A stretch of DNA of 64,000 bases from a virus, in the IMG/VR virus record IMGVR_UViG_3300028840_004913, positions 1 through 64,000 of that record; one strand, written 5' to 3'. The notes below the pieces were generated by a model. The model made no database searches. It saw nothing but the letters and a program-made list of their open reading frames with translations, and had not been told where the DNA came from. Positions within the stretch are counted from its first letter, which is position 1. Every line of letters begins with the position of its first letter. Positions 1 to 64,000 of this stretch are shown here, piece after piece. The translations under genes were made by a program, and so were the position numbers.

Positions 1-231
1 TCTATATATTTTTACTCTGCGCTGTCTCGGCCAGGCAGTACCCAGGCGCCTCGAACATTTCCTGTTTGACAATTCAACTGTAGCACCCTTTAGTTGATAT
101 GCATTCTGGTACTGCCGCATGAACTCAAGCATCGGCTTTTTTTCAATTATGGTGTTGTTCAGCCTTTGGGCATACGACTCGATAACCTTAACTTTTGAAT
201 TTCCCGTCCCAACGTTGCTCATGTATTTCAT
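1..231 (-). CDS. SprT-like zincin protein, N-terminal part (runs off the window edge)
   Basis: ATG at 231 after a GGGGGGTTACA RBS; homologous to the N-terminus of 59566..60123. Confidence 0.75.
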   Translation of the reverse strand, partial: MKYMSNVGTGNSKVKVIESYAQRLNNTIIEKKPMLEFMRQYQNAYQLKGATVELSNRKCSRRLGTAWPRQRRVKIYR

Positions 232-250
232 TTGTAACCCCCCTTAATGT

Positions 251-487
251 TTAGTATTCTATGCATGATTCAACAAGCATCGGCTCTGTAATGGCCCATA
301 GGTCCTCGGGTAAAAATGCCGGCTCAAAAGTATGTGTCCTGCCGATCATACCCTTTGCAACATGCTGGACTGTTATTTTAACGAGAAAATTTTCCTGGAA
401 TTCAACGTCTATAAATGAGTCTGCCCAACACCCAAGTTGTTCTGATTTAATGCTTTTTTTAAATGCGAAGATTCTTGTTTTTTTCAT
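251..487 (-). CDS. Hypothetical protein, present in copy A only
   Basis: GGAGG RBS, directly downstream of a sigma28-like promoter; no counterpart near 60123. Confidence 0.75.
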   Translation of the reverse strand: MKKTRIFAFKKSIKSEQLGCWADSFIDVEFQENFLVKITVQHVAKGMIGRTHTFEPAFLPEDLWAITEPMLVESCIEY

Positions 488-520
488 TTTATCCTCCGTT
501 TTTTTGTTGTGTTAAACTTA

Positions 521-547
521 GTATCGGCCATCTGAAAATATACTTTA
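521..547 (-). promoter_or_regulatory. Sigma28 (FliA)-type promoter
   Basis: Minus strand TAAA-gtatattttcagatg-GCCGATAC, 15-nt spacer, upstream A-tracts. Confidence 0.8.
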
Positions 548-580
548 GCTTTTTTTTTATTTTTTTGTCAAGCTTTTTTT

Positions 581-611
581 TGCACCATTAAGAAAGTTTT
601 TGTGATACTAT
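581..611 (+). promoter_or_regulatory. TGCACCATT-box promoter, probably leaderless
   Basis: TGCACCATT-N13-TGa-TACTAT-N6-ATG(618). Confidence 0.8.
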
Positions 612-617
612 GTTCAC

Positions 618-1190
618 ATGCCTTATAAAAACGACACAGGATACCCATCGAGCACAGAAATTCTGTCTCCGTGGATAGACAAGGATTATTTCAAGCCTAT
701 CCATTCTGAGCGAGGAATGTCTGTCCATGGACAATGTGCTGCGAACCTATTAAATCTACCGGTATTGCCTCAGCATCGATGGCCTACATATTATGAATCA
801 TTCCTAAAGCTTAGGCCTCATATATTGGAGGTATACGTCGTTGAGATCAGATATGTTGATGAAGATCTTGGATTCTGTGGTCAGCCGGATCTTATCGCCA
901 GGATGGACGAAACATATAACAATTGGACTATTCTTTGGGATTGGAAAACATCCCAGGCACGTTATAAGTATTGGGGTCCTCAAACGGCCAGCTATAAACA
1001 CCTGGTCGAGACAAATACGGGGCTACCTATTGATCGATGCGCGACGGCCAGGCTTCGCGGACCAAATAATAATCCGCACCTTCCACCGCTTATTGATATT
1101 TTTCAGCCGGAGCAGACAGAATTCCATTGGCAGGTATTCTGTAACGCTCTGATAAACCATAACTTTTTTGGAGGTAAATATGGATATTGA
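618..1190 (+). CDS. PD-(D/E)XK nuclease (exonuclease-like)
   Basis: GQPDLIA...WDWKTS...Q..SY motifs; same operon as the RecT-like gene. Confidence 0.8.
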   Translation: MPYKNDTGYPSSTEILSPWIDKDYFKPIHSERGMSVHGQCAANLLNLPVLPQHRWPTYYESFLKLRPHILEVYVVEIRYVDEDLGFCGQPDLIARMDETYNNWTILWDWKTSQARYKYWGPQTASYKHLVETNTGLPIDRCATARLRGPNNNPHLPPLIDIFQPEQTEFHWQVFCNALINHNFFGGKYGY

Positions 1191-1905
1191 TTTAAGCGTG
1201 ACAAAAAAACCAGAAAGACACGATCTTGTTGTCCTGAAAATGGCCGATATTGTCGTGGATGACGCTGATTTCTCGATCAAGAATTTGGCTGTTTTCGGGA
1301 AAAAAATCATGCTCAAGATTGAAGCCATGCAGGAAGAGGCCAATTCATTTCGGGCTACCTCTGCAAACAAAGACGATGCCACAGAGAGAGGTGCACAGGC
1401 AAAAAAGCTTGCAACCCTATTCGACAAAAAACGACAGGCGTATAAAGAGCCATATCTTAGACATGGCAAAGAGATCGATTCGGTTTTAATGCCTATCGTT
1501 AAGGCGCTCAAGGATATCGAAAAAACCATGGGCTCCAAATTATCGAAGGTCCTTCATAAAGAGGCAGAGAAAAAACGCCAGGAGGAAGCGGCAGCCAGGG
1601 CTGCTGAGCAGGAAGCAGCCAGGGAGGTTGCAAGAATCACGAAACAAAAGATCGCCCCGCCTGTGGCCTCTCAGCCGGCCTACGCAATTCCGCAAAGGGT
1701 CCAGGCAGAGACTGGGTCCGCTGGATTGAAATACAAGCCAGAGTTTATTGTTGTGGATTCTCTGTCTGACGTCGATCCTGCGTACCTGCAGTTGAATGAA
1801 CGTGCATTGGCAGACGCCTACCGAAATGGTATGCGCGGGAAAGATATCAAAGGGATTATGATTAACGAGATCCCTGTAACCAGTTTCGCAAATAAAAGGA
1901 GCTAA
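1180..1905 (+). CDS. Coiled-coil hypothetical protein of the recombination operon
   Basis: GGAGG before ATG 1180; conserved in copy B. Confidence 0.8.
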
Positions 1906-1907
1906 AA

Positions 1908-3557
1908 ATGTCAGAAAAAAATTTACCGGCAATCCCGGTCGAAAAAGGCGAGATAGCCCCTAATGACATAGAGGGTCTTTGGTGGCTTGCAAATAGATTT
2001 TCAAACTCCGGAATGGTGCCAAAGGCATATATAAATTCTCCGGAAAAGGTTATCGTCGCCTGGGACATGGGCCTTTCCCTCGGACTAAACCGGACTGCAG
2101 CCCTTCAGAATATCGCGGTTATAAACGGCATGCCATCCGTTTGGGGTGACGCTGCCCTCGGGCTCGTTCAGAATTGTGATGAGTTTGAGGACTGCATCGA
2201 AACCTTCGCCGGAGAAATGTGGGCTGGCGATAAGATCAATAAGAATTTCAAGGCTATATGCCGCATAAAGCTGAAGAACCGCGAAGATGTTGTTAGGGAA
2301 TTCTCTATCGGCGAGGCGATATTGGCCGACTTGTGGGGGAAAGATATCTGGAAAAAATATCCGAAAAGAATGCTTCAAATGAGGGCCAGGTCCTGGGCTA
2401 TCCGCGACGCCTTACCTGGAGCCCTTAAAGGTTTGAAAGTCGCCGAGGAAGCAATGGATTATGACGTCGACCTTGTGAAAGCATCCGACGGAACATTCAT
2501 TCCGGAATCCACCGAAATGACAGATGATGATCTCGCCGAGGCCATAAAAGCAAGATATGATACTGATACCCCTGTTGATTTTATCCGGTATTTAATAGAC
2601 ACAATGCACGCGAATGATGCGACAGCAAAAGATTTCCTCGATTATATCGAGAACCATGGCGCAGAATTACTCGCGGGGTATAACGCGAACGTTGTCGACG
2701 CTGATTTCCAACCACCGGAAGAACCGGAAACTTCTGAGCCAGAGGCCGTTGAACCCGAGGCCGTTGAACCCGAGGTGGTTGAACCAGAGGTGGTTGAACC
2801 AGAGGTGGTTGAACCCGAACAGGAAGAGGTTATAGCTGACGGGTGGATAGCCCCCGGGTGGGCAGCGGAAAACGTCGATCTTATCAATCTTGCATGTAAA
2901 TTTAAAGCGTCGCTTAAAAATGTCGTCGATTGGATAGAAATTATTTGCGATCGCCAAAATCTTGGGCCTGGTGATGTCGTCGTGTATATCGAAAAACACA
3001 TGGACAGGGCAGAGAAAACATTCGGCGAATATATCGAAGAAAATCGCCGTGATGCATCCGTAGCCGGCGAAGAGGTCGCCGAGGATACCGACGTCGCAAA
3101 AGAAGAACCAGACCAGGAGAAGGCGCCAATGTCGCCGGCCGCCGAGGTCAGGATGTTCAACCATATGTCCGCGGCAGATCTTGAAGTATGGGTAAACGAA
3201 AACCTCGATACTGTCAAGGTGTTTTCAGATGAATCCCGCCAAAAGCTGGTTGACAAATGGAATCGCCTGGTAAAGAAGCCTTTCCCTGGGAGCCAGGAAG
3301 AGCCTAAAAAGGCAGAGCCGGACAGGGAAGTAAACGATAATGGTCCGGACCTTAATGAGATCGAGGACAGGAAGAAAGAAAAGATCAGGACCAGGCTCGT
3401 TTATTTGCGTAAAACATATCCGAATACCTGTGAAGAGATCAGGGAGAAACACGGATTCGGCCAGATGGTTAGCAGCGACGACGCAGCAAGAATATGGGTT
3501 GATGATGTGCTCGACCTGCTATCGAAGAAAAAATCTGAGGGAAAGGAATTGAACTGA
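1908..3557 (+). CDS. RecT-like single-strand annealing protein with long acidic C-terminus
   Basis: [16 protein letters not shown] and [20 protein letters not shown] motifs. Confidence 0.85.
2736..2819 (+). repeat. 15-bp coding tandem repeat, ~5.6 copies (EPE[A/V]V)
   Basis: Units such as gaacccgaggccgtt and gaaccagaggtggtt. Confidence 0.95.
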
Positions 3558-3844
3558 TGAAACGCCTACCGGATGAATCCTTCGAGGATTATAAGAAGCG
3601 CAGGAAGCTCGCGAATGAGGAAACAAAAGCAAGGCTAAAGGGTAGAAGGGTGTTCGAGTCAACATACCTGTCCCTTGAGAAGGACCCCGAAACAGGTGAC
3701 GAGAAAGTAGTTATAAAAACAAAGACTTACCAGCGCGGAAAGAATGGCCTATCCATGTCTCAGGCAGACAAAAACAGATATGATGCTTTGCTAAGAAAGG
3801 CAGAAAGGAAAGCGAAAAATGCAGATGAAAATACCAAACATTAA
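3557..3844 (+). CDS. Small basic hypothetical protein
   Basis: TGATG-coupled ORF; conserved in copy B. Confidence 0.8.
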   Translation: MKRLPDESFEDYKKRRKLANEETKARLKGRRVFESTYLSLEKDPETGDEKVVIKTKTYQRGKNGLSMSQADKNRYDALLRKAERKAKNADENTKH

Positions 3845-4481
3845 ATTCGATTTGGACGGATGCCTTATTGATTGGTCCTCATATTTCAGGGCATTAATGA
3901 ACAATATGGGATTTACTGTCAGAGATACCGGTGGGTTTTATTGGGATCTATACAATGAAAAAGGGCAAAAATTAAGCTATGAAGATGCCTCTTATTTTGT
4001 TTATGCGTCCATGGAGCATGTCGAAGAATTTCACCCAATGCCTGGAGCCAGATCGTTTCTGACATGGTTTTACGAATTTACAAACCGTCCGGTACAGGTG
4101 ATAACCCATAGGCCATACCAGGTAGCAGGGTACACTCACCAGGTTTTTGAGAGGCTATTCCCAGGGGTCCCGTTCACAATTTCCTTTGTTTTAAATACGT
4201 CTGACAAGCCGTTGTTTATGGGCGATTCAATTATTTTTTATGAAGATCGCCGCAAGACGGCAGTCGAAATGGCCGAGCTCGGGTTCACAGTTTTTATGCC
4301 AATGCGTGACTATAATTGGCCGATATCAGAGTGCACAGTACCGGTCGTCGAGCTTAATAAACTCGACCCAAAAATAGAATACCAGGGTGGTCCTTGGCTT
4401 AAGGATGGTGGCAGGATTATAGCCGTGTATTCAATACTGGACCTGCAGGACAAGCGGGTGGTGAACCTTCTATTCAAATAG
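3819..4481 (+). CDS. HAD-family 5'(3')-deoxyribonucleotidase-like protein
   Basis: FDLDG motif I, PMPGA, ITHR, YED. Confidence 0.8.
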   Translation: MQMKIPNIKFDLDGCLIDWSSYFRALMNNMGFTVRDTGGFYWDLYNEKGQKLSYEDASYFVYASMEHVEEFHPMPGARSFLTWFYEFTNRPVQVITHRPYQVAGYTHQVFERLFPGVPFTISFVLNTSDKPLFMGDSIIFYEDRRKTAVEMAELGFTVFMPMRDYNWPISECTVPVVELNKLDPKIEYQGGPWLKDGGRIIAVYSILDLQDKRVVNLLFK

Positions 4482-4500
4482 CCCATGCCGGAAAAAGAAC

Positions 4501-4523
4501 GGGGGAGCGTGGGCGGCTCCCCC
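4501..4523. terminator. Hairpin between convergent operons
   Basis: GGGGGAGC...GCTCCCCC stem. Confidence 0.65.
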
Positions 4524-4529
4524 AAACAT

Positions 4530-4967
4530 TTATTCTGGCTTTTTCTTCAAGCTCTTTACAATATCTATCGCCGGCTGAGCGGTCTTTTCAATCGACCGGC
4601 CGACAATGTACCCACCAAGGCCATACTTCAAAAGCGTGAATACTTCAACAAGAACAGACTCCGTTATGTATTCTGGCTTTATCCCAAACCATGTCAGGAA
4701 TAAAAGGAATAGAAATCCGAGCATGGTTATCGGGCGCCAGGACCTCGTAAGCCACGACTCTGAATTCGCCTCAGCCATTATGATATCGCGCTGTGCGGCA
4801 ATCGTGGCCATCAATTCCTGGTGGTTCATCCCCATTACTGTCAAGGATATTTCCTGCTTCAACTTCTCGGCGAGGTCCTTATCTGGAACTGCCTTGTCGA
4901 TAACCCCTATCACCTTATCAAGGATCTTGCCGACAACTGGAAGCGCGGCTAAAATTGGGAATGCCAT
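4530..4967 (-). CDS. Holin (3TM holin-like)
   Basis: IMAEANSESWLTRSWRP motif and TM segments; next to the endolysin. Confidence 0.85.
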   Translation of the reverse strand: MAFPILAALPVVGKILDKVIGVIDKAVPDKDLAEKLKQEISLTVMGMNHQELMATIAAQRDIIMAEANSESWLTRSWRPITMLGFLFLLFLTWFGIKPEYITESVLVEVFTLLKYGLGGYIVGRSIEKTAQPAIDIVKSLKKKPE

Positions 4968-5389
4968 TATACCCCCCTCCGCATAATATCAGAAAGCTCT
5001 ATCGCCCTTACACCAACCTGCTCGGCCCATTTTGAGTCAAGCATTTCAATGGCAGCAATGTGAAAATCCTCACCCTGCATGGCGGCGATAAACTTTTTGA
5101 ATTTGCTCAATTTTGTATATCCGAGATTAAACATCATATTGAATAGAACCTCCTGGCGCTTTTCATTAAGATGATATAATCCGTTTACAGATATAAACTT
5201 TTCATGATCTTCGAGGACGATGGAAAGGTCATAAGAAAGAATAGACTCCCAAATATGATCCGGAAGCTTCGAACCCTCATGAAAGGCATGACCATAACCA
5301 CCAGTAGGCACCCCGACGGTATCGATGTAAATACTATCGCGGTATCCCTCGTGGCGCATTATATCCTGTTTAACTTTTTTCCAATTCAT
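4967..5389 (-). CDS. Endolysin, T4-like lysozyme (GH24)
   Basis: HEG...YIDTVGVPTGGYGH, NMMFNLG, EMLDSKWAEQV. Confidence 0.9.
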   Translation of the reverse strand: MNWKKVKQDIMRHEGYRDSIYIDTVGVPTGGYGHAFHEGSKLPDHIWESILSYDLSIVLEDHEKFISVNGLYHLNEKRQEVLFNMMFNLGYTKLSKFKKFIAAMQGEDFHIAAIEMLDSKWAEQVGVRAIELSDIMRRGV

Positions 5390-5407
5390 TGTAACCCCCC
5401 AATATTA

Positions 5408-5713
5408 TTATTCTTTATTTTTCATTTGTATCAACAGGGTCTTTACCTCGCTGACCTTGTCTCCAACTCGATCGATCTTATTTTCAAGCTGTATCTGTCT
5501 TGTGTTGACCTCTTTTATATCCTCAGCGATATGTCTCTCGTGGGCGTCCATCCTTTCCTTGGACTCTATCTTTGTCTGGTATGTCTCCGGAAAATTAGCA
5601 ACCCGCTCGAATTGCCAGGCTCCAAGGAAGCTGAGGATTCCGACAAAGCACATTAGGACAAGGGATATCCACCAGCTATTTCGCTCAAAAGTACCTCTAA
5701 CTTTATCGACCAT
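5408..5713 (-). CDS. Membrane-anchored coiled-coil protein, lysis-associated
   Basis: N-terminal TM plus coiled coil, upstream of the endolysin. Confidence 0.65.
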   Translation of the reverse strand: MVDKVRGTFERNSWWISLVLMCFVGILSFLGAWQFERVANFPETYQTKIESKERMDAHERHIAEDIKEVNTRQIQLENKIDRVGDKVSEVKTLLIQMKNKE

Positions 5714-5716
5714 TAT

Positions 5717-6433
5717 TCAAATTCCCCATTTCGCCTTTAATCCATTTATATTATTTGTTATTGGCTCATTGTAATTATATGCAATAAATTCCATTATATA
5801 CATTGTTTTCCTATTGTTTGTATCCCAATTTGCTGCAAGGGTAAGCCCACCCATTATCTGCGTTCCAACATTCGCCTGAGAATAATTAGAACCATCAATA
5901 TTTATGAAGGAAAAAGTTGTGTTGAATTTCACAGACATGACATGTATATTTGTATCCATAAGTACGTTTTGATCATATATTGCACCTGCGTACAGTTTTA
6001 TTTCGTTGCCCTCAAGATATGCGTATTGCCTCCACGAGCCTGACCCCATTCCAGAAAACATAGCTCCGTCTGTCAGATTCGCAAACTTAAAAACCATGAA
6101 ATATGTAGCAGGCTGTATAACGTCTGGCCAATCATATCTTAGATAGTTATTGTCAAAATAAACGGCCGGCAACGATCCTTGGATATTCGTTTTAAAAACA
6201 GGAGACGATCCAGTAAGGTGATACCCGTTACCCGACAAGTCTGTCCATGAATTTACGCTGTCGTTATTATTAAGGGAAAGCTGGCTTGCATCGTACCATC
6301 CATATGGCGTACCTGATGGAACGAATGGTGCGCCAGCCTCTTCGCCGGATATCTTCGAAATATTTCCGACTGCCTTTTTATTTATATCAGAGACAGACCC
6401 ATAAGCTGCTGTATTTATTTCTGAAATAGACAT
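5717..6433 (-). CDS. LamG/ConA-like putative receptor-binding protein
   Basis: WYDAS...V.SW.DLSGNG.HL motif; AT-rich relative to neighbours. Confidence 0.7.
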   Translation of the reverse strand: MSISEINTAAYGSVSDINKKAVGNISKISGEEAGAPFVPSGTPYGWYDASQLSLNNNDSVNSWTDLSGNGYHLTGSSPVFKTNIQGSLPAVYFDNNYLRYDWPDVIQPATYFMVFKFANLTDGAMFSGMGSGSWRQYAYLEGNEIKLYAGAIYDQNVLMDTNIHVMSVKFNTTFSFINIDGSNYSQANVGTQIMGGLTLAANWDTNNRKTMYIMEFIAYNYNEPITNNINGLKAKWGI

Positions 6434-7464
6434 TAGGCAACCTCTATAAACGTTTTGTCTGGATCAAAAAATATGATATCTGCAGACATCGCATACCCGA
6501 TAACCCTTACTATTTCGCCGGACCCTGATGGAGCGGTCTCTGTTATATCCCCGGCATCGGTATCCGCATACAACGGGGCGCCTACCGTCCAATTCCAGGA
6601 ATCTTGCCTCATGAATCCTCTTGTCAAAACCTTCTTTACGCCGGTGCCTGATTCCATGGCCATTACAAGCATGCTTGAACATGTGGCCTCTGCATCAGCA
6701 TCTGCATCCCCGAAATTCCCGTCAGACTCAAGATGGAGAAGGCCGCCTATCCCGATTGTGTTCGCGTCAACGGTTACACGGATCATGTCGCCGGATCCGG
6801 TTTCGTCTGTGTTCGGCGTCGGGTCTACTTCGAAGCAACCACCACCAGTTAAAAGGACGCCGTCAATAGTAGTCGCGAGCCTTGGGTAGCCGGCCCAATA
6901 AAGAGCAGAACCTCCGCTCGGATCGAAGTCTGCGACCGTTACGGTACCAAATCCACTCTGGACTGCTGTTAGCTCGATATGGTCATCATCTTGCAATGCC
7001 CTTATAACAAGCTTGTCAGGTAATCTTCCAGTCACCATGCCAACGCCAGATGGCACATCGTCATATACTACTAAGCTGCCGCCGTCTGCCTCTGCGATCA
7101 GATCTGCCCTTGTCTCACCAGATCCAGGGTCTATTACACCAATATTTGAGGCGGTACCGTCCGAATAAAAATATGAAACAAGTCCGATTGTATCTGGAGT
7201 GTATTCTGCTCCAAAATAGAAACCGTTATCATCCTTTGTCCCAATCATTATTGGGATATCGCCTACTGGTGCATACTCTGCAAACCGGAAGCATCCATTA
7301 CCGTTTAACGTTATATCAACAACCCCGCCGGCACCGGTATCGACAACCTCTACGCTCGAATCATCGGCTTCTATTTTAGAGAGGTCAAGCGCAGCAATGG
7401 CGTCGTCTACTATTTGCTGCAAAAGCTCCTCTGTATTCCACCTTCCTATTCTCCAACCACCCAT
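6433..7464 (-). CDS. Putative tail fibre protein
   Basis: Gly/Asp-rich beta protein; C-terminal WTVGAPLY...G.IT.TAP...IGYA module. Confidence 0.65.
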   Translation of the reverse strand: MGGWRIGRWNTEELLQQIVDDAIAALDLSKIEADDSSVEVVDTGAGGVVDITLNGNGCFRFAEYAPVGDIPIMIGTKDDNGFYFGAEYTPDTIGLVSYFYSDGTASNIGVIDPGSGETRADLIAEADGGSLVVYDDVPSGVGMVTGRLPDKLVIRALQDDDHIELTAVQSGFGTVTVADFDPSGGSALYWAGYPRLATTIDGVLLTGGGCFEVDPTPNTDETGSGDMIRVTVDANTIGIGGLLHLESDGNFGDADADAEATCSSMLVMAMESGTGVKKVLTRGFMRQDSWNWTVGAPLYADTDAGDITETAPSGSGEIVRVIGYAMSADIIFFDPDKTFIEVA

Positions 7465-7479
7465 GGTATTACCTCCGGA

Positions 7480-7851
7480 TTATTGCATTGCCACCCATGC
7501 ATTTATAACGGCCGGTGCCTCTGCCGTTTCTGTGAATATAAATTTAATCTTTCTGGATAGCTTAGGGTTGATATCGAACAGAGCATTCCCGTCTGTACCT
7601 GGACCACTCGCTTCTGTGAATGCTTCCGCAATAACGCCGGCGGCTTCCTGGTCTATCCAAACGGGATTCTGGTCCATATTGGTCAATTCATAGGATATGT
7701 CTACCTCTGCATCAGCCCCTGTAATTGCGACCTGCAGAGAGAAAATACCCTCGAGATTGAACCGCTCAAAATCTATTATATATTCGACTGTCCCTAATGC
7801 GGGGAGTGCCTTATCGCCGAATATTTGTATTGCTGATGTGGGTGTACTCAT
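7480..7851 (-). CDS. Hypothetical virion protein
   Basis: GGAGG RBS; position in the tail module. Confidence 0.7.
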   Translation of the reverse strand: MSTPTSAIQIFGDKALPALGTVEYIIDFERFNLEGIFSLQVAITGADAEVDISYELTNMDQNPVWIDQEAAGVIAEAFTEASGPGTDGNALFDINPKLSRKIKFIFTETAEAPAVINAWVAMQ

Positions 7852-7866
7852 TGTAACCTCCTGATT

Positions 7867-10800
7867 TTATTTCTTATCTTCATATAACTTCATGACGTTC
7901 CGGACAATCTCGTTCTTCTGTCCGGTCCACCTGTCAATTTTTTCCTTCTTTTCGTCACCGTCCATAGTATCGCTAAGCCAGGCTTTGCGTATTTTTTTGT
8001 TTAGATCTGTGAGCCGGCTTCTTTCCTTATGGAATCTCTTCCGCATTGAAAGCTTTTTCCGGTGCTTTTCCTTGATCGCCTTGGCAGCCTCATAATCGCC
8101 TATCATATTAAGATGTTTGACGTCTGCGAAAAGCTGGTCTGCCTCTTTTGTTATTTCATATAACCTACTAATATATTTGGTGTAACGGGGATTGTCGGCC
8201 TGGCGCAAGAACCTACCGATCATTGGGTAGTCGTCTACCCTCTTTGTCGGTCGCTCAGGGTAATCCATCAACCACCTGGCGGCCGGATCCGTAAAGAAGA
8301 GAGCAAGGTTGACATATGTCGCGAAATACCCCTTTACGAACTCCTCCGCTCTTTTTGGCGGTATCCCGGCTATCTCACCAAGGGCCTTGAATGTTTCAGA
8401 GGTCCATGGCTCTGCCCTAAGCCCTGGAGATAATTTGCCAATCCGCTCTCCCTCGATTTGTCGGCCGGTGAACATGCTCTTGTTAAAGATCTGTTCTGCA
8501 ATCGGTATGGCCGCCTGTGGGACCGGATTGAAAGCGAACGTATCCATTACTGCGTGGCCCATCGTTTTTAATATGTACGTCCACGACTCATTGCCGACAG
8601 CGGAGTCTGCTGCAGCGGTCCATAGGGTTGATCCTATGACACCAGTCTCAAAAGGCTTCGGTATACGGATATGCCAATCTCCTATCCAAAAATTATAGTA
8701 TTGCCATTTCTCCCAATCCTCAAGCTCTTTATATCTTTCGTCGTCTGCGAACGCTGCCCAGGCAGCCAAAGACAGGGCGGCCAGCGCAAGGGTTTTGCCG
8801 GCGAAAACCTTCGGATTCTCTTTTGCCGCTCGGCCCATTTTATACAGGCCCTGGATCCTTGCATTAAGGAATGGAACGACTGCTGTAAAGAATGCAAGGT
8901 TGTCAGATGTTCCAGACATCTGGAAGTCCATTATATCCCGGGCGCCGAATGCGGCTTCAAGCTGTGTCTTTCCTTTTTTGCGAAGGTTGCTGTATAGCTG
9001 TACCCTTGCAGCGTTCTCTGAGGCCTCTCCTATTTCAGCCCAAAGCCTCCATGGCGCGGCGAGAACATTCCATACCTTTCCGCGCATCTTCTTTTCAGAG
9101 ACACCTTTGAGGTATTTAGAAACAGCCTTAGGATCATCTGCCCTTACATAAGAGCCAGCGAACGCATGTCCGGAAGCAAGATATTCTATGTAGTCCTTAT
9201 CCTTAAATACGATCTTCGCGACACCCTTTATTGAGTCAAGGAATGGTATAAAGTCGTTTGATATCATCCCGGTATGCAGCGTGTCCCTCAGGAAGTTTGC
9301 AGCCTTGAACGCAGGGCCAAAGGTGGCTCCCATTGTAAGCCATCTTTTTGGATATCTCAGGGCGTTCACGAGCATATTGTCTGCCCTGATTGATCTCATC
9401 AAACTCATTGCTGAAAATAGCTCCGGATCATTTACCCTGAAAAACCTGGTCTTTCCCTTATCCTTGAACCCGAGCACCGGCTCACCTGTTTTCTGCTCGA
9501 TAAAGGTAGCCTTTCCAACACCCTTGAATCTAACGGTATCTGACCATTTGACCTCTTCGATAAGGGGCTTTTCAATTTCATTACCATCATCATCGAGTGC
9601 CATGTATCCACTCGGAAGGCCAAGGTCGACAGCATTCCGGAACGCATCACCTCGAGCTTTGTTCTTGACACTCTCGACGATAAGATGATTCCAGTTTTTC
9701 ATAATATTTTCAAAGGGATCTCCGATTTTCTTTTCAGAACCTTTGAGCCGTTTTATCTGTGAGGACAAAAACTTTGACCCCTGCAATGGGCCTTTTATGA
9801 ATTCATTAGATGATTCCTCATCCTCGAAAACGCGATAGAACGGGATATAGAATTCTTGCTGGAATAGCTTCCTGGAAGCCGGATCTATTAAACCGGCTTG
9901 CTGAGCTATATCAAGAATGGCATCGTTAAATCCCTGGAATTCTTTATTAATCTCATTCCATGATTTTTTACCCTTTGGGTCGCCTATCCATTTCATCAAT
10001 ATATCTCTGTCAGTTTTATCCAGAAGCTTCTCGCGGCCTTCTGCGTCCAGGGCCTCTGCCCTTTTGACAACCAGCCAATAGAAAAATTTCTCGCCATCTT
10101 TACCGAGGCTTTTAACCCATGGAATAAATCCCTCGTTTTTCGTATCGACAGTAAGCACATTCCCGTCCGCATTCCATTTTAATTTCCCATGCAAAAGCTG
10201 GCCGAGGACCGACGTCGGAGCACCAGGTATACCGCGGTGTAGCATGTAAATAATACCTTCCCCGAAGCGTGCCTTTATTGGTGCGAATCTGTCTGCAATC
10301 AGGGTTGCTCTATTTTTCCAGAATGATTTCCAGGACTTAGCAACCTTTTCCCGCATCGGGACATCGTCTCTTCCGATCTTCGCGTCTATGACAGCCTTCG
10401 CATCTTTTTCAATAATTTCAACTGTATCGAAGCCAGGGATTATCGGGACATCGTCAACCGTATTCATATCGTACCAGGTTTGATCGACGAAGTCCTTAAA
10501 GCTATCGTATCCGGAATCCTTCATTATTCCATCAAGGGTCGACAGGTCTGTATTGTCGTCATAGATAAAATCGTTCAACTCATCCATGGCGGCCTCGTAT
10601 GCGCCGTCCCTTTGATCAGGATTCAAGATCTCCCTGTTTATCGTTTTTATAATAAGCTGTTCAGCGGAATCCGCAATTTGAGTCCGGTCCTCTCTGGTTG
10701 CATCCCAGGTAGCCGGCGCGATATCGTCAAGCCTCGAGTCGACGAACTCCTCGAATGATCCATACCCCTCGATAGCATCATCGACGATATCATCGAGTAG

Positions 10801-13800
10801 CTCTGAATTTGTTTCACCAGTTTTCACAAAATTATCAAGGGCTTCCTTCGCGGACTCCCATGTCTCAGGCGCCTTATCTGTGAATCCGAATTTATTATCG
10901 ATCGCGGTTTTTATCGGGAAATAAAGCTCTTGAGCTATGTTCTCCCGCTCGAGCTCTGTGGCATCCTCAGGATAAAAGTCGAATTCGACCATTGGAGCGA
11001 CACCAATTGGTCCGGCGACGACGATCATATTCTCGTGAGCACGATCACCTATGAATGCGCCCTTCTCTGTACCATCGAGGCTTTCATAAAAATATCTCGG
11101 CTCATCTTTTCTATTATCCCAGGACTTGGCTGTTATCCTGAACATCCTACCGGTTTGTTTCGACTTTACCTTTTGGCCAGGCTCAAATCTCCACCCATCA
11201 TAGGCGGCAACTTTTTCCCGCATTTCAGCGACGCCGTCTGCTACCCGGGCGCGGATATCGGCAGCGAAGTCTCTCACAGGTTTTGTAATTAATTCTTCGA
11301 CGTTGCTTGGAGAAACCTCGTCTTTTCTCGGAAGATCAGCAACACCAAATTTATCGTTTATTTCCTTCACCTCTTCATCGGTAAGGATTCTGTTGACCTT
11401 CATCTCACCGCTGATCAACCACTCTCCGACCATTGTCTGGTTTGTCTTGTAACGATAATGGCCGCCCTTTGGAACCTGGTCTGTTATATGCGCGGTCCTT
11501 GGTATGATCTTCCCTGCCTTGCTTACAGAGGCACGTTTGTTTGCCTCTGACTGCCAATCGACATCGTTCGATATCTCGACCTCAGCCCATACCTGGTTGT
11601 CTGGCCGGTAATTCGGCTTTGTCAAATTGGCGTCTGTCTTTCCTCCGATATGGGAAGCAACAGGCATATCTCCGGAATGCCACCCGGGGCGGTATGCAAG
11701 TTGCCCTATCTTCGACTTTACCTTTCCACCAACCATCGGTCCGACGTCAGCCGCAAGCCATTTCCCAACAGGTACGGTTTCATTTGCCCTGACAAACAGG
11801 GGATATAGCTTTCCATCCTTTTCTGTGAATAGCTTATAAGCCTTAACGGTCTTTTTTGGTATTAGCTTCGGATCTTCGATAACGTCAAACTCAGGATCTG
11901 CTGCGACCTGCTTCCCCTCTTCGTACTTTATTGTATTCTGGATCTCACCACCAGGAAGTAGGAAGGATTGAAATTTCCGAGCATCCTCAATCATCCCGAG
12001 CATGTTCGTTACCCAGGCATTTGCAGCGTCGACATTATCGACATACGTTATATCGTCTGGATAATGCAGATTTTTAATCGCGATCTTTTTAGAATCACCG
12101 CGAATGAATTTTTTGATATTGCCCCTAACAAGCTCAATAGATTTCTGCAGCCTTCCGATATAAACCTCACCGAGGCTTTTCGCCTTAGCACCTTTCCCGG
12201 TAACGAATACGGTCATGGATGTTAGATCTTTCGGTGCCTTCGGATCCATAATTTTCCATGGCTTCCCGTTTTTATCGATACCGTATTCGCTGAATGCCAT
12301 AAAGCATCCTGACTCAGACAGGGCACATTGTTTGCAGCTAAAGAAATATGTGCGCTCTCCTGCGTCGCATGGGCATCCGGTCTTACGCATATTCTCTGGA
12401 AGGGCATCGTGTAGCTCATTGCTGGCGGCGAGGACAAGCTGCAGGGCGTCCTTATCCATCAATTCCTGCATTGCCTTTATCTCGCTCTTGTCTGTCATTA
12501 ACCAGGCATTCGCGATACCGTGCTTTTTCATGTTCTCGGCGAGTTTTTTCGGCCCATAAAATTTGTAAAGATCTGCATCTATCGATCCCATTTTGATAAA
12601 CGGGGCGTTTGGTTGCGACTTTAATTTTTTCAGCATATCATGGTGCCGGCTAAAAATATGAATAGGCCGGTCAAGCAATTTGGCCAATTCATTCATTCCC
12701 TCAACCTGTTCGTCAGTAACAAGGTCGCCGGATCCGAGCATCCTGACAAATGGGAGCTCGGTCTTATCCTTTGCCATAACCTCTGATGCAACGATCTTTG
12801 CCCATCCCTTAGGATCTGTCAAAATATGTATGGTGGATCTCAGCGCTTTTTTAACGGCGCTCATTCTAATCATCGAGGCAGCCGCATAGCACTCCTTGCA
12901 TGGAGTTGTCGGATGGCATGTCGCGAGTAGGAAGTCGGCCGACATTCCAGCTTTACCATTATTTCCAAGGGTTTGCGTCTTTGATTCGGTATCATACATC
13001 TTGCCATTCCGGAGTCCATGCAGATGGTCAAGGAATTTTGTCCGCTCCTTTCCGCTGAGGCCTTTAGAGTCTGCAATCTGTTCGATCGTTTTTGTTTTAT
13101 CCAATAGATTAGCGACCTGCCCGTCCTTAATCACCCGATAAATTTCATCCAATAAATCATAGGTGGTAATAGATCTTGTGAGCTCCCTCTTATTTTTCAC
13201 ATACTTTCCAGGGACTTGCACAGACTTCATGGTTGGGCCAAACAGCGTCTCGAACGCTTCAAGCTCTTTGCTGAGCCGGTTGTTGACTACACCAAACTCT
13301 TCATTCTCGAAGTCAACTTCCCACCCTCTTTCCTTAATATCAAATAAAATCTCAGGGTTACCAGCGGCTCCAACAGGAAGCCCGGGCGCACCAATATTCT
13401 GAGCAAGATCCGAATCCATCAGATCTGCCTTTGGTTTTGGGGCTTCTATTTTATCCAGGACTTCTTTAGCATAGACATCGAATTCGCCCATGCCGGATGT
13501 ATATTCGCCGGCACGATATTGATTATACTGGCGAACCATTTTGGCCATAAGCTTTTGGGCAGTCTCGATCTCATCGAAATATACCCTTTGGAATTTTTTT
13601 GGCTGAGCCAGAAGGGCATCCCCCATTTTCTTGATAACGTCTGACACCATTTCGACGATTCTCTCAAAAAGGGTTTTGTCCTCTTTCATTACCTCGCCAA
13701 GGAATTTCTCATCGAACAGGGAGGATCCCAGGAATTCTTGAACGAATTCATCGAATACCGCGGCTTCGATATCCTTCTGTTTTAATTGATCAACCGGGGT

Positions 13801-16800
13801 ACCAGTTTTTCTTGAAAGCTGCTTCGCGTAGAAGTTTCTCTTTTTATTAAGAAATCCGCTCCAATCGTTTTTATCCTTCATCTTCCATAGGATAGATTTT
13901 AACAGCCCGTATTTCTTTGGCATTGTCTTTTCTATCCTGTGGCCCATTTCATGGCCGGCAACCTGCAGCCCAGGGGTTTCGTTCCGGACATTTATAAATA
14001 TGAATCCATTATCCCGATCGATATCCTTAATCGTTATTGTATTCCCATTCGTGTTATTCAGGAATTTATGGTCTGTTTTAAAGAACACAACATTATCGAA
14101 TCCAAAAACAACCTTCATGAATTCGACAATCGCTTCTCCGTTTCTTGCATCCTTAGGCGCGACAATATCAAAATCGTCCTCGGTTAATTGCATTTCCTCT
14201 GGCCATCTTTGAGACATTTTGATGTAATGCTCTTTGATGTTCTCCGGAGTCTTTTTTACTGGAGCTTCGATAACTTCCTGGACAGGCTGAGGCTTTTTAG
14301 GATCTCCCTCTTTGAGCCATTTTTTAAATTCGTCAACAGACTTTTTGGTAACACGCATATTGTTAAAATCAAAGCCCTTTGGATAATGGGCTCTGTATGC
14401 CATCTGAGCCTGCTTCCTCGTTTTATACCCGAGCATTACCTTTGGTTCATCGAATGTACCATCCTCATTCAACTGATCGATAATGTAAACATTCGGGGAG
14501 GTTACATCTTCTCCGACGAATACATCGATATTGTCTCCGTCCTTTGATTTTCTACCTTTTTTGAAGTATCCATAAACCGCTTTCATCCGAACACGCCATG
14601 AGGGTTTTTTACCTGGAGGCACATTTTCTTTTCTGGTCGATCCCTTCGCGTTCTCAATTACAATAGGCATGCCATGGATCTCGGCTTCACCCTTCCTGTA
14701 GGTGCCATCCTTTATTGCCTGGTATGTAGGATTAGGATCTGTTATACTGGCTGCTTCATTAAGCTGCTTTGCCGTGGTGACTTTTTGTGGACCCTTTTGA
14801 ACCGCGGGTCCAGCGCTCGGTGTTTCACGATAAATTCTTTTCCCGAATTTATCCACAAAGCCCTCCCGGGCCTCGCCAGACTCCATCATTTCACGCTGTT
14901 CAGGGGTGGCTTTATTGTAAATCTCACCGGACGTCGCACCGCTTATTCTGGTACCGTCTGGAAATTCGAAGAAATTCCTTTTCCCTGGAGGAGATATTCG
15001 CTCCGGCTTTTTCGCCGCTGGCTCTTCGGCGGCCTCACCCTCGATCATCTTTTGCCGCTTTACTGCCGCACGCTTTACCAGGTCAGGTGCTTCCTGTTCA
15101 ACGTCAGCGGGAGTTGTGTCGATAACTGCCTGGGCCATTTGGGCCGGCGTAACCGGTGCTGCCTCTATGGCTGGCGCTTCTGCCGGCGCCGTGATGGGCT
15201 CAGCCGCTGGCTCTGGAGCAGGCTCTGTGACGACAGCCTCTTCCCCCATCGTCTGGTCAATCTGGCGTTGCCTGGCCTGTGCTGGTGTTTCCTGGCCCTG
15301 GATATATTGCTGCCTCTCAGCGGGGGTCCGCAATGGACCTTGTGGTGGTATTGGTGGCGGTACGTCTGGCCTATTCTCGGCGAACAGACCTGTCCCGGGG
15401 GCAACTGGCTCCTCGATAGCGGCGATATCCTCTGGAGTAATTTCCTGCCCAGGAATAACCCCGGCGCCTTCAACCGCTGGCTCAGGTATCGCTCCAGGTG
15501 TTTGCGCTGCCTGCGCTGCCTGGGCCTCCTTTATTCCCTTATCGAGAATTTCAGCCGCATCCCTCGAGGACTTAACCGTGGTGAGCTCACCAGATTCGTC
15601 ACGCTTCCCGGTGAGCATATCGAATGCCTTCCTGAATTTGCCGGCTTCCTTTGTGCCCTTAGCATCTACCGGTTTAGCGTCAGCACCACCAAGTAATAGA
15701 CCATACGGGGCGGCGGCCGCACCCTCGGGGAGAGCTTCCTTTATACCCTTCAAGGAAAGGTCCCAAACCATTCCGGCTTGATCTTCTATATTGGCATTTA
15801 GAAATTTCTTTCTATTTTCACCAATTGCAAAATGTCCGGTCAATTCATCAGGGACACCCTGCAGAGTTTCAGTAACGCCCTCTGTTAATGAGCTAACCAA
15901 TCTCGAAGCGATAAACCTTTTTATACCTGCACCAAGTCCAGGCGCACGCATCATCCAACCGAATGATAACGCCTCCATTGGCGCCTGTATACCGGCGTTG
16001 ATAAGCGCTGAAACCATAGCCTCTTTTGGAGAGGCTCCATTCGAAATATTTTCCTCGTATGCATTACCAGCAATATTTACAAACATCACGGCGCCTGAGA
16101 GGAACTTCCCGCCGGCCCTATGCGCGAGAATCTGCATTCCTATTTGTGGCGCCATCCCAACGGTGTTCTCAATCCATTGCTTGAACGAGTCTTTTTCTTC
16201 GAGGTCAAGGATGTATCTTAAATCCCTTTTTAAATTCTTTGACTCTGACGCCGCACCAATGGCGTCATAGGCCATATCGCCCAATGCGCCCACCGTACCT
16301 GTTGTCGCCGACGTTAATTTATCCCATAACCCATCTGATTTACTCGGTATTACGGAAGGCTTATCCCTATCGAATCCGGCTACATCCATAAATCCTTTTC
16401 CGAGCCATGGCGCAGAACGAGCAATATTCTTTGATGTTTCAATCATGGGACGCTCTAACTCAACGTCCTCGAGATATTCTGGCAGAATAGCCTTGATGGC
16501 CTTGCTTCTAAGATCCTGTCCACCGGTTATCTCAGATAGCGGTCGCACCCCTGAAATTGCTTCAATTGGTGCCCTTGCGAGGATTGGCAAGTTTTGCATT
16601 GCAGCGCTTATACCGATTTCCAATTTTGGCTTTGTCTGTATCCAAGGGACTTCGATATCGTCCCTGACATTGGCGACAAACTGGTCGTATGCATCTGGAC
16701 CAGGTGGGGCAACTGGCGCATTTGATTCTGGTGTAGGGATCGCCCCCTCTGGAGGCATGGTAGGCAACTCTGGTGTAGGGGTGGGATCTTCGCGCAGATT

Positions 16801-16833
16801 ATCTGCTACGAATTTATCATAGAAATCAGACAT
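7867..16833 (-). CDS. Giant polyvalent ejection protein (InPase-like, zincin HEMGH, Cys-rich GP88-like, possible ART-like, LPD38-like)
   Basis: 2988 aa; IENAKGSTR..YGY..DGDNIDVFVG; HEMGH; CHPTTPCKECY..RMLGSGD; AYKLF..RPGWH; RIPKPFE..NKSMFTGRQI. Confidence 0.8.
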   Translation of the reverse strand: MSDFYDKFVADNLREDPTPTPELPTMPPEGAIPTPESNAPVAPPGPDAYDQFVANVRDDIEVPWIQTKPKLEIGISAAMQNLPILARAPIEAISGVRPLSEITGGQDLRSKAIKAILPEYLEDVELERPMIETSKNIARSAPWLGKGFMDVAGFDRDKPSVIPSKSDGLWDKLTSATTGTVGALGDMAYDAIGAASESKNLKRDLRYILDLEEKDSFKQWIENTVGMAPQIGMQILAHRAGGKFLSGAVMFVNIAGNAYEENISNGASPKEAMVSALINAGIQAPMEALSFGWMMRAPGLGAGIKRFIASRLVSSLTEGVTETLQGVPDELTGHFAIGENRKKFLNANIEDQAGMVWDLSLKGIKEALPEGAAAAPYGLLLGGADAKPVDAKGTKEAGKFRKAFDMLTGKRDESGELTTVKSSRDAAEILDKGIKEAQAAQAAQTPGAIPEPAVEGAGVIPGQEITPEDIAAIEEPVAPGTGLFAENRPDVPPPIPPQGPLRTPAERQQYIQGQETPAQARQRQIDQTMGEEAVVTEPAPEPAAEPITAPAEAPAIEAAPVTPAQMAQAVIDTTPADVEQEAPDLVKRAAVKRQKMIEGEAAEEPAAKKPERISPPGKRNFFEFPDGTRISGATSGEIYNKATPEQREMMESGEAREGFVDKFGKRIYRETPSAGPAVQKGPQKVTTAKQLNEAASITDPNPTYQAIKDGTYRKGEAEIHGMPIVIENAKGSTRKENVPPGKKPSWRVRMKAVYGYFKKGRKSKDGDNIDVFVGEDVTSPNVYIIDQLNEDGTFDEPKVMLGYKTRKQAQMAYRAHYPKGFDFNNMRVTKKSVDEFKKWLKEGDPKKPQPVQEVIEAPVKKTPENIKEHYIKMSQRWPEEMQLTEDDFDIVAPKDARNGEAIVEFMKVVFGFDNVVFFKTDHKFLNNTNGNTITIKDIDRDNGFIFINVRNETPGLQVAGHEMGHRIEKTMPKKYGLLKSILWKMKDKNDWSGFLNKKRNFYAKQLSRKTGTPVDQLKQKDIEAAVFDEFVQEFLGSSLFDEKFLGEVMKEDKTLFERIVEMVSDVIKKMGDALLAQPKKFQRVYFDEIETAQKLMAKMVRQYNQYRAGEYTSGMGEFDVYAKEVLDKIEAPKPKADLMDSDLAQNIGAPGLPVGAAGNPEILFDIKERGWEVDFENEEFGVVNNRLSKELEAFETLFGPTMKSVQVPGKYVKNKRELTRSITTYDLLDEIYRVIKDGQVANLLDKTKTIEQIADSKGLSGKERTKFLDHLHGLRNGKMYDTESKTQTLGNNGKAGMSADFLLATCHPTTPCKECYAAASMIRMSAVKKALRSTIHILTDPKGWAKIVASEVMAKDKTELPFVRMLGSGDLVTDEQVEGMNELAKLLDRPIHIFSRHHDMLKKLKSQPNAPFIKMGSIDADLYKFYGPKKLAENMKKHGIANAWLMTDKSEIKAMQELMDKDALQLVLAASNELHDALPENMRKTGCPCDAGERTYFFSCKQCALSESGCFMAFSEYGIDKNGKPWKIMDPKAPKDLTSMTVFVTGKGAKAKSLGEVYIGRLQKSIELVRGNIKKFIRGDSKKIAIKNLHYPDDITYVDNVDAANAWVTNMLGMIEDARKFQSFLLPGGEIQNTIKYEEGKQVAADPEFDVIEDPKLIPKKTVKAYKLFTEKDGKLYPLFVRANETVPVGKWLAADVGPMVGGKVKSKIGQLAYRPGWHSGDMPVASHIGGKTDANLTKPNYRPDNQVWAEVEISNDVDWQSEANKRASVSKAGKIIPRTAHITDQVPKGGHYRYKTNQTMVGEWLISGEMKVNRILTDEEVKEINDKFGVADLPRKDEVSPSNVEELITKPVRDFAADIRARVADGVAEMREKVAAYDGWRFEPGQKVKSKQTGRMFRITAKSWDNRKDEPRYFYESLDGTEKGAFIGDRAHENMIVVAGPIGVAPMVEFDFYPEDATELERENIAQELYFPIKTAIDNKFGFTDKAPETWESAKEALDNFVKTGETNSELLDDIVDDAIEGYGSFEEFVDSRLDDIAPATWDATREDRTQIADSAEQLIIKTINREILNPDQRDGAYEAAMDELNDFIYDDNTDLSTLDGIMKDSGYDSFKDFVDQTWYDMNTVDDVPIIPGFDTVEIIEKDAKAVIDAKIGRDDVPMREKVAKSWKSFWKNRATLIADRFAPIKARFGEGIIYMLHRGIPGAPTSVLGQLLHGKLKWNADGNVLTVDTKNEGFIPWVKSLGKDGEKFFYWLVVKRAEALDAEGREKLLDKTDRDILMKWIGDPKGKKSWNEINKEFQGFNDAILDIAQQAGLIDPASRKLFQQEFYIPFYRVFEDEESSNEFIKGPLQGSKFLSSQIKRLKGSEKKIGDPFENIMKNWNHLIVESVKNKARGDAFRNAVDLGLPSGYMALDDDGNEIEKPLIEEVKWSDTVRFKGVGKATFIEQKTGEPVLGFKDKGKTRFFRVNDPELFSAMSLMRSIRADNMLVNALRYPKRWLTMGATFGPAFKAANFLRDTLHTGMISNDFIPFLDSIKGVAKIVFKDKDYIEYLASGHAFAGSYVRADDPKAVSKYLKGVSEKKMRGKVWNVLAAPWRLWAEIGEASENAARVQLYSNLRKKGKTQLEAAFGARDIMDFQMSGTSDNLAFFTAVVPFLNARIQGLYKMGRAAKENPKVFAGKTLALAALSLAAWAAFADDERYKELEDWEKWQYYNFWIGDWHIRIPKPFETGVIGSTLWTAAADSAVGNESWTYILKTMGHAVMDTFAFNPVPQAAIPIAEQIFNKSMFTGRQIEGERIGKLSPGLRAEPWTSETFKALGEIAGIPPKRAEEFVKGYFATYVNLALFFTDPAARWLMDYPERPTKRVDDYPMIGRFLRQADNPRYTKYISRLYEITKEADQLFADVKHLNMIGDYEAAKAIKEKHRKKLSMRKRFHKERSRLTDLNKKIRKAWLSDTMDGDEKKEKIDRWTGQKNEIVRNVMKLYEDKK

Positions 16834-16854
16834 TTAAGTACCTCTCAGATTAGC

Positions 16855-18018
16855 TTAATAACCAGGGAATCTGGTCCTAAGCCCCTGTGCTATTTCTGCA
16901 TCAGAAATCTTTGGGTTAGCACGCTTTAATGACCTCGCATACTCGAGCATTTGCGCTGGCGTTGGTTTCGCCTGTTGTGCCATTGCCATCCCGCCGGCTG
17001 TCGAATAGCCTGGCTCTGGAATGGCGGCTCCTGGAGGCGCTTCCTGGCCGTTTGTAATTTGAGAACCCTGGGCCGGAACCCTCGCCTTTGTTTCATTTAT
17101 GGCGGCATCAAGTCCGTCCATATATTCTTTGTAATATTCTGCAGCACGCTGCATTAACTCGGCCGGTGCAAGATCGATACCATCTTCCTTTGCATCGGTC
17201 ATTACCTCTTTGACCATGTCGTCCCAAATTTTATTTTTGTCTACCTCTCCTGCAGCCTTCTTGATTCTCTCCAGTTTTGTAACGTCTCCGGACTTTAACG
17301 CCTCAGATACGGATTCTTTTGAAAAGTTTTTTGTCAACTTATCAAACCTATCAAACCGATCGTCTGCCGCTTTCACAAGGGCCTCGTGGCGCTCCTTGAC
17401 AAGCTTTTGGAATTGCTGTAGCTCCTTATCTGTCGCGGAATGCTTAGGCTTCCCGGGTGCAACCATTTCCCAAATATCGTCCAACTGTCCAGCGAGGGCC
17501 TCCTTTGCAACAACCAGGGGGTCTGCCAATGGATTGTTTAGATTAAACTTTTGCGAGGCTGGTGTTGGAGAAGCTGCTGGCTGTCCTGGACCACCGGCAA
17601 GATTGTCTCGTGTCAACCTCGGCGTCCGATCATCTATCTGGAATGCACCGTGCTGGTATTGACCACCTTGCATCCCGGCCATTTGCCTGGTAGGATCGTC
17701 TGTGAATGTAGGGGTCTGTCCTGCCTGTCGAGCAAGCTCGAGGTACTCCTTGATTGACTTTGGTTTCTCGAATACTTCTGGACCAGGGACAACACCACCA
17801 CCGGCATCCGGCTGCTGAGGAATGGGCGAGATATCCCCCTTCGGCGAAGGCATCGTCAATCTTGGATCTGGCATCGCAACTGGTTCATGTGTTGCAACCA
17901 AATCTGTTGGCGGCGGTATTGCCGGCGCCCTGGATGCATCGTAACCTAAAGTAGATATTGGCGGGTAAAACTGTGCCACATCATACTCTTCTCCATGTGA
18001 TGGTATTAAACGAGCCAT
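16855..18018 (-). CDS. Putative ejection/internal virion protein
   Basis: Pro/Ala/Gln-rich; upstream of the giant protein. Confidence 0.65.
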   Translation of the reverse strand: MARLIPSHGEEYDVAQFYPPISTLGYDASRAPAIPPPTDLVATHEPVAMPDPRLTMPSPKGDISPIPQQPDAGGGVVPGPEVFEKPKSIKEYLELARQAGQTPTFTDDPTRQMAGMQGGQYQHGAFQIDDRTPRLTRDNLAGGPGQPAASPTPASQKFNLNNPLADPLVVAKEALAGQLDDIWEMVAPGKPKHSATDKELQQFQKLVKERHEALVKAADDRFDRFDKLTKNFSKESVSEALKSGDVTKLERIKKAAGEVDKNKIWDDMVKEVMTDAKEDGIDLAPAELMQRAAEYYKEYMDGLDAAINETKARVPAQGSQITNGQEAPPGAAIPEPGYSTAGGMAMAQQAKPTPAQMLEYARSLKRANPKISDAEIAQGLRTRFPGY

Positions 18019-18035
18019 GTAACCCTCCGGAATTA

Positions 18036-18917
18036 TTAAGCTAATCTTAGTCCATACGCGATCCTACTATTTTGTGGCGTATCCTGGCCAACCCTTTGCG
18101 CGAGCGGTTGTGCCTGATAATTTGCAAGATCGATTGCGTATTCATCTCTGGCTGCCTGTGCTTCCTGCATCCAGTTTTGGACTAAGCTATTGACTTCATT
18201 CTTATAATTTATCATGGCCTCACCAGATAACACCGAATGTTTGGCGTTATAGATTGCCATGTCGTCTCTGCGCTTTTGCTGGCCTGCAGCCATAGCGGTT
18301 CTCGCTGAAGTATCATAAATACTACCGAGGGCCTGCCCGTAACCCTTTACAGATTCTCCGGCCAATTGCCGGCGAAGGGCTGGATTGTCAATAGATCTAT
18401 TCTGTAGCATTTGCTCAGAGGTCGCCTGCCTAAGCTGTGCCGCCTGGTTGCCAACGAGCTCTTGCCTTTTCGCACGCTCATACCCCTTGTCCTCCTCCGG
18501 CGGCTTGTATTCCGGAGCAACATATTTTGGGACGTCCGGATACGGAGTCGCCTGGAACGTCGGCTTCTCAAGAGGCCTGTCAAGAATTACACCTGGACCT
18601 CCGGCGCTTCCAACGCTATACGATCTACTCGATGAGGATTGCCTCGACGGTTGCCGTAAGAATGCATATGGATCCGCTTGAGCTTGCCTGCTCGGCTGAG
18701 CTATAACCTGGGTCACATTCGACCCACCACCGGAAGTCTGCGGGGAGCTTTCCATAATAGCAAGGCCTGCAGCGGTTTTGCGATACCTGTCCGACATTTC
18801 ATTCAAGGATCTATTGATATCGGCGTCGCTTCCACCACCACCGGCACGACTTACTAATCCGGAACCACCACCACCGGTAGGTCCCGGGATGGCGCCATAT
18901 CTTTCTTCATTATCCAT
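18036..18917 (-). CDS. Putative ejection/internal virion protein
   Basis: Gly/Ser/Gln-rich; position after the tail genes. Confidence 0.65.
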   Translation of the reverse strand: MDNEERYGAIPGPTGGGGSGLVSRAGGGGSDADINRSLNEMSDRYRKTAAGLAIMESSPQTSGGGSNVTQVIAQPSRQAQADPYAFLRQPSRQSSSSRSYSVGSAGGPGVILDRPLEKPTFQATPYPDVPKYVAPEYKPPEEDKGYERAKRQELVGNQAAQLRQATSEQMLQNRSIDNPALRRQLAGESVKGYGQALGSIYDTSARTAMAAGQQKRRDDMAIYNAKHSVLSGEAMINYKNEVNSLVQNWMQEAQAARDEYAIDLANYQAQPLAQRVGQDTPQNSRIAYGLRLA

Positions 18918-18950
18918 GATACCTCACATTTTGGTTAGAAATAGCCTATT

Positions 18951-18966
18951 TTATACACCATGTCAA
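18951..18966 (-). promoter_or_regulatory. Compact TTGACA-N5-TAT motif
   Basis: TTGACA-tggtg-TATAA in the intergenic gap. Confidence 0.5.
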
Positions 18967-18968
18967 TA

Positions 18969-19364
18969 TCATTGATACTGTGTAAAATCAAAGGCTTTTC
19001 CAGAAACCTCGGCTCTTTTTATGTCCGTCATGATTGACCTAATACTAACTTTTGTGAAATATCCCCATCCACAATTTGTATTATTGCAATCAATCATTGT
19101 GTTCATACCCTCCACCATGAACCTCGGATTCTTGTTTAATTCAAAGACTGCTACTCCAGATCCGCATTCAGGACACGTTCCATCTGTCGTCGCCCATACC
19201 GAGCTCTTCACAGGCATGACGTCTGTCATTCTTAATCCCTTTATTGCGTCCTCGACAATATGATATCCGTGCTCTTCGATATCTTCAATAAAATCAGTAA
19301 GTAATCTTAACATAGATTCCTTGCAAAATTTATGTGAACTCTTTAATCTCGCTATGCATCTCAT
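18969..19364 (-). CDS. Zn-ribbon hypothetical protein
   Basis: CPEC...CNNTNC. Confidence 0.7.
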   Translation of the reverse strand: MRCIARLKSSHKFCKESMLRLLTDFIEDIEEHGYHIVEDAIKGLRMTDVMPVKSSVWATTDGTCPECGSGVAVFELNKNPRFMVEGMNTMIDCNNTNCGWGYFTKVSIRSIMTDIKRAEVSGKAFDFTQYQ

Positions 19365-21079
19365 ACTTTATATACCCCCTGGTGAAATTGAGTGGTGAAT
19401 GTGAGCCCTATCCTTGTGTATGTAGGAAACGCAGTCTTTGCATCATCAATTATCGTTTGGATCATTGCCTCGAATGCTGCCTTTCTGACATCTTCAAACG
19501 CACGATTTAATTGATTATTATGAATAAATCCAGTATGATCATAATAAAGATCGGCATAGCATTCTTCATAGAATGTCGGATTGCCGCCGCCGATATCTTC
19601 CACCTTATGATCAAAGGCTACAATGTGAATGAGGGAGTCCGGATTCTCCGGAGCGTCGAGAAGGTTATTATAAAAGTCGCTCGATATGGTAACGTTATTT
19701 CCAGACAAAAGGGATATATATCTGTCTGGAGTTTCAGCGCCAGAACCAAATGTATCCCCCTGGACGTCGATATACCATGAAACGTCTGACTGCAACCGAA
19801 CAATTGTACCTGTGTCAACGCATGCACCACCAGATTCAACGTTTGCCTCAAACCACAAATCGACTGTTTCCATCATGAAAACCTGCTCATAAATATATTC
19901 TGTAACGCTATACCCATAAGCAAACTTTCCAGATCCGATATCTGATGGAACGGTAAGCAGCGGCTCGCTCCTCGTAATCGTCGTATAGCAATTCCCTATA
20001 ACGACCGGCGGCGGTGCATCATTACAAAATGAGCAAATCACCTCGCATGATCCAGCGCTATCATAAAACTGAGATCCACCACAGCGCCAATAGACGACGT
20101 CTGTATAGTCGTCTCCGATACCATTTAGTCCGGTATCACACGCAGGTAGGACGTCCTGTGTAAACGCACAACTCCTTCCGATCGTAACATCCTTTGCTCC
20201 GATCGAAGGTACAAGACCACGCCAGTATGCGAGCGAGGCATCGAGCACGGGAAGAGTTAATGTGCCGCCGATACCATCAGGAATATCAAGCGGTATCTCT
20301 TCTCGCCACATATCCCAAACAAACGATCTCGTGTAAGTCCCAACGCCTGTGTTGACCGCAACCTTTATGTCAAGATAATGGCTCGGGCATTTTTCATCCT
20401 GGAAGGATGCTATATCTATATTAGCGACAGAGTCTCCAGGCACAGGATTTATAATCCCGCCTGGGTTGTCTGCCTCCATATAAGCCCGTATTCTCAATAG
20501 GTTATCCCATGCAATGTTGCCCGGGATCAGGACCTCTATATATCTTTTCGACGCTCCAGGGTACCTGAATCTCGTACCTGTCGGCGGCGAAACGAGCTCA
20601 ACATTTACAACTTCATGTGTCGGCTGGAGGTCAATAAGAGTCCATGTCCCTGGGCAAACATCCTGAACAGCAGACCATTGTGGGTCAGAAGATATTGTAA
20701 CGACAACCGGATCGATATCGAAAACAAATATGAATGGAAGCCCACCACCGATAGGCCCACCACCAGGGGTCGGCCATGGAACTCCTGGAGGCGGTACCCA
20801 TCCAGGAGGCACAGAAGAAAACCCAGGAGGCGGCTCGAGCTCATATTCCATTTGCTCGTAACCCTTTGACTTATAAGGCTTTTTGTGCTCAGATTGCTTC
20901 AATAGATCGGAGCTCAAAGAATTGCTTTCAGCGGTGGGAATCTCGGGAGTGAACTCTGCCTGCTCTGGCAAGACCGTTGTTACGGCCGACCATTTCTCTT
21001 TTGCAGATGGCTGTCGCGCCTGGTCAGGGAACACCTGTGCCGGCACATACATGCGTTTTTCCCAATCTTTTTGGGCCAT
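19361..21079 (-). CDS. Putative tail-associated protein, Cys-rich
   Basis: 572-aa ORF coupled to the tail tubular gene. Confidence 0.6.
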   Translation of the reverse strand: MAQKDWEKRMYVPAQVFPDQARQPSAKEKWSAVTTVLPEQAEFTPEIPTAESNSLSSDLLKQSEHKKPYKSKGYEQMEYELEPPPGFSSVPPGWVPPPGVPWPTPGGGPIGGGLPFIFVFDIDPVVVTISSDPQWSAVQDVCPGTWTLIDLQPTHEVVNVELVSPPTGTRFRYPGASKRYIEVLIPGNIAWDNLLRIRAYMEADNPGGIINPVPGDSVANIDIASFQDEKCPSHYLDIKVAVNTGVGTYTRSFVWDMWREEIPLDIPDGIGGTLTLPVLDASLAYWRGLVPSIGAKDVTIGRSCAFTQDVLPACDTGLNGIGDDYTDVVYWRCGGSQFYDSAGSCEVICSFCNDAPPPVVIGNCYTTITRSEPLLTVPSDIGSGKFAYGYSVTEYIYEQVFMMETVDLWFEANVESGGACVDTGTIVRLQSDVSWYIDVQGDTFGSGAETPDRYISLLSGNNVTISSDFYNNLLDAPENPDSLIHIVAFDHKVEDIGGGNPTFYEECYADLYYDHTGFIHNNQLNRAFEDVRKAAFEAMIQTIIDDAKTAFPTYTRIGLTFTTQFHQGVYKV

Positions 21080-24000
21080 TATCTTTTCCCGAGCGCACCA
21101 AGATCGATCGAATAATCATATAACCATGTGTCGGTATCGACCTCATCGTTTTTAAGAACGATTGTCATATGAGTGACCTGAGTAGCGTTCACGACCAATC
21201 TGTGGCGCCTGACGTCGTCGCCTGCCTCTTCGGCTCCCATGTCAAGCTCAGCACCGTGGTCAGAATTTACGCGAGTATCCTCAAGGATATCAAAGGTTAA
21301 TAAGGCATCGTCTATCGCAAGCATCCGGATCCATACTTCTCTTAAGTCCAAAAGGGCAGCCGCTGCATTCAATTCGAGATATGCCTCAGCGACTATCTCG
21401 TCGCCATTATCATTAAGCCCGTAATTAAATCTGCTGGCCCATGATTTGCTGTAATTCATTTGAATTACTGGCAATGGACCGCTTCCGGCCTCAACCTCGC
21501 CGACGGTTGTCGGGGCGTTTGCATCATCCTCGAATGTATCGAAAAGCCAATCGCCTGTCGTTAGGTCGTATACCGGGAATATGTTTGGTAATTCAGCATC
21601 TTCTCCGGAGCAAATTCCAAACCTGACAACCTCGCATGAGCTATCATAGGCCGCCCAGGCGAGCCCCTCTTTTCCCCTGGTTATGCACTCGGGGAACCTC
21701 GGGTCAAAGTAATTCTGGATATCCTGCGAGATCCTCTTTACTATCCGGCCGTCTGTCTGGTATATGCCATACCTGCTTATCCAATATGCTCGAGTCTGAG
21801 CCGTTTCATCAGTCCTTATTACCGCACCCTCTGGACCATCGATAACAGTAACGGCATCCTCGTTTAGGGCTCCAACCCTCGTTGACAGAACGAGTCGTCC
21901 GAATGTAGATGGACTGTAACCCTCGAATATTGTTGTGCATCCACCGTCCATGCCTCGCTCTTCCTGGTGGACAAGGAGCTCGTTATGAAACTTTTTCATG
22001 GATGTTATCTTATTTGGGCGGCCGTCGCCGGCTCGCAGGATAGCGAAATCTGTTCCTGACAAGACATTCGGACCTATGCTCGAGGAGACATAAAGGTAAT
22101 GCGGGAACCGGTTAAAGGAATATGCACCGCGGTCCTTGAACGCAGCATTCGATATGCCTATCGCACCGAAGTCCTCTGAAACATTCGACATTATCGGCGC
22201 ATAAGATATTGATATGCTTACCTGTTCAGAGAGGGTTGTCGCTATCGATAGCTCTATGCGATACCAGTATAAAGCGAAATTTGCATCATTGAACCTGTGC
22301 TTCTCGACAAGCTTCTCGGATGTATAAAGGGTTATCTGGCCCTTCTCTGTGAACGCTGAGCTACCGTCATTGAATGACAACGGGGCGAATGCGGCTCCTG
22401 TCCATGCATCAATATCTGTTATCGTTGCTGCATTTCCATTAGGATTCTCACCCGGGTCAATCTCGAAGAACTGAACCTTCTCAGGGGTACCGATATAAAT
22501 TCTGTCGGCGCTGACAAGCTCATTAAGCACAACGGATCCTGCAGCATAAAGGAATGTCTTTCCCTCAGAGGCATCGTATACTTGCACCTCTGCCGGCAAT
22601 CGCATAATACCGTCCCACAGATTGTCGGTCAAAGACACGAAACCCATGTTACCGTATGTGATACTCGAAATCCTAACAGTACTCCACGCCGCTCCGTTGG
22701 GTGTAATTCTGTACCAGTAACCGGTGATACCGGCGAAGGTGGCCGGGACCTCCGTTAGCGCTTTTGTGAATTTTATAGTACCGCTTTGGCCGAGCCCGTC
22801 TGATCCGTCAAGGGTTGTATCAGATAAGATAGTTGCGGCACTCCAGCCACTCGAATATCCCCTCCAATACGACACCCTTGTCGGTGATGCAACGGTCTGT
22901 CCGGTATCTATCTGGAAATTCAATATATCCGCAGGGGTCTGGCAGCATATCATGAGGCCGACGTCTGTCGACGCCAAACTTCCTACCAGGGCGCTTAGGC
23001 TGTCATTTCCGACTACCTGCTCCCAAATATCGTAACCCTCTGATAACACATTAAAATTTGTTCCATATGTTCCGTCGTCCCAATTTGCACCTTTTATCTT
23101 TTGCCTGTTTCCAGCCCACAACTGGTGCTGAGATACAGAATCAGAGAATAGCATTATTCCATCTATATCCGCATAACTTGCCGGATACAGTATGGTTTCA
23201 CCAGAATCAAAAAATAGAGGGCCAAACGGACCAGCCGTGTATGCCGGTGGCGTGTTTGTCGCCTTCAACACAATACCGTCAGATAGCTGGACAAAAGTAT
23301 GTCGCTCATAATCAGCGGTATCCGGATCCTCTTCCCAGGCTTTTGTGAATTGCCAATTCGAAATAGGGAACCGATCGATAGATGCGTACCCCGTCCACAA
23401 TGGAATATCAGGGTGGCAAACAGGTGGGCTGTCGGCAGCGCCGAGCCGAGGGGCATATGCGTAAAGGGTGTTTGTCGGAGTCGGCGGGTCATTCAGGTAG
23501 TCAAAAGAGTAATTCATGAACATAATGCCCATTACCGTGCCAGGTCCATAAACTCCAGCGAGGACGTTGTTTATATACTGGATTCCATCGGTATTGAATT
23601 CGAAAATATATTCAACCCCCGGGACTCCGGATGGGACATAAATATCGTCAGATATCAGCAGGTAATTTGTGAAGTCATAGAATACGTCAGGGATATCAGA
23701 TGCCAATGGTACCTGTGCCGTAACGTCTACCATGCAGATATCACCATAATTAAAATTTGGTGGACCGCCAAGTAGCGTGACGATATCGACTGCAGTCTCT
23801 ATTCTTAGCTGTGCACCCGTTATTGTCTTTCCGACAAAATTGGATATATCGAACATCAGGATCGCCCTTGAATTCTGAGCGGCGAAGCCATAATCTACCG
23901 TATATATTGGAGAATCTTCAATTGTAGGATCTCCAGCAAGGATCCTCGAGGCTCCACCATTTCTGGCCTCAGCCCATGAATTCGCAGATGCTGTCCAAAC

Positions 24001-24258
24001 AACATCCGAGAAATGCGCCGGGGAGCCATTCGCCGGGACATCCGTACCGCATTGCGATTCTTCGAATGAATCAAAGGCCTCGAGGTGTAGGGATTCCATC
24101 CCTCCGCGCTTCCTGATCCCAGGATAGTAATTTCTGAAGTTATTACAAACGCTTAATTCACCAAGGCTCAACTGAGCAGCCGGCCGGCGGGTTACTGTCC
24201 GAGCATGAAATTTATTGTAACCACCGACTTGAAAACGATCTTTTATGAATTTATCCAT
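21079..24258 (-). CDS. Tail tubular B / nozzle-like protein with inserted domains
   Basis: NNFRNYYPGIRKRGG N-terminus, propeller-like C-terminus (AYWISRYGIY.TDG), synteny. Confidence 0.7.
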   Translation of the reverse strand: MDKFIKDRFQVGGYNKFHARTVTRRPAAQLSLGELSVCNNFRNYYPGIRKRGGMESLHLEAFDSFEESQCGTDVPANGSPAHFSDVVWTASANSWAEARNGGASRILAGDPTIEDSPIYTVDYGFAAQNSRAILMFDISNFVGKTITGAQLRIETAVDIVTLLGGPPNFNYGDICMVDVTAQVPLASDIPDVFYDFTNYLLISDDIYVPSGVPGVEYIFEFNTDGIQYINNVLAGVYGPGTVMGIMFMNYSFDYLNDPPTPTNTLYAYAPRLGAADSPPVCHPDIPLWTGYASIDRFPISNWQFTKAWEEDPDTADYERHTFVQLSDGIVLKATNTPPAYTAGPFGPLFFDSGETILYPASYADIDGIMLFSDSVSQHQLWAGNRQKIKGANWDDGTYGTNFNVLSEGYDIWEQVVGNDSLSALVGSLASTDVGLMICCQTPADILNFQIDTGQTVASPTRVSYWRGYSSGWSAATILSDTTLDGSDGLGQSGTIKFTKALTEVPATFAGITGYWYRITPNGAAWSTVRISSITYGNMGFVSLTDNLWDGIMRLPAEVQVYDASEGKTFLYAAGSVVLNELVSADRIYIGTPEKVQFFEIDPGENPNGNAATITDIDAWTGAAFAPLSFNDGSSAFTEKGQITLYTSEKLVEKHRFNDANFALYWYRIELSIATTLSEQVSISISYAPIMSNVSEDFGAIGISNAAFKDRGAYSFNRFPHYLYVSSSIGPNVLSGTDFAILRAGDGRPNKITSMKKFHNELLVHQEERGMDGGCTTIFEGYSPSTFGRLVLSTRVGALNEDAVTVIDGPEGAVIRTDETAQTRAYWISRYGIYQTDGRIVKRISQDIQNYFDPRFPECITRGKEGLAWAAYDSSCEVVRFGICSGEDAELPNIFPVYDLTTGDWLFDTFEDDANAPTTVGEVEAGSGPLPVIQMNYSKSWASRFNYGLNDNGDEIVAEAYLELNAAAALLDLREVWIRMLAIDDALLTFDILEDTRVNSDHGAELDMGAEEAGDDVRRHRLVVNATQVTHMTIVLKNDEVDTDTWLYDYSIDLGALGKR

Positions 24259-25002
24259 TTAGAATACCCAGGAGCTTCCGCGGGATCCTCCGAAATGCGG
24301 GAATTGAACCTGAGTAGTCCGACGGGTATAGCCCGATTGCTTTTTGCTCTTCGCCTCGGTAACCCACGAATCATATTCAGCCCCTTTAATCTTCCCGAGC
24401 TCTTCATTGGACCACGGTTTATTTGTGAGTTGCATTAGGTTAGCGGCTATCCCGATCCCGAGCTCAGTTTTATACTGCTTGTAAAAAAAGTCCGGAAATT
24501 CGATAGCTTCATGACCAGGCATCAATATCAATCTCGCCTCAATCCCATCTGGAGCGGAATCCAATTCTGGAGTCGGATAAAGTAATAAAGTCTCTTCGAG
24601 CTCATCGTAATAAAAATTTGTTGGCTCGCTTCCTGTGAAGTATTGCCATCCTCCGGAATTCTTTCCAGGTACGTTCTCAACCCACGCCCTGAGAGGAGGA
24701 AGGTCGCGGTATGAATCAGAATCCTCGCCATCTGACTTGTACTTTACACTCTCGACAAGGACTATATCTGCAGCGTCGTCGTCCGGCTCCTGAGGAATTA
24801 ATGCGCTCAGTTTATAATAATTCGTCCCGGCGATAACATCGAACGATACATCGTACCACCACAAGGCAGTCCGCTTACAAAAGTCCCTCATGAGGTCGCG
24901 GATCTCGTCCAGCAATAGGGTCTGGTAATTCGCGTTATCTATCCCCTTGCAATATTTAGCGACCTCGTCTTGCCATCCGGCAAGGAATCCTATATTTGCC
25001 AT
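24259..25002 (-). CDS. Tail tubular A / head-tail adaptor
   Basis: RDFCKRT.LW, LLLYPTP, KPWSN motifs; ATG at 25002. Confidence 0.75.
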   Translation of the reverse strand: MANIGFLAGWQDEVAKYCKGIDNANYQTLLLDEIRDLMRDFCKRTALWWYDVSFDVIAGTNYYKLSALIPQEPDDDAADIVLVESVKYKSDGEDSDSYRDLPPLRAWVENVPGKNSGGWQYFTGSEPTNFYYDELEETLLLYPTPELDSAPDGIEARLILMPGHEAIEFPDFFYKQYKTELGIGIAANLMQLTNKPWSNEELGKIKGAEYDSWVTEAKSKKQSGYTRRTTQVQFPHFGGSRGSSWVF

Positions 25003-25003
25003 A

Positions 25004-25672
25004 TTAATCCTCGCTTCTGATGAATAGCTTTCCGTGCTTCGAGAGCTCTTCAATCATTAGGATCGCCTGCTCGCGGAGCTCCTGAAGATCATCCATCGGT
25101 ATCAGGTTGACCTTGTATTTCTCCAGCATGTAGGCTTCCAGGGTATTCGGCTTTCTGAATTTATGAAGGCGCTTTATCTCATCCTCTGCCATCATGGCCT
25201 GTGTTTTCATGGCGTCCGAAATTTTTGTGCCTTCATCGGCCGGGGCAACAACCGATAGGATATCATTTTCCTCGAGATATCCATCATCGTCGATACCAAT
25301 CTCACCGGCGACATCTTCCTGCGTTAAGGCTACTTCCGGATTCTCTTCGCCAGGTGGAAGGGTTTCGCTCTCACCGTCGTCCTTTATCAATCCGGTTTGA
25401 GCCACCTTTATCTCAAGATCTGGCTCCGCGGCCTCTGCTGCCGCGAGCTCCTCGATCTCTTTTTCCTCGTCTACACGCAGGCGAATTTTCCCACCGCGAG
25501 CGGCAATTTTCTTTTCGAGATCTCCCTCAAGCCATTTTTCATACTGCGCCGGAGACATCGGAAAGCAGTCTGCTCGCTGAGCAAGCCCGACAGTCCAGAT
25601 ATGTACCCGCTCACTCCCATTAGGCAATCTCTGCAAAAGATATTTAGCCCTGACAATTTGCTTTTCTTTCAT
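25004..25672 (-). CDS. Hypothetical acidic protein
   Basis: ORF with GGGGG RBS between head and tail genes. Confidence 0.7.
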   Translation of the reverse strand: MKEKQIVRAKYLLQRLPNGSERVHIWTVGLAQRADCFPMSPAQYEKWLEGDLEKKIAARGGKIRLRVDEEKEIEELAAAEAAEPDLEIKVAQTGLIKDDGESETLPPGEENPEVALTQEDVAGEIGIDDDGYLEENDILSVVAPADEGTKISDAMKTQAMMAEDEIKRLHKFRKPNTLEAYMLEKYKVNLIPMDDLQELREQAILMIEELSKHGKLFIRSED

Positions 25673-25779
25673 GATAACCCCCCTTATTTATTATGTATTC
25701 GTTATTCGAGAACTGAAAAAATAAAGGGGAGGCAGCATGGCCACCACCCCTTTATAGGATGAAAATATAAATTAACGGC

Positions 25780-26397
25780 TTAGTTAATAAGCTCACCGCC
25801 GTATGGAACAAGGTTATTCGAAAACCCGTATACCTCGTTGTCCATAACCTGGAAGCCGAACATAAAAAGCTGCAGCTTCAGGGTATCCATTAAAGGATAA
25901 TCCGTCTCTGCCAGGGTAAGGATCGTCAGGTCAATCGACGTATCGCCGATTGCAAGATACCCAGGAATCGCAGATACGGCGGGAGAAGCGGGAGACGGAG
26001 AAATAAAGCCGGCGTAATAAACGCCACCCAAATACAGATCTCCGGTGTCGACAAGAAACTGTGGGTTAGCGGTAACGTCACCGGCAACGTCTTTGATGAT
26101 CAGATCATCCGTGTTATCTCCGAGGGCGAGAATATTTCCTTCCTCTGTCCCTGCATAATCGTCGTCGATAACAAAACCGGCATTCATGATCATGAAGCCA
26201 CGCTTCACGTTGAAGATCTCGTATACATCCTCAGCGACGATCTCGGCGGGTACTGCATCAAGTCCGGTGGCCGGATTTACCAACTTGGTTTCTCCGGAAA
26301 GGACCTTGGCGAAGTCAAGGGTAACACGCTCGACATGGAATCCAAAGGCATCATAGGCATGATTTACTCCGCTGCCTTTAAAAGCATAGGTGCTCAT
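25780..26397 (-). CDS. Putative capsid-associated/decoration protein
   Basis: Follows the capsid gene; strong RBS. Confidence 0.6.
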   Translation of the reverse strand: MSTYAFKGSGVNHAYDAFGFHVERVTLDFAKVLSGETKLVNPATGLDAVPAEIVAEDVYEIFNVKRGFMIMNAGFVIDDDYAGTEEGNILALGDNTDDLIIKDVAGDVTANPQFLVDTGDLYLGGVYYAGFISPSPASPAVSAIPGYLAIGDTSIDLTILTLAETDYPLMDTLKLQLFMFGFQVMDNEVYGFSNNLVPYGGELIN

Positions 26398-26519
26398 ATT
26401 GTAACCTCCTGAAAAGGGTAAAGATTTTAATTTGGGACGGAGCCATACTAACCGCTTTTAAGCCTGCGTTCTGGCTCCGGCCACGGGGGGGATGTTTAAT
26501 CCCTCGGGATTAACTTGGA

Positions 26520-27437
26520 TTAACCCTTCCGAACGTACATGTCGACCAGGGATTCCGGTTTCAGAACCTCGTAACCGTACACGTTCAGACCGCGCACCAG
26601 GGTACCAAAGGTACTTTCGGCTCGCAGGCTTTCCATTTTGGTCATTTGGGCGGCGAAAGAAATCGCGCTCTTATGACCGGCAATCGGATGATAGGCGCGG
26701 AATGCACCATCGGCCACGCTTGTCAGCAAGTTGCTGGCATAGATGGTGAACCGATCGATCATGCCGATCCGTCCATTTCGCAGGATGCTGGTGCCGTCGC
26801 CGGCCAGGGAAGCATCCTTAAGGTCGGACTTCAGAATCATACCGCACATCCACGGAGGCAGTACCATCCATCTGGAGTCCTCAGGAATATTCTGTTCGTC
26901 GAGGACAGTACCGACGTCCACGATGAAGTCCAGAATGTTGGCCTTGGTAATTGCAACCGGGGCACCGGTCACGCCAAGGTCGAAGGAAGCGGAGTCCGCA
27001 CCCGCGGTGGCGCCTTGGTTGGCTGCGTCCGCATCGGCGTAAACGTCTCCCAGGAATTCACGATCGACGACGATCTTCATTTGCTGACCGGCGTCTCTGG
27101 ACCAGGAGTCCATCAGGGCGATATCGGTTTGATGCTTGTCGATATCATCGCAGATCATATTGAAATACTTGGCTTTATCGATCAGGAGCTCTTTATTCGG
27201 AGCTTCGGGCCGTTGGATCTGCAGGCTCTGGCCTTTGTTATAATCACGGATGATGATGTCAGGCACAGTCCGGATAATGACTTTGTCGCCTTTATCCTTG
27301 ATCTCACCTTCATAATCCGTATTCGAAATTGCAGCGATCACGGTCGCGGCGTAAAACTTAACGAGCAATTTGCCCGACCAAATCTCCGGAATAAAAGTAC
27401 CGGAGTATTGCGGGGTACCAGGGGCGGCTGGAATCAT
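26520..27437 (-). CDS. Major capsid protein
   Basis: FIPEIWSGKLL..NTDYEGEI..GDKV.I..VRGLNVYG motifs; GGAGG before ATG 27437. Confidence 0.9.
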   Translation of the reverse strand: MIPAAPGTPQYSGTFIPEIWSGKLLVKFYAATVIAAISNTDYEGEIKDKGDKVIIRTVPDIIIRDYNKGQSLQIQRPEAPNKELLIDKAKYFNMICDDIDKHQTDIALMDSWSRDAGQQMKIVVDREFLGDVYADADAANQGATAGADSASFDLGVTGAPVAITKANILDFIVDVGTVLDEQNIPEDSRWMVLPPWMCGMILKSDLKDASLAGDGTSILRNGRIGMIDRFTIYASNLLTSVADGAFRAYHPIAGHKSAISFAAQMTKMESLRAESTFGTLVRGLNVYGYEVLKPESLVDMYVRKG

Positions 27438-27507
27438 TGTATTTCCTCCCAAAATTTAGAGAATTATTATTTGCGGTAGCGGGAGGATCAGAAAGGCCGG
27501 TCAAGCC

Positions 27508-28644
27508 TTATGAGACTAATCCTGCACCGATTGCCGCTTGAAAACGATTGCTTACCTTATCGAATTCGGCCTCGGTAATTTTTTGAGTCGTGAAGAGCTT
27601 CTTTGCTCTGTTAAACTCATCCCGGGTTGCATACTTGGTTTTATCCAGGGCTGCATTACCGGTTTCGTCACCTATCGCGCCTGTGGCGTCTGGCACCAGA
27701 AGGTGCGCTTTTTTATCCCTCGCGGGAGCCTTATTCGAAATATTCTGAGCCGGTGTAACCCCGCTCTCTTGCAGATATCTATTGAACACGGCGAGCACCC
27801 TTTGAGAATTTAACGAATGGGCACTCTGTAGCAATATCTGCTTTCGAGGATAGCCGGTCATTGGATCCGGCTGGTCGCACCATGCCAAAAACTTCGGATC
27901 ATGGTTAATGGTCTGCCATTCAGGTAGCGCCGACGTAAGCTCATCAAAGTATTTGTCCGTTGCGGACTTGACTGTCAATTTCTCAACAGTCTCGAATCTT
28001 TGGAGAAACTCATCATCATGGCCTGCCGACTGTGCTGGCTGACCGGATCCCTCGAGCTTCGCGTAAAGCTGAGCGATCAAATCTGCCTGGCTGTTGAATC
28101 CCTGCGCCAGGCGAATAACCTCGTCACCGTATCCGTCCATTTCATCGAGATCGATCTTTGATGTAGCCTTTGCGACAAGGTCGCTTGCCGGCGCTGCAGC
28201 CCGTGGTGCTCTGGTCTGCTCATCAAGGATCTTCTCAAGACGCTCGATAACTTTCTGCGAGTTGTTAAGTTGACCCTGCATATCGATTTGCGCTGAGCGC
28301 ATTTCGCTTATTTCACGATTATACTTACCCTGCAGGACCCTGTACTTCTGCTCCCAATCTCCCCCGGTGGCCGGAATGTCTGGAGTAGGAATTGCTTCCG
28401 CTCCAACCTCCTGACTCGTAACGCTTAAATCGATCTCCTTGTCCTGGGCAACCGGATCCTCTTCGGGATCGTCGGCCGGATCTGGATGAGTCGGCTTTAA
28501 AACTTTATCCGGCTCTATCTGCTGGTCATTTGGACCAGGCTCGAGGTCCTTTCCAGCAGCCTTTGCGATTAAAGCGTTTGCTGCAGCTTCCTGTGCGGAT
28601 ACTGCAGAGGGAATTTCGGGTTCATGAATCTTTTTTTTGGGCAT
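27508..28644 (-). CDS. Capsid scaffolding protein
   Basis: WEQKYRVLQGKYN and PEWQTINHDPKFLAW motifs; upstream of the capsid gene. Confidence 0.8.
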   Translation of the reverse strand: MPKKKIHEPEIPSAVSAQEAAANALIAKAAGKDLEPGPNDQQIEPDKVLKPTHPDPADDPEEDPVAQDKEIDLSVTSQEVGAEAIPTPDIPATGGDWEQKYRVLQGKYNREISEMRSAQIDMQGQLNNSQKVIERLEKILDEQTRAPRAAAPASDLVAKATSKIDLDEMDGYGDEVIRLAQGFNSQADLIAQLYAKLEGSGQPAQSAGHDDEFLQRFETVEKLTVKSATDKYFDELTSALPEWQTINHDPKFLAWCDQPDPMTGYPRKQILLQSAHSLNSQRVLAVFNRYLQESGVTPAQNISNKAPARDKKAHLLVPDATGAIGDETGNAALDKTKYATRDEFNRAKKLFTTQKITEAEFDKVSNRFQAAIGAGLVS

Positions 28645-28825
28645 TTTTGCCTCCTTTTGAGCCGCCGAAGCGGTATTCAAAGTCTATGACCGGAGCCAAT
28701 TGGTATTCCGATCAAGGTTGAGGGAGATAGCCCAACCAAAAAATACAATAAATTCAACTACTTGAACTTAAAGAGATCCGCTATGCGGTCTTTGGTTGAC
28801 CCCCCTTGCAACTACCTTATACATT

Positions 28826-28841
28826 ACATATACCGTGTCAA
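28826..28841 (-). promoter_or_regulatory. Compact TTGACA-N5-TAT motif upstream of scaffold/capsid
   Basis: TTGACA-cggta-TATGT. Confidence 0.45.
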
Positions 28842-28854
28842 GCAATATTTCCTT

Positions 28855-29049
28855 TTATTCCGACTGTTTAGACATGTCCTCGTCGCTTTCTTCAAACCGA
28901 GGATTCCTATCGGAAAGAAAGTAGTATCCCCACCCCATATATGGATCGAATAAAAGCCCAGGGACACCAACGGCTCCTGGGCATTTATCCTGCTCTGGAT
29001 TAATATAAAGATCCATTTGTGTAAAACTCGTATCTTCTGGCGATATCAT
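28855..29049 (-). CDS. Hypothetical protein
   Basis: Short ORF in the operon. Confidence 0.45.
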   Translation of the reverse strand: MISPEDTSFTQMDLYINPEQDKCPGAVGVPGLLFDPYMGWGYYFLSDRNPRFEESDEDMSKQSE

Positions 29050-29395
29050 TCACGGAGATCTTTCCCATGAATAGGACTATCTCGCCGTTTTTATAGAGGT
29101 ATGTCCCATTCCTGGAATCATCCTCAGCATTTGCTTTTGTCTCGACAACGACATTGTGCCTTTTAAGGATCTCGTCCCATTCGGCGCCGGCCTGCTCAGC
29201 GGTTAGCATCCTCTTCCGGAAGCTGTCCATCGTCTCCTCGATATCGATCGCTGTGCATTTCCGCAGGGCGATCCTGAGCATTTGCCCCTGGACACCAACG
29301 AGAACGGCTCTGGATTTATCCATAATCCGCTCTAATTCCAGGCTCATGAAGTTGTCGACATCCCTCGACTTTAGATCTTCCAGCCTGTCACCCAT
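29000..29395 (-). CDS. Hypothetical protein
   Basis: TAATG-coupled ORF. Confidence 0.7.
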   Translation of the reverse strand: MGDRLEDLKSRDVDNFMSLELERIMDKSRAVLVGVQGQMLRIALRKCTAIDIEETMDSFRKRMLTAEQAGAEWDEILKRHNVVVETKANAEDDSRNGTYLYKNGEIVLFMGKISVNDIARRYEFYTNGSLY

Positions 29396-29652
29396 TATTC
29401 GGCCTCCCCATCTTTAGGAACTGAAATATCCTTTTGGGAATTATTATTCCCTTTTATCTGCGAGGATTTTTCCTTGGTAATGTAGCGGCATACAAGCCCG
29501 GGCTTTTGCTCTGTCCCGACAAAGGTTATGGATGGGATAAGAACGCACGAATGCTTTTTTAATACTGCCTGGATCTCCTCGAGGCACCTTCTCGCGTGAA
29601 GCTCTTTAACCATTTCCTGTGTTGCTTCTGGTACTTTTGATTCATCTGACAT
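29395..29652 (-). CDS. Hypothetical protein
   Basis: GGGGGGTTACA RBS. Confidence 0.7.
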   Translation of the reverse strand: MSDESKVPEATQEMVKELHARRCLEEIQAVLKKHSCVLIPSITFVGTEQKPGLVCRYITKEKSSQIKGNNNSQKDISVPKDGEAE

Positions 29653-29679
29653 TTTGTAACCCCCCTATTTATTTAGATT

Positions 29680-31281
29680 TTATTTTACAACTTCCTGCCG
29701 AGAGCCAATAGTATCTGACTCGTAATGTATATCAAATTCAAGAAGAACTGGTCTTTCACCGGCTCCATTATTGGCCCAGGTATCGTCAGCGCCTGTATCG
29801 CTTCTGTAAATCCTGAGCATGATAATATGTGAAATAGTCAGACCTGTCCCGTCGACGACAACGCTTGAAGTAAGCTCATGCTGATGATTAACGCCAGAGC
29901 AAACGTCCTGTAGGTCTACAGTCGCGGATGCACCGAAAACACCATTTGGGTTTGCAATCGAATAATCAACCTTCCACCCTACAGATTTTCCGCTTTCTGT
30001 AACACCCCTGTCCTTCGGGGTCCAATGTATATGGAAGTTCAGGTCCGTTCCCTCTCTATATGAATGGGGCATTTGACAAGAAGCGAAAACCTCATCGTCA
30101 ATATTAAACTCATAAACCTGGAATGTAGCGCCAGCACCACCAGGCTGCCAGCCAGTAAGGGTTGGATCAGATGAGCCAGCAAAGTCGAATGCGCCAGGGA
30201 CTATCCTAAGATCATCCCAAACGCTCTCTTCTAAAACGGCTGTCTGGTTAGCGCCACAATCGATAGTAAGGTCGCCAGCGGTTTCAATCTCTGGAGTCGT
30301 CACCTTTCCGACGTTGACTCCGCTCGCCGCCTGGGTGGCACCGGATGACACGATAGCTGAGGCATCATCAGCGAGAACATCCCCGGTCAAATCTCCAGAA
30401 ACATCCCCGTCGACATCCCCTGTCAAATCACCATTAAAGCCGCCTGCTCCCGCCGTAATTGTGCCAGCGTTTACCGAGCTATTCGCTATATCGGCGCCTG
30501 CTGTTATGATGGCCGCGGCATCGTCGGCGATAACATCACCATTATGGATACCAGCGAGATTTCCATTGAACCCGCCGGTTCCAGCGGTTATTGTCCCGGC
30601 CTCGACCGAGCTATTCTCAATATCGGCACCGCTCGAGACAATCGCCGCGGCGTCACCAGCGAGAACATTACCTGTTATATCGCCTGTAACATCACCCGAT
30701 ACATCCCCGGTCACGTTGCCTGAAAGGTCGCCGTTGAATCCACCAACGCCGGCCGTTATGGTCCCGGCCTCGACAGAACTGTTCGCTATGTCTGCCCCTA
30801 TTGTGACGACGGGATTTTCGTCCGCGGCCAGAACACTCCCGAGTATATTCCCGACAAAGTATCCTGCTCCCATTATCTGGATGATACCCGCTGCTATTTC
30901 GCTCGTTTCCTGGTCTGGTCCAGATAAAACAACCGGCGAGCCATCCTCGGCCAATACATCGGCTGTCAAAAAGGCATCTGTCCCGTCCGTGCCATTGTCT
31001 AAAACCGTTAGTCCGTTCGCAGATAAAACATCACCCCTTAGGTCTGCTATTGCAAGGGCATCTGTCCCGTCCGTGCCGTGCTCGAACACAACGGTACCGT
31101 CCTCTGAAACTATATCGCCCTTGATATCAATTTCGATATATCCGTCTACTGCAGCGTCTGCCAGGATATTCAAATCATCTGCAGAAGCGACAACCAGAAC
31201 GCCGAGATCGCCTACACCCTCACCGAGGAATAGACGAATTGCATGGGTATCTTTAAAGAATGCATCTTCGCGCCAACTCAT
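29680..31281 (-). CDS. Putative head fibre with Gly-Asp repeats
   Basis: GD[VLI][TS] and GADI.NSSV.AGTITAG.GGFNG repeats; N-terminal motif shared with neighbours. Confidence 0.65.
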   Translation of the reverse strand: MSWREDAFFKDTHAIRLFLGEGVGDLGVLVVASADDLNILADAAVDGYIEIDIKGDIVSEDGTVVFEHGTDGTDALAIADLRGDVLSANGLTVLDNGTDGTDAFLTADVLAEDGSPVVLSGPDQETSEIAAGIIQIMGAGYFVGNILGSVLAADENPVVTIGADIANSSVEAGTITAGVGGFNGDLSGNVTGDVSGDVTGDITGNVLAGDAAAIVSSGADIENSSVEAGTITAGTGGFNGNLAGIHNGDVIADDAAAIITAGADIANSSVNAGTITAGAGGFNGDLTGDVDGDVSGDLTGDVLADDASAIVSSGATQAASGVNVGKVTTPEIETAGDLTIDCGANQTAVLEESVWDDLRIVPGAFDFAGSSDPTLTGWQPGGAGATFQVYEFNIDDEVFASCQMPHSYREGTDLNFHIHWTPKDRGVTESGKSVGWKVDYSIANPNGVFGASATVDLQDVCSGVNHQHELTSSVVVDGTGLTISHIIMLRIYRSDTGADDTWANNGAGERPVLLEFDIHYESDTIGSRQEVVK

Positions 31282-31295
31282 TTAATTACCTCTCT

Positions 31296-32105
31296 TTATG
31301 GTACGGACGAGAACGTGACGCCGGCAGTCACATATTCGATGAATATGAGGTTATTCAGGAGATCCATCATTATCATCAAAACGTCACCGACGGCAGTAAA
31401 GGTCGCCCTGTTATTCACGCCACCGTTATCCCAGGTCAAACTTGCCAGGTCGATTGTCACAGGGTTATCGACATTCGCGGCATAAAACCGGTATCTCCAA
31501 AAAGGGGATGGTCCCTGTGCTAACACGAGGGACTCATCTATTAGGGCACTCATTGGTACACCGGATCCGTCAAGGATATTATTTGAATTTCCTACATCCA
31601 TCGGAATAACTGGACCTGAAAGGATTCCAGGGCTGGCCGCATTTCCAGTTTCCAGGAATTGAGGACCACCGAAATTTGAGGCCCATAATGTTTCCTGCGG
31701 AGAAGCACCCCTTACAAATATCGGGCCACCATCTTCAGCATACATTTGACCTGCTGCTGGATTTATGAATGGAAGGCCCAACCCATCATAGATAACACCA
31801 TCTTGATCGATAAAAGGGTCACCAGTTTGCCCATAAAACAACGATCCCCTGAACGTTGCATCTGTGCCATCCAGCCCTGTGTTAAGAACCTCTGTATCAT
31901 CGTCTGCTACACCGGTTCCCTTCAGTATGGTGGCCTCAGGTGTTGCCAGGGCTGCATTTATTTCTGCGGCAGATACGGTTAAGCCTGTCCCAAGGTCGAG
32001 CAACACATCTGTTACCTCTTCTCCTAACTGGCCATTTCCAGGGCCAAGGAAAAACCTTTCAGCCCTTACTATTTTATATCCAACATCTTCGCCACCGACA
32101 CTCAT
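31296..32105 (-). CDS. Putative head fibre/decoration paralogue
   Basis: ED..R.FLG..NGQLGEEVTD.L.DLGT N-terminus. Confidence 0.6.
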   Translation of the reverse strand: MSVGGEDVGYKIVRAERFFLGPGNGQLGEEVTDVLLDLGTGLTVSAAEINAALATPEATILKGTGVADDDTEVLNTGLDGTDATFRGSLFYGQTGDPFIDQDGVIYDGLGLPFINPAAGQMYAEDGGPIFVRGASPQETLWASNFGGPQFLETGNAASPGILSGPVIPMDVGNSNNILDGSGVPMSALIDESLVLAQGPSPFWRYRFYAANVDNPVTIDLASLTWDNGGVNNRATFTAVGDVLMIMMDLLNNLIFIEYVTAGVTFSSVP

Positions 32106-32190
32106 GGTATTACTCCTTTAACCATCTGAAATAATTATTTAAAGGGCCTCCGGATTTCTCCATCGGCCCATCGTTAGTTTATACTATTTA

Positions 32191-32805
32191 TCACGGACCA
32201 CCGCAACCGGATGCATCAACGCCAACCTCACCACCATCGACACCAGGATCAAGGATATTGACATATGTGACCGCGAATGCCATATTGACACCGTCGTTTA
32301 TCCATACCTCAATATTCTGTATTCCGGAATTCACATCATCGAATGTGATTGTGGTATCCAGAGGGTCAGACTCCCACCCGGGAACTCCTGGAGGACCAGG
32401 CGCGCCTGCCCCTGCCGGAGCAATATAATATTCGAGAGCATCCTGATTATCCGGATCGCACCATACCGCCCTTAAAACATCGGCTGCGGATATTGTAGCA
32501 ATCCAGTTACAATCAGGAGCGGATGGAGTACCGCTGAGCGTAGGGGCGACATTAAGGTTAATGATTGCAAGGGCCAAACCATCCCCTGGCGCGCCACCCT
32601 CCATTCCATCATGAATAAAATATCCCGGCCACCCAACAGGTGGATTGATAACAGCAGCGTCAATCTCTGCGGCCGTGCTTACCAAATTCGTCCCGAGGTC
32701 AGTCAATTTGTCTGTGACCTCTTCGCCGAGTTGGCCGTTATCATCACCCAGGAAAAGCCTGCTGATCCTTGTGATACCTAATTTAACATCTTCTCTAAAA
32801 CTCAT
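32191..32805 (-). CDS. Putative head fibre/decoration paralogue
   Basis: Same N-terminal motif. Confidence 0.6.
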   Translation of the reverse strand: MSFREDVKLGITRISRLFLGDDNGQLGEEVTDKLTDLGTNLVSTAAEIDAAVINPPVGWPGYFIHDGMEGGAPGDGLALAIINLNVAPTLSGTPSAPDCNWIATISAADVLRAVWCDPDNQDALEYYIAPAGAGAPGPPGVPGWESDPLDTTITFDDVNSGIQNIEVWINDGVNMAFAVTYVNILDPGVDGGEVGVDASGCGGP

Positions 32806-32835
32806 TATTACCTCCCAACCCCCTGGAAATATTGG

Positions 32836-33114
32836 TTAATCAACTAAAGACCGGCCCTCAGCTTTTTGCCTGAGGACTTCCATTTCATCTATCTTTGTGT
32901 ATGTGCTCGGAGATTCGTCAAGTATACCCTTCATATGTTTAAAAGCGAATGTTATCCCCCGGGCAAACTCATTGCCATCAGAGACAAGCATCTCTTTTAA
33001 TTGCTCATATGCACGATCGACATACCGGCTGAACCCGACTATCCCCGTCTCACCCATACGAGCACCGTATCCTATCTCACGGCCCTCTTTTGAATTGACT
33101 CCTGGTATTACCAT
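32836..33114 (-). CDS. Hypothetical protein
   Basis: GGGGG RBS; head module. Confidence 0.7.
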   Translation of the reverse strand: MVIPGVNSKEGREIGYGARMGETGIVGFSRYVDRAYEQLKEMLVSDGNEFARGITFAFKHMKGILDESPSTYTKIDEMEVLRQKAEGRSLVD

Positions 33115-33141
33115 AACAGCCCCCCGAACCCCCCGAATTTA

Positions 33142-33363
33142 TTACATTTCGCTCGCTTCATCGAGCTTTTTCATATAGTCTTTCTTTGCCTTCCGACTGA
33201 TATAGCCGACACCTTTTTTGCGCTCATCTGTCTGGCCGGCCTGGCGCATCGTTTCAGCGTTCGCCCTCTTTACCCTCGACTTTACGTCGCCACCCATCGG
33301 CGGGGCTGGAGTCTCAGTCGACTTTTGACCATCAACGGCATAACTTCCTTTACTTGTGTCCAT
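33142..33363 (-). CDS. Hypothetical protein
   Basis: AGGAGG RBS after the portal gene. Confidence 0.7.
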   Translation of the reverse strand: MDTSKGSYAVDGQKSTETPAPPMGGDVKSRVKRANAETMRQAGQTDERKKGVGYISRKAKKDYMKKLDEASEM

Positions 33364-33375
33364 TCGGGACCTCCT

Positions 33376-35457
33376 TTATATTCTTGCCATCTGCTCGAGT
33401 GGCGGTATTAATGGATTTTCTCCCGGGTCCCTGCCTGGCATGGAGCCACCACCACCACCCATAGGCAAACCCATCTGTGATTGCATCATGTTTTGCTGGA
33501 TATTCATTTCGAGGTCAGCGTCCTCTGGAATGATTTCCTCCTGCATTTTCAGGGCCTTAACATTCTCCCTGAGGATCTTCGCCCTTCCACCGTAACCGAT
33601 AATCGCCATGTCGACATCGTTATTGGTTAAGGCAAGGAATTCAGCCCTGCGAGCCTGTAGCTGCTCTGCCTGGATTAAGTATTCGCTGGCCCTGGCCACA
33701 ACCTCTATATCCCCCCTGGCATCGATATCATCGAACAGTAGGATATGGGTCCACATCGATTTGACAATAGGCTTAATCACGTTCTGGTCTATCGCGACTA
33801 TGGCATCCTTCATTATCTTTGAGGCCGCCGACATCAACATCGATAAACCATGTGCGGTCTGGCCGGCGCCGGATGCAGCGCTACCCACTCCTGATTCATA
33901 TGCAGGGACGCCAAGTTGCTCCCCGGCCTGGTTAAAGAAGTATTGGTAAACCTGCATCAACATATCCGTCAGCGCATTCGGCTGATAGAAATGAATCGCC
34001 TTATTATTCTTGCCCATCGGATCCGACTTTGTTTTCCAGATCTTCCACGGATAGAGCTCTTCCAGGTTATCCCCGGGATCTATTCTATCCTTGTGCATTT
34101 CTACCTGGGGTCCGGAGGCGATTGCAAGGTTATTAATCATAGCCCTGGCAGTAGCGTTGCATACCCGCTGGCAATCTTCCATGTGCTCAGGTGGAGCAAC
34201 TCCCCATATCGAATCATTCGATTGATCGAAGCTGGCTCCATAATATGGTTTGGTGCCAAGAGGGTTCTCGTTCAGTCTGGCCATTATCACATGGCGGCCC
34301 ACCATAAGGCAAACACATGGTACCGGCTCGGCTGGATTCTCTATCTCGTTCTTATCCATTCCCCAATCGATAAGCAACTGCCCAGGGATTTCTCCATGAT
34401 ATTCGAGGGTTTCGATAACTGCCTGTGGATCCTCTTGCTCGTTTGGCCTGAATTCAATATTGGCTCTTTCCTGGTCTGTCCAAAGCCAATCCTGGAGCAT
34501 TCCACCACGATATTCCATCAAGACATTATCGATTGCCTTGGTATCGAAGCCAGGGACTCCCTTCATTTTTACAAGGTCTGTCTCTCTAAGCCTCTGTCTT
34601 TCCAGGCAATATCCATCGTTTATATTTTTAGCGCCGGCTGCAAAGTACATATCGAACGGACTGATACATTTCCACGCTCGGTAATAGACCCAATCGACCT
34701 GAGGTATACGTTTTCCACCAGGGCCATCAACCCATTTAAGATCCTTCTTTCTTCGGATAAAAGGTCCCTTTAAAAAGGCTGTTGGGTATGTTGCGAAGTC
34801 CTTGATAAACTTGGCAATCTCACCGTAAAAGTCTCCCTGGTTGAATCCATCCTCGATAATGTCTGTTATTCTCTCAGCTTCCTGGGATGCCAGGGCACGG
34901 TCCTCGCGCTGTAATTCATTACGCAGATCCATCATGCGCTGATCAATCATATCTGGAGTAATTTCAGCATCTGGAACGGACTGCAGGATCATGGCTACTT
35001 CGGATTGAACCCTTTTGGTGAGCCGTATCTCTTGCTCGACGGGGAGGTCAGGGACGGGTGATGGCGATACACCCCATGGCTTTTCGCCGGCCGGCAACAT
35101 AACGTCCTTAATCCAGGCTTCGATCGTCCTGCATTTAACGTTTGTCAGCATCATGAAGATTTGGGATCCACCAAACTTGCGGATATGGGCCAGGTCGTCG
35201 GGATCATATTTTCCCTTGCGCTGCCTAATGCATTTTAATAGGCGCTCCTCGACGAACCATTTGGTATTTTTTGCAGATTCCCAATGCTTTTTTATGTGAT
35301 TTGCGAGTCCAATGATCTCTGGCTTATTCTGCATGGACTCGGCTGCCTTCTGATCCGATTCCATTTTGTTAAGCTGATCATTGTTTAAAACACGCAAGAG
35401 GCCACTCCGTTCCGGAATAGCCCCATAGGTGGATTGCGGTACCGCTGGTGCTGGCAT
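33376..35457 (-). CDS. Portal protein
   Basis: 693 aa; CNATARAMINNLAIASGPQV and TAHGLSMLM motifs; downstream of terminase. Confidence 0.9.
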   Translation of the reverse strand: MPAPAVPQSTYGAIPERSGLLRVLNNDQLNKMESDQKAAESMQNKPEIIGLANHIKKHWESAKNTKWFVEERLLKCIRQRKGKYDPDDLAHIRKFGGSQIFMMLTNVKCRTIEAWIKDVMLPAGEKPWGVSPSPVPDLPVEQEIRLTKRVQSEVAMILQSVPDAEITPDMIDQRMMDLRNELQREDRALASQEAERITDIIEDGFNQGDFYGEIAKFIKDFATYPTAFLKGPFIRRKKDLKWVDGPGGKRIPQVDWVYYRAWKCISPFDMYFAAGAKNINDGYCLERQRLRETDLVKMKGVPGFDTKAIDNVLMEYRGGMLQDWLWTDQERANIEFRPNEQEDPQAVIETLEYHGEIPGQLLIDWGMDKNEIENPAEPVPCVCLMVGRHVIMARLNENPLGTKPYYGASFDQSNDSIWGVAPPEHMEDCQRVCNATARAMINNLAIASGPQVEMHKDRIDPGDNLEELYPWKIWKTKSDPMGKNNKAIHFYQPNALTDMLMQVYQYFFNQAGEQLGVPAYESGVGSAASGAGQTAHGLSMLMSAASKIMKDAIVAIDQNVIKPIVKSMWTHILLFDDIDARGDIEVVARASEYLIQAEQLQARRAEFLALTNNDVDMAIIGYGGRAKILRENVKALKMQEEIIPEDADLEMNIQQNMMQSQMGLPMGGGGGSMPGRDPGENPLIPPLEQMARI

Positions 35458-35487
35458 ATAATTTTCCCTCGTATTAGAGGGCTATCG

Positions 35488-35706
35488 TCATAACCCTCCG
35501 ATTTCTTTAAACAAATATAGGCATGGCTCATCCCTCTTTACCATCACTCCGGAATTGCCACAACCGCATGGGTCCCACGCTCTGCCACCAAATATGTCGA
35601 CAGCATCGACAGTCAATTGGTTTGGTGACAGTTTATCGCCACAAATTCGACACGTTATTTCTTTACCATTATCTGCCTCGTATTGATTCCAACCTTTTTT
35701 AATCAT
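35488..35706 (-). CDS. Small Cys-rich hypothetical protein
   Basis: CRIC...CGC. Confidence 0.55.
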   Translation of the reverse strand: MIKKGWNQYEADNGKEITCRICGDKLSPNQLTVDAVDIFGGRAWDPCGCGNSGVMVKRDEPCLYLFKEIGGL

Positions 35707-35711
35707 TCAGA

Positions 35712-35727
35712 ATATACTCCATGTCAA
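35712..35727 (-). promoter_or_regulatory. Compact TTGACA-N5-TAT motif upstream of the portal operon
   Basis: TTGACA-tggag-TATAT, 5 nt before ATG 35706. Confidence 0.5.
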
Positions 35728-35730
35728 GGT

Positions 35731-37365
35731 TTATGTCCACCCCTTAGGGCTTGCCATTTGTTTTTGTTTTTCGATTGCCTGCAGCGGAGCCTGTGGCGGC
35801 GGCTGAGGTACGGCGCCGGCTATCTCACCTTTGAGGGCGATCTCCTTAAATGCAGAGCATCCATGGCTGGCCCAATCATGCAGGATCTTCTCCCGGTAGC
35901 ATCCGAGCTTATCATTCCATTCCTTTCGAAGCGAGTCCAGGCAATCTATACCACGCTCGCATTCCTCCTCGTCGAAATGGCATATCGGTAGAATCAATCG
36001 GACGGATTCTATTTGCATCGTCTCTGATACCTTAGGACCTATCTCGAATTGCACCCCGGCTTCCTTGCACAGCGCCCATACCGTCTTATTCAGCGCCCAA
36101 ACATGCTGAGACAGGTCATGGGGTCCCTGCCATAGCCTGATCCTCGTATTGTGCTCCTTGGCCCATTCAATGGCATAATCCCGGTAATGCGGGAAGCCTT
36201 CTCCAGAGTTTTCGTAATAATGCACAAGATGGACCTGCCGGCCGACGACCTGGACAAACCATATGGCTGTTTCGTCATGGTATCCAATGTCCCAATAGGT
36301 ATCTATCGGAAGGTGCTCGACCACAGGTACCTTGCCGATACGTCCCTGCTTCCTGGCTGACCTCATCTGCTTCTGGTAATATGCGCCCTCCATCGACTTA
36401 AAGAAAGCTTCATCCGGAGTCGACGGGTGCTCTTGGAGCATGAATTCGCCCTGGGTAGCCTCTGTCTGGACATACCACGCCTTTTGCTCTGGAGTAAGGT
36501 GGACCCTCTGCTTTAACTCGAGATCTTCAAAATACTTTTGCAGCCTCTCAGGGATAGCAGTCTGGCCCGGGTCAATCCTGTTCAGGTCATTCTCCGGCCA
36601 TCCAAAAAAGAAAAACTTGTATTGCTTCTGGCCAAGTTGTGCACGCATTTCCTTCAACGCCCTGGCCTGCTTTACCATTTCGAAATATTTTCCCTCGCGG
36701 CCCTCCGCGGTCGATTCGATTGTCACGATATTGCCGGCATGGATCGCATTAAGGGTACCGGTGATAACCTCCTGTGCCTTCAATGGGTACCTGGCGCAGA
36801 TCTTCCCGAGCTCAGAGATATGGATAAGCTGGTAGGTTCCAGACCGGCCAGAGGTTGTAACCCTGATCGAAGATCCATTCTTAAACGATAGGTGCTTACT
36901 CGATATCCGGCTGCCACCCAACTGATCTTTTAATTCTTCCGGTAGGTTATCGTAAGCAAACTTCACCTTTTTCTGGAAAAAGTCCTCGGCGTCGTCCTTA
37001 TTGTGGGCTATAATAGCGGCATGGGTGTTCGAGTTGAACATGCAGATGTCCAAATATAACAGGCACATGAAGGTGGTGATACCATGCTGGCGGGATTTCA
37101 GGATGATGTTACAATACCACATCCCGAGGTAAAGCAGCTTCTGAGCGTAATTCATTCGAAATGGTATCTGGTTACCGTCCTTATTGACAATCTGGTAAAG
37201 ATTATCAATTCGCCAGCGCTGAGAAGAGAACCGCTTGTGGAGCTCGATATATGCATCGATCTCCGCCGGCGGCATACCTGCTGTCCTAAGCTGCTGTTTT
37301 AATTCCTTATAATACTCAGGACTCCTGATCCCCTGAGAGGTACTTTGCCCGACATTCATTTTCAA
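35731..37365 (-). CDS. terL: Terminase large subunit
   Basis: LKSRQHGITT Walker A, HISE Walker B, ESTAEG, WDIG..D, HDWASH; start may be ATG 37359. Confidence 0.95.
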   Translation of the reverse strand: MKMNVGQSTSQGIRSPEYYKELKQQLRTAGMPPAEIDAYIELHKRFSSQRWRIDNLYQIVNKDGNQIPFRMNYAQKLLYLGMWYCNIILKSRQHGITTFMCLLYLDICMFNSNTHAAIIAHNKDDAEDFFQKKVKFAYDNLPEELKDQLGGSRISSKHLSFKNGSSIRVTTSGRSGTYQLIHISELGKICARYPLKAQEVITGTLNAIHAGNIVTIESTAEGREGKYFEMVKQARALKEMRAQLGQKQYKFFFFGWPENDLNRIDPGQTAIPERLQKYFEDLELKQRVHLTPEQKAWYVQTEATQGEFMLQEHPSTPDEAFFKSMEGAYYQKQMRSARKQGRIGKVPVVEHLPIDTYWDIGYHDETAIWFVQVVGRQVHLVHYYENSGEGFPHYRDYAIEWAKEHNTRIRLWQGPHDLSQHVWALNKTVWALCKEAGVQFEIGPKVSETMQIESVRLILPICHFDEEECERGIDCLDSLRKEWNDKLGCYREKILHDWASHGCSAFKEIALKGEIAGAVPQPPPQAPLQAIEKQKQMASPKGWT

Positions 37366-37516
37366 TCCTTAAGGTTTCGTCACAGACACATTTCCAAACA
37401 TGGAGCAACTCGAAGTATACTCCATCCCCCTGAATTATATAGATTTTCGGCACCATATTATTAAAGCAATATGGGCACGGTGGCGGCATGTCTACTGGCG
37501 GCAAATTTATATCCAT
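37316..37516 (-). CDS. Small Zn-binding protein
   Basis: CPYC...CVC; TAATG-coupled to the upstream stop. Confidence 0.5.
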   Translation of the reverse strand: MDINLPPVDMPPPCPYCFNNMVPKIYIIQGDGVYFELLHVWKCVCDETLRIENECRAKYLSGDQES

Positions 37517-38127
37517 TATTGCTTCATCCAATTTTTGATATATTTCATATCGTAAAGATAAGATATCGGTACCATATATGCATTGGCGTCCTTTATCTTG
37601 CCGTATGGTCTGACAGTCCCTATCGGAAGGTATATCGCACGCTTCCAGAATTCCTGTGAGCCAATCCATCCAACGGCCCAACCGTCGAGCACCGTGCTCT
37701 TGTCCTCTGGCTGGAGGACCTTTTGAAACACATATACCTGGCATTTCTGCTTATGGGGCTTGTTATCGTAACACGAGCTAACGAGGCAATCCCAATGTGT
37801 TAAAGGGTACCTGTGCACGGTGGCGGTCTTGATCTCTGTCCGGACATTACCGATCATGAAGTCATAATCGCTGGTATCGTGGTAGGATGAGGCTGGAAGG
37901 CCATATGTATACTTGAACATGAGCTCCCCCCTCGGTCCCAACAAATGCCTATGAACGGCGTTCTCGCTGCCGACATATCCGAACTGGTTAGTCCTTCTAT
38001 CGCCTTTGACCCCTAAATGCTTTAAATTCGCTTGCTGGATTGCCGCTTCCTCTATATCCCAATTCCACTCTAACCTCTTGAATCTCTTCGGTGATTTAAC
38101 CCTTTCCCAATTCATACCTTCCTCCAT
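37516..38127 (-). CDS. Putative PD-(D/E)XK endonuclease
   Basis: GE...DYDF...EIKT pattern. Confidence 0.6.
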   Translation of the reverse strand: MEEGMNWERVKSPKRFKRLEWNWDIEEAAIQQANLKHLGVKGDRRTNQFGYVGSENAVHRHLLGPRGELMFKYTYGLPASSYHDTSDYDFMIGNVRTEIKTATVHRYPLTHWDCLVSSCYDNKPHKQKCQVYVFQKVLQPEDKSTVLDGWAVGWIGSQEFWKRAIYLPIGTVRPYGKIKDANAYMVPISYLYDMKYIKNWMKQ

Positions 38128-38398
38128 AAATGTTGCGGATTAAGCTCTTCGATCTCACAGATTAAGCCATGAGGCTGAGATTGTCTATGCCTATATCCGC
38201 TGGTTGTAAGTTATACAGGCGGCTCATGTACGCCCGACTGCAGTTTACCCTCTAAATGTTAGCGGGACTCTCCCCGCTGTCACGGTGGTATTTGTTTTTC
38301 GGTCGCAGGCGTGGCCATCTCGCCCCCCTAAGTCTTGCACACCGTTTGTAGACTTACTCGGTAACCCGCTCTAACGGGTGACTGTAAATGTTGAAACC

Positions 38399-38429
38399 AT
38401 AATACCATGGATTTGTATTTAATGGTGCA
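38399..38429 (-). promoter_or_regulatory. TGCACCATT-box promoter
   Basis: TGCACCATT-N13-TGg-TATTAT. Confidence 0.8.
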
Positions 38430-38490
38430 AAATACTTTATTCTTTGATACAATTCGTTGATCACAAACATACAAAAAATAAAATAAATGT

Positions 38491-38567
38491 TGGTCGCGGG
38501 AGGAGGATTTGAACCTCCGGCCTGATGGTTCCAAACCACCCGCGCTACCAGGCTGCGCTACCCCACG
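38491..38567 (-). tRNA. tRNA-Pro(TGG)
   Basis: Cloverleaf folded by hand; loop TTTGGAA; CCA encoded. Confidence 0.9.
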
Positions 38568-38570
38568 ACA

Positions 38571-38646
38571 TGGAAGAGGGTAAAGGAGTTGAACCTTTAA
38601 CATCCGGCGTCAAAGACCGGTGCTCTGCCGATTGAGCTAACCCTCT
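38571..38646 (-). tRNA. tRNA-Gln(TTG) by anticodon
   Basis: AGAGGGT/ACCCTCT acceptor; loop CTTTGAC; TCCA end. Confidence 0.85.
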
Positions 38647-38654
38647 GATATTAC

Positions 38655-38725
38655 TGGAGCCAGATGCAGGAGTTGAACCCGCCCTCTGTGCTTACAAAAC
38701 ACATTAGCCCCCAGGGCAATCTGGC
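38655..38725 (-). tRNA. tRNA-Thr(TGT) with reduced D-arm
   Basis: GCCAGAT/ATCTGGC acceptor; loop TTTGTAA; 71 nt. Confidence 0.8.
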
Positions 38726-38726
38726 C

Positions 38727-38802
38727 TGGTAGCCGATCCTGGACTTGAACCAGGGACCACAGCATTATCGGTGCTGCGCTCTACCAACTGAGCTAATCGG
38801 CT
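38727..38802 (-). tRNA. tRNA-Ile(GAT)
   Basis: AGCCGAT/ATCGGCT acceptor; loop CCGATAA; CCA. Confidence 0.9.
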
Positions 38803-38807
38803 CCATT

Positions 38808-38984
38808 TTATGCTGCCTTAAATTCTCCGCACGGATCGCCATCACGTTTAACACATGGATATCTGCTTCTTGATCCATCCTTTTCTGTCTGACATTCCGG
38901 AGGGAATCTGACACAAAACCCCTTGTAAATCGACATCTCTCTATAGTACCGACAATCCTCACATTTATCCTGTGGCTTCGGCAT
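38808..38984 (-). CDS. 58-aa Cys-rich microprotein (not in ORF track)
   Basis: MPKPQDKCEDCRYY...GFCVRFPP...PCGEFKAA, translated by hand. Confidence 0.7.
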   Translation of the reverse strand: MPKPQDKCEDCRYYREMSIYKGFCVRFPPECQTEKDGSRSRYPCVKRDGDPCGEFKAA

Positions 38985-39251
38985 AATACACCTACCCTTT
39001 CAGGGTAGACTTACAAGCTTCCGATTTCATTCAGTATACGTTAGATCAGGATGAGGGTTAGTCCACCCTCGTTTAAATGATGCGAGCAGGCGTCCGGTTT
39101 CACCGGCCATCACAAGGATTTGCAGATCCTTCAAGCCTCCACGGATTTACCCGCCCTTGGCACTCGGGAGTCCTCTGTAAACCGCAACGGCTGCAACCAA
39201 TTACGACTCCAGCAGGAAGCGACCTATGCCCTCTATGGTTAATGTTTAAAT

Positions 39252-39379
39252 TGGTAGCCTGGCAAGGAGTTGAACCTTGCACGCCTATCCTGGAGCGACC
39301 AGGGTCTTTGCACGCGACTACTAACATACTGAGCCAGCCGACAACCGGTATGGACTGACTGTTCTGCTTTGTCCAGGCC
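39252..39379 (-). ncRNA. 128-nt tRNA-like RNA
   Basis: GGCCTGG/CCAGGCT acceptor, CAAGG-TTCAACT-CCTTG T-arm, ACCA end; non-canonical interior. Confidence 0.75.
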
Positions 39380-39389
39380 ATAAAGTATT

Positions 39390-39474
39390 TGGTAGCGCGG
39401 GTTGGAGTTGAACCAACACAGGCCTAAGCCCACAGATTTACAGTCTGCTACCCTCGCCTATGGGTTGCCACGCT
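39390..39474 (-). tRNA. tRNA-Tyr(GTA)
   Basis: Loop CTGTAAA; long variable arm; CCA. Confidence 0.9.
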
Positions 39475-39683
39475 ATTGATCTTCGTCCGCTGCCATCCAC
39501 AGCGTTACAAAATCATCCGTTTGCATTGGAGACGGCTGCGGTATCTCATGAGCCGGATAAACTGTTTTGCTTTCCCATATCGAAAAAAGGCACCCGCATT
39601 TAAAGCATCGATAATACTCACCATTAAGATGCTCCCACGGATAGGGATGTTTGCATTTAGAAAGTTTCCCGGCGAACACCTCT

Positions 39684-40001
39684 TTAATCATCAGCTTTAT
39701 ACGGCCATGGTATTTCTGCATGATCATACCATACGCTGATTGTGAGCTTCTCCTCCGGATCCCGTTCTGGCCTATCATCCTCTTCGCAAAGCCGCTTGTG
39801 GAAAACATAATACGCGAGCGTCAGGGGATTCGTATGGAAAAGGCGGCCGGCAAGGTGTTCGTCGACTACCTTCTCAGAAGGAAATGCAATGCTAAGCAGG
39901 TGTTTTGACACGAAAAAAATACATTTTCCCGTTTCCTTCTTGATAAAAAGGACACGGTCGCCATCGTCTAAGTATCTGTATTCTCCTGGTACTATTCCCA
40001 T
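39684..40001 (-). CDS. Hypothetical protein
   Basis: Adjacent ORF in the operon. Confidence 0.6.
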   Translation of the reverse strand: MGIVPGEYRYLDDGDRVLFIKKETGKCIFFVSKHLLSIAFPSEKVVDEHLAGRLFHTNPLTLAYYVFHKRLCEEDDRPERDPEEKLTISVWYDHAEIPWPYKADD

Positions 40002-40307
40002 TTAAGCGTCCTCCCAAAAGACCGATATTTTATATTGTTTACCGCACCGTGGGCACCGTGTATTCACGATCTTATCTACCGAAAAAACGGATACCTCATA
40101 AATAGACTCGACATCCACCCGAACACCACAACACGGACCCTGGAACAGCCTGAGGATCTTCGTATCGTTAATATGCTGGTCCTTGACTGTTCGCCGGCTG
40201 TCGCATTTGCCGGTCATTAGACAATCGTAAGCCTTCATTTCTGTGTTGATTCCCATTGCATCTAATGGGCGATCCACCAAATATCTATTCATTGCTCCCC
40301 CTTTCAA
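40002..40307 (-). CDS. Zn-binding hypothetical protein
   Basis: PCC...CPRC. Confidence 0.6.
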   Translation of the reverse strand: MKGGAMNRYLVDRPLDAMGINTEMKAYDCLMTGKCDSRRTVKDQHINDTKILRLFQGPCCGVRVDVESIYEVSVFSVDKIVNTRCPRCGKQYKISVFWEDA

Positions 40308-40529
40308 ATGAACTGGTAGCCCAGGGGATCTTAACCACCATGGCCGGCCAAAGCCATGGGAGCCTCACCCCCGGGTATTACCAGACCTGCTGCAGTCCAG
40401 GTTTTACCGTTTTGCACTCTAACATTCGTAATGTTATTGTGCAAAAAATGGTTGGGTAGCCAGGTCTGGATCCCTGGCCGCCCCGGGCTGCATTCTCCGA
40501 TACGGAAGAGCGCAGCCTCTGTCCAGATG

Positions 40530-40949
40530 TTATGAGCCATCGAGAACAGGCTCAAATCCGATAACCACCGCGCTGCTGGCGCCCGATACGTCAGATCCAT
40601 AGATACCGCGCAGGACGTCCATCAGGACGATAGGATTGCGACATATGCCGTCATGCAACTTTGTGAACACAAACGGCGGGATATCTGCCAGGCTGCAGGT
40701 CATGACATGCGTTATGACAGCGTTGCCGATCTGCTGTTCGTCCGAATCTTGCATCGGCAGGACCTTGCCTACTAACATCGGTTTGGCCCATTTATCACCA
40801 ATGCGGACGGTGAAATTGAGCCCCTTCTTAAACTCGAGGCGCTTAAAATCCAATGTTTTCGGAAGGATAGCGTCTCCTAAAGGCGCCTGGTATCCTTTCG
40901 GATTGCAGCCTTCATCCCCGAACTCATCCATTAAAGGATCTGTGCTCAT
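40530..40949 (-). CDS. ASCH/PUA-like domain protein (tentative)
   Basis: KG.NFTVRIG...GNAVITHV pattern. Confidence 0.45.
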   Translation of the reverse strand: MSTDPLMDEFGDEGCNPKGYQAPLGDAILPKTLDFKRLEFKKGLNFTVRIGDKWAKPMLVGKVLPMQDSDEQQIGNAVITHVMTCSLADIPPFVFTKLHDGICRNPIVLMDVLRGIYGSDVSGASSAVVIGFEPVLDGS

Positions 40950-40964
40950 GATGATAACCCCCTG

Positions 40965-41171
40965 TTATAAAAGGTTTTTGATGTCTTGCACGACCTGCTC
41001 GACCAGCACAGGAATGACGACATTCGCCATATCCTCAAGCTCGCTTTCTTCTATCAAGATATCGCCTGTGTAAGAAACAAACCCATTTGATACCTCGACC
41101 TTCAACATAAACGTGCCTGGTAGCTTGTGGCCGGCCAGGGTAGCCCGTGCAAATATTCCCTCTCTATTCAT
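40965..41171 (-). CDS. Hypothetical protein
   Basis: ATG just downstream of the TGCACCATT promoter. Confidence 0.6.
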   Translation of the reverse strand: MNREGIFARATLAGHKLPGTFMLKVEVSNGFVSYTGDILIEESELEDMANVVIPVLVEQVVQDIKNLL

Positions 41172-41181
41172 TAATGACACC

Positions 41182-41212
41182 ATTATATCACGATTAATGT
41201 CAGAATGGTGCA
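41182..41212 (-). promoter_or_regulatory. TGCACCATT-box promoter
   Basis: TGCACCATT-N13-TGa-TATAAT. Confidence 0.8.
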
Positions 41213-41426
41213 CCCTCTACTTCGATACACCACCATAAATATAACAGCCCGAGCGCGGCGGCTGCCAGGGCAATCCAAATGTCGGCATCTTTGTCAGGAT
41301 CATATTTTTTCAATTTCGTCAATCCTCCTGTTTAATTTAACGAGTACATCCAACACCCCTCTAAGCACAAAATAAATAGATCCGACAATCACGCAGAGCC
41401 CGAGAATCATAACGAAAAGAACGTTC

Positions 41427-41690
41427 TCAATCACGGAGCCCCCTTTGCTGCATTGCTGTATTACGGTCCTGGCTCGTTCTGTACGCTTCCATAGCCTGGT
41501 CGTATCCTTCCCAACCGTCGACTCCGAAGGTCATAAGGATCAATAAGAATTTGACATCTGCCTTGAGTGCATCATATTCCTGTTTTGTGATTGTAACGCT
41601 CTCATCTGTATCCACATAAACAGAAAGACCTGAATCGGTGCGGTGGCGTTTTATCGACTCATCCTTTGATTCAATATTCGACTCATCCAT
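41427..41690 (-). CDS. Hypothetical phage protein
   Basis: VTITKQEYDAL...GVDGWEGYDQA. Confidence 0.7.
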   Translation of the reverse strand: MDESNIESKDESIKRHRTDSGLSVYVDTDESVTITKQEYDALKADVKFLLILMTFGVDGWEGYDQAMEAYRTSQDRNTAMQQRGLRD

Positions 41691-42241
41691 TATCCGACCT
41701 CATGGGGAAGCCTGCCCCTGTTTTGCCCATCGATTGATACCAGGATCTGCGTGAGATTGTTTATAATCGTGTCGCCTACCGGATCCTTCTTGAACCCCAT
41801 AATAGTCTCAAGCCTATCGAGTGCGGCACCCTTCGAGTGGAATTTGAGTGTCCGCTTTGTCACGCCGGCGACGGACGACTCCCTGATCTCAGATATGGCC
41901 CGGGCAACATCGTCAGGCAGATCTTGTATCGGCTTTATATTTCCGTTGTTATCATAAAGATCCTTCGGATTGAGGAATGCAATACAAGCCTCTTCCGATA
42001 AGATCCGGTCGAGATCGACATAAAGATTCTGCTCTGCGACGTCCTGGGCCTTTGTCTCTAACTCGCTAAGCCTCTGTATTACAACAGGATCCTTAAGCCA
42101 TCGTGAGGCCTGAGCCCAGGCGCTTTCCTTCTTGCAATTCGGAAAGACCTGCATATAGGCTTTGCCTGCAGAGCTCGGGTCCCTGAAATAATACTCTGCG
42201 AATTTATTTCTATTCGCTATGGCTACTGAGGATTTGCTCAT
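41690..42241 (-). CDS. terS: Terminase small subunit
   Basis: KFAEYY..AY..ASRWLKDP HTH; IAF...LYD.NG..KPI.DLP...KLKFHSK.AAL-like C-terminus. Confidence 0.8.
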   Translation of the reverse strand: MSKSSVAIANRNKFAEYYFRDPSSAGKAYMQVFPNCKKESAWAQASRWLKDPVVIQRLSELETKAQDVAEQNLYVDLDRILSEEACIAFLNPKDLYDNNGNIKPIQDLPDDVARAISEIRESSVAGVTKRTLKFHSKGAALDRLETIMGFKKDPVGDTIINNLTQILVSIDGQNRGRLPHEVG

Positions 42242-42521
42242 AATATCAGACGGTTACCAATTGATATCGAGTTGAATACTAAACCCAAGGAAGCCTATCC
42301 AAAGGTTTATATGGTTATAACCATTCTGCCAGGCAAACTCAAAAGAGGCGCCGGCACCAAATCCAAGGGTCCTTGAGAGAAGGTCAGAAGTCATAAAGGT
42401 GAACGCAAGGCCAACCTCAGGGCATCCTGCTGGATCGCTCAGGTAATTCCAAAGTCTGGTTGCGCTTTCCTTAACACATTTGGTTATTTTCTCAAAACCT
42501 ATAAACATGATGCTCCTCCTT

Positions 42522-42959
42522 TTATTCTGGCATTTCGCCGCAAACGCGACATGGCTTCGGGACACGATATCCCTTTGCCAGTTTTTCAACCCAATTACGG
42601 CCTACATCGGTGGCAACATAGAAATAGGTAAGCCTTCCACGTTCATGCGAAAAATTATATTCCCTTATTGCCTCGAGGACATAATGCGTTGTCGGTGTAT
42701 TAACAACAATCTCTGTCGCCATCTGGAGCCCACCATCTGGCATGACAGGTATCTTTGGGTAAACCCTATCGGCCCTCTCATAAGACTTCGGAAGGAATGA
42801 CCCTTCCATCTTTACATCAAGCCGCTCTCCGTCGGCATGACCCCCTATATGCAGGATGTTCGCAAATTCTTCTTTCATGTCATTCTCCAGCGCATTTATC
42901 GCATTTTGTTTTAAGCCAGGGTCCTTCCCGAAGCTTCCCGGGATTCCCGCAGAATTCAC
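42522..42959 (-). CDS. Hypothetical protein (start uncertain)
   Basis: HIGGHADGE motif; C-terminal CRVC. Confidence 0.55.
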   Translation of the reverse strand: MNSAGIPGSFGKDPGLKQNAINALENDMKEEFANILHIGGHADGERLDVKMEGSFLPKSYERADRVYPKIPVMPDGGLQMATEIVVNTPTTHYVLEAIREYNFSHERGRLTYFYVATDVGRNWVEKLAKGYRVPKPCRVCGEMPE

Positions 42960-43218
42960 ATGTTGACCTGGACAACTCTGAAGCCGCTTCTATGGACTTC
43001 CGGATATCCTTTGTCGCAATATTTATATAGAAATCAAGGGCTCCAAACTTTTCCTTTACCTGTGTAGCCTGGCAACGGCCGGTGGGGTCCTTCTCTATGA
43101 TATCGGAGCACAGCATATCGATAATATCATACCAGCCATCCCCACATTCGAAGTAAATACCCCTCGGAAATATGCTCGGATATCTGTCAACCAACTGATT
43201 TGTAAGGGTTTCATTCAT
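42880..43218 (-). CDS. Conserved phage hypothetical protein
   Basis: ECGDGW...QVKEKFG.L.FY...TCEFCG. Confidence 0.75.
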   Translation of the reverse strand: MNETLTNQLVDRYPSIFPRGIYFECGDGWYDIIDMLCSDIIEKDPTGRCQATQVKEKFGALDFYINIATKDIRKSIEAASELSRSTCEFCGNPGKLREGPWLKTKCDKCAGE

Positions 43219-43229
43219 GTTTGGCCCTC

Positions 43230-43772
43230 TTATCTGGATCCTTTGGAAGCAATTGGCACCCATGAAATACATATCCACCCACAAGGGATAAAGTATTCCT
43301 TCCCCTCGAGTGTTTTTATCCTATGGGCGTCATTCGACCCGACCCAATCGAAGCCTGGGTCATGAATGACGAGAAGCTGTGACGGATAAACAACCGTGAC
43401 AGTCGACTCATCCGGATATGTATATATGCGCCATGCCTGGTCGCTGACATCAAGCCATTCCTCTGACCTAAAGAAGGGTGCATCGGCCGGACAATTAAGG
43501 GCCTCTTCCAATTCGTCCATATCCTTGAACCCACCGATACGGTGCCACCCGTCGTCGTCCTCGAATTCGTGAGGTAGGTCGTGCGTCGACATATCGACCA
43601 TGATAGGCGGCTTTACGATCTGACCGCACGCATGACATTGCCAAACGAGCTCCCTGCTCGGTAGCTTCCCGGTGCCAACCTTCTCCTGGCATTGCGGACA
43701 AAGCACATATATGCCGGTATCATCCCTCAAAATGCAATCTGCCCTATCTACTATCACGTTTTTATCTTTCAT
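43230..43772 (-). CDS. Zn-ribbon hypothetical protein
   Basis: CPQC...CHAC; GGGGGGTTACA RBS. Confidence 0.7.
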   Translation of the reverse strand: MKDKNVIVDRADCILRDDTGIYVLCPQCQEKVGTGKLPSRELVWQCHACGQIVKPPIMVDMSTHDLPHEFEDDDGWHRIGGFKDMDELEEALNCPADAPFFRSEEWLDVSDQAWRIYTYPDESTVTVVYPSQLLVIHDPGFDWVGSNDAHRIKTLEGKEYFIPCGWICISWVPIASKGSR

Positions 43773-43786
43773 TGTAACCCCCCGAT

Positions 43787-44257
43787 TTAAAAGGTTATTT
43801 CTAACCAGAAACACCATAAAATAATGGCGGCAAATATCGCAGCACCTATGTAGGTATAAACAGGACTGATATATGTCTCTGATATCCACCACGAAAGCCT
43901 GCTTAACCATCCGTCATTATTGAAGTTTTCTGATACTACCTGGGTATGGCCGTCACCAAACTTTTTCTCGTATGCTTTGATTATCGAGGATTTTTTTATT
44001 GTCTCACCATCGCGGACATCGAACATAAACCATCCACCGTCGGTCAGATAAATTGTGACATGCCATACATGGAGCTCCCTGTTGTGCCCCGTATTCAAAA
44101 AAGCAAGCTCCCGTCCTAAACCCCTCAAGCAGTCGGCCACAAAATCGATAAGATCTGGAGCCATATCCTCAAAAGCTTTTTTTGTATCGTCCATCAGGAA
44201 CGCCCCCCGATTAATATCATCAAAAGAAATGCACCTATGGCTATAGCCAGCCCACAT
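43787..44257 (-). CDS. Hypothetical protein with C-terminal TM (start uncertain)
   Basis: Hydrophobic C-terminus. Confidence 0.6.
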   Translation of the reverse strand: MWAGYSHRCISFDDINRGAFLMDDTKKAFEDMAPDLIDFVADCLRGLGRELAFLNTGHNRELHVWHVTIYLTDGGWFMFDVRDGETIKKSSIIKAYEKKFGDGHTQVVSENFNNDGWLSRLSWWISETYISPVYTYIGAAIFAAIILWCFWLEITF

Positions 44258-44482
44258 ATAAGCTCACCCATTGGTGCCATCCCCCATGAGCATAATCGCC
44301 GGCAAGCATACCGTACAATATACAACCAGTATGATAACCAGGCAGATTAATTTCGCGAGCACGAGCATCCGGAGCCAGATCCCTCGCAGCAACCTTTTGA
44401 TTCCTTTGAACATTTGCAATCCCAACGGATCTGATCATAATGCTTCCGGTATTCCGGAGTGGATGATCGATCCTTTCTTTTT

Positions 44483-45169
44483 TTAATGTGTTTTGCCATC
44501 GGCTAAAACCAGTATCCTTTCATCCGATAATTTCCGGACATCTTCAATATCGATACCATATATTATACCATAGATATCCTCGAAAAGGGGTGGGCACGCC
44601 AAAAAAAACATATGGAGTATGGTCTTAGCTATTCGACGGATCTCCGGATGCGCCTGTTTGCTGGCCCTGAGGGTCAATATATGGCGCCACTCCCTGGCAT
44701 TCGCCGTGACAACGATATCTGCCTTTGTCATTGTCGGTAGGATCTCCCTGGCCTGCTGTGGCTTGTATCCAGCCTTAAGCATGTATGAATAAAGATTTTG
44801 GGCCTCTGTGAGGAAGCGCTCCATACGCTTAGCAAGCTTCTGATCCATTCCGGAATACCATTCAGGCTCACAGTATTCTACGTCGCTGTACCGAACATAC
44901 CTGGTCGACTCCTGAGAGAATGATGCAAGCCTGTGACGAACGAGCTCGTGAGTTACACCGCGGCCGGTCCTGATCAAAACAGTTGCGCCGACATGCTCTA
45001 TAACAGAATGGTGACCGCTCCTTATTATCATCCGGACAAAGTCTGTCGCTGAATTGATATCATACTCAGATTCTGATTTATAGCATGTTCTACCGGCTAT
45101 CTCAAGATATGTCAAATCGTATATTTCGAAGCTTCTTAATGCCTTTACAACCGGCTCAACCATTTCCAT
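44483..45169 (-). CDS. thyX: FAD-dependent thymidylate synthase
   Basis: GH.SVIEH and RHRLASFSQESTRY signature. Confidence 0.95.
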   Translation of the reverse strand: MEMVEPVVKALRSFEIYDLTYLEIAGRTCYKSESEYDINSATDFVRMIIRSGHHSVIEHVGATVLIRTGRGVTHELVRHRLASFSQESTRYVRYSDVEYCEPEWYSGMDQKLAKRMERFLTEAQNLYSYMLKAGYKPQQAREILPTMTKADIVVTANAREWRHILTLRASKQAHPEIRRIAKTILHMFFLACPPLFEDIYGIIYGIDIEDVRKLSDERILVLADGKTH

Positions 45170-45718
45170 CTTTTCCCCCCTTTATCAGAACTAACCCCAA
45201 CCTGCAATAATGCGCCCTTATTACGCTCTGGACCCTAAAGTCCTCGACCGGATTGTTCGCGGGGCAAAACGGATCATGCCTGTATGAACGCAAATCGGCA
45301 CCGCAAAAAGTACACTCATACCATTGCCGGTGCCGATTATCCATTCCATATCCCCCCCCCAGGTTATTATTTGCCTTGCTGTTTTTGCTTCGGCAGCGAC
45401 ATCCCTTTAGCCGCCGACCCCGAAAACTCCTCCTTCACCTTAACGGATTCGCTCGGTGGAACGCTTCCCTTGCCGGCGCTACCCGGGAATTCCTCTTTGG
45501 GCTCAATATCTTTGATCGTGGACTGCATGTGATACCTCCTTGCATTTCTTCGGATAAATTTTAATCATTAGGTGGTTTCCTTCTCCGGAAAATCCTTAAT
45601 GACAACTCCCGGGCTCATCGGTGCGCGGTATTCATCCCGCATACGGTCCTCATCGGACCACCCGGGGATATCCCCCAGGCATTCGCAATCCTTTGTGCGC
45701 GGAACCTTTGTTTTCATT

Positions 45719-46024
45719 TTAGTTTTTACGGCCAAGGTTTCCTCCTTTTTCGACAAACTCACATATTGAATTTAACATAAACCTAAGCGCAAGCTCCCTA
45801 TCGACGTCCAAACCCTCTGTTTTAACATGACATTCATGACAAAGGGGTATGCAGTATATGTCTGGCGGCTTCATCGAGACGCCGCAATTCCCAAATCGGC
45901 GATCATGGTGGGGATCATTCGGTCCCGGCCGGCCACATTCGGGTCTGATGCAGGCATACCTCGACACATGCTCGCGGTATTCCCTGCAAATAAGCTTAGC
46001 GCTTTTCAGAATGCTGTATACCAT
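45719..46024 (-). CDS. DUF968-like / HNH-like protein
   Basis: C...C...DPHH...MKPPD..CIPLCHECH. Confidence 0.7.
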   Translation of the reverse strand: MVYSILKSAKLICREYREHVSRYACIRPECGRPGPNDPHHDRRFGNCGVSMKPPDIYCIPLCHECHVKTEGLDVDRELALRFMLNSICEFVEKGGNLGRKN

Positions 46025-46041
46025 TATATGCTATGTCAATA

Positions 46042-46680
46042 TTAAGTTAAGTCTCCAAAAACACGGAGGATTTTATTAACATTCGCAGACACGGTCGAAG
46101 CCCATACCCCGAGCTCCGAAGCGATCTCACCTTGTTTTAAAAGTCTGTCAAAATATAGCTCGCCGATATTCCTCGATAGCTCTGTCGGGAATTGCTCATC
46201 TTTTATTTTTTCCCAATAATCTCGCTTTGCCTTCTTTTTAATGAGCTCACGCTTAGCTGTCTGGTGGCGCATATCGACTGCCTGGTCAGTTATGCCGAGG
46301 ATCTCAGCTATTTCACAATTTCGTTTTCCCTCGAGATAATACAACTCGAGATACTCCCAGGACTTCTTGCTTATGTTCAATCCCTTAAGGATCTCCATTG
46401 CTTTGTCCTGTTCATCTGAGTCCCAACCGATTTCAACCCCGTGATTTAAGTACATAATATCAACAAAGTCAAATTTGCTTTCGTCTGTATCTCCGGCGGC
46501 TCCATTAAGCATTACTTCCTTGTGGGGTGAGGGGTTGCGAAAATCCTGGCTTATCCATCGTTCAACGGCGGCACATGGCTTTTTAGTCTCAAGACAAACC
46601 TTATTCTTGCATTCTGTGCAATCCTTAGGCCTGTCGTTCGCTACCTTCGCCCTCCGGAAGGGGGGTTTCAGATTCTGCAT
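46042..46680 (-). CDS. Protein with two sigma70 region-4-like HTH domains and an N-terminal Cys cluster
   Basis: LYYLEGKRNCEIAEILGIT and LYFDRLLKQGEIASELGV; CTECKNKVC..PC. Confidence 0.75.
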   Translation of the reverse strand: MQNLKPPFRRAKVANDRPKDCTECKNKVCLETKKPCAAVERWISQDFRNPSPHKEVMLNGAAGDTDESKFDFVDIMYLNHGVEIGWDSDEQDKAMEILKGLNISKKSWEYLELYYLEGKRNCEIAEILGITDQAVDMRHQTAKRELIKKKAKRDYWEKIKDEQFPTELSRNIGELYFDRLLKQGEIASELGVWASTVSANVNKILRVFGDLT

Positions 46681-47401
46681 TTTGCTCCTCCTTTATCAGT
46701 CCGTATATGAGAGCGTTATAATTCCGGATATCTCCCAGGGCGTCCATTATGGATTCTCCCTTTACCTTTAATTTCCCCTTCTCAACATAGGTGCGTACCC
46801 TTTGCATCTTATCCCTCATCCTGATCATGACACCAATCACAGGATGAACACCAAGTCCTTCGCTATCTCTGAAATTGGCATATGGATCTCCGGACCCTCC
46901 GGTATAATCATGATTTTTTTCCTTCATTATACCGTCGCCGTATTCGTCAATTTCATGAGCGCAATACATCGGATTTGGGTATCCGTTTATGAATTCGGGG
47001 ATTGATTCGTCGGCGTTAGACGTCCATCCACCCCAAATATCCGGTGTAATATCTTCATGTTGCGGTGGCTCAGAAATAATTTCGAACATCGGCCTTACTA
47101 TCGTATCTTCTTTTTCGGAATTCTTCGATACGCTGGCATAATGATAGCAATATTCAGCGAGGTCCCTCGGCGTTAATGTGTTTATCAATAAGGATTTTGT
47201 TTTGAATCCGGCACCTTCCAGGTCCACAATAAGTTTAGTTATCTCATCTTCTTTAAGAAGCGTTTCTATATGTGAATCCCTAAAATCTCGCTCGTGGATT
47301 AGAAATTTTTCATTACCAGACAGAACATAAATCTCTGCCATCACCATTTGTATAGCCTTATCCCAAGTCGGATCTTTAAACAAATCTTTTGAGTAATCCA
47401 T
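46625..47401 (-). CDS. DUF1599-like nucleotide-modification-associated domain protein
   Basis: KNHDY...DPYANF...IRMRDKMQR...DALGDIRNY. Confidence 0.7.
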   Translation of the reverse strand: MDYSKDLFKDPTWDKAIQMVMAEIYVLSGNEKFLIHERDFRDSHIETLLKEDEITKLIVDLEGAGFKTKSLLINTLTPRDLAEYCYHYASVSKNSEKEDTIVRPMFEIISEPPQHEDITPDIWGGWTSNADESIPEFINGYPNPMYCAHEIDEYGDGIMKEKNHDYTGGSGDPYANFRDSEGLGVHPVIGVMIRMRDKMQRVRTYVEKGKLKVKGESIMDALGDIRNYNALIYGLIKEEQNAESETPLPEGEGSERQA

Positions 47402-47957
47402 CTTTATCCCCCCTTAATATATCCATAACGGTTACGGCAATGCCATATGCTTGCCAGATATCATCATGAAATGCGTGGCCATCTGTGTTGAACCATGTGT
47501 CCTTGGCCTCCCTGATCATTGCTGTGCGCTTGATTTCACCAGAATGGCACCTGTGCCATGCATCCGGTGCGAATCTCTTTATGAGAGCGTCCCTGATCTC
47601 TTTGTCGCCTCCAGATTTTTTACGGGTCAGGTGGTGGATCTGCCTCGATCGTGATACCCAAAAGGTATTTGATTTACAACTCCTTGCATGGTGGGCGCCG
47701 GAGAACAGTCCGGACCATATTGCAGCATCTGAAACTTCCCTGCCGGCCCATTTCCTTGAAATGATATATTCCATTGCGATTGTTTCCGGCACGACTTTAG
47801 GAAAACCTGGTCCTACCGTGAAGCCATTAAATCTATCAAATAATTTTTCATTTTCTAAAATTCCAGATTCAGCCGGCTGGAGGTTTTCGTATATTGTGCA
47901 AAACGCTGTTTTCTCAGATCCCGGGTCTATTCCCATCACCAACGTTGGAATTGTCAT
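47376..47957 (-). CDS. RuvC-like Holliday junction resolvase
   Basis: MGIDPG, AME, DIWQAYGIA. Confidence 0.75.
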   Translation of the reverse strand: MTIPTLVMGIDPGSEKTAFCTIYENLQPAESGILENEKLFDRFNGFTVGPGFPKVVPETIAMEYIISRKWAGREVSDAAIWSGLFSGAHHARSCKSNTFWVSRSRQIHHLTRKKSGGDKEIRDALIKRFAPDAWHRCHSGEIKRTAMIREAKDTWFNTDGHAFHDDIWQAYGIAVTVMDILRGDKDGLLKRFV

Positions 47958-48126
47958 ACTGTGCCTCCCAATTATCGCAATACTCATCAAATACTAAAAA
48001 CATGCAGCGCTTTGCATTCGTGGCGTCACGATAATAAAAACATTCTTTCTGGCTATCGTGGCTACTATGTGCACAGCACTCGCTTAACCCCCAACCCTTT
48101 TTGCAATGGCTTATTACCAGGCTCAT
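47914..48126 (-). CDS. Small Cys-rich protein
   Basis: Multiple Cys/His. Confidence 0.5.
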   Translation of the reverse strand: MSLVISHCKKGWGLSECCAHSSHDSQKECFYYRDATNAKRCMFLVFDEYCDNWEAQYDNSNVGDGNRPGI

Positions 48127-48211
48127 ATATTCCTTTTCCGCGCAAGATAACGGAGGGGGGTGACCAGCCCCCCTCCATATTAACCGGTTCAGCCACCCCT
48201 GGTATTCCCGA

Positions 48212-49216
48212 TTAATGATCGATAGGATTATAGCCCGATCTTAACTGAGGCTTTTTTACCTCAAGGATACCTGTGCTATAACATTCATAAACTCCCTCGG
48301 GGAGAAGCTCATTCCTGGACTTTGCCTTTCCGTATCCAGTAGATGTGCTCGGCGTTATAATGCTATCACCGCTCGAGGACGCCACGCTCCCCTGGCCGCC
48401 GAAGCCGATACCCCAGGAAACACCCTCAAGATGTTTTCCCTCTGCTCCCTCGTATACGGGAATCATATGGGTTACCCCGTTCTCCATTGCGGATTCTGCT
48501 GCTTTACCAACGACGCCTGTGGCAACAGCATCCAAACCGTCGACGGTAACATATATGTAACCCATAAACTTGCCAGCCTTACCGTATGAAATACTGGAAG
48601 TAGGCTCGCCCTGGAACACGAGTCCTGGGGTCACAACGGCATCTGGAGCTCCGTCGGCGAGTGCCTTGGCCTGCTTTTTTGTAATAAAACCAAGACGTTC
48701 AAGGATATTATACCCCTGGACCTTGGCCTTGAATGCCTTGGCTGCTCCATCAACCTGGCCATCCGGAACAGTCGGGCCGGCCGCGGACGGGTGGTTCGCC
48801 TTGTTCTCTGCCTCTTCGAATATTACCGTCTGGCTGACACCCTCGTTATTCGCTGATTGATTTTGCCCCTGGATCTGCTTCTGGTCTTGTGCCTGGACCT
48901 GCTTTTGATCCTGCTTTTGGTGCTGCTTTTGGTCCATGTCGATCTCGTTATCAACATCGACAATATTAGCGTTCAGGTTCAGGTTCGTGTTTTTATTGCT
49001 GTTGGTATTTGTGTTCAGGTTCGTGTTTAGATTCGTGTTCGTATTCTTACTGGACGAATCCACCGTAACAATCGTCATACCGGGGTCTGACGATTCATCC
49101 GGAACACATTTCCACCCCTTTTTAACCTGGCCAGGAGGACAGTCTGCGGCCATAACCGACGTCGCGAACATCAAGGAAACAAACAATACAAGCATAATAA
49201 CAAAATTCTTTTTCAT
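48212..49216 (-). CDS. Secreted protein with Asn/Thr and Gln-X repeats
   Basis: Signal peptide MKKNFVIMLVLFVSLMFATSVMA; NTNLN and QxQxQ tracts. Confidence 0.75.
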   Translation of the reverse strand: MKKNFVIMLVLFVSLMFATSVMAADCPPGQVKKGWKCVPDESSDPGMTIVTVDSSSKNTNTNLNTNLNTNTNSNKNTNLNLNANIVDVDNEIDMDQKQHQKQDQKQVQAQDQKQIQGQNQSANNEGVSQTVIFEEAENKANHPSAAGPTVPDGQVDGAAKAFKAKVQGYNILERLGFITKKQAKALADGAPDAVVTPGLVFQGEPTSSISYGKAGKFMGYIYVTVDGLDAVATGVVGKAAESAMENGVTHMIPVYEGAEGKHLEGVSWGIGFGGQGSVASSSGDSIITPSTSTGYGKAKSRNELLPEGVYECYSTGILEVKKPQLRSGYNPIDH

Positions 49217-49343
49217 TTTTTTACCCCCCCATATAATTTTTTGATCGTCCGCAGGGGAGCTCTCTACTTAGGATTTCGCTACACCCTGCCGGTGCTGTAC
49301 GCACATCAACCCATAAACGGCTTTTGCGGACTATTTGAGAAAC

Positions 49344-49374
49344 ATTATAACACCTTTTTTGCGTTAATGGTGCA
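49344..49374 (-). promoter_or_regulatory. TGCACCATT-box promoter
   Basis: TGCACCATT-N13-TGt-TATAAT. Confidence 0.8.
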
Positions 49375-49385
49375 TTAATAGAACA

Positions 49386-49820
49386 TTAAAACGGAATATC
49401 ATCATCCTCTGGACCAGGGTAGCTACCACCTTCTGGAGGATCTGCCTGGACAGGGCTCTTTTCATATCCGGAATCACCACGACCGAGATCGATAAAATTC
49501 ATATCTCTGAGGACAAACTCTGTCGTGTAATTCTTCCGGCCGTCGTTACCCTCCCACGAACGCGTCTGTACCTGGGCCTCGACATATATCCGGCTTCCCT
49601 TTGAAAGGTAGTCCTTGCATATGTCTGCCCATTTTTTGAATGCGACAATACGGACCCACTCCGTCTGTTTCTTTTGCTCGCCGCCGCCCTTCGGAGTCCA
49701 TACCTGGGTTACAGCGATCGAAAAATTTGCTACGGGATCTCCGTCTCTCGTATATCTGACCTCGGGATCTCCCCCCAACCTACCAATAAACATGCATTTG
49801 TTAAGACCTTTTTCTCCCAT
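49386..49820 (-). CDS. ssb: Single-stranded DNA-binding protein
   Basis: NK..FIGRLG.DPEVRY; DDIPF tail. Confidence 0.97.
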   Translation of the reverse strand: MGEKGLNKCMFIGRLGGDPEVRYTRDGDPVANFSIAVTQVWTPKGGGEQKKQTEWVRIVAFKKWADICKDYLSKGSRIYVEAQVQTRSWEGNDGRKNYTTEFVLRDMNFIDLGRGDSGYEKSPVQADPPEGGSYPGPEDDDIPF

Positions 49821-49832
49821 TTGTTGCCTCCT

Positions 49833-50765
49833 TTAATTTGATAGAATTATGAATCCCTGGTGCTCGTCAACAACTATCTTCCGAACAGCCTGGATCCTGC
49901 CGTTCCTTACTTCCGTTACGGTGAATCCGAGGGCGACGGGATCATACCCCGCCATTTCTGCATAGCCGCTTGAATGTTTTCTATCTTCATCATACTTAAC
50001 CGGCCGATACAGTTTTAAGAACGATCCGGTGTTTGCGTAATACCTTAATTCGTCTGGTATATAATCAACGTCACCATAATATTTTTCCGGATTCGTATAC
50101 CCCTGGATTATCTTCCCCCCACCGACATGCCTCATATAAAGCTCCTGGTGAGGAGTGTATACCTCAAGCTGGTGGGTATGGCCCATGCACATTAGCATGC
50201 AATTTGAAGCCTTTGCGGCGAGCTTCATCATTAGGGATATCTCCCTGTTTGCCTTGGCCCTCTTCCCGGGCTTAACCTTTGAGCTTATCGAACCCCATCC
50301 ATGCCCAACGAAATTTCTAAACATGACAGTACCGTGGACAGTCTTGAATGTCAAAACAGCCTGATATGTACCAAATTCGCCGCCGACTCTTTTCGCGTGC
50401 TCATATGTAGAATTTCCAAGAGGCCTCAACTTCCTGGTATTAGAATGATTTCCATCCATCCATACTAAAAACTTTTTAGCATATGGCCTGTGCATATTCT
50501 CGGATGCATCTACCATCCAATACATATCCTTTTCAGCGTCATGTACCCCTGGGTCAAACCTGTAATCGTCCATGTAAATACCCTCATGGATATCTCCGAC
50601 ATGAACAGCGACATTACGAGACGCCGGCAGCCCTCCCCATTCTGAGTCTAAAGCATTAAGGGCCATCATATACCCTCGCTCATACATCATGCTGTTTCCA
50701 AGGTGGTTATCCCCTATATGGAATAAATTAAAATCGTCTGGTAAAACAAAGTCAAGGTGCCTCAT
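49833..50765 (-). CDS. Calcineurin-like metallophosphoesterase
   Basis: DNH, GD, GNH, HG and GHTH motifs. Confidence 0.85.
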   Translation of the reverse strand: MRHLDFVLPDDFNLFHIGDNHLGNSMMYERGYMMALNALDSEWGGLPASRNVAVHVGDIHEGIYMDDYRFDPGVHDAEKDMYWMVDASENMHRPYAKKFLVWMDGNHSNTRKLRPLGNSTYEHAKRVGGEFGTYQAVLTFKTVHGTVMFRNFVGHGWGSISSKVKPGKRAKANREISLMMKLAAKASNCMLMCMGHTHQLEVYTPHQELYMRHVGGGKIIQGYTNPEKYYGDVDYIPDELRYYANTGSFLKLYRPVKYDEDRKHSSGYAEMAGYDPVALGFTVTEVRNGRIQAVRKIVVDEHQGFIILSN

Positions 50766-50767
50766 TT

Positions 50768-51103
50768 CTATACCCCTCTTTTCCTGGTTGATCCTTCACG
50801 ACAGTTTATGCACCGCACATAACCAGCATCCTCCTCCCTCAAAGGACCTGAGCACGCTACACATCTGCCCTCATTAACCATTTTCTGTTCATAGGCCTTT
50901 CTTATCCTATGGACTTTCCCCCCGGCACGGCGAATATAATCTTTTCGCCATTGGTTATTATATTCTAAGCAGGTTCTACACCGAACCCTACCATCTGCTG
51001 TACTCTCTTTCCCACATTGGACACAGACTCCGGCCGCACGGTATGCTGCGTATTTCATTTTAGTCTGATCCAAAAGGGACCTCCCTATCGGAAAGGTTTT
51101 CAA
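50768..51103 (-). CDS. Zn-finger protein
   Basis: Four CxxC pairs. Confidence 0.7.
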   Translation of the reverse strand: MKTFPIGRSLLDQTKMKYAAYRAAGVCVQCGKESTADGRVRCRTCLEYNNQWRKDYIRRAGGKVHRIRKAYEQKMVNEGRCVACSGPLREEDAGYVRCINCREGSTRKRGV

Positions 51104-52412
51104 ACTGTGCGAACCGTTTTAAAAACTTTAGCTTCGCAACGCCAAGAGGGCCATTCCGCTGTTTGCAAATTCCAAACTCGGTATAGCCCTCGAATGGTGA
51201 CTCATGTTCTTTATCGGAATAAACCTCTGGACGATAGAGGAATGAAATGACATCTGCATCCTGCTCGATATTGCCAGACTCCCTCAGGTCAGACATTCTC
51301 GGCCGTTTATCGTCTCGATTTTCAAGGTTACGGTTTAATTGGCTCAATACAACACTCGGTATATTCAACTCCTTGCTCATTTCCTTAAACGCCCTTGTCA
51401 TGGCGCCAAGGTCCTCGTTTCTATTGCTCTGACGTTTTGCTGTCCCACCGACAAGCTGTAGGTGGTCAATAATTATCAACTTGATCCCATGGGACCGCTT
51501 TAATTTTCTTGCCCGTCGACGTATCTCGTTATATGTAAGACCACCCTCATCGTCGATTATTATCGGGAGCCGCTTTAGGGGATCTTTGACAAATATGATT
51601 TTCTTCATATCCTCTTCGCTGAACATACCAGATCTAAATTTCTGCCCGTCTATACTTGCCTCAGCAGCCGTAAGCCTGTCAATCAATTGGCTTTTTGGCT
51701 GTTCAAGAGAGAATATTGCTACGGGAAGCTGTAGTCCAGCAGCGTGTCTCGCGATTCTTAAAGCCAATGCTGTCTTACCCATGGACGGTCTGGCAGCTAC
51801 AATTATCAAGTCTGCCGGTTGAAAGCCACAGGTAAGAAAGTCAAAATGCCTCAACCCCGTTGGGACCCCTGTGATATAACCTTCCCGGCCCTGGATCTCT
51901 TTCCAGTATTCAATCTGCTTGTCAAGAAGATGGCCAATTAACTCGGCATTTCCATCATTGCCTCCAGATGGATCTATCGCAGATATGGACTTTTGGATAT
52001 ACTCGATTGTCTCAACAGGATCATTCGACTGATCAAAACATCTTTTCATTCCAGCGTTACATAATTCTATCGCCCTCCTTAACGCTGACTTCTGTTTTAG
52101 TCTCTGTATTGTATATCGTATGTCAAGAAGGAATGTCTTATCAAGCAGATACGATAGATATGAGGCTCCTCCGGACTTCTCGATATTCCCATTATCTGAC
52201 AGGTCGCCGAACACGGTTGTCAAGTCAACAGGATCCCCGCAGAAATGAAGCCTCTGTGCTGTTTGGAATATTAGCTGGTTCTTTGTCGCATAAAAATCGC
52301 CAGGCTCCATCGAGTCCATAATCTCCTCGAGGGATTCGGTCGACCTAAACATTTCGCCAAGGATAGCCTCTTCTGATTCAACGTCACTCGGTTGTATTTG
52401 CAATTCAGTCAT
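51060..52412 (-). CDS. dnaB: Replicative DNA helicase
   Basis: AARPSMGKT, IDHLQL, LSQLNR, DLRESGNIEQDAD, KQRNG. Confidence 0.97.
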   Translation of the reverse strand: MTELQIQPSDVESEEAILGEMFRSTESLEEIMDSMEPGDFYATKNQLIFQTAQRLHFCGDPVDLTTVFGDLSDNGNIEKSGGASYLSYLLDKTFLLDIRYTIQRLKQKSALRRAIELCNAGMKRCFDQSNDPVETIEYIQKSISAIDPSGGNDGNAELIGHLLDKQIEYWKEIQGREGYITGVPTGLRHFDFLTCGFQPADLIIVAARPSMGKTALALRIARHAAGLQLPVAIFSLEQPKSQLIDRLTAAEASIDGQKFRSGMFSEEDMKKIIFVKDPLKRLPIIIDDEGGLTYNEIRRRARKLKRSHGIKLIIIDHLQLVGGTAKRQSNRNEDLGAMTRAFKEMSKELNIPSVVLSQLNRNLENRDDKRPRMSDLRESGNIEQDADVISFLYRPEVYSDKEHESPFEGYTEFGICKQRNGPLGVAKLKFLKRFAQFENLSDREVPFGSD

Positions 52413-53110
52413 GAATTATCTCCGGTCTGTTTGGCCCATTCCGTCTCGAATTCGGAAAGTTGTCTGTTCATTTCCTCTACCTGCTCAGCGTATAGCTGGT
52501 CGTCGCTCTTTCTGAAAAACTTTGGATGGTAATCCTTTTGGCGTTTTATCCATGTCCTCCAGGTCGCCAGGAAATTAGCTCGCTTTACACCCTGGTCCTC
52601 GTGCCAATCACAAAAGCCATCGTAAACCTCACGATAACCCCAAAGCATACCGAGCTCCTTTGCGACCTCGATAAATTTTGGAAAAATCTTACGGTCCTTT
52701 TCGTCCCTGATCAAAAGCATGCACGACGGGATATATTTTTTTACTCCAGACCGATTCCCGCAAACGATTTCTTTGTAACCAAAAAACCCATCGTCTTTTT
52801 TTTCAGATTCCGGCTGCACCTTGTTTTTATTTTTATTATTATATAGTAATACCGGCTCCAATTCAAAAGCACCCCTTACAGAGGGGTAAGCCTTTCCTTT
52901 TATTACAGATATTTTATCTTGTGTTTGGAATGATTCAATACCACAATTAGAGGTTAATGTGAACCCATACTGGCTGGTCTTTTTTACATTTATTAATAAT
53001 GATCCCAGGCAGATAGTAACCTCTTCATCGTAAGGAAAAGCCTCTGTAGCCAGACCCCCACCCTGGCTCGCATCGAGAATCAACTGAACCATTTTACCAT
53101 TAGCACCCAT
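52409..53110 (-). CDS. Putative replication initiation protein
   Basis: Upstream of dnaB; C-terminal F.DW...ATWRTW motif. Confidence 0.45.
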   Translation of the reverse strand: MGANGKMVQLILDASQGGGLATEAFPYDEEVTICLGSLLINVKKTSQYGFTLTSNCGIESFQTQDKISVIKGKAYPSVRGAFELEPVLLYNNKNKNKVQPESEKKDDGFFGYKEIVCGNRSGVKKYIPSCMLLIRDEKDRKIFPKFIEVAKELGMLWGYREVYDGFCDWHEDQGVKRANFLATWRTWIKRQKDYHPKFFRKSDDQLYAEQVEEMNRQLSEFETEWAKQTGDNS

Positions 53111-53562
53111 TATAACCCCCCGTTTTCTAAGGTTTTTGTTAAATCAAAATCATTTACATCGTCGACTTCATTCGGAAGCGGGATCCAAATATTCCACTCC
53201 GTACTGGCCCAATGACGAATGGCCGCGAGGTAGTCCTCCATTTGTGATGTATTAAGGACAGTCGTCGATAAGGTTATCGGCAAACCAGGGACGGGCTCTA
53301 TAGTTAAAAACATACTGGCCATGGTTGAATGCATATCGTCGACTGAGTACCCAAAATAATTACACAGGTACTTCCTTAGAACGACTCCACGATAGTATGC
53401 GTTCTGTTCATTCGACCTTATCGTTTTTTTCGTCGCCTTCTCAAGAGAAACGAATACTCTATCACCAGGCTTAAATTGAGCCTTGTGCTTAGAGTATAGG
53501 TCTGGACGGTCAAGCCTCGGATGGCCCTGGTCGTCGATCGTTGCTGAAAATTTAATTCCCAT
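53110..53562 (-). CDS. NinB-like protein, probably leaderless
   Basis: RSNEQNAYY and STTVLNTSQMEDYL; ATG 6 nt after the -10. Confidence 0.75.
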   Translation of the reverse strand: MGIKFSATIDDQGHPRLDRPDLYSKHKAQFKPGDRVFVSLEKATKKTIRSNEQNAYYRGVVLRKYLCNYFGYSVDDMHSTMASMFLTIEPVPGLPITLSTTVLNTSQMEDYLAAIRHWASTEWNIWIPLPNEVDDVNDFDLTKTLENGGL

Positions 53563-53860
53563 TTTTAAATGATACCACAACTTTGTCGATAATGGTGCAT
53601 GGATCGTCAGACAAATACAAAAAGGCCAGGTGCTCAGCGATAGCGTCCTCCTCATCCTCCCTTATCGGGCGCCCGAGCGAGATTTCTATCCGCTCCAAAA
53701 GCATCAAGGCCAGCATCCGGCGAAAATATTTTTCTTTTGCGCTTCTTAGGTTTCTCTTCGCTATGTCATATGATATCCCGAGGTCCTCAGCTATCTCATT
53801 CACAGGTACAAGCTCTTCTGACTCCGGTTTTTTTCCTGGTTTTGATCCTGGTACAATCAT
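53552..53860 (-). CDS. HTH protein (sigma region-4-like)
   Basis: VNEIAEDLGISYDIAKRNLRSAKEK. Confidence 0.65.
   Translation of the reverse strand: MIVPGSKPGKKPESEELVPVNEIAEDLGISYDIAKRNLRSAKEKYFRRMLALMLLERIEISLGRPIREDEEDAIAEHLAFLYLSDDPCTIIDKVVVSFKNGN
53569..53599 (-). promoter_or_regulatory. TGCACCATT-box promoter inside the upstream gene
   Basis: TGCACCATT-N13-TGg-TATCAT-N6-ATG(53562). Confidence 0.8.
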
Positions 53861-54057
53861 TTTAACCCCCCTGCTTTATATGAGTTTTTTATCGTTTCGT
53901 GACCTGAGTTGATCATGGCGGCCGTGCATGTGAATAATATTGTCAAAATGATCCATGCGATTAAGACTGATCTGATCTTCATTTTTCTCATTATAAATTC
54001 CCCTTGTTGATATTAATTTTGGTGGGGGGAGCTACCGGTGCTCCCCCCGGGTTAGGT

Positions 54058-54336
54058 TTAGTCGGTTACGACGAATGATTCACCGTTCATTGTGATCGTC
54101 CTGAGGGTATCCAGGTTAATACTCCGGAACCCACCAACCTGCATGTCAAATACGCGCATGACAGGAACATCCAGACCAACGGATTTGCCGGTGAATTTGA
54201 CGCCCTTCTTGACACCAAGGCGGCAATTCATTTCGCGAAGGGATCCGTCCTTCTTGATAAAGGTTACGGTGAATACTCGGCCATTGCTGGCGCGAAGCTG
54301 GTTGACGACGTTTACTCTGTGAATTGCTTTTTTCAT
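54058..54336 (-). CDS. WYL_2/SH3-like phage protein
   Basis: VTFIKKDGSLREM...VFD....FRSI. Confidence 0.7.
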   Translation of the reverse strand: MKKAIHRVNVVNQLRASNGRVFTVTFIKKDGSLREMNCRLGVKKGVKFTGKSVGLDVPVMRVFDMQVGGFRSINLDTLRTITMNGESFVVTD

Positions 54337-54338
54337 GT

Positions 54339-54542
54339 TTAGATCTCCCTTTTAGTTTTGATCAACCGAATGTGATCGTGTTTGATATCGCTGACAAACA
54401 TTGCAGCCTTAGCCATACTAAAAAATCCGAATGATGCGAAATGATCTTTACTCTCTACTGTTACAATTATCATCCCGCTGTCTAACTTATTTACCTGAGC
54501 CCTGAGGCCGTTCTTAAATGTTTCATCGAATGTCATTTTCAT
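54339..54542 (-). CDS. Hypothetical early protein
   Basis: GGAGG RBS after a sigma28-like promoter. Confidence 0.7.
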   Translation of the reverse strand: MKMTFDETFKNGLRAQVNKLDSGMIIVTVESKDHFASFGFFSMAKAAMFVSDIKHDHIRLIKTKREI

Positions 54543-54567
54543 GTTTTTTCCTCCGCTGTTGTATACT

Positions 54568-54594
54568 ATATCGGCAGATTCTAAAATAACTTTA
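54568..54594 (-). promoter_or_regulatory. Sigma28-type promoter
   Basis: TAAA-gttattttagaatct-GCCGATAT. Confidence 0.8.
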
Positions 54595-54673
54595 GCTCTT
54601 TTTTTACATTAATGAAAATAAAATTGCAACCCCACCCCAGGCAAAAAGAATTAAAATTAAGAAGCCAATTAAA

Positions 54674-54931
54674 TTATTTGATTTTCTCGATCTCAAGATC
54701 CGTCCTCCCGCAAATTGAACATGTCAAATTCAATGTGTTAATGTCATTATGTAGGCATTTAAAATTATCTGCTCCCACAATGACACGCCTCGCACGATTG
54801 CCTCTTCCCCGTGTAACGAGCTCAAACTTTCCCTTATCCTTACCCGTCTTGATTAGCCTGGCAGCGTATGCCGGCCGCCATCCGTCACCGTAAAACGTCC
54901 CTACTACTGTTCTCAGGTCCTCAGTCGTCAT
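54674..54931 (-). CDS. Hypothetical protein
   Basis: ATG 54931 with RBS; C-terminal CSIC. Confidence 0.55.
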   Translation of the reverse strand: MTTEDLRTVVGTFYGDGWRPAYAARLIKTGKDKGKFELVTRGRGNRARRVIVGADNFKCLHNDINTLNLTCSICGRTDLEIEKIK

Positions 54932-55073
54932 TTCCCTTAACTCGTGGGCTCTGTTCTGGATGTTCTTTTTCAACGTGGTCCTCCAATTCGTCGCATGTGA
55001 ATCCCTTTTTAAACGGAGTGCAAAAGGGGCATTGGTATTTGCCGGCGACATGTTTATATCTTTGTTTTGCCAT
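54921..55073 (-). CDS. C2H2 Zn-finger microprotein
   Basis: CPFC...F....L..H....H. Confidence 0.6.
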   Translation of the reverse strand: MAKQRYKHVAGKYQCPFCTPFKKGFTCDELEDHVEKEHPEQSPRVKGNDD

Positions 55074-55278
55074 TGCAAAATCTCCATATCTCGAGAGTGT
55101 TATATCCGCAATCAAAGCAATGGGTTATCGAATCGTCCTCTTCGACCTTTACCCAGGTATTTTCGCTTGAGCAATCTAAGCACGGCTCAGGTATAGACCG
55201 CATCCACTCGACCTCACATTCGTCACAGCAAAAAATATCGTGTAAATTTATTGGGTTAAAGCAATTAAGACAGAACAT
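55054..55278 (-). CDS. Cys-rich microprotein
   Basis: GGAGG RBS; multiple CxxC. Confidence 0.6.
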   Translation of the reverse strand: MFCLNCFNPINLHDIFCCDECEVEWMRSIPEPCLDCSSENTWVKVEEDDSITHCFDCGYNTLEIWRFCNGKTKI

Positions 55279-55326
55279 TTAAAACCTCCAATGGGGGAGC
55301 CGAAGCTCCCCCCGTAAGCCTTTGAT

Positions 55327-56340
55327 TTATTTTCCGATCAGGGCCTTGGCTGCTGCGAACGCCTTGGCTTTCATGGACCGGCCGGCACCAGACACGGCGG
55401 CCTTAAACCGGTTATTGATCGATCGAGCAGGTTTCTCGTGATCGATATACTCGGTAACCGCATTCAGGGCACCCCACAGGGTACGGTATGAGGTTTTGAG
55501 CTCGGCGCCACGGCCATCAAGGAAGCCCTGCATAATTTTAAGGAAGGCTTTCTTTTTTGCATTCGGGCGCTCTTTCCAGGTTTTCTTGAGCTCTTCGGCG
55601 TCGAATACGATCTCAGCGAAAAACTTGAATGCCTCGGTGGTCGGCATGGTATGCTTTACCATTTCCTGGCACAGTCTGGAGAATTCAAGCCAACCGAGCT
55701 CGATAAGGCCTGCTTCCAATTTGACCTGGGCGGCATCAAACTTTTCGGTATGCGGGACCTTTATCACAGTCGGACCCTCTTCTCCGTTCTCTGAGGCGGC
55801 AATCGCAAACTCCAATGTGTTATTGCAAACAACGCGAATTGACGTAAACATAAGGGTGGTAGCCAGCGACGTATCATAGCTCGTCATGAGCAAGACATAG
55901 GGATAGACCTCATCACCGTCTCCCAGGTCGACACAGTCGCCGACTTCGGCCAGAGCCCAAACACGCTTTCCGTCGTCCAAGGATCCAGCGGTATGGATAC
56001 GGAAGCCGTGAAGCTCGATAAGATCGCGATAGAATTCAAGGATCTCGTGCGGCTGGACAACGTTATATCCTTCGGATACTATTGATAGGGGTGAGAAATT
56101 ATCTGTCCGGAAAAGGACCTTCCGAGTAGGCATGTCAGCCTCGATCTTCGCGTCGCGAAAACCACCGGCTATTTCGTATTTGACGATTGACTCCATAACC
56201 CGCCAATCTAAATGAGCTTTCTTTTCCCACTCCTCGATAGTTGCATTGGGGTCTACCTGTTGTCCAAGTCCATGCCAAGGTTTGTCGCCAACATAAGCCA
56301 TGCTGTGTTCGCCGTTGATTTCGTAAACTTTGTGACTCAT
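55327..56340 (-). CDS. DUF932-family protein
   Basis: PWHGLG, TAGSL..GKRVW, TSIRVVCNNTL, WGALNAVTEYIDH. Confidence 0.9.
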   Translation of the reverse strand: MSHKVYEINGEHSMAYVGDKPWHGLGQQVDPNATIEEWEKKAHLDWRVMESIVKYEIAGGFRDAKIEADMPTRKVLFRTDNFSPLSIVSEGYNVVQPHEILEFYRDLIELHGFRIHTAGSLDDGKRVWALAEVGDCVDLGDGDEVYPYVLLMTSYDTSLATTLMFTSIRVVCNNTLEFAIAASENGEEGPTVIKVPHTEKFDAAQVKLEAGLIELGWLEFSRLCQEMVKHTMPTTEAFKFFAEIVFDAEELKKTWKERPNAKKKAFLKIMQGFLDGRGAELKTSYRTLWGALNAVTEYIDHEKPARSINNRFKAAVSGAGRSMKAKAFAAAKALIGK

Positions 56341-56395
56341 AATTTTTCTCCTTTGTTGATTGTTTTTGTTGGTATTTCTCTGACTCTACTATTTA

Positions 56396-56422
56396 TTATC
56401 GGCAATGTCAATATAAACTTTA
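56396..56422 (-). promoter_or_regulatory. Sigma28-type promoter with nested sigma70 promoter
   Basis: TAAA-gtttatattgacatt-GCCGATAA; TTGACA-N17-TAGAGT. Confidence 0.85.
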
Positions 56423-56471
56423 GCTTTTTTTTATTTTTTTTTGGCGGCCCGGGGAGGCACCGCCAATCTGG

Positions 56472-56690
56472 TCAGATGTCATTCCTCAACTTCGTGATTG
56501 TGGCCATTAGATCTTGAGCTTGCAGGGCGGCAACCCTAAGGTCACCAGCGGCATCGTCATTCATTACCATAACTCTGAATTGGCCCAGGGTATCTTCGAC
56601 CGCGAACATTTGCTTTTCAAGAATTCTTGCCAAAGATTTGTTGCACTCATTAACACCCTCGCTGAAAGCGTCCATCGATTTACTTGCCAT
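56472..56690 (-). CDS. Hypothetical protein
   Basis: GGAGG RBS. Confidence 0.7.
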   Translation of the reverse strand: MASKSMDAFSEGVNECNKSLARILEKQMFAVEDTLGQFRVMVMNDDAAGDLRVAALQAQDLMATITKLRNDI

Positions 56691-56708
56691 TTTTACCTCC
56701 CTCAGTTT

Positions 56709-56903
56709 TTAATTAATTTCGTTACCGTTATCATCTTCCATCCTGAGATACCCACCACAACTGACGAGATCTTGATAATAAGGATCAAATGAATTATGCG
56801 AGGTCAATTCTTCGAAGCGAGCAATACATTCGTCTTTTGTATCATACTCCTCTATCGCGTTTGCCCCATTATCATTTGTCTGTTCTATTATTTTGTATTT
56901 CAT
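56709..56903 (-). CDS. Hypothetical acidic protein
   Basis: GAGG RBS after promoter. Confidence 0.7.
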   Translation of the reverse strand: MKYKIIEQTNDNGANAIEEYDTKDECIARFEELTSHNSFDPYYQDLVSCGGYLRMEDDNGNEIN

Positions 56904-56946
56904 TTTGGCCTCGTTTTTGTGATGATTCCGTATCGTACTATGAATA

Positions 56947-56973
56947 TTATCGGCATGTCAAGAATAAACTTTA
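56947..56973 (-). promoter_or_regulatory. Sigma28-type promoter with nested TTGACA
   Basis: TAAA-gtttattcttgacat-GCCGATAA; TTGACA-N18-TACGAT. Confidence 0.85.
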
Positions 56974-56991
56974 GCTTTTTTTTATTTTTTT

Positions 56992-57495
56992 TTACATTAT
57001 TTTTTGGCGAAGCTTGTCAGCGATCTCAAGCTTCCGTTTTATTTCGTTTTTCAAGCGCACCCTCTCTTCATTAAGCCTATCTATATCTGAGCTCAAATCA
57101 TAATATAGCTTTTCTCCAGGGCTCATATCGTCTGTCTGTATCAAAAAGGTTCCATAATAACTGCTTTCTGAAACCCTGACAGGGCGACCCTCAAGTAGCT
57201 TCGACCCCCTGTAAAAACAAGCTTCTCGAGACATATCGACATTTGTGTCGCGAACAATAACTTTTACTTTTGCTCTTTTGCGAGGATATTCATTTTGCCT
57301 TTCTATGCGTTCGAATGTCAGGGCATACGTTGCCTTAGGCGCCAGGTTAAGGGCGATTTCATCAAGGAATCCCTCGTGGTATCCAAGGTTTTTTATTGAC
57401 CTGCCCTCGACATCACCCTCGGTATGTACTTTCCAATAGCCAAATGCCGGATGATCTTCTTTTTTATTCATGATGCCTCCCCTCAATATAATCAC
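56992..57495 (-). CDS. Hypothetical phage protein
   Basis: WKVHTEGDVEGRS..LGYHEG; real start probably MNKK. Confidence 0.7.
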   Translation of the reverse strand: MIILRGGIMNKKEDHPAFGYWKVHTEGDVEGRSIKNLGYHEGFLDEIALNLAPKATYALTFERIERQNEYPRKRAKVKVIVRDTNVDMSREACFYRGSKLLEGRPVRVSESSYYGTFLIQTDDMSPGEKLYYDLSSDIDRLNEERVRLKNEIKRKLEIADKLRQKIM

Positions 57496-57817
57496 CTGAA
57501 ATTAAAATAAATTCTACCCTTAGAATATCCTTAATTTTAACATCGCCAAGGGCCTTTATGGCGTCGACAAGCAGCCTCGATATTCTCCTGGCTACCATTT
57601 CGGACCCTGGCATCTGATACATTTCCCACCATTCACGGTGGAATTTCGTCCTCGCTAACCGGTCAATAACGGCGTCGCCCCTTCCCTCGTACGCCATTCT
57701 TATTGATCGCTTCCGCAAAAAATTTGGCTCAGTATCGGCGCAACCAAACCGACTGCTTTTCCTGATGTAATTTTCAAGGGCATCCAATTTTTTCGCAAAT
57801 TTTAATACTCTGTCCAT
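57464..57817 (-). CDS. Hypothetical protein
   Basis: ORF with RBS. Confidence 0.65.
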   Translation of the reverse strand: MDRVLKFAKKLDALENYIRKSSRFGCADTEPNFLRKRSIRMAYEGRGDAVIDRLARTKFHREWWEMYQMPGSEMVARRISRLLVDAIKALGDVKIKDILRVEFILISGDYIEGRHHE

Positions 57818-57844
57818 TTCAATAATCCTTTCTGTTGTTATTTT

Positions 57845-58024
57845 TTATTGACCCCAAATGCCGACATCCTCATTACTCAACTCGTCCGGATCAAGAAACT
57901 CTGGATATTCAGCAAGGTTGTCCTGGTTGAATAGCCGTTCCTTTTCCCGAGCCTCTTCAATATATTTCGTATACTCCTTTACCGCATGTTTTTGCCATCC
58001 CTGGCGCTGTCCTTTTGCTGGCAT
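57845..58024 (-). CDS. Hypothetical protein
   Basis: ATG 58024 after GGGGG. Confidence 0.6.
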   Translation of the reverse strand: MPAKGQRQGWQKHAVKEYTKYIEEAREKERLFNQDNLAEYPEFLDPDELSNEDVGIWGQ

Positions 58025-58025
58025 G

Positions 58026-58166
58026 TCATTCCCCCTTTTCAATTTCAAAGTATTCACCGCATTCGTCACATTGCTCGGCGCCCAACGGTACCTCAGTCTC
58101 ATTATCGCATCCGCAATTCGGGCACTCCCATTCCCACCTGTAAGCGTAAGCTGTTGCTTTTTCCAT
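58026..58166 (-). CDS. 46-aa Zn-ribbon microprotein (not in ORF track)
   Basis: MEKATAYAYRWEWECPNCG...QCDECGEYFEIEKGE. Confidence 0.65.
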   Translation of the reverse strand: MEKATAYAYRWEWECPNCGCDNETEVPLGAEQCDECGEYFEIEKGE

Positions 58167-58337
58167 TTATTTAGTCCTTTCGTATTTCCTGCCGATTATA
58201 AATGCACAAACGATAGCTGAGAATATTAGAACCGGCGCAGGGTTTTCGATAAAGTCCTGTACCCAATGAATAATAACAAATCCCAAAAATAGAAAACCAA
58301 GAATACCACCGATTATTTCTAAAATTTTATCCCACAT
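58167..58337 (-). CDS. 56-aa two-TM microprotein (not in ORF track)
   Basis: MWDKILEIIGGILGFLFLGFVIIH...VLIFSAIVCAFIIGRK. Confidence 0.6.
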   Translation of the reverse strand: MWDKILEIIGGILGFLFLGFVIIHWVQDFIENPAPVLIFSAIVCAFIIGRKYERTK

Positions 58338-58538
58338 TATTGATCCCCCTAATCAAAGTAAAGTCTGGTTATAAGTTTTTCAGATCTGTCCAGGTCGCGG
58401 ATATCGCCGGTCCTCAAATACTGTTTATATGCTCGGCGGCACGCCCTCTTGTGGCGGGTTACGGCGTCCTGGACTTCTTCTTTGCTCCATATGGTAAATT
58501 TCGGTTTATAATCTTTTATGACATTGTATCCGGCCATT

Positions 58539-58913
58539 TTATTTTCCCTCAAAAAATTCTTTGGTGTATTCATCGATCTTTTCAAAAGAAAGACCCTGCT
58601 TCCAGAAAAAATGCTCGACGTCCTGCTTGAATTCCATATCGACGTCCTCGGCATCCATCAGCCACCGGATAGCCGTCTTTCTATCAGGGGCACCAATACT
58701 GATTGTGTATTCGATCATTTCCTCGAATACCCGAAGGCTTTCGGCCTGATTGACGGCCTCTAAAGCCATATTTGCCTTGGTGAGGTCACAGAGATATTCG
58801 ATCTCAATATCGAGATCTTCCTGCGTCCACCATTCTTTATAATGGCCACGAGGACGGAAACCGTGGGCGTCTTTGAAGAGATCTGAAAGGCATGTTTCTG
58901 AAATGTGTATCAT
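58539..58913 (-). CDS. Conserved phage hypothetical protein
   Basis: SDLFKDAHGFRPRG motif; GGAGG RBS. Confidence 0.75.
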   Translation of the reverse strand: MIHISETCLSDLFKDAHGFRPRGHYKEWWTQEDLDIEIEYLCDLTKANMALEAVNQAESLRVFEEMIEYTISIGAPDRKTAIRWLMDAEDVDMEFKQDVEHFFWKQGLSFEKIDEYTKEFFEGK

Positions 58914-58957
58914 TTTTACCTCCTGAAAAGTTGTTGTTTTCCCCTTACTATACCATA

Positions 58958-58984
58958 GTATCGGCACATGTCAAGAATACTTTA
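58958..58984 (-). promoter_or_regulatory. Sigma28-type promoter with nested sigma70 promoter
   Basis: TAAA-gtattcttgacatgt-GCCGATAC; TTGACA-N16-TATAGT with extended TG. Confidence 0.85.
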
Positions 58985-59157
58985 GGACTTTTTTTAATTT
59001 TTTTTCAAGGGCAAATAATTCAGAGGCTGCGTTGTGGCCATGGAGCCCTATCTCTATGTGCTCCTCTGTCAGATCTCTGAATTTACTTGTTACCTCTATA
59101 ATAGATTCCCTGGCCTGCTCAAGTATTTCTATGTCCCTTTTTAAAAGGGCCTTTATT

Positions 59158-59355
59158 TCAGGATTCATAATCCCCCCGGTATTTTTCTTTTCGAGTATAA
59201 CGTTTTTTGTCCCTGTGCACCTGAGTCTCTCTAACCGTAGGCTTACGGACCTTTGTGTAATGGGGAGCCCTCCAGCCGCACCGCCGGCACTCCCCACTCT
59301 TTGTCATTGCAGAACCACAAGCCTCGCACCTTATCCTAAACATAGACCGAGACAT
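59158..59355 (-). CDS. Zn-ribbon basic microprotein
   Basis: CEAC...CRRC; GGGGG RBS. Confidence 0.6.
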   Translation of the reverse strand: MSRSMFRIRCEACGSAMTKSGECRRCGWRAPHYTKVRKPTVRETQVHRDKKRYTRKEKYRGDYES

Positions 59356-59441
59356 GACAACCCCCTAATCTTATTCGTTTTGACCTGTTCGCCCGGGCCA
59401 TAGCCTGTTTTATTGCCGCAAACTGCGACAGCCTCTTAAGC

Positions 59442-59648
59442 TCAACTTTCGCATTCTTCTTGCTCGATTGAACACTCTGTATTTGTAATTGGTACTTCAT
59501 TTAGAATAACCTCCATTTCCTTAAATGCCGCGACCCTGGCCGCGAAAATTTCGTCGACAAGACCCTTACCTTCCAATATAGATTGCTCTTTTGACCTTTC
59601 TGCCAGATATAGCCGAAGTCGTTCCACCGTCATAAACCCATCTCCCAT
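59442..59648 (-). CDS. Hypothetical protein
   Basis: ORF in the early operon. Confidence 0.5.
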   Translation of the reverse strand: MGDGFMTVERLRLYLAERSKEQSILEGKGLVDEIFAARVAAFKEMEVILNEVPITNTECSIEQEECES

Positions 59649-60123
59649 TTAATTTGATATAACCCATTTCGACCAATATAGGATCCTTCGGGCTCGAGAA
59701 TCCGGCCTGTTCTGACCTGCGAATAACCCGCAAGTTTAGCTCTTCTCTCTTTTGGAATTTCCTCCAGAAATTAATAAGCCGCATAAACTCATCGGCGAAT
59801 TCTTGCCCATGGGGTTTGAGCCGTTTATCCACCTGGGTATTGGCATAGATGTGAGCCAACTCATGCAGCACAACCCATACGCTGTGTCTATATATTTTTA
59901 CTCTGCGCTGTCTCGGCCAGGCAGTACCCAGGCGCCTCGAACATTTCCTGTTTGACAATTCAACTGTAGCACCCTTTAGTTGATATGCATTCTGGTACTG
60001 CCGCATGAACTCAAGCATCGGCTTTTTTTCTTTTTCTATAATGGTGTTGTTCAGCCTGAGAGCGTATGCGTAAATGACCTTAACCTTCGAATTGCCTGTC
60101 CCGATGTTGTTCATGTATTTCAT
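59566..60123 (-). CDS. SprT-like zincin metallopeptidase
   Basis: LHELAH...HG..F motif; spans the A/B junction. Confidence 0.75.
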   Translation of the reverse strand: MKYMNNIGTGNSKVKVIYAYALRLNNTIIEKEKKPMLEFMRQYQNAYQLKGATVELSNRKCSRRLGTAWPRQRRVKIYRHSVWVVLHELAHIYANTQVDKRLKPHGQEFADEFMRLINFWRKFQKREELNLRVIRRSEQAGFSSPKDPILVEMGYIKLNGRWVYDGGTTSAISGRKVKRAIYIGR

Positions 60124-60159
60124 TTTTCCCTCCGTTGGTTTTTTGTTGCGTTACAAACT

Positions 60160-60186
60160 GTATCGGTCACCTGAAAATAAACTTTA
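60160..60186 (-). promoter_or_regulatory. Sigma28-type promoter (copy B)
   Basis: TAAA-gtttattttcaggtg-ACCGATAC. Confidence 0.75.
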
Positions 60187-60231
60187 GCATTTTTTTTATT
60201 TTTTTGTCAACATTTTTTTTAAATATTTTTT

Positions 60232-60262
60232 TGCACCATTCCTGGCATAGTTGTGGTAGTAT
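60232..60262 (+). promoter_or_regulatory. TGCACCATT-box promoter, probably leaderless (copy B)
   Basis: TGCACCATT-N13-TGg-TAGTAT-N6-ATG(60269). Confidence 0.8.
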
Positions 60263-60268
60263 AGTTCC

Positions 60269-60841
60269 ATGCCTTACAAAAACGACACAGGTTACCCGTC
60301 GTCCACCAAGATCCTTGAATATTGGATTGATAAAAAATGGTTCAAGCCAATCCATTCAGAGCGCGGATCTGCGGTGCACGGCCAATGTAGCGCAAACCTC
60401 TTAGGATTACCGGTCATGCCACAGGACCGCTGGCCTACATATTATGAATCATTTCTTAGGCTTAGGCCACATATTTTGGAGGTTTTTGTCGTTGAGGTCC
60501 GGTACGTTGATGAAGATCTCGGCTATTGTGGCCAGCCGGATCTGGTCGCCAAGATGGATGAAACCTATAATAACTGGATCATTCTTTGGGACTGGAAAAC
60601 TTCGCAGGCCAGGCATAAGTATTGGGGCCCACAAACGGCTTCATATAAACACCTGGTCGAATCCAATACTGGACTACCGATTGATCGGTGCGCGACGGCT
60701 CGGCTGAGGGGTGAAAACAATAACCCACACCTGCCACCGCTGGTCGATATTTTTGAACCGGAGCAAACAGAATTTCATTGGCAGGTATTCTGTAACGCCC
60801 TGGTAAACCACAACTTTTTTGGAGGACAATATGGATATTGA
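60269..60841 (+). CDS. PD-(D/E)XK nuclease (copy B)
   Basis: Homologue of 618..1190. Confidence 0.8.
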   Translation: MPYKNDTGYPSSTKILEYWIDKKWFKPIHSERGSAVHGQCSANLLGLPVMPQDRWPTYYESFLRLRPHILEVFVVEVRYVDEDLGYCGQPDLVAKMDETYNNWIILWDWKTSQARHKYWGPQTASYKHLVESNTGLPIDRCATARLRGENNNPHLPPLVDIFEPEQTEFHWQVFCNALVNHNFFGGQYGY

Positions 60842-61556
60842 TCTGAACGTAACCAAAAAACGAGAGAGGCACGATCTGGTCGTCTCTAAAATGGCAGATG
60901 CTGTCGTAGATGATAGGGATTTCTCGATCAAGAATCTGGCCCTTTTTGGGAAAAACGTCATGCTTAAAGTCGAGGCCATGCAGGAAGAGGCTAATTCATT
61001 TCGGGCAACCTCGGCGAATAAAGACGACGCCACCGAGAGGGGAGCCCAAGCAAAGAAGCTGGCAACTATATTCGACAAAAAGCGGAAGGCCTATAAGGAG
61101 CCATACCTTCGCCATGGTAAAGAGATCGACTCCGTCTTAATGCCAATCGTTAAGGCGCTGAGAGAAGTCGAGAAAACCATGGGCATCAAGCTGTCAAAGG
61201 TACTGCATAGAGAGGCCGAGAAAAAACGCCTGGAAGAGGCCGCTCGCAGGGCTGCTGAGGAAGAGGCAGCCAAAGCCGCAGCCAAGCTCACAAAACAGAA
61301 GATCGCCCCGCCTGTGGCCTCTCAGCCAGCCGCAGCACCGGTCAAAAGGGTTCAGGCTGAGACTGGATCTGCCGGCCTGAAATATAAACCGGAGTTTAAA
61401 TTAACCGGATCCCTGGCTGATGTTGATCCAAAGTACCTGCAGTTGAATGAAGAGGCCCTGGCCGCCGCATATAAGGCCGGAAGCCGAGGCAATGATATCA
61501 AGGGTATCGAGATTGTTAAGGTGCCCGTAACCAGTTTCGCAAATAAAAGGAGTTAA
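60831..61556 (+). CDS. Coiled-coil protein (copy B)
   Basis: Homologue of 1180..1905. Confidence 0.8.
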   Translation: MDIDLNVTKKRERHDLVVSKMADAVVDDRDFSIKNLALFGKNVMLKVEAMQEEANSFRATSANKDDATERGAQAKKLATIFDKKRKAYKEPYLRHGKEIDSVLMPIVKALREVEKTMGIKLSKVLHREAEKKRLEEAARRAAEEEAAKAAAKLTKQKIAPPVASQPAAAPVKRVQAETGSAGLKYKPEFKLTGSLADVDPKYLQLNEEALAAAYKAGSRGNDIKGIEIVKVPVTSFANKRS

Positions 61557-61558
61557 TT

Positions 61559-63199
61559 ATGTCAGACAAAAACTTGCCGGCAATACCGGTCGAAAAGGGT
61601 GAGATCGCACCGAGCGACATTGAAGGCCTATGGTGGCTGGCCAATAGATTCTCAAACTCTGGAATGGTTCCAAAGACTTATGTCAATTCTCCAGAAAAGG
61701 TCATCGTCGCCTGGGATATGGGTTTGTCCCTCGGGCTGAACCGCACCGCAGCCCTGCAGAACATAGCCGTGATCAACGGCATGCCATCAGTATGGGGTGA
61801 CGCTGCTCTCGGCCTGGTCCAGAATTGCGAAGAGTTCATCGATTGTATTGAAACCTTCGACGGCGATATGTGGGATGGTGACAAAATCAATAAGAATTTC
61901 AAGGCCGTATGCACCATCAAGCTCAAGGACCGTGAAGATGTTGTCAGGGATTTCTCAATTGGTGATGCCATTAACGCAGATCTCTGGAATAAGGATATTT
62001 GGAAAAAATATCCAAAGCGCATGCTGCAGATGCGAGCTCGCTCATGGGCTATCCGTGACGCTCTCCCTGGTGCCCTGAAAGGTTTGAAGGTTGCCGAGGA
62101 AGCCATGGATTACGACGTTAATATGGTCCAGGGTGCCGACGGATCCTATACGTCAGAGCCAGAAGTCATGTCTAATGAAAAGGTTGAAGAGGCTCTCCAG
62201 TTTATCTTTGAAGAAGATGATATGGAACCTGAGTTTTTTCAATACCTTATAAAAACTATGGAGGCTAACGACGCCGATCCGAAAGCATTCCTTGAATATG
62301 TCGGTGACAATGCCAAGGAATTAATGGCGGCCTATAAAGCCGAGCCCGTGGTAGAGGCTGAGGTCGAGCCGGAAGAGGAAGCCCCTGAGCCCGACGTTGT
62401 GAAGGATGAAGCCGGCAATGTCGTCGCCGGCAGGACCGGATGGAAGGCTCCGGATTGGGCGGCCGGTAATGAAACTCTATTGAACCTCGGTATCAAGTTT
62501 AATTCTGGTCTGAAAAATGTCGTCGACTGGATCAATATAGTTTGCGAGCGCCAGGATCTCAGACCTGGAGACGTTGTCGTTTATATCGAAAAACATATTG
62601 AGAAGGCCGAAAAGACCTTTGGCGATTACGTCGAAGAGATCCGCAGGGTTTCAGACGAAGAGTTAGCCGATTCAGAGGGCGCTGAGATAGAGCGAGAATT
62701 CGAAAAGTCTGCCGAGGAAGAGGTCGCCAAAGAGGATCCCGTCGTCGAGCCCGAGCCAAAAATGACTCCGGCCGCAGAGATCCGGCTGTTCAACCATATG
62801 TCTGCAGCCGATCTCGAGGAATGGGTAACCAATAACCCTGAGATTGTTGACTCCTTATCAGAAGAGTCTCACGGTAAGCTGGTGGCCAAATGGGATCGCC
62901 TGATTAAAAAACCTTTCCCTGGTGGTCTGGAAGCAGATGAAGAGCCCCAAGAAACTGAGCCCGTCCGCACAGCCCAGGAGAAAGGTCCGGACCTTGATGA
63001 TATCGAAAGCAAGATGAAAGATAAGATCCGGACCCGACTCCTGCACCTGCGAAAAACATACCCGAATACCTGCGAAGAAATTCGGGAGAAACATGGCTTC
63101 GGCCAAATGGTAGCCAGCGACAACGCCGCCAGGATATGGGTAGATGATGTGGTCGAGCTACTCGCCAAAAAGAAGTCCGCTGGAAAGGAGTTAGATTAA
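61559..63199 (+). CDS. RecT-like protein (copy B)
   Basis: Homologue of 1908..3557. Confidence 0.85.
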   Translation: MSDKNLPAIPVEKGEIAPSDIEGLWWLANRFSNSGMVPKTYVNSPEKVIVAWDMGLSLGLNRTAALQNIAVINGMPSVWGDAALGLVQNCEEFIDCIETFDGDMWDGDKINKNFKAVCTIKLKDREDVVRDFSIGDAINADLWNKDIWKKYPKRMLQMRARSWAIRDALPGALKGLKVAEEAMDYDVNMVQGADGSYTSEPEVMSNEKVEEALQFIFEEDDMEPEFFQYLIKTMEANDADPKAFLEYVGDNAKELMAAYKAEPVVEAEVEPEEEAPEPDVVKDEAGNVVAGRTGWKAPDWAAGNETLLNLGIKFNSGLKNVVDWINIVCERQDLRPGDVVVYIEKHIEKAEKTFGDYVEEIRRVSDEELADSEGAEIEREFEKSAEEEVAKEDPVVEPEPKMTPAAEIRLFNHMSAADLEEWVTNNPEIVDSLSEESHGKLVAKWDRLIKKPFPGGLEADEEPQETEPVRTAQEKGPDLDDIESKMKDKIRTRLLHLRKTYPNTCEEIREKHGFGQMVASDNAARIWVDDVVELLAKKKSAGKELD

Positions 63200-63486
63200 T
63201 GGAGCGACGACCAGATGAATCCTTCGAGGATTATAAGGAGCGCCGGAAAAAGGCGAATGAGGATACCAAGGCCAGGCTAAAAGGCCGGCGGGTGTTTAAC
63301 TCCACCTACTATGTGATGGAGAAGGATCCTGAAACCGGTGAGGAAAAACCCGTAAAGAAAACACAGACTCACCAGCGTGGGAAGACTCAGCTATCCGGAT
63401 CAATGGCAGATAAAAACCGATATGATGCCTTGCTCCGTAAGGCAGAGAGGAAAGCGAAAAATGAAGAGAAAGCAACCGAACATTAA
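63199..63486 (+). CDS. Small basic protein (copy B)
   Basis: Homologue of 3557..3844. Confidence 0.8.
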   Translation: MERRPDESFEDYKERRKKANEDTKARLKGRRVFNSTYYVMEKDPETGEEKPVKKTQTHQRGKTQLSGSMADKNRYDALLRKAERKAKNEEKATEH

Positions 63487-64000
63487 GTTTGACTTCGATG
63501 GATCCCTGGTGGATTGGGCCACCTATTTCAGGAAATGGGTGGAGTCAAAGAGGTTCACGATCGTCGATAATGGTAGCTTTTATTGGGAGCTACTTGACCA
63601 GCATGGTTCACCTGTGAGCCATGAAGCGGCTTCGCGGCTCGTATACAGATCAATGTCGCACATCGAAGAGTTTGAGCCCATGGACGGTGCCGAGCTATTT
63701 CTCGGATGGTATTATGCACAGACCGGAGTTCCAATACAGGTTGTCACCTGCAGGCCGCACCATGTTGCCGGCTATACACACCAGGTGTTCGCCAGGCTAT
63801 TCCCGCACATACCGTTTACGATCTCGTTTGTAGACGACGCTGTGCATAAGCCTTTATATATGGAAGATTGCACGGTATTTTATGACGATCGCCGGAAAAC
63901 AGCGGTTGAAATGGCAGGCAGGGGATTCACGGTATTCATGCCTGTGCGAGATTATAACTTTCCGATCCGTAATTGCGAGGTGCCAGTTGTCAGGCTTAAC
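63461..64000 (+). CDS. HAD nucleotidase-like protein (copy B, truncated by window end)
   Basis: MKRKQPNIKFDFDG; homologue of 3819..4481. Confidence 0.8.
   Translation, partial: MKRKQPNIKFDFDGSLVDWATYFRKWVESKRFTIVDNGSFYWELLDQHGSPVSHEAASRLVYRSMSHIEEFEPMDGAELFLGWYYAQTGVPIQVVTCRPHHVAGYTHQVFARLFPHIPFTISFVDDAVHKPLYMEDCTVFYDDRRKTAVEMAGRGFTVFMPVRDYNFPIRNCEVPVVRLN

What the first reader, a model, noticed from the sequence alone, without database searches (positions are those of the whole stretch)
39252..39379. 128-nt CCA-ended tRNA mimic with a replaced D/anticodon half
Seen: a 7-bp acceptor stem, a perfect T-arm with the same TTCAACT loop as its neighbours and an ACCA end, spaced like a member of the tRNA array. 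The interior is ~100 nt with no D-arm; it has CATAC/GTATG enclosing CCGG-TTGTCGG-CTGG, a CCTGG/CCAGG hairpin and a duplicated GCGTGCAA. There is no G3-U70 and it is too short for tmRNA. Inference: a new tRNA-like RNA processed by RNase P, possibly a decoy for tRNA-targeting defences or EF-Tu.
Basis: partly seen in the sequence, partly recalled or inferred. Interest (0 to 1): 0.7.

Follow-up and report, generated by a model that had tools for sequence, protein, structure and literature searches.

The report
Orphan tRNA-shaped gene without anticodon half
A phage tRNA gene cluster holds one 128-base gene that keeps the upper half of a tRNA (end stem, T arm, CCA tail), but its middle is not detectably folded and matches nothing known; it is most likely a rearranged tRNA copy, and nothing shows that it is a purpose-built decoy.

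Summary
On the minus strand, 39379->39252, there is a 128-nt unit with a 7-bp acceptor stem (G1-U72 wobble plus 6 Watson-Crick pairs), a perfect T arm with a UUCAACU loop, and A73-CCA. It starts 10 nt after tRNA-Tyr in a phage tRNA array that lies between terS and terL. ARAGORN and Rfam do not call it as tRNA, tmRNA, Y RNA or intron-bearing tRNA.

The 93-nt interior folds no better than shuffled sequence (z +0.13). The neighbouring tRNAs give z -1.4 to -2.9, and T4 rnaC gives -4.6. I found no homologue: not in the phage's own second, diverged tRNA array, not in 1.56 Mb of related loci, and not in IMG/VR or INPHARED.

Weak traces link it to the phage's tRNA-Ile: the same outer acceptor pairs and 3' end, the same slot upstream of a conserved neighbouring RNA, and an interior piece resembling the Ile T arm (p about 0.01).

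Best reading: a tRNA-derived, non-decoding unit that host tRNA-processing enzymes probably still cut out. It may be a relic or a processing handle. The decoy idea is untested. The closest precedent is T4 rnaC. This scan has noted similar tRNA-shaped RNAs in other phages. Interest is modest.

The parts
39252..39379 (-). The whole 128-nt tRNA-shaped unit
   Evidence: My scan for acceptor, T arm and NCCA. No call by ARAGORN or Rfam.
39373..39379 (-). Acceptor 5' strand GGCCUGG (positions 1-7); U at -1
   Evidence: Pairs 7/7 with positions 118-124. Pairing probability is about 0.9 when the unit is folded alone.
39280..39372 (-). 93-nt interior with no D arm and no canonical anticodon arm
   Evidence: MFE z-score +0.13 against shuffles. 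No similarity to anything outside the genome.
39332..39360 (-). Predicted hairpin at positions 20-48 (8-bp stem AGUCAGUC/GGCUGGCU). It competes with the CCGG-UUGUCGG-CUGG hairpin, whose 7-nt loop reads GUC.
   Evidence: z -1.9 on its own. The alternative hairpin at 39334-39348 has probability 0.05-0.24.
39289..39303 (-). Hairpin CCUGG-UCGCU-CCAGG (positions 77-91)
   Evidence: Probability about 0.9. With its flank it resembles the T arm and 3' acceptor strand of tRNA-Ile, p about 0.01.
39308..39315 (-). First copy of the 8-nt direct repeat GCGUGCAA
   Evidence: The 31-nt register has 18/31 matches, p 0.05-0.13.
39277..39284 (-). Second copy of GCGUGCAA, running into the T stem
39263..39279 (-). 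T arm CAAGG-UUCAACU-CCUUG (positions 101-117)
   Evidence: A 15-mer is shared with tRNA-Gln.
39252..39262 (-). Acceptor 3' strand CCAGGCU plus ACCA. The last 8 nt, GGCUACCA, are identical to the end of tRNA-Ile at 38727-38802.
39390..39474 (-). tRNA-Tyr(GUA), the upstream neighbour, 10 nt away
39072..39236 (-). Conserved structured RNA directly downstream. It is not part of the unit, but it defines the unit's slot in the array.
   Evidence: 88% core identity to 98394-98484. Five compensatory pairs between the two copies.

Best explanation
The unit is a tRNA-derived, non-decoding gene of the phage's own tRNA array. It keeps an intact tRNA top half: a 7-bp acceptor stem stacked on the T arm, then A73-CCA. 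This top half closes a 93-nt interior that is neither a cloverleaf nor a demonstrably folded domain.

Inferred mechanism: it is transcribed with the array. RNase P cuts before G1, which is preceded by U-1. The 3' end is trimmed back to the encoded CCA. The result is a 128-nt CCA-ended RNA that has no D arm and no anticodon arm and so cannot read a codon.

Inferred origin, with weak support: a rearranged paralogue of an array tRNA, most likely tRNA-Ile. In this copy of the array an intact tRNA-Ile lies 450 nt downstream, which makes the paralogue redundant.

What it does now is open. Either it is a relic that is still processed, or it survives because its top half serves as the processing handle that frees the 5' end of the conserved RNA 16 nt downstream. 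In the second array a normal tRNA-Ile fills that position.
For: Shown:
- The acceptor stem, T arm and ACCA are intact, and the unit starts 10 nt after tRNA-Tyr. The chance of such a 5' partner in that position is about 1%.
- The T loop is the same as in three neighbours, and a 15-mer is shared with tRNA-Gln.
- It is not a tRNA, tmRNA or intron-bearing tRNA for ARAGORN, and no Rfam family matches at E<=10 except noise-level mascRNA and tRNA-Sec matches.
- The interior has z +0.13.
- The second array of the same genome (97558-98809, 11 tRNAs) has no counterpart.
- In that array tRNA-Ile2 sits directly upstream of the homologous conserved RNA.

Hints:
- The four outer acceptor pairs and GGCUACCA match tRNA-Ile.
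- Interior positions 68-99 match the Ile T arm plus 3' strand, p about 0.01.
- A relaxed ARAGORN run sees a poor 79-nt tRNA in the 3' part.
- Related phages carry other damaged tRNA genes: an 11-nt duplication in a tRNA-Tyr in L002, a tRNA-Ile with a replaced T loop in L005, and a 136-nt unit in L007.
Against: A colinear alignment of the whole unit to any of the phage's 18 tRNAs and tRNA-like units (16 called by ARAGORN) is not better than shuffles. The 31-nt repeat is only marginal. The tRNA-Ile ancestry is therefore a hint, not a result. Both stems of the top half are perfect while the interior is unrecognisable. That fits selection on the top half, meaning a function, as well as it fits a recent one-step rearrangement. 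When the unit is folded with 52 nt of downstream context, the acceptor stem is lost in the prediction, though that context cuts the neighbouring RNA arbitrarily.
Confidence: 0.55

Rival explanations
1. A purpose-built functional tRNA mimic. The top half recruits host tRNA enzymes or EF-Tu. The interior, for example the hairpin with the Asp-type GUC loop beside tRNA-Tyr, titrates a host factor such as an anticodon nuclease that attacks the Tyr/Asp/Asn/His tRNA group.
For: The top half is perfect while the interior has diverged. The phage invests in tRNA repair: RtcB is encoded beside the second array. T4 rnaC shows that phage tRNA clusters do make stable tRNA-like RNAs (PMC3014915, PMC9697503). 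The CCGG-UUGUCGG-CUGG loop fits the Y32-U33-NNN-R37 pattern.
Against: The GUC hairpin has a predicted probability of only 0.05-0.24. The interior is no more stable than shuffles. No homologue or covariation was found. The unit is absent from the paralogous array, which is the one next to rtcB.
Confidence: 0.2
2. Only the 3' 50-80 nt is a tRNA remnant, and the far 5' strand pairs with it by coincidence. No discrete 128-nt RNA exists; the rest is spacer.
For: A 7/7 partner somewhere within 270 nt is expected 18% of the time. Four of the other T-arm/NCCA units in this genome also have such extra partners. ARAGORN at a low threshold models positions 50-128 as a poor tRNA, and Infernal aligns 75-124 as a mini tRNA-like fold. 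The 5' 37 nt of the interior (positions 8-44) resembles no tRNA.
Against: The perfect partner lies exactly where an array member should start, with U at -1 (about 1% by chance). It shares GGCC with the 5' end of tRNA-Ile2. It is thermodynamically preferred over the 5/7 and 6/7 alternatives.
Confidence: 0.15
3. A working decoding tRNA of unusual shape: Asp(GUC), or a tRNA with an intron or very long variable region.
For: The 7-nt loop UUGUCGG sits at about the usual distance from the 5' end. In the second array tRNA-Asp follows tRNA-Tyr, as this unit does here.
Against: There is no D arm. There are 53 nt between that hairpin and the T arm. ARAGORN with introns allowed finds nothing. The tRNA model gives no match. 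The 5' part is not similar to tRNA-Asp beyond chance.
Confidence: 0.04
4. A tmRNA tRNA-like domain on its own, like that of mycobacteriophage DS6A, which would titrate SmpB.
For: It has an acceptor stem, a T arm and no anticodon arm. A TLD-only molecule in a phage is on record (PMC4131195). One frame of the interior ends in UAG UAG (read).
Against: Pair 3-70 is C-G, not G-U. ARAGORN's tmRNA mode finds nothing even at a 70% threshold. No Rfam tmRNA family matches. The phage has no smpB.
Confidence: 0.03
5. Protein-coding sequence or an attP fragment. A 93-codon ORF (39100-39381, minus strand) starts at the base before the unit and has a lipoprotein-like N-terminus. Alternatively, the 3' tRNA end is an integration core.
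For: The frame is open. tRNA 3' ends are common attP cores (general knowledge).
Against: No ribosome-binding site precedes the ATG. Neither overlapping ORF has any protein relative. The downstream half of the ORF is a conserved RNA with an indel between its two copies. The genome has no tyrosine or serine recombinase.
Confidence: 0.03

Closest known systems
Phage T4 rnaC (species 1 RNA, 139 nt) and rnaD, the small stable RNAs of the T4 tRNA cluster
   Same: Both are encoded inside a phage tRNA gene cluster on the same strand. rnaC carries a canonical T arm (CCGGG-UUCGAAU-CCCGG) directly next to a stem formed by its two ends, and it has no anticodon arm. Its function is still unknown (PMC3014915; confirmed as late RNAs in PMC9697503).
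   Different: There is no sequence similarity beyond a 17-nt T-arm word. rnaC's interior is strongly structured (z -4.6) whereas this one is not (z +0.13). rnaC's terminal stem has mismatches and no encoded CCA, while this unit has a perfect 7-bp stem and ACCA.
Degenerate or pseudo-tRNA genes in phage tRNA arrays
   Same: The T arm, 3' strand and CCA are of the phage's own tRNA type. The same genome and related phages hold several tRNA genes with shrunken D arms, internal duplications or replaced T loops that the finders miss.
   Different: Those still show a recognisable anticodon arm and a near-normal length of 70-101 nt. This unit is 128 nt, and its interior cannot be aligned colinearly to any tRNA.
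tRNA-like processing signals (t-elements and the tRNA-punctuation model of organelles)
   Same: An acceptor/T-arm module without a decoding function, placed just before another RNA that needs a defined 5' end. Here that RNA is the conserved one 16 nt downstream.
   Different: This comparison rests on my own knowledge of the model. No processing data exist for this phage.
tmRNA tRNA-like domain only (mycobacteriophage DS6A; PMC4131195)
   Same: A phage-encoded RNA with an acceptor stem and a T arm and no anticodon arm.
   Different: This unit has no G3-U70, no tmRNA call and no helix 2-type pairing.

Membership tests
Canonical tRNA (Rfam RF00005) | 7-bp acceptor stem, T arm with a U54-U55-C56-R57-A58 loop, and discriminator plus CCA | tested here: met
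Canonical tRNA (Rfam RF00005) | D arm, and an anticodon arm with a 7-nt loop at the canonical place; model score of 29 bits or more | tested here: not met
   No RF00005 match at E<=10, even with only 158 nt searched. No ARAGORN call at the default threshold.
Intron-bearing tRNA | A cloverleaf is restored once an intron is removed from the anticodon loop | tested here: not met
   ARAGORN -i with introns of 0-3000 nt finds only tRNA-Tyr. No group I or group II intron match in Rfam.
tmRNA / tRNA-like domain of tmRNA | G3-U70 alanine identity pair | tested here: not met
   Pair 3-70 is C-G
tmRNA / tRNA-like domain of tmRNA | Recognised by tmRNA finders or models | tested here: not met
   ARAGORN -m at a 70% threshold finds nothing. 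No Rfam tmRNA family at E<=10.
T4 rnaC-type tRNA-cluster RNA | Encoded within a phage tRNA cluster, with a T arm next to a stem formed by the two ends, and no anticodon arm | tested here: met
T4 rnaC-type tRNA-cluster RNA | Sequence or structure homology to rnaC | tested here: not met
   Only a 17-nt T-arm word matches in L085
T4 rnaC-type tRNA-cluster RNA | Accumulates as a discrete stable RNA during infection | not testable with these tools
YrlA / bacterial Y RNA (RF02553) | Match to the model; a Ro (TROVE) partner gene nearby | tested here: not met
   No RF02553 match on the unit. The genome has no TROVE gene.
mascRNA-menRNA (RF01684) | Model score of 42.5 bits or more | tested here: not met
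   14.5 bits, E 1.4

The most novel reading that the evidence does not exclude
The unit is a maintained, non-decoding tRNA look-alike. Host RNase P and 3' trimming turn it into a stable CCA-ended RNA. Its interior, including the Asp-type GUC hairpin beside tRNA-Tyr, soaks up a host tRNA-targeting defence or another tRNA-binding factor, working alongside the phage's RtcB repair gene.
Probability: 0.1. Interest if true: 0.7.

Novelty: new member of a known kind. Interest (0 to 1): 0.3.

Why it matters
If it is only a rearranged tRNA copy, it matters little, apart from showing how phage tRNA arrays decay and reshuffle. It would also show that tRNA finders miss several units in this phage group. 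If the top half is kept on purpose, it adds a case to the old unsolved question of what tRNA-cluster RNAs such as T4 rnaC are for. It would also offer a simple system for testing whether a bare acceptor/T-arm module is used as a processing handle or a decoy.

Tried and rejected
- Searches for homologues all failed:
  - a 25-mer of the 3' end in IMG/VR gave 0 hits;
  - a gapped pattern linking the GUC hairpin to the T arm gave 0 hits;
  - blastn against INPHARED matched only the neighbouring tRNAs;
  - blastn-short and nhmmer against 1.56 Mb of fetched loci gave only T-arm words;
  - the phage's own second array has no counterpart.
- Searches for close relatives of the phage also failed:
  - TerL alone found nothing in IMG/VR;
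  - a TerL alignment found 80 loci, all at 59% identity or less;
  - the JGI metagenome scan returned two loci; the closer one (64% identity) has no tRNA array upstream of terL and the other was not examined;
  - the GTDB genome scan gave only relatives at 34-56% identity, mostly in Chlamydiae MAGs.
- I tried to recover the relative's sequence through spurious ORFs called over the unit. There were no protein hits on either strand.
- A search for antisense targets in the genome found only chance 11-13-mers.
- TRF found no tandem repeat.
- The consensus scan for promoters and terminators gave no more sites than shuffles.
- The L007 136-nt unit was considered as a family member. It has no relatives of its own and no alignable similarity, so I did not use it as support.
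- Specific ancestry from tRNA-Asp (5' part) or tRNA-Trp was considered and found not significant.

Full report
**Context.** The window is the first 64 kb of a 103,145-nt IMG/VR virus record that CheckV rates as complete. Genes run on the minus strand. The finding lies in a tRNA array between a small terminase gene (41690-42241) and a large terminase gene (35731-37365). In this array ARAGORN calls tRNA-Tyr (39390-39474), then Ile, Thr, Gln and Pro (38491-38802). Rfam confirms four of them at gathering score and the fifth, a Thr with a shrunken D arm, at 31.8 bits.

**The observation.** The unit reads 5'->3' on the minus strand from 39379 to 39252:
- GGCCUGG at positions 1-7;
- a 93-nt interior;
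- CAAGG-UUCAACU-CCUUG at 101-117;
- CCAGGCU at 118-124;
- ACCA at the end.

The acceptor stem is G1-U72 plus six Watson-Crick pairs. The T stem is 5/5, and the T loop has the usual U54-U55-C56-A57-A58. My own scan for this architecture returns this unit as the only one in the window beyond the five tRNAs that ARAGORN calls. In the whole genome the same scan also picks up a 71-nt Thr-like unit at 98155-98225 that ARAGORN misses. Three neighbours share the same T loop, and a 15-mer is identical to tRNA-Gln. The unit starts 10 nt after the CCA of tRNA-Tyr, with U at -1.

**Is it more than chance?** The T arm, 3' strand and CCA are plainly tRNA-derived. The 5' strand needs care. In this genome 7.3e-4 of all 7-mers can pair 7/7 with CCAGGCU. 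A partner somewhere within 270 nt is therefore expected 18% of the time, and four of the other T-arm/NCCA units in this genome do have such spurious extra partners. A partner within 15 nt of the preceding tRNA's end is expected only about 1% of the time. Two poorer internal partners exist: positions 50-56 pair 5/7 and positions 75-81 pair 6/7. Folded alone or with 10-nt flanks, the outer stem forms with probability about 0.9.

**What it is not.**
- ARAGORN does not call it at the default threshold, with introns allowed, or as tmRNA, even at a 70% threshold. At 80% it offers only a poor 79-nt 'Ala(CGC)' model of positions 50-128, with two acceptor mismatches and a weak D stem.
- Rfam gives no tRNA, tmRNA, Y-RNA or intron match at E<=10. 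The best matches are mascRNA (14.5 bits against 42.5 needed) and tRNA-Sec (11.7 against 47).
- Pair 3-70 is C-G.
- The phage encodes no SmpB, no Ro/TROVE protein, no CCA-adding enzyme and no integrase or resolvase.
- The two 93-codon ORFs that overlap the unit have no protein relatives. The minus-strand ORF has no ribosome-binding site.

**The interior.** It folds no better than dinucleotide shuffles, with z +0.13. The whole unit gives z -0.38. The neighbouring tRNAs give -1.4 to -2.9, and T4 rnaC gives -4.6. Predicted elements:
- a hairpin at positions 20-48, probability 0.9;
- a competing CCGG-UUGUCGG-CUGG hairpin with a GUC loop, probability only 0.05-0.24;
- the CCUGG/CCAGG hairpin at 77-91, probability 0.9.

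With a single sequence, none of these can be validated.

**Relatives.** I found none. The same genome holds a second, diverged copy of the region at 97363-101190, 70-88% identical where it can be aligned. That copy has 11 called tRNAs and an rtcB gene. It has no counterpart of the unit.

It does hold a homologue of the RNA that lies just downstream of the unit. The pair 39072-39236 and about 98389-98560 has an 88% identical core and five compensatory pairs. That neighbour is therefore a real structured RNA, and the unit is not conserved alongside it. In the second array the gene directly upstream of that RNA is tRNA-Ile2.

Searches outside the genome (IMG/VR, INPHARED, JGI metagenomes, GTDB genomes and 1.56 Mb of fetched loci) gave nothing beyond T-arm words. 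One close relative of the phage exists, a 103,413-nt contig whose TerL is 86% identical.

**Origin.** Several weak signals point to the phage's tRNA-Ile:
- The four outer acceptor pairs are those of tRNA-Ile: the 5' GGCC as in Ile2, and the 3' GGCU-ACCA as in Ile1.
- The unit occupies Ile2's slot relative to the conserved RNA.
- Interior positions 68-99 resemble the Ile T arm plus 3' acceptor strand, p about 0.01 against shuffles, with both Ile genes as the top hits.
- A GCUCAGU D-arm word lies at positions 46-52.

Against these signals, a colinear alignment of the whole unit to any of the phage's 18 tRNAs and tRNA-like units is not significant. The 8-nt repeat at 31-nt spacing extends to 18/31 matches, which is only marginal (p 0.05-0.13). 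I read this as a tRNA gene that was rearranged or partly duplicated, but I cannot reconstruct the event.

Related phages (TerL 52-59% identical) also carry tRNA arrays upstream of terL, and those arrays contain damaged members:
- a tRNA-Tyr with an 11-nt internal duplication (L002);
- a D-arm-poor 70-nt unit (L003);
- a tRNA-Ile with a replaced T loop (L005);
- a 136-nt unit with acceptor, T arm and GCCA (L007).

Decay and remodelling of tRNA genes is therefore common in this group.

**Mechanism.** Shown: the sequence has what RNase P and the 3' trimming enzymes need, namely U-1, G+1, a 12-bp acceptor/T minihelix and RCCA. Inferred: it is cut out of the array transcript as a 128-nt CCA-ended RNA that cannot decode. 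Open: whether it is a relic or is kept as a processing handle for the downstream RNA. A perfect top half next to an unrecognisable interior fits either selection on the top half or a recent one-step event. The decoy idea remains possible, since the phage has RtcB, but nothing here supports it specifically.

**Comparison with what is known.** The nearest precedent is T4 rnaC, a 139-nt RNA in the T4 tRNA cluster with a canonical T arm next to a terminal stem. Its role is still unknown (PMC3014915, PMC9697503). The unit works like rnaC in layout but is not homologous to it. A phage RNA consisting only of the tmRNA tRNA-like domain is also on record (DS6A, PMC4131195), but the defining G3-U70 pair is absent here. 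Earlier notes of this scan describe similar tRNA-shaped RNAs in other phages and also name rnaC as the closest known. I had reached rnaC independently, and I treat those notes only as leads.

**Verdict.** The unit is an orphan, tRNA-derived, non-decoding member of a phage tRNA array. It is a new member of a known kind and of modest interest.

Noticed in passing
window 39072-39236 (-) and G000 98389-98560 (-) (L084:8389-8560): A conserved RNA of about 150-165 nt lies directly downstream of the unit. Its core is 88% identical between the two arrays, with five compensatory pairs. Its 3' domain is closed by a 7-bp stem followed by GCACCA in copy 2 and GCAUCA in copy 1. No Rfam match at E<=10.
   Followed up: partly
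G000 97363-101190, against window 38382-40697: The genome carries two diverged copies (70-88% identical) of a module made of small ORFs, structured RNAs and a tRNA array. The second copy has 11 called tRNAs and an rtcB gene at 99753-100760.
   Followed up: partly
G000 98155-98225 (-) and 97812-97905 (-): Two more tRNA-like units that ARAGORN misses. One is a 71-nt Thr(UGU)-like gene with a reduced D arm and a UUUGAUU T loop. The other is about 93 nt, with a CUUGAAC loop (possibly Ser UGA) and an imperfect T arm.
   Followed up: no
window 40313-40492 (-): The intergenic stretch ends in ...CCCCUGGGCUACCA. An 8-bp stem CCCGGGGG/CCCCUGGG closes a palindromic hairpin, and a possible far partner AGCCCGG lies about 180 nt upstream. 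It is homologous to a stretch beside rtcB in the second copy.
   Followed up: no
window 38808-38984 (-): A 58-aa Cys-rich ORF sits inside the tRNA array between the conserved RNA and tRNA-Ile. No PHROG match.
   Followed up: no
L002:3241-3341, L005:7262-7339, L003:382-451, L007:1259-1394: Related phages (TerL 52-59% identical) have aberrant tRNA genes upstream of terL: a tRNA-Tyr with an 11-nt internal duplication, a tRNA-Ile(GAU) whose T loop reads GGCGGAA, a 70-nt D-arm-poor unit with a GCA loop, and a 136-nt unit with acceptor, T arm and GCCA that has a D-arm-like hairpin.
   Followed up: partly
L086-L112: Among GTDB genomes, this terminase family (34-56% identity) turns up mostly on contigs of Chlamydiae and Parachlamydiales MAGs. 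This may hint at the host range of the wider phage group.
   Followed up: no
window 39100-39381 (-): A 93-codon open frame over the unit begins with a lipoprotein-like signal (hydrophobic run, then VVAC). It has no ribosome-binding site and no protein relatives, so it is probably chance.
   Followed up: yes

Follow-up and report, generated by a model that had tools for sequence, protein, structure and literature searches.

We examined a 64,000-nucleotide window (positions 1 to 64,000 of IMG/VR record IMGVR_UViG_3300028840_004913, which is 103 kb in full) from an uncultured phage of ~59.7 kb, in which several blocks of small genes on the minus strand are preceded by near-perfect copies of the promoter that bacteria use for late flagellar genes. 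Six sites read CTAAAGT-N13-(G/A)CCGATA, each in an intergenic gap behind an A-tract and in the same orientation as the gene that follows. Two of them, at 521-547 and 60160-60186, are the same promoter (P1) seen in two ~78%-identical genome variants, A and B, that are joined in one record, and thus each genome has five sites. The genes downstream that were scanned encode SprT-like, DUF932 and WYL_2-like proteins and proteins of unknown function (Table 1).

Table 1. Positions of sigma-28-type sites, overlapping sigma-70-type elements and associated genes in the window
Position	Strand	Feature	Sequence	Associated gene or remark
60160-60186	minus	P1 (variant B), sigma-28-type promoter	-35 TAAAGTTT, 11-nt spacer, -10 ACCGATAC	ATG at 60123
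60181-60210	minus	Sigma-70-like promoter	TTGACA-N18-TGcTAAAGT	Its -10 hexamer is the -35 box of P1
59566-60123	minus	First gene after P1		185-aa SprT-like zincin (Pfam E 2e-5, just below the cut-off)
58958-58984	minus	Sigma-28-type promoter	TAAAGTAT-N11-GCCGATAC	ATG at 58913 (124-aa protein, phrog_21968)
58947-58974	minus	Nested sigma-70 promoter	TTGACA-N16-TATAGT (11 of 12, with TG)	Its -35 lies inside the sigma-28 spacer
56947-56973	minus	Sigma-28-type promoter	TAAAGTTT-N11-GCCGATAA (16 of 16)	ATG at 56903 (64 aa)
56932-56961	minus	Nested sigma-70 promoter	TTGACA-N18-TACGAT	
56396-56422	minus	Sigma-28-type promoter	perfect match (16 of 16)	ATG at 56340
56383-56411	minus	Nested sigma-70 promoter	TTGACA-N17-TAGAGT	
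55327-56340	minus	First gene after the promoter at 56396-56422		DUF932 protein (337 aa, Pfam 6e-53, phrog_1221)
54568-54594	minus	Sigma-28-type promoter, no TTGACA-type sigma-70 partner	TAAAGTTA-N11-GCCGATAT	ATG at 54542 (67 aa), followed by a 92-aa WYL_2-like gene
53569-53599	minus	First of six class II promoters	TGCACCATT-N13-TGnTAnnnT	Marks the end of the block served by the sigma-28-type promoters
46042-46680	minus	P0001, the only sigma-like gene		212 aa; Cys-rich N-terminus, two sigma region-4-like HTH domains, no region 2
521-547	minus	P1 (variant A), sigma-28-type promoter	TAAAGTAT-N11-GCCGATAC, with TTGACA-N18-TAAAGT upstream (542-571)	ATG at 487 starts a 78-aa gene that variant B lacks

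Motif, spacing and nested sigma-70 elements

The sites described in the first-pass annotation are all present, and its observation is confirmed. The pattern TAAAGT-N13-RCCGATA gives six matches against 0.03 expected from 100 dinucleotide shuffles, and the full 16-base consensus gives two matches against 0.01 expected. A scan of spacings from N5 to N25 finds matches only at N13, all six on the minus strand, and the whole record holds no further site. The published sigma-28 consensus, TAAAGTTT-n11-GCCGATAA (PMC2859248), is matched in all 16 positions at two sites and in 14 of 16 at the other four. TAAAGT is present in six of six sites and the full TAAAGTTT in three, whereas GCCGATA is present in five and ACCGATA in one, with the full GCCGATAA in two. 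The 11-nt spacer between the octamers is found in six of six sites. A ribosome-binding site and ATG follow 25-55 nt after each -10 box, and the 30 nt upstream are 60-90% A+T.

Two points of that annotation required correction. It counted six sites, although a genome has five. Additionally, its claim that the boxes are kept between variants A and B while neighbouring bases differ is only weakly supported, as the whole A/B intergenic region is 83% identical and the 27-nt promoter itself carries three differences, including G to A at the first base of the -10 box.

It is also evident that most of these sites share their DNA with sigma-70-type elements, which the annotation understated. Three sites hold a full TTGACA-N16-18-TAnnnT promoter nested in the same DNA, and at P1 the TAAAGT box doubles as the -10 of an upstream sigma-70-like promoter. 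Thus four of the five sites per genome carry such an element, with first hexamers at 58974, 56961, 56411 and 60210 (571 in variant A), scoring 10-11 of 12 and constituting four of the five best sigma-70-like hits in the region, although P1 arguably lacks a strong sigma-70 alternative. TTGACA sits at three different offsets inside an unchanged TAAAGT-N13-GCCGATA frame, which argues for two independent overlapping signals rather than one. Early expression is therefore unlikely to depend on sigma-28 alone.

Sigma genes, related phages and a possible host

We found no recognisable sigma factor encoded by the phage itself. Six-frame searches of the complete record returned no match to Sigma70_r2 (PF04542) or FliA_WhiG (TIGR02479) at E up to 10 and no full ECF-type match, as TIGR02937 matched only through region 4 of P0001. 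A fold of P0001 predicted from a single sequence was uninformative (pLDDT 50), and one predicted from an alignment (pLDDT 82) matched only region-4 domains. P0001 more likely serves the class II promoters, whose box changes together with P0001 in relatives. A search for an FlgM-like phage gene and a search of the region for known RNA families each found none. No flagellin domain was found among the downstream proteins scanned, which left out several of the smallest ORFs in these units, and no integrase among the proteins scanned overall.

The promoter set is not conserved in the clade. Searches of IMG/VR with the DUF932 protein, DnaB and the RecT-like protein (used as an A/B alignment) found only distant kin or nothing, and megablast against cultured phages found nothing. 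Relatives G002-G004, the closest cultured phage and five Desulfovibrionaceae prophage-bearing genomes have no such cluster, the search covering portal-related Desulfovibrionaceae prophages and Rhizobium phage RHph_TM3_14A. Of two further relatives, which use plain sigma-70 early promoters, L014 has one composite site, and L016 keeps TAAAGTTT and TTGACA at the P1 position but lacks GCCGATA, so TAAAGTTT can also exist as plain upstream DNA of a sigma-70 promoter.

In contrast, the promoter type is widespread across IMG/VR. The exact 16-base consensus was found in at least 118 stretches, several with 3-10 sites, against 40 singletons for the reversed control. Of the forward sites, 66 of 122 lie outside any 80-codon open frame, against 0 of 33 control sites, and 75 of 122 have a ribosome-binding site and start codon within 80 nt, against 5 of 33 control sites. 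Eight of 123 distinct sites are the same nested sigma-28/sigma-70 composite. Five multi-site contigs, only 20-67% complete, also lacked a sigma gene.

Similarity of RtcB (56%) and of the portal (35-41% identical in 9 of 401 genomes, against 1 of 401 phylum-wide) points only weakly to a host among the Desulfovibrionaceae. FliA is present in four of four genomes tested from that lineage and in a fifth from Synergistaceae. There, ccTAAAGT-N13-(G/T)CCGATAA behind an A-tract precedes a flagellin gene and an flgM gene. However, only 5 of 20 flagellin loci in the five genomes show a recognisable box pair upstream, one of them degenerate (TAAACT / GCCGAAA), so the host-family consensus rests on few sites. 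No CRISPR spacer link was found, as short high-identity blastn hits in Desulfovibrionaceae genomes are not in repeat arrays.

A possible dual-sigma early programme

We suggest, with a probability of roughly 0.6, that these are working promoters of the sigma-28 (FliA/SigD) class that head the first five transcription units of the leftward arm of the phage. In this view, host core RNA polymerase carrying the flagellar sigma factor of the host would bind TAAAGT(T/A)(T/A) and (G/A)CCGATA at their fixed 11-nt octamer spacing, helped by the upstream A-tract as an UP-like element. Transcription would start a few bases after the -10 box, giving 25-55-nt leaders before small accessory genes. As a consensus sigma-70 promoter is interleaved at three sites, with its -35 in the sigma-28 spacer and its -10 just downstream, and a sigma-70-like promoter uses the TAAAGT box at P1, the early block would be dual-input, in that either holoenzyme could start it, and one unit (54568-54594) has only the sigma-28 boxes. 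The motif, its spacing and placement, the nesting and the absence of a phage sigma with region 2 are established by our analysis. That sigma-28 holoenzyme reads the sites, that the host has an active FliA and that the genes are early are inferences from sequence alone, the last resting only on map position and gene type.

The first-pass annotation had proposed that the phage starts its early programme with the host motility sigma, tying infection to the flagellated state or to a host phase dominated by FliA, and knew of no described phage regulon of this kind. This interpretation is partly supported. The sites match the sigma-28 consensus in sequence, spacing, orientation and position before genes, the phage has no recognisable sigma of its own, and we found no published phage early regulon on sigma-28 in the open-access literature searched, which excludes most subscription journals. 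However, dependence on FliA, gating by FlgM and a tie between infection and the flagellated state remain conjecture.

Other readings are possible but less likely. The two boxes may be an operator, bound by a phage or host protein that switches off or modulates early promoters that are really sigma-70 promoters. P0001 is one candidate, as it could place one HTH on each box and its weak best PDB sequence match is the sigma-28 family member WhiG (E 0.1). Four of the five promoters could work through sigma-70 alone, and the plain sigma-70 early promoters of L014 and L016 are also consistent with this idea. We consider it unlikely, because two sites equal the sigma-28 consensus at all 16 positions and all six have its exact spacing, because the same bipartite motif precedes flagellin and flgM in bacterial genomes and heads genes in many unrelated phage contigs whose fetched parts show no P0001 homologue, and because the site at 54568-54594 has no TTGACA to repress. 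P0001 also has a better candidate target in the class II box.

It is similarly unlikely that a phage-encoded factor reads the sites, whether an unrecognisably diverged sigma or a virion-delivered protein that redirects host core polymerase. About half of the phage proteins have no family match, and a 2988-aa probable ejection protein is present. However, recognition of GCCGATAA requires a sigma region 2, of which six-frame searches gave no signal, and the promoters head what appear to be the first genes to enter and be expressed, so a factor made later could not start them. The absence of a sigma gene from the five incomplete multi-site contigs also weighs against this reading. Least probable is that no factor reads the boxes, which would then be leftovers of promoter DNA copied from host flagellar genes or by-products of A/T-rich UP-element and spacer sequence, with only the sigma-70 promoters mattering. 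The P1 position in L016 and the lack of conservation in relatives are compatible with this. Yet five independent sites per genome keep both boxes at one exact spacing, both core boxes (TAAAGT and CCGATA) survive at P1 in two diverged variants, one site and arguably P1 lack a strong sigma-70 alternative, and the same architecture recurs in unrelated phages far above the control rate.

Relation to known systems and implications

The closest counterparts are the class 3 flagellar and chemotaxis promoters read by sigma-28 (FliA of E. coli and Salmonella; SigD of B. subtilis; PMC2859248), which share both octamers, the 11-nt spacing, the orientation before genes and an A/T-rich upstream region. Here, the promoters would drive phage accessory genes rather than motility genes, and most are physically interleaved with a consensus sigma-70 promoter. 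Prophage-borne fliCP flagellin genes next to TldR, reported as likely recruiting the host FliA/sigma-28 programme (PMC10705468), likewise represent a phage genome carrying a promoter of the host's flagellar sigma class, and are the only case we found in print. That case is a single lysogenic-conversion flagellin gene in a temperate phage, whereas here five promoters head the first non-structural gene blocks. The phages phiEco32 and 7-11 (PMC8948821) also repeat a dedicated, non-sigma-70 promoter class along the genome, as is the case for regulons run by SPO1 gp28 and T4 gp55. Those phages encode the sigma and the class serves middle or late genes, whereas this record has no sigma with region 2 and the class sits at the start of the inferred programme.

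Textbook phage programmes start on the housekeeping sigma of the host or on a phage polymerase, and alternative sigmas in phage biology are normally phage-encoded and act late. More tentatively, the phage may wire the start of infection to the motility state of its host, with its first genes read by FliA holoenzyme, which is free only in cells that have completed a flagellum and exported FlgM, and with interleaved sigma-70 promoters acting as a second input. This would be expected for a phage that adsorbs to flagella or meets mainly swimming cells. Because dozens of unrelated uncultured phages carry the same promoter type, this would be a general, undescribed strategy of phage early transcription, and our IMG/VR scan suggests that the phenomenon is common in uncultured phages. 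A lytic-type phage that starts on the host's flagellar sigma would link infection success to a cell-state checkpoint, the release of FliA from FlgM, giving a molecular reason why motile cells might be better hosts, and would also provide compact natural dual-sigma promoters.

Sigma-28-type sites and their genomic setting

We found the pattern TAAAGT-N13-RCCGATA six times in the window, always on the minus strand, against 0.03 occurrences expected from shuffled sequence. The full 16-base consensus TAAA-N15-GCCGATAA occurs twice against 0.01 expected, and allowing two mismatches adds only two weak plus-strand hits inside genes. A scan of spacings from N5 to N25 gave matches at N13 only, and the whole 103-kb IMG/VR record, of which the window is the first 64 kb, has no further site. 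Each site is preceded by 30 nt that are 60-90% A+T, mostly A-runs, and is followed after 25-55 nt by a ribosome-binding site and ATG. Two sites match the published sigma-28 consensus TAAAGTTT-n11-GCCGATAA (PMC2859248) at 16 of 16 positions, and the other four match at 14 of 16. Thus, the observation made in the first-pass annotation, that minus-strand intergenic sites resemble flagellar sigma-28 promoters, is real and far beyond chance.

The record holds about 1.7 copies of a ~59.7-kb genome as two variants (~78% identical; 73-81% across the long repeats) that are joined through an exact 144-nt overlap, which is probably an assembly join of two co-occurring strains rather than a natural concatemer. 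Two of the six sites are therefore one promoter (P1) seen in both variants, and a genome has five sites. Variant A has an extra 78-aa gene between P1 and the SprT-like gene that variant B lacks, showing gene turnover directly behind the promoter.

The genome comprises a rightward recombination operon (PD-(D/E)XK nuclease, RecT-like protein) and a long leftward arm. The arm begins with roughly 6.6 kb of small genes, including an SprT-like protein, a DUF932 protein, a WYL_2-like protein and many with no family match, continues with replication and nucleotide genes (DnaB, SSB, ThyX), and ends with TerS, TerL, portal, major capsid, a 2988-aa protein and a holin. The five sigma-28-type promoters all lie in the first 6 kb of this arm, and the next promoter downstream, at 53599, belongs to a different class. 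The closest cultured phage is Rhizobium phage RHph_TM3_14A (60.9 kb), with the capsid protein 52.5% identical and the portal 32%.

A mechanical sigma-70 scan of 53.5-60.5 kb ranked four promoters that overlap sigma-28-type sites among its five best hits. In three of them TTGACA lies inside the 11-nt sigma-28 spacer and the -10 hexamer lies just after GCCGATA. TTGACA sits at three different offsets while the TAAAGT-N13-GCCGATA frame stays fixed, as two independent overlapping signals would look. At P1 the TAAAGT box itself serves as the -10 of an upstream TTGACA-N18 promoter in both variants, with a TG extension in variant B. One site has no TTGACA partner.

Positions of promoter-like sites and associated features (window coordinates unless another sequence is named)
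Feature	Position	Strand	Description
Sigma-28-type site, P1 in variant A	522	-	TAAAGT-N13-RCCGATA
Sigma-28-type site	54569 (54568-54594)	-	TAAAGT-N13-RCCGATA; no TTGACA partner
Sigma-28-type site	56397	-	TAAAGT-N13-RCCGATA
Sigma-28-type site	56948	-	TAAAGT-N13-RCCGATA
Sigma-28-type site	58959	-	TAAAGT-N13-RCCGATA
Sigma-28-type site, P1 in variant B	60161	-	TAAAGT-N13-RCCGATA
Sigma-70 promoter	first hexamer at 58974		TTGACA-16-TATAGT
Sigma-70 promoter	first hexamer at 60210		TTGACA-18-TAAAGT
Sigma-70 promoter	first hexamer at 56961		TTGACA-18-TACGAT
Sigma-70 promoter	first hexamer at 56411		TTGACA-17-TAGAGT
Class II site	581-611	+	TGCACCATT-N13-TGnTAnnnT
Class II site	38399-38429	-	TGCACCATT-N13-TGnTAnnnT
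Class II site	41182-41212	-	TGCACCATT-N13-TGnTAnnnT
Class II site	49344-49374	-	TGCACCATT-N13-TGnTAnnnT
Class II site	53569-53599	-	TGCACCATT-N13-TGnTAnnnT
Class II site	60232-60262	+	TGCACCATT-N13-TGnTAnnnT
Recombination operon	618 to 4481		rightward
Leftward arm	starts at about 60186		leftward
Extra gene in variant A	251-487	-	78 aa
P0001	46042-46680	-	212 aa
Exact overlap joining the variants	1-144 equals 59887-60030		144 nt
rtcB RNA ligase gene	L262 1254-2510 (record 99.7-101 kb)	-	in one variant only
Site cluster in L133 (IMGVR_UViG_3300010392_003462)	458-5037		ten co-oriented TAAA-N15-GCCGATA sites

Candidate readers of the boxes

Six-frame searches of the complete record found no sigma region 2 (PF04542), no FliA/WhiG (TIGR02479) and no FlgM. 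The general sigma-70/ECF model matched only through region 4 of one protein, P0001, which belongs to a small, unannotated family of about 40 representative proteins. The family alignment shows a Cys-rich, zinc-ribbon-like N-terminus followed by two region-4-like HTH units, and an AlphaFold model built on that alignment (pLDDT 82) matches only isolated region-4 domains in the PDB and no whole sigma. In the sigma-70 family, recognition and melting of a GCCGATAA -10 element needs region 2, which P0001 lacks.

P0001 also has a better candidate target, in a second promoter class whose six sites compare with 0.03 expected. These class II sites stand before the recombination operon, the replication operon, the tRNA locus and the packaging genes. 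In the syntenic relatives L014 and L016 the same map positions carry a different box, GGTTAACAAAA, before an extended -10. L016, like L013 and L015, also carries a diverged P0001 homologue, whereas tblastn found none in the part of L014 examined. A box that changes in relatives whose regulator has also diverged fits a phage-specific activator that replaces -35 recognition, although this link is inferred.

Relatives, a host lead and occurrence in other viral contigs

We found no close relative in IMG/VR, but four distant syntenic relatives share 10-20 genes with the window. L014 has three consensus sigma-70 early promoters, the first of which also carries TAAAGTTT, a nested TTGACA and GCCGATAG, the same composite as here. 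L016 keeps TAAAGTTTTTACTTGACA at that position but has no GCCGATA, and the other relatives and the Rhizobium phage have no site. The sigma-28 boxes therefore look like a lineage-specific overlay on ancestral sigma-70 early promoters, and TAAAGTTT alone is not proof of a sigma-28 promoter.

The closest matches of the rtcB gene among species-representative genomes are a Desulfovibrionaceae MAG (56%), a MAG labelled only Proteobacteria (54%) and Halodesulfovibrio aestuarii (52%). The portal protein has homologues 33-41% identical at E of 1e-100 or better in 9 of 401 Desulfovibrionaceae genomes, whereas a 401-genome sample of the whole phylum gave 1 hit at E of 1e-60 or better. Prophage-like regions in that family (L431, L433 and L436, from genomes G303, G347 and G235) also share the capsid protein (53-54%), a TerL (43% in one) and part of the 2988-aa protein, but have 50-65% GC and no sigma-28-type promoter clusters. 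This is a moderate lead and not an identification, from comparisons that did not extend to other phyla, and no CRISPR spacer match was found.

FliA is present in all five genomes tested, four of the Desulfovibrionaceae lead and one Synergistaceae. A blastn of the 40-60 kb stretch of the phage against 301 Desulfovibrionaceae genomes picked out the phage promoter regions themselves, and the matched host DNA includes aaaaagtccTAAAGTTATTTTTGAACCCTCCGATAa, about 100 nt before a flagellin gene (Pfam 6e-38), and agaccTAAAGTTTTTTTGATATGTGCCGATAa, before an flgM gene (Pfam 1e-12). Only 5 of 20 flagellin loci in five such genomes show a box pair of this kind upstream, one of them degenerate (TAAACT / GCCGAAA). 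Thus, in the genomes tested, the candidate host family has the sigma factor, and the same box type, with a preceding C and in some cases an A-tract, stands before its class-3-type genes.

An exact scan of IMG/VR for TAAAGTTT-N11-GCCGATAA returned at least 118 stretches, with several contigs carrying 3-10 sites, whereas the same pattern read backwards gave 40 stretches, all with a single site. Of the forward sites, 66 of 122 lie outside any 80-codon open frame, against 0 of 33 reversed controls, and 75 of 122 have a ribosome-binding site and start codon within 80 nt downstream, against 5 of 33. About 36 forward sites lie inside long frames, which is roughly the chance background, and a C precedes TAAAG in 61% of forward sites. 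Eight of 123 distinct sites are nested sigma-28/sigma-70 composites like those here, where we estimate that well under one is expected. The densest cluster seen is in L133, an unrelated 30-kb viral contig with ten sites in 5.5 kb, each about 25-35 nt before a ribosome-binding site and ATG of a small gene. Five multi-site contigs have no sigma gene in sequences that are only 20-67% complete.

A proposed dual-input reading of the promoters

While the sites, their spacing and their overlap with sigma-70 elements are shown by the analysis, their reading by sigma-28 holoenzyme is inferred, and the genes are judged early from map position and gene type alone. On present evidence, rival readings cannot be excluded. 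The boxes may be an operator for a phage HTH protein, they may be read by an unrecognised phage factor, or they may be read by no factor; we consider each of these unlikely. The better candidate target of P0001 in the class II box counts against the operator reading, and the lack of a sigma region 2 in the complete record counts against a phage-encoded reader, whereas the L016 sequence, which keeps one box without the other, counts in favour of boxes that no factor reads.

The proposal in the first-pass annotation that the phage starts its early programme with the host motility sigma is partly supported. Its suggested tie between infection and the flagellated state is attractive but remains a hypothesis. 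Our search of an open-access library yielded no phage early regulon on sigma-28, and the nearest published case is the prophage flagellin gene fliCP, said to recruit the host FliA programme (PMC10705468). Against published knowledge, the arrangement described here is a new use of a known promoter class. The best reading, with a probability of about 0.6, is that host sigma-28 holoenzyme reads these promoters and that most of them double as sigma-70 promoters. The start of infection would then have two inputs rather than depending on FliA alone.
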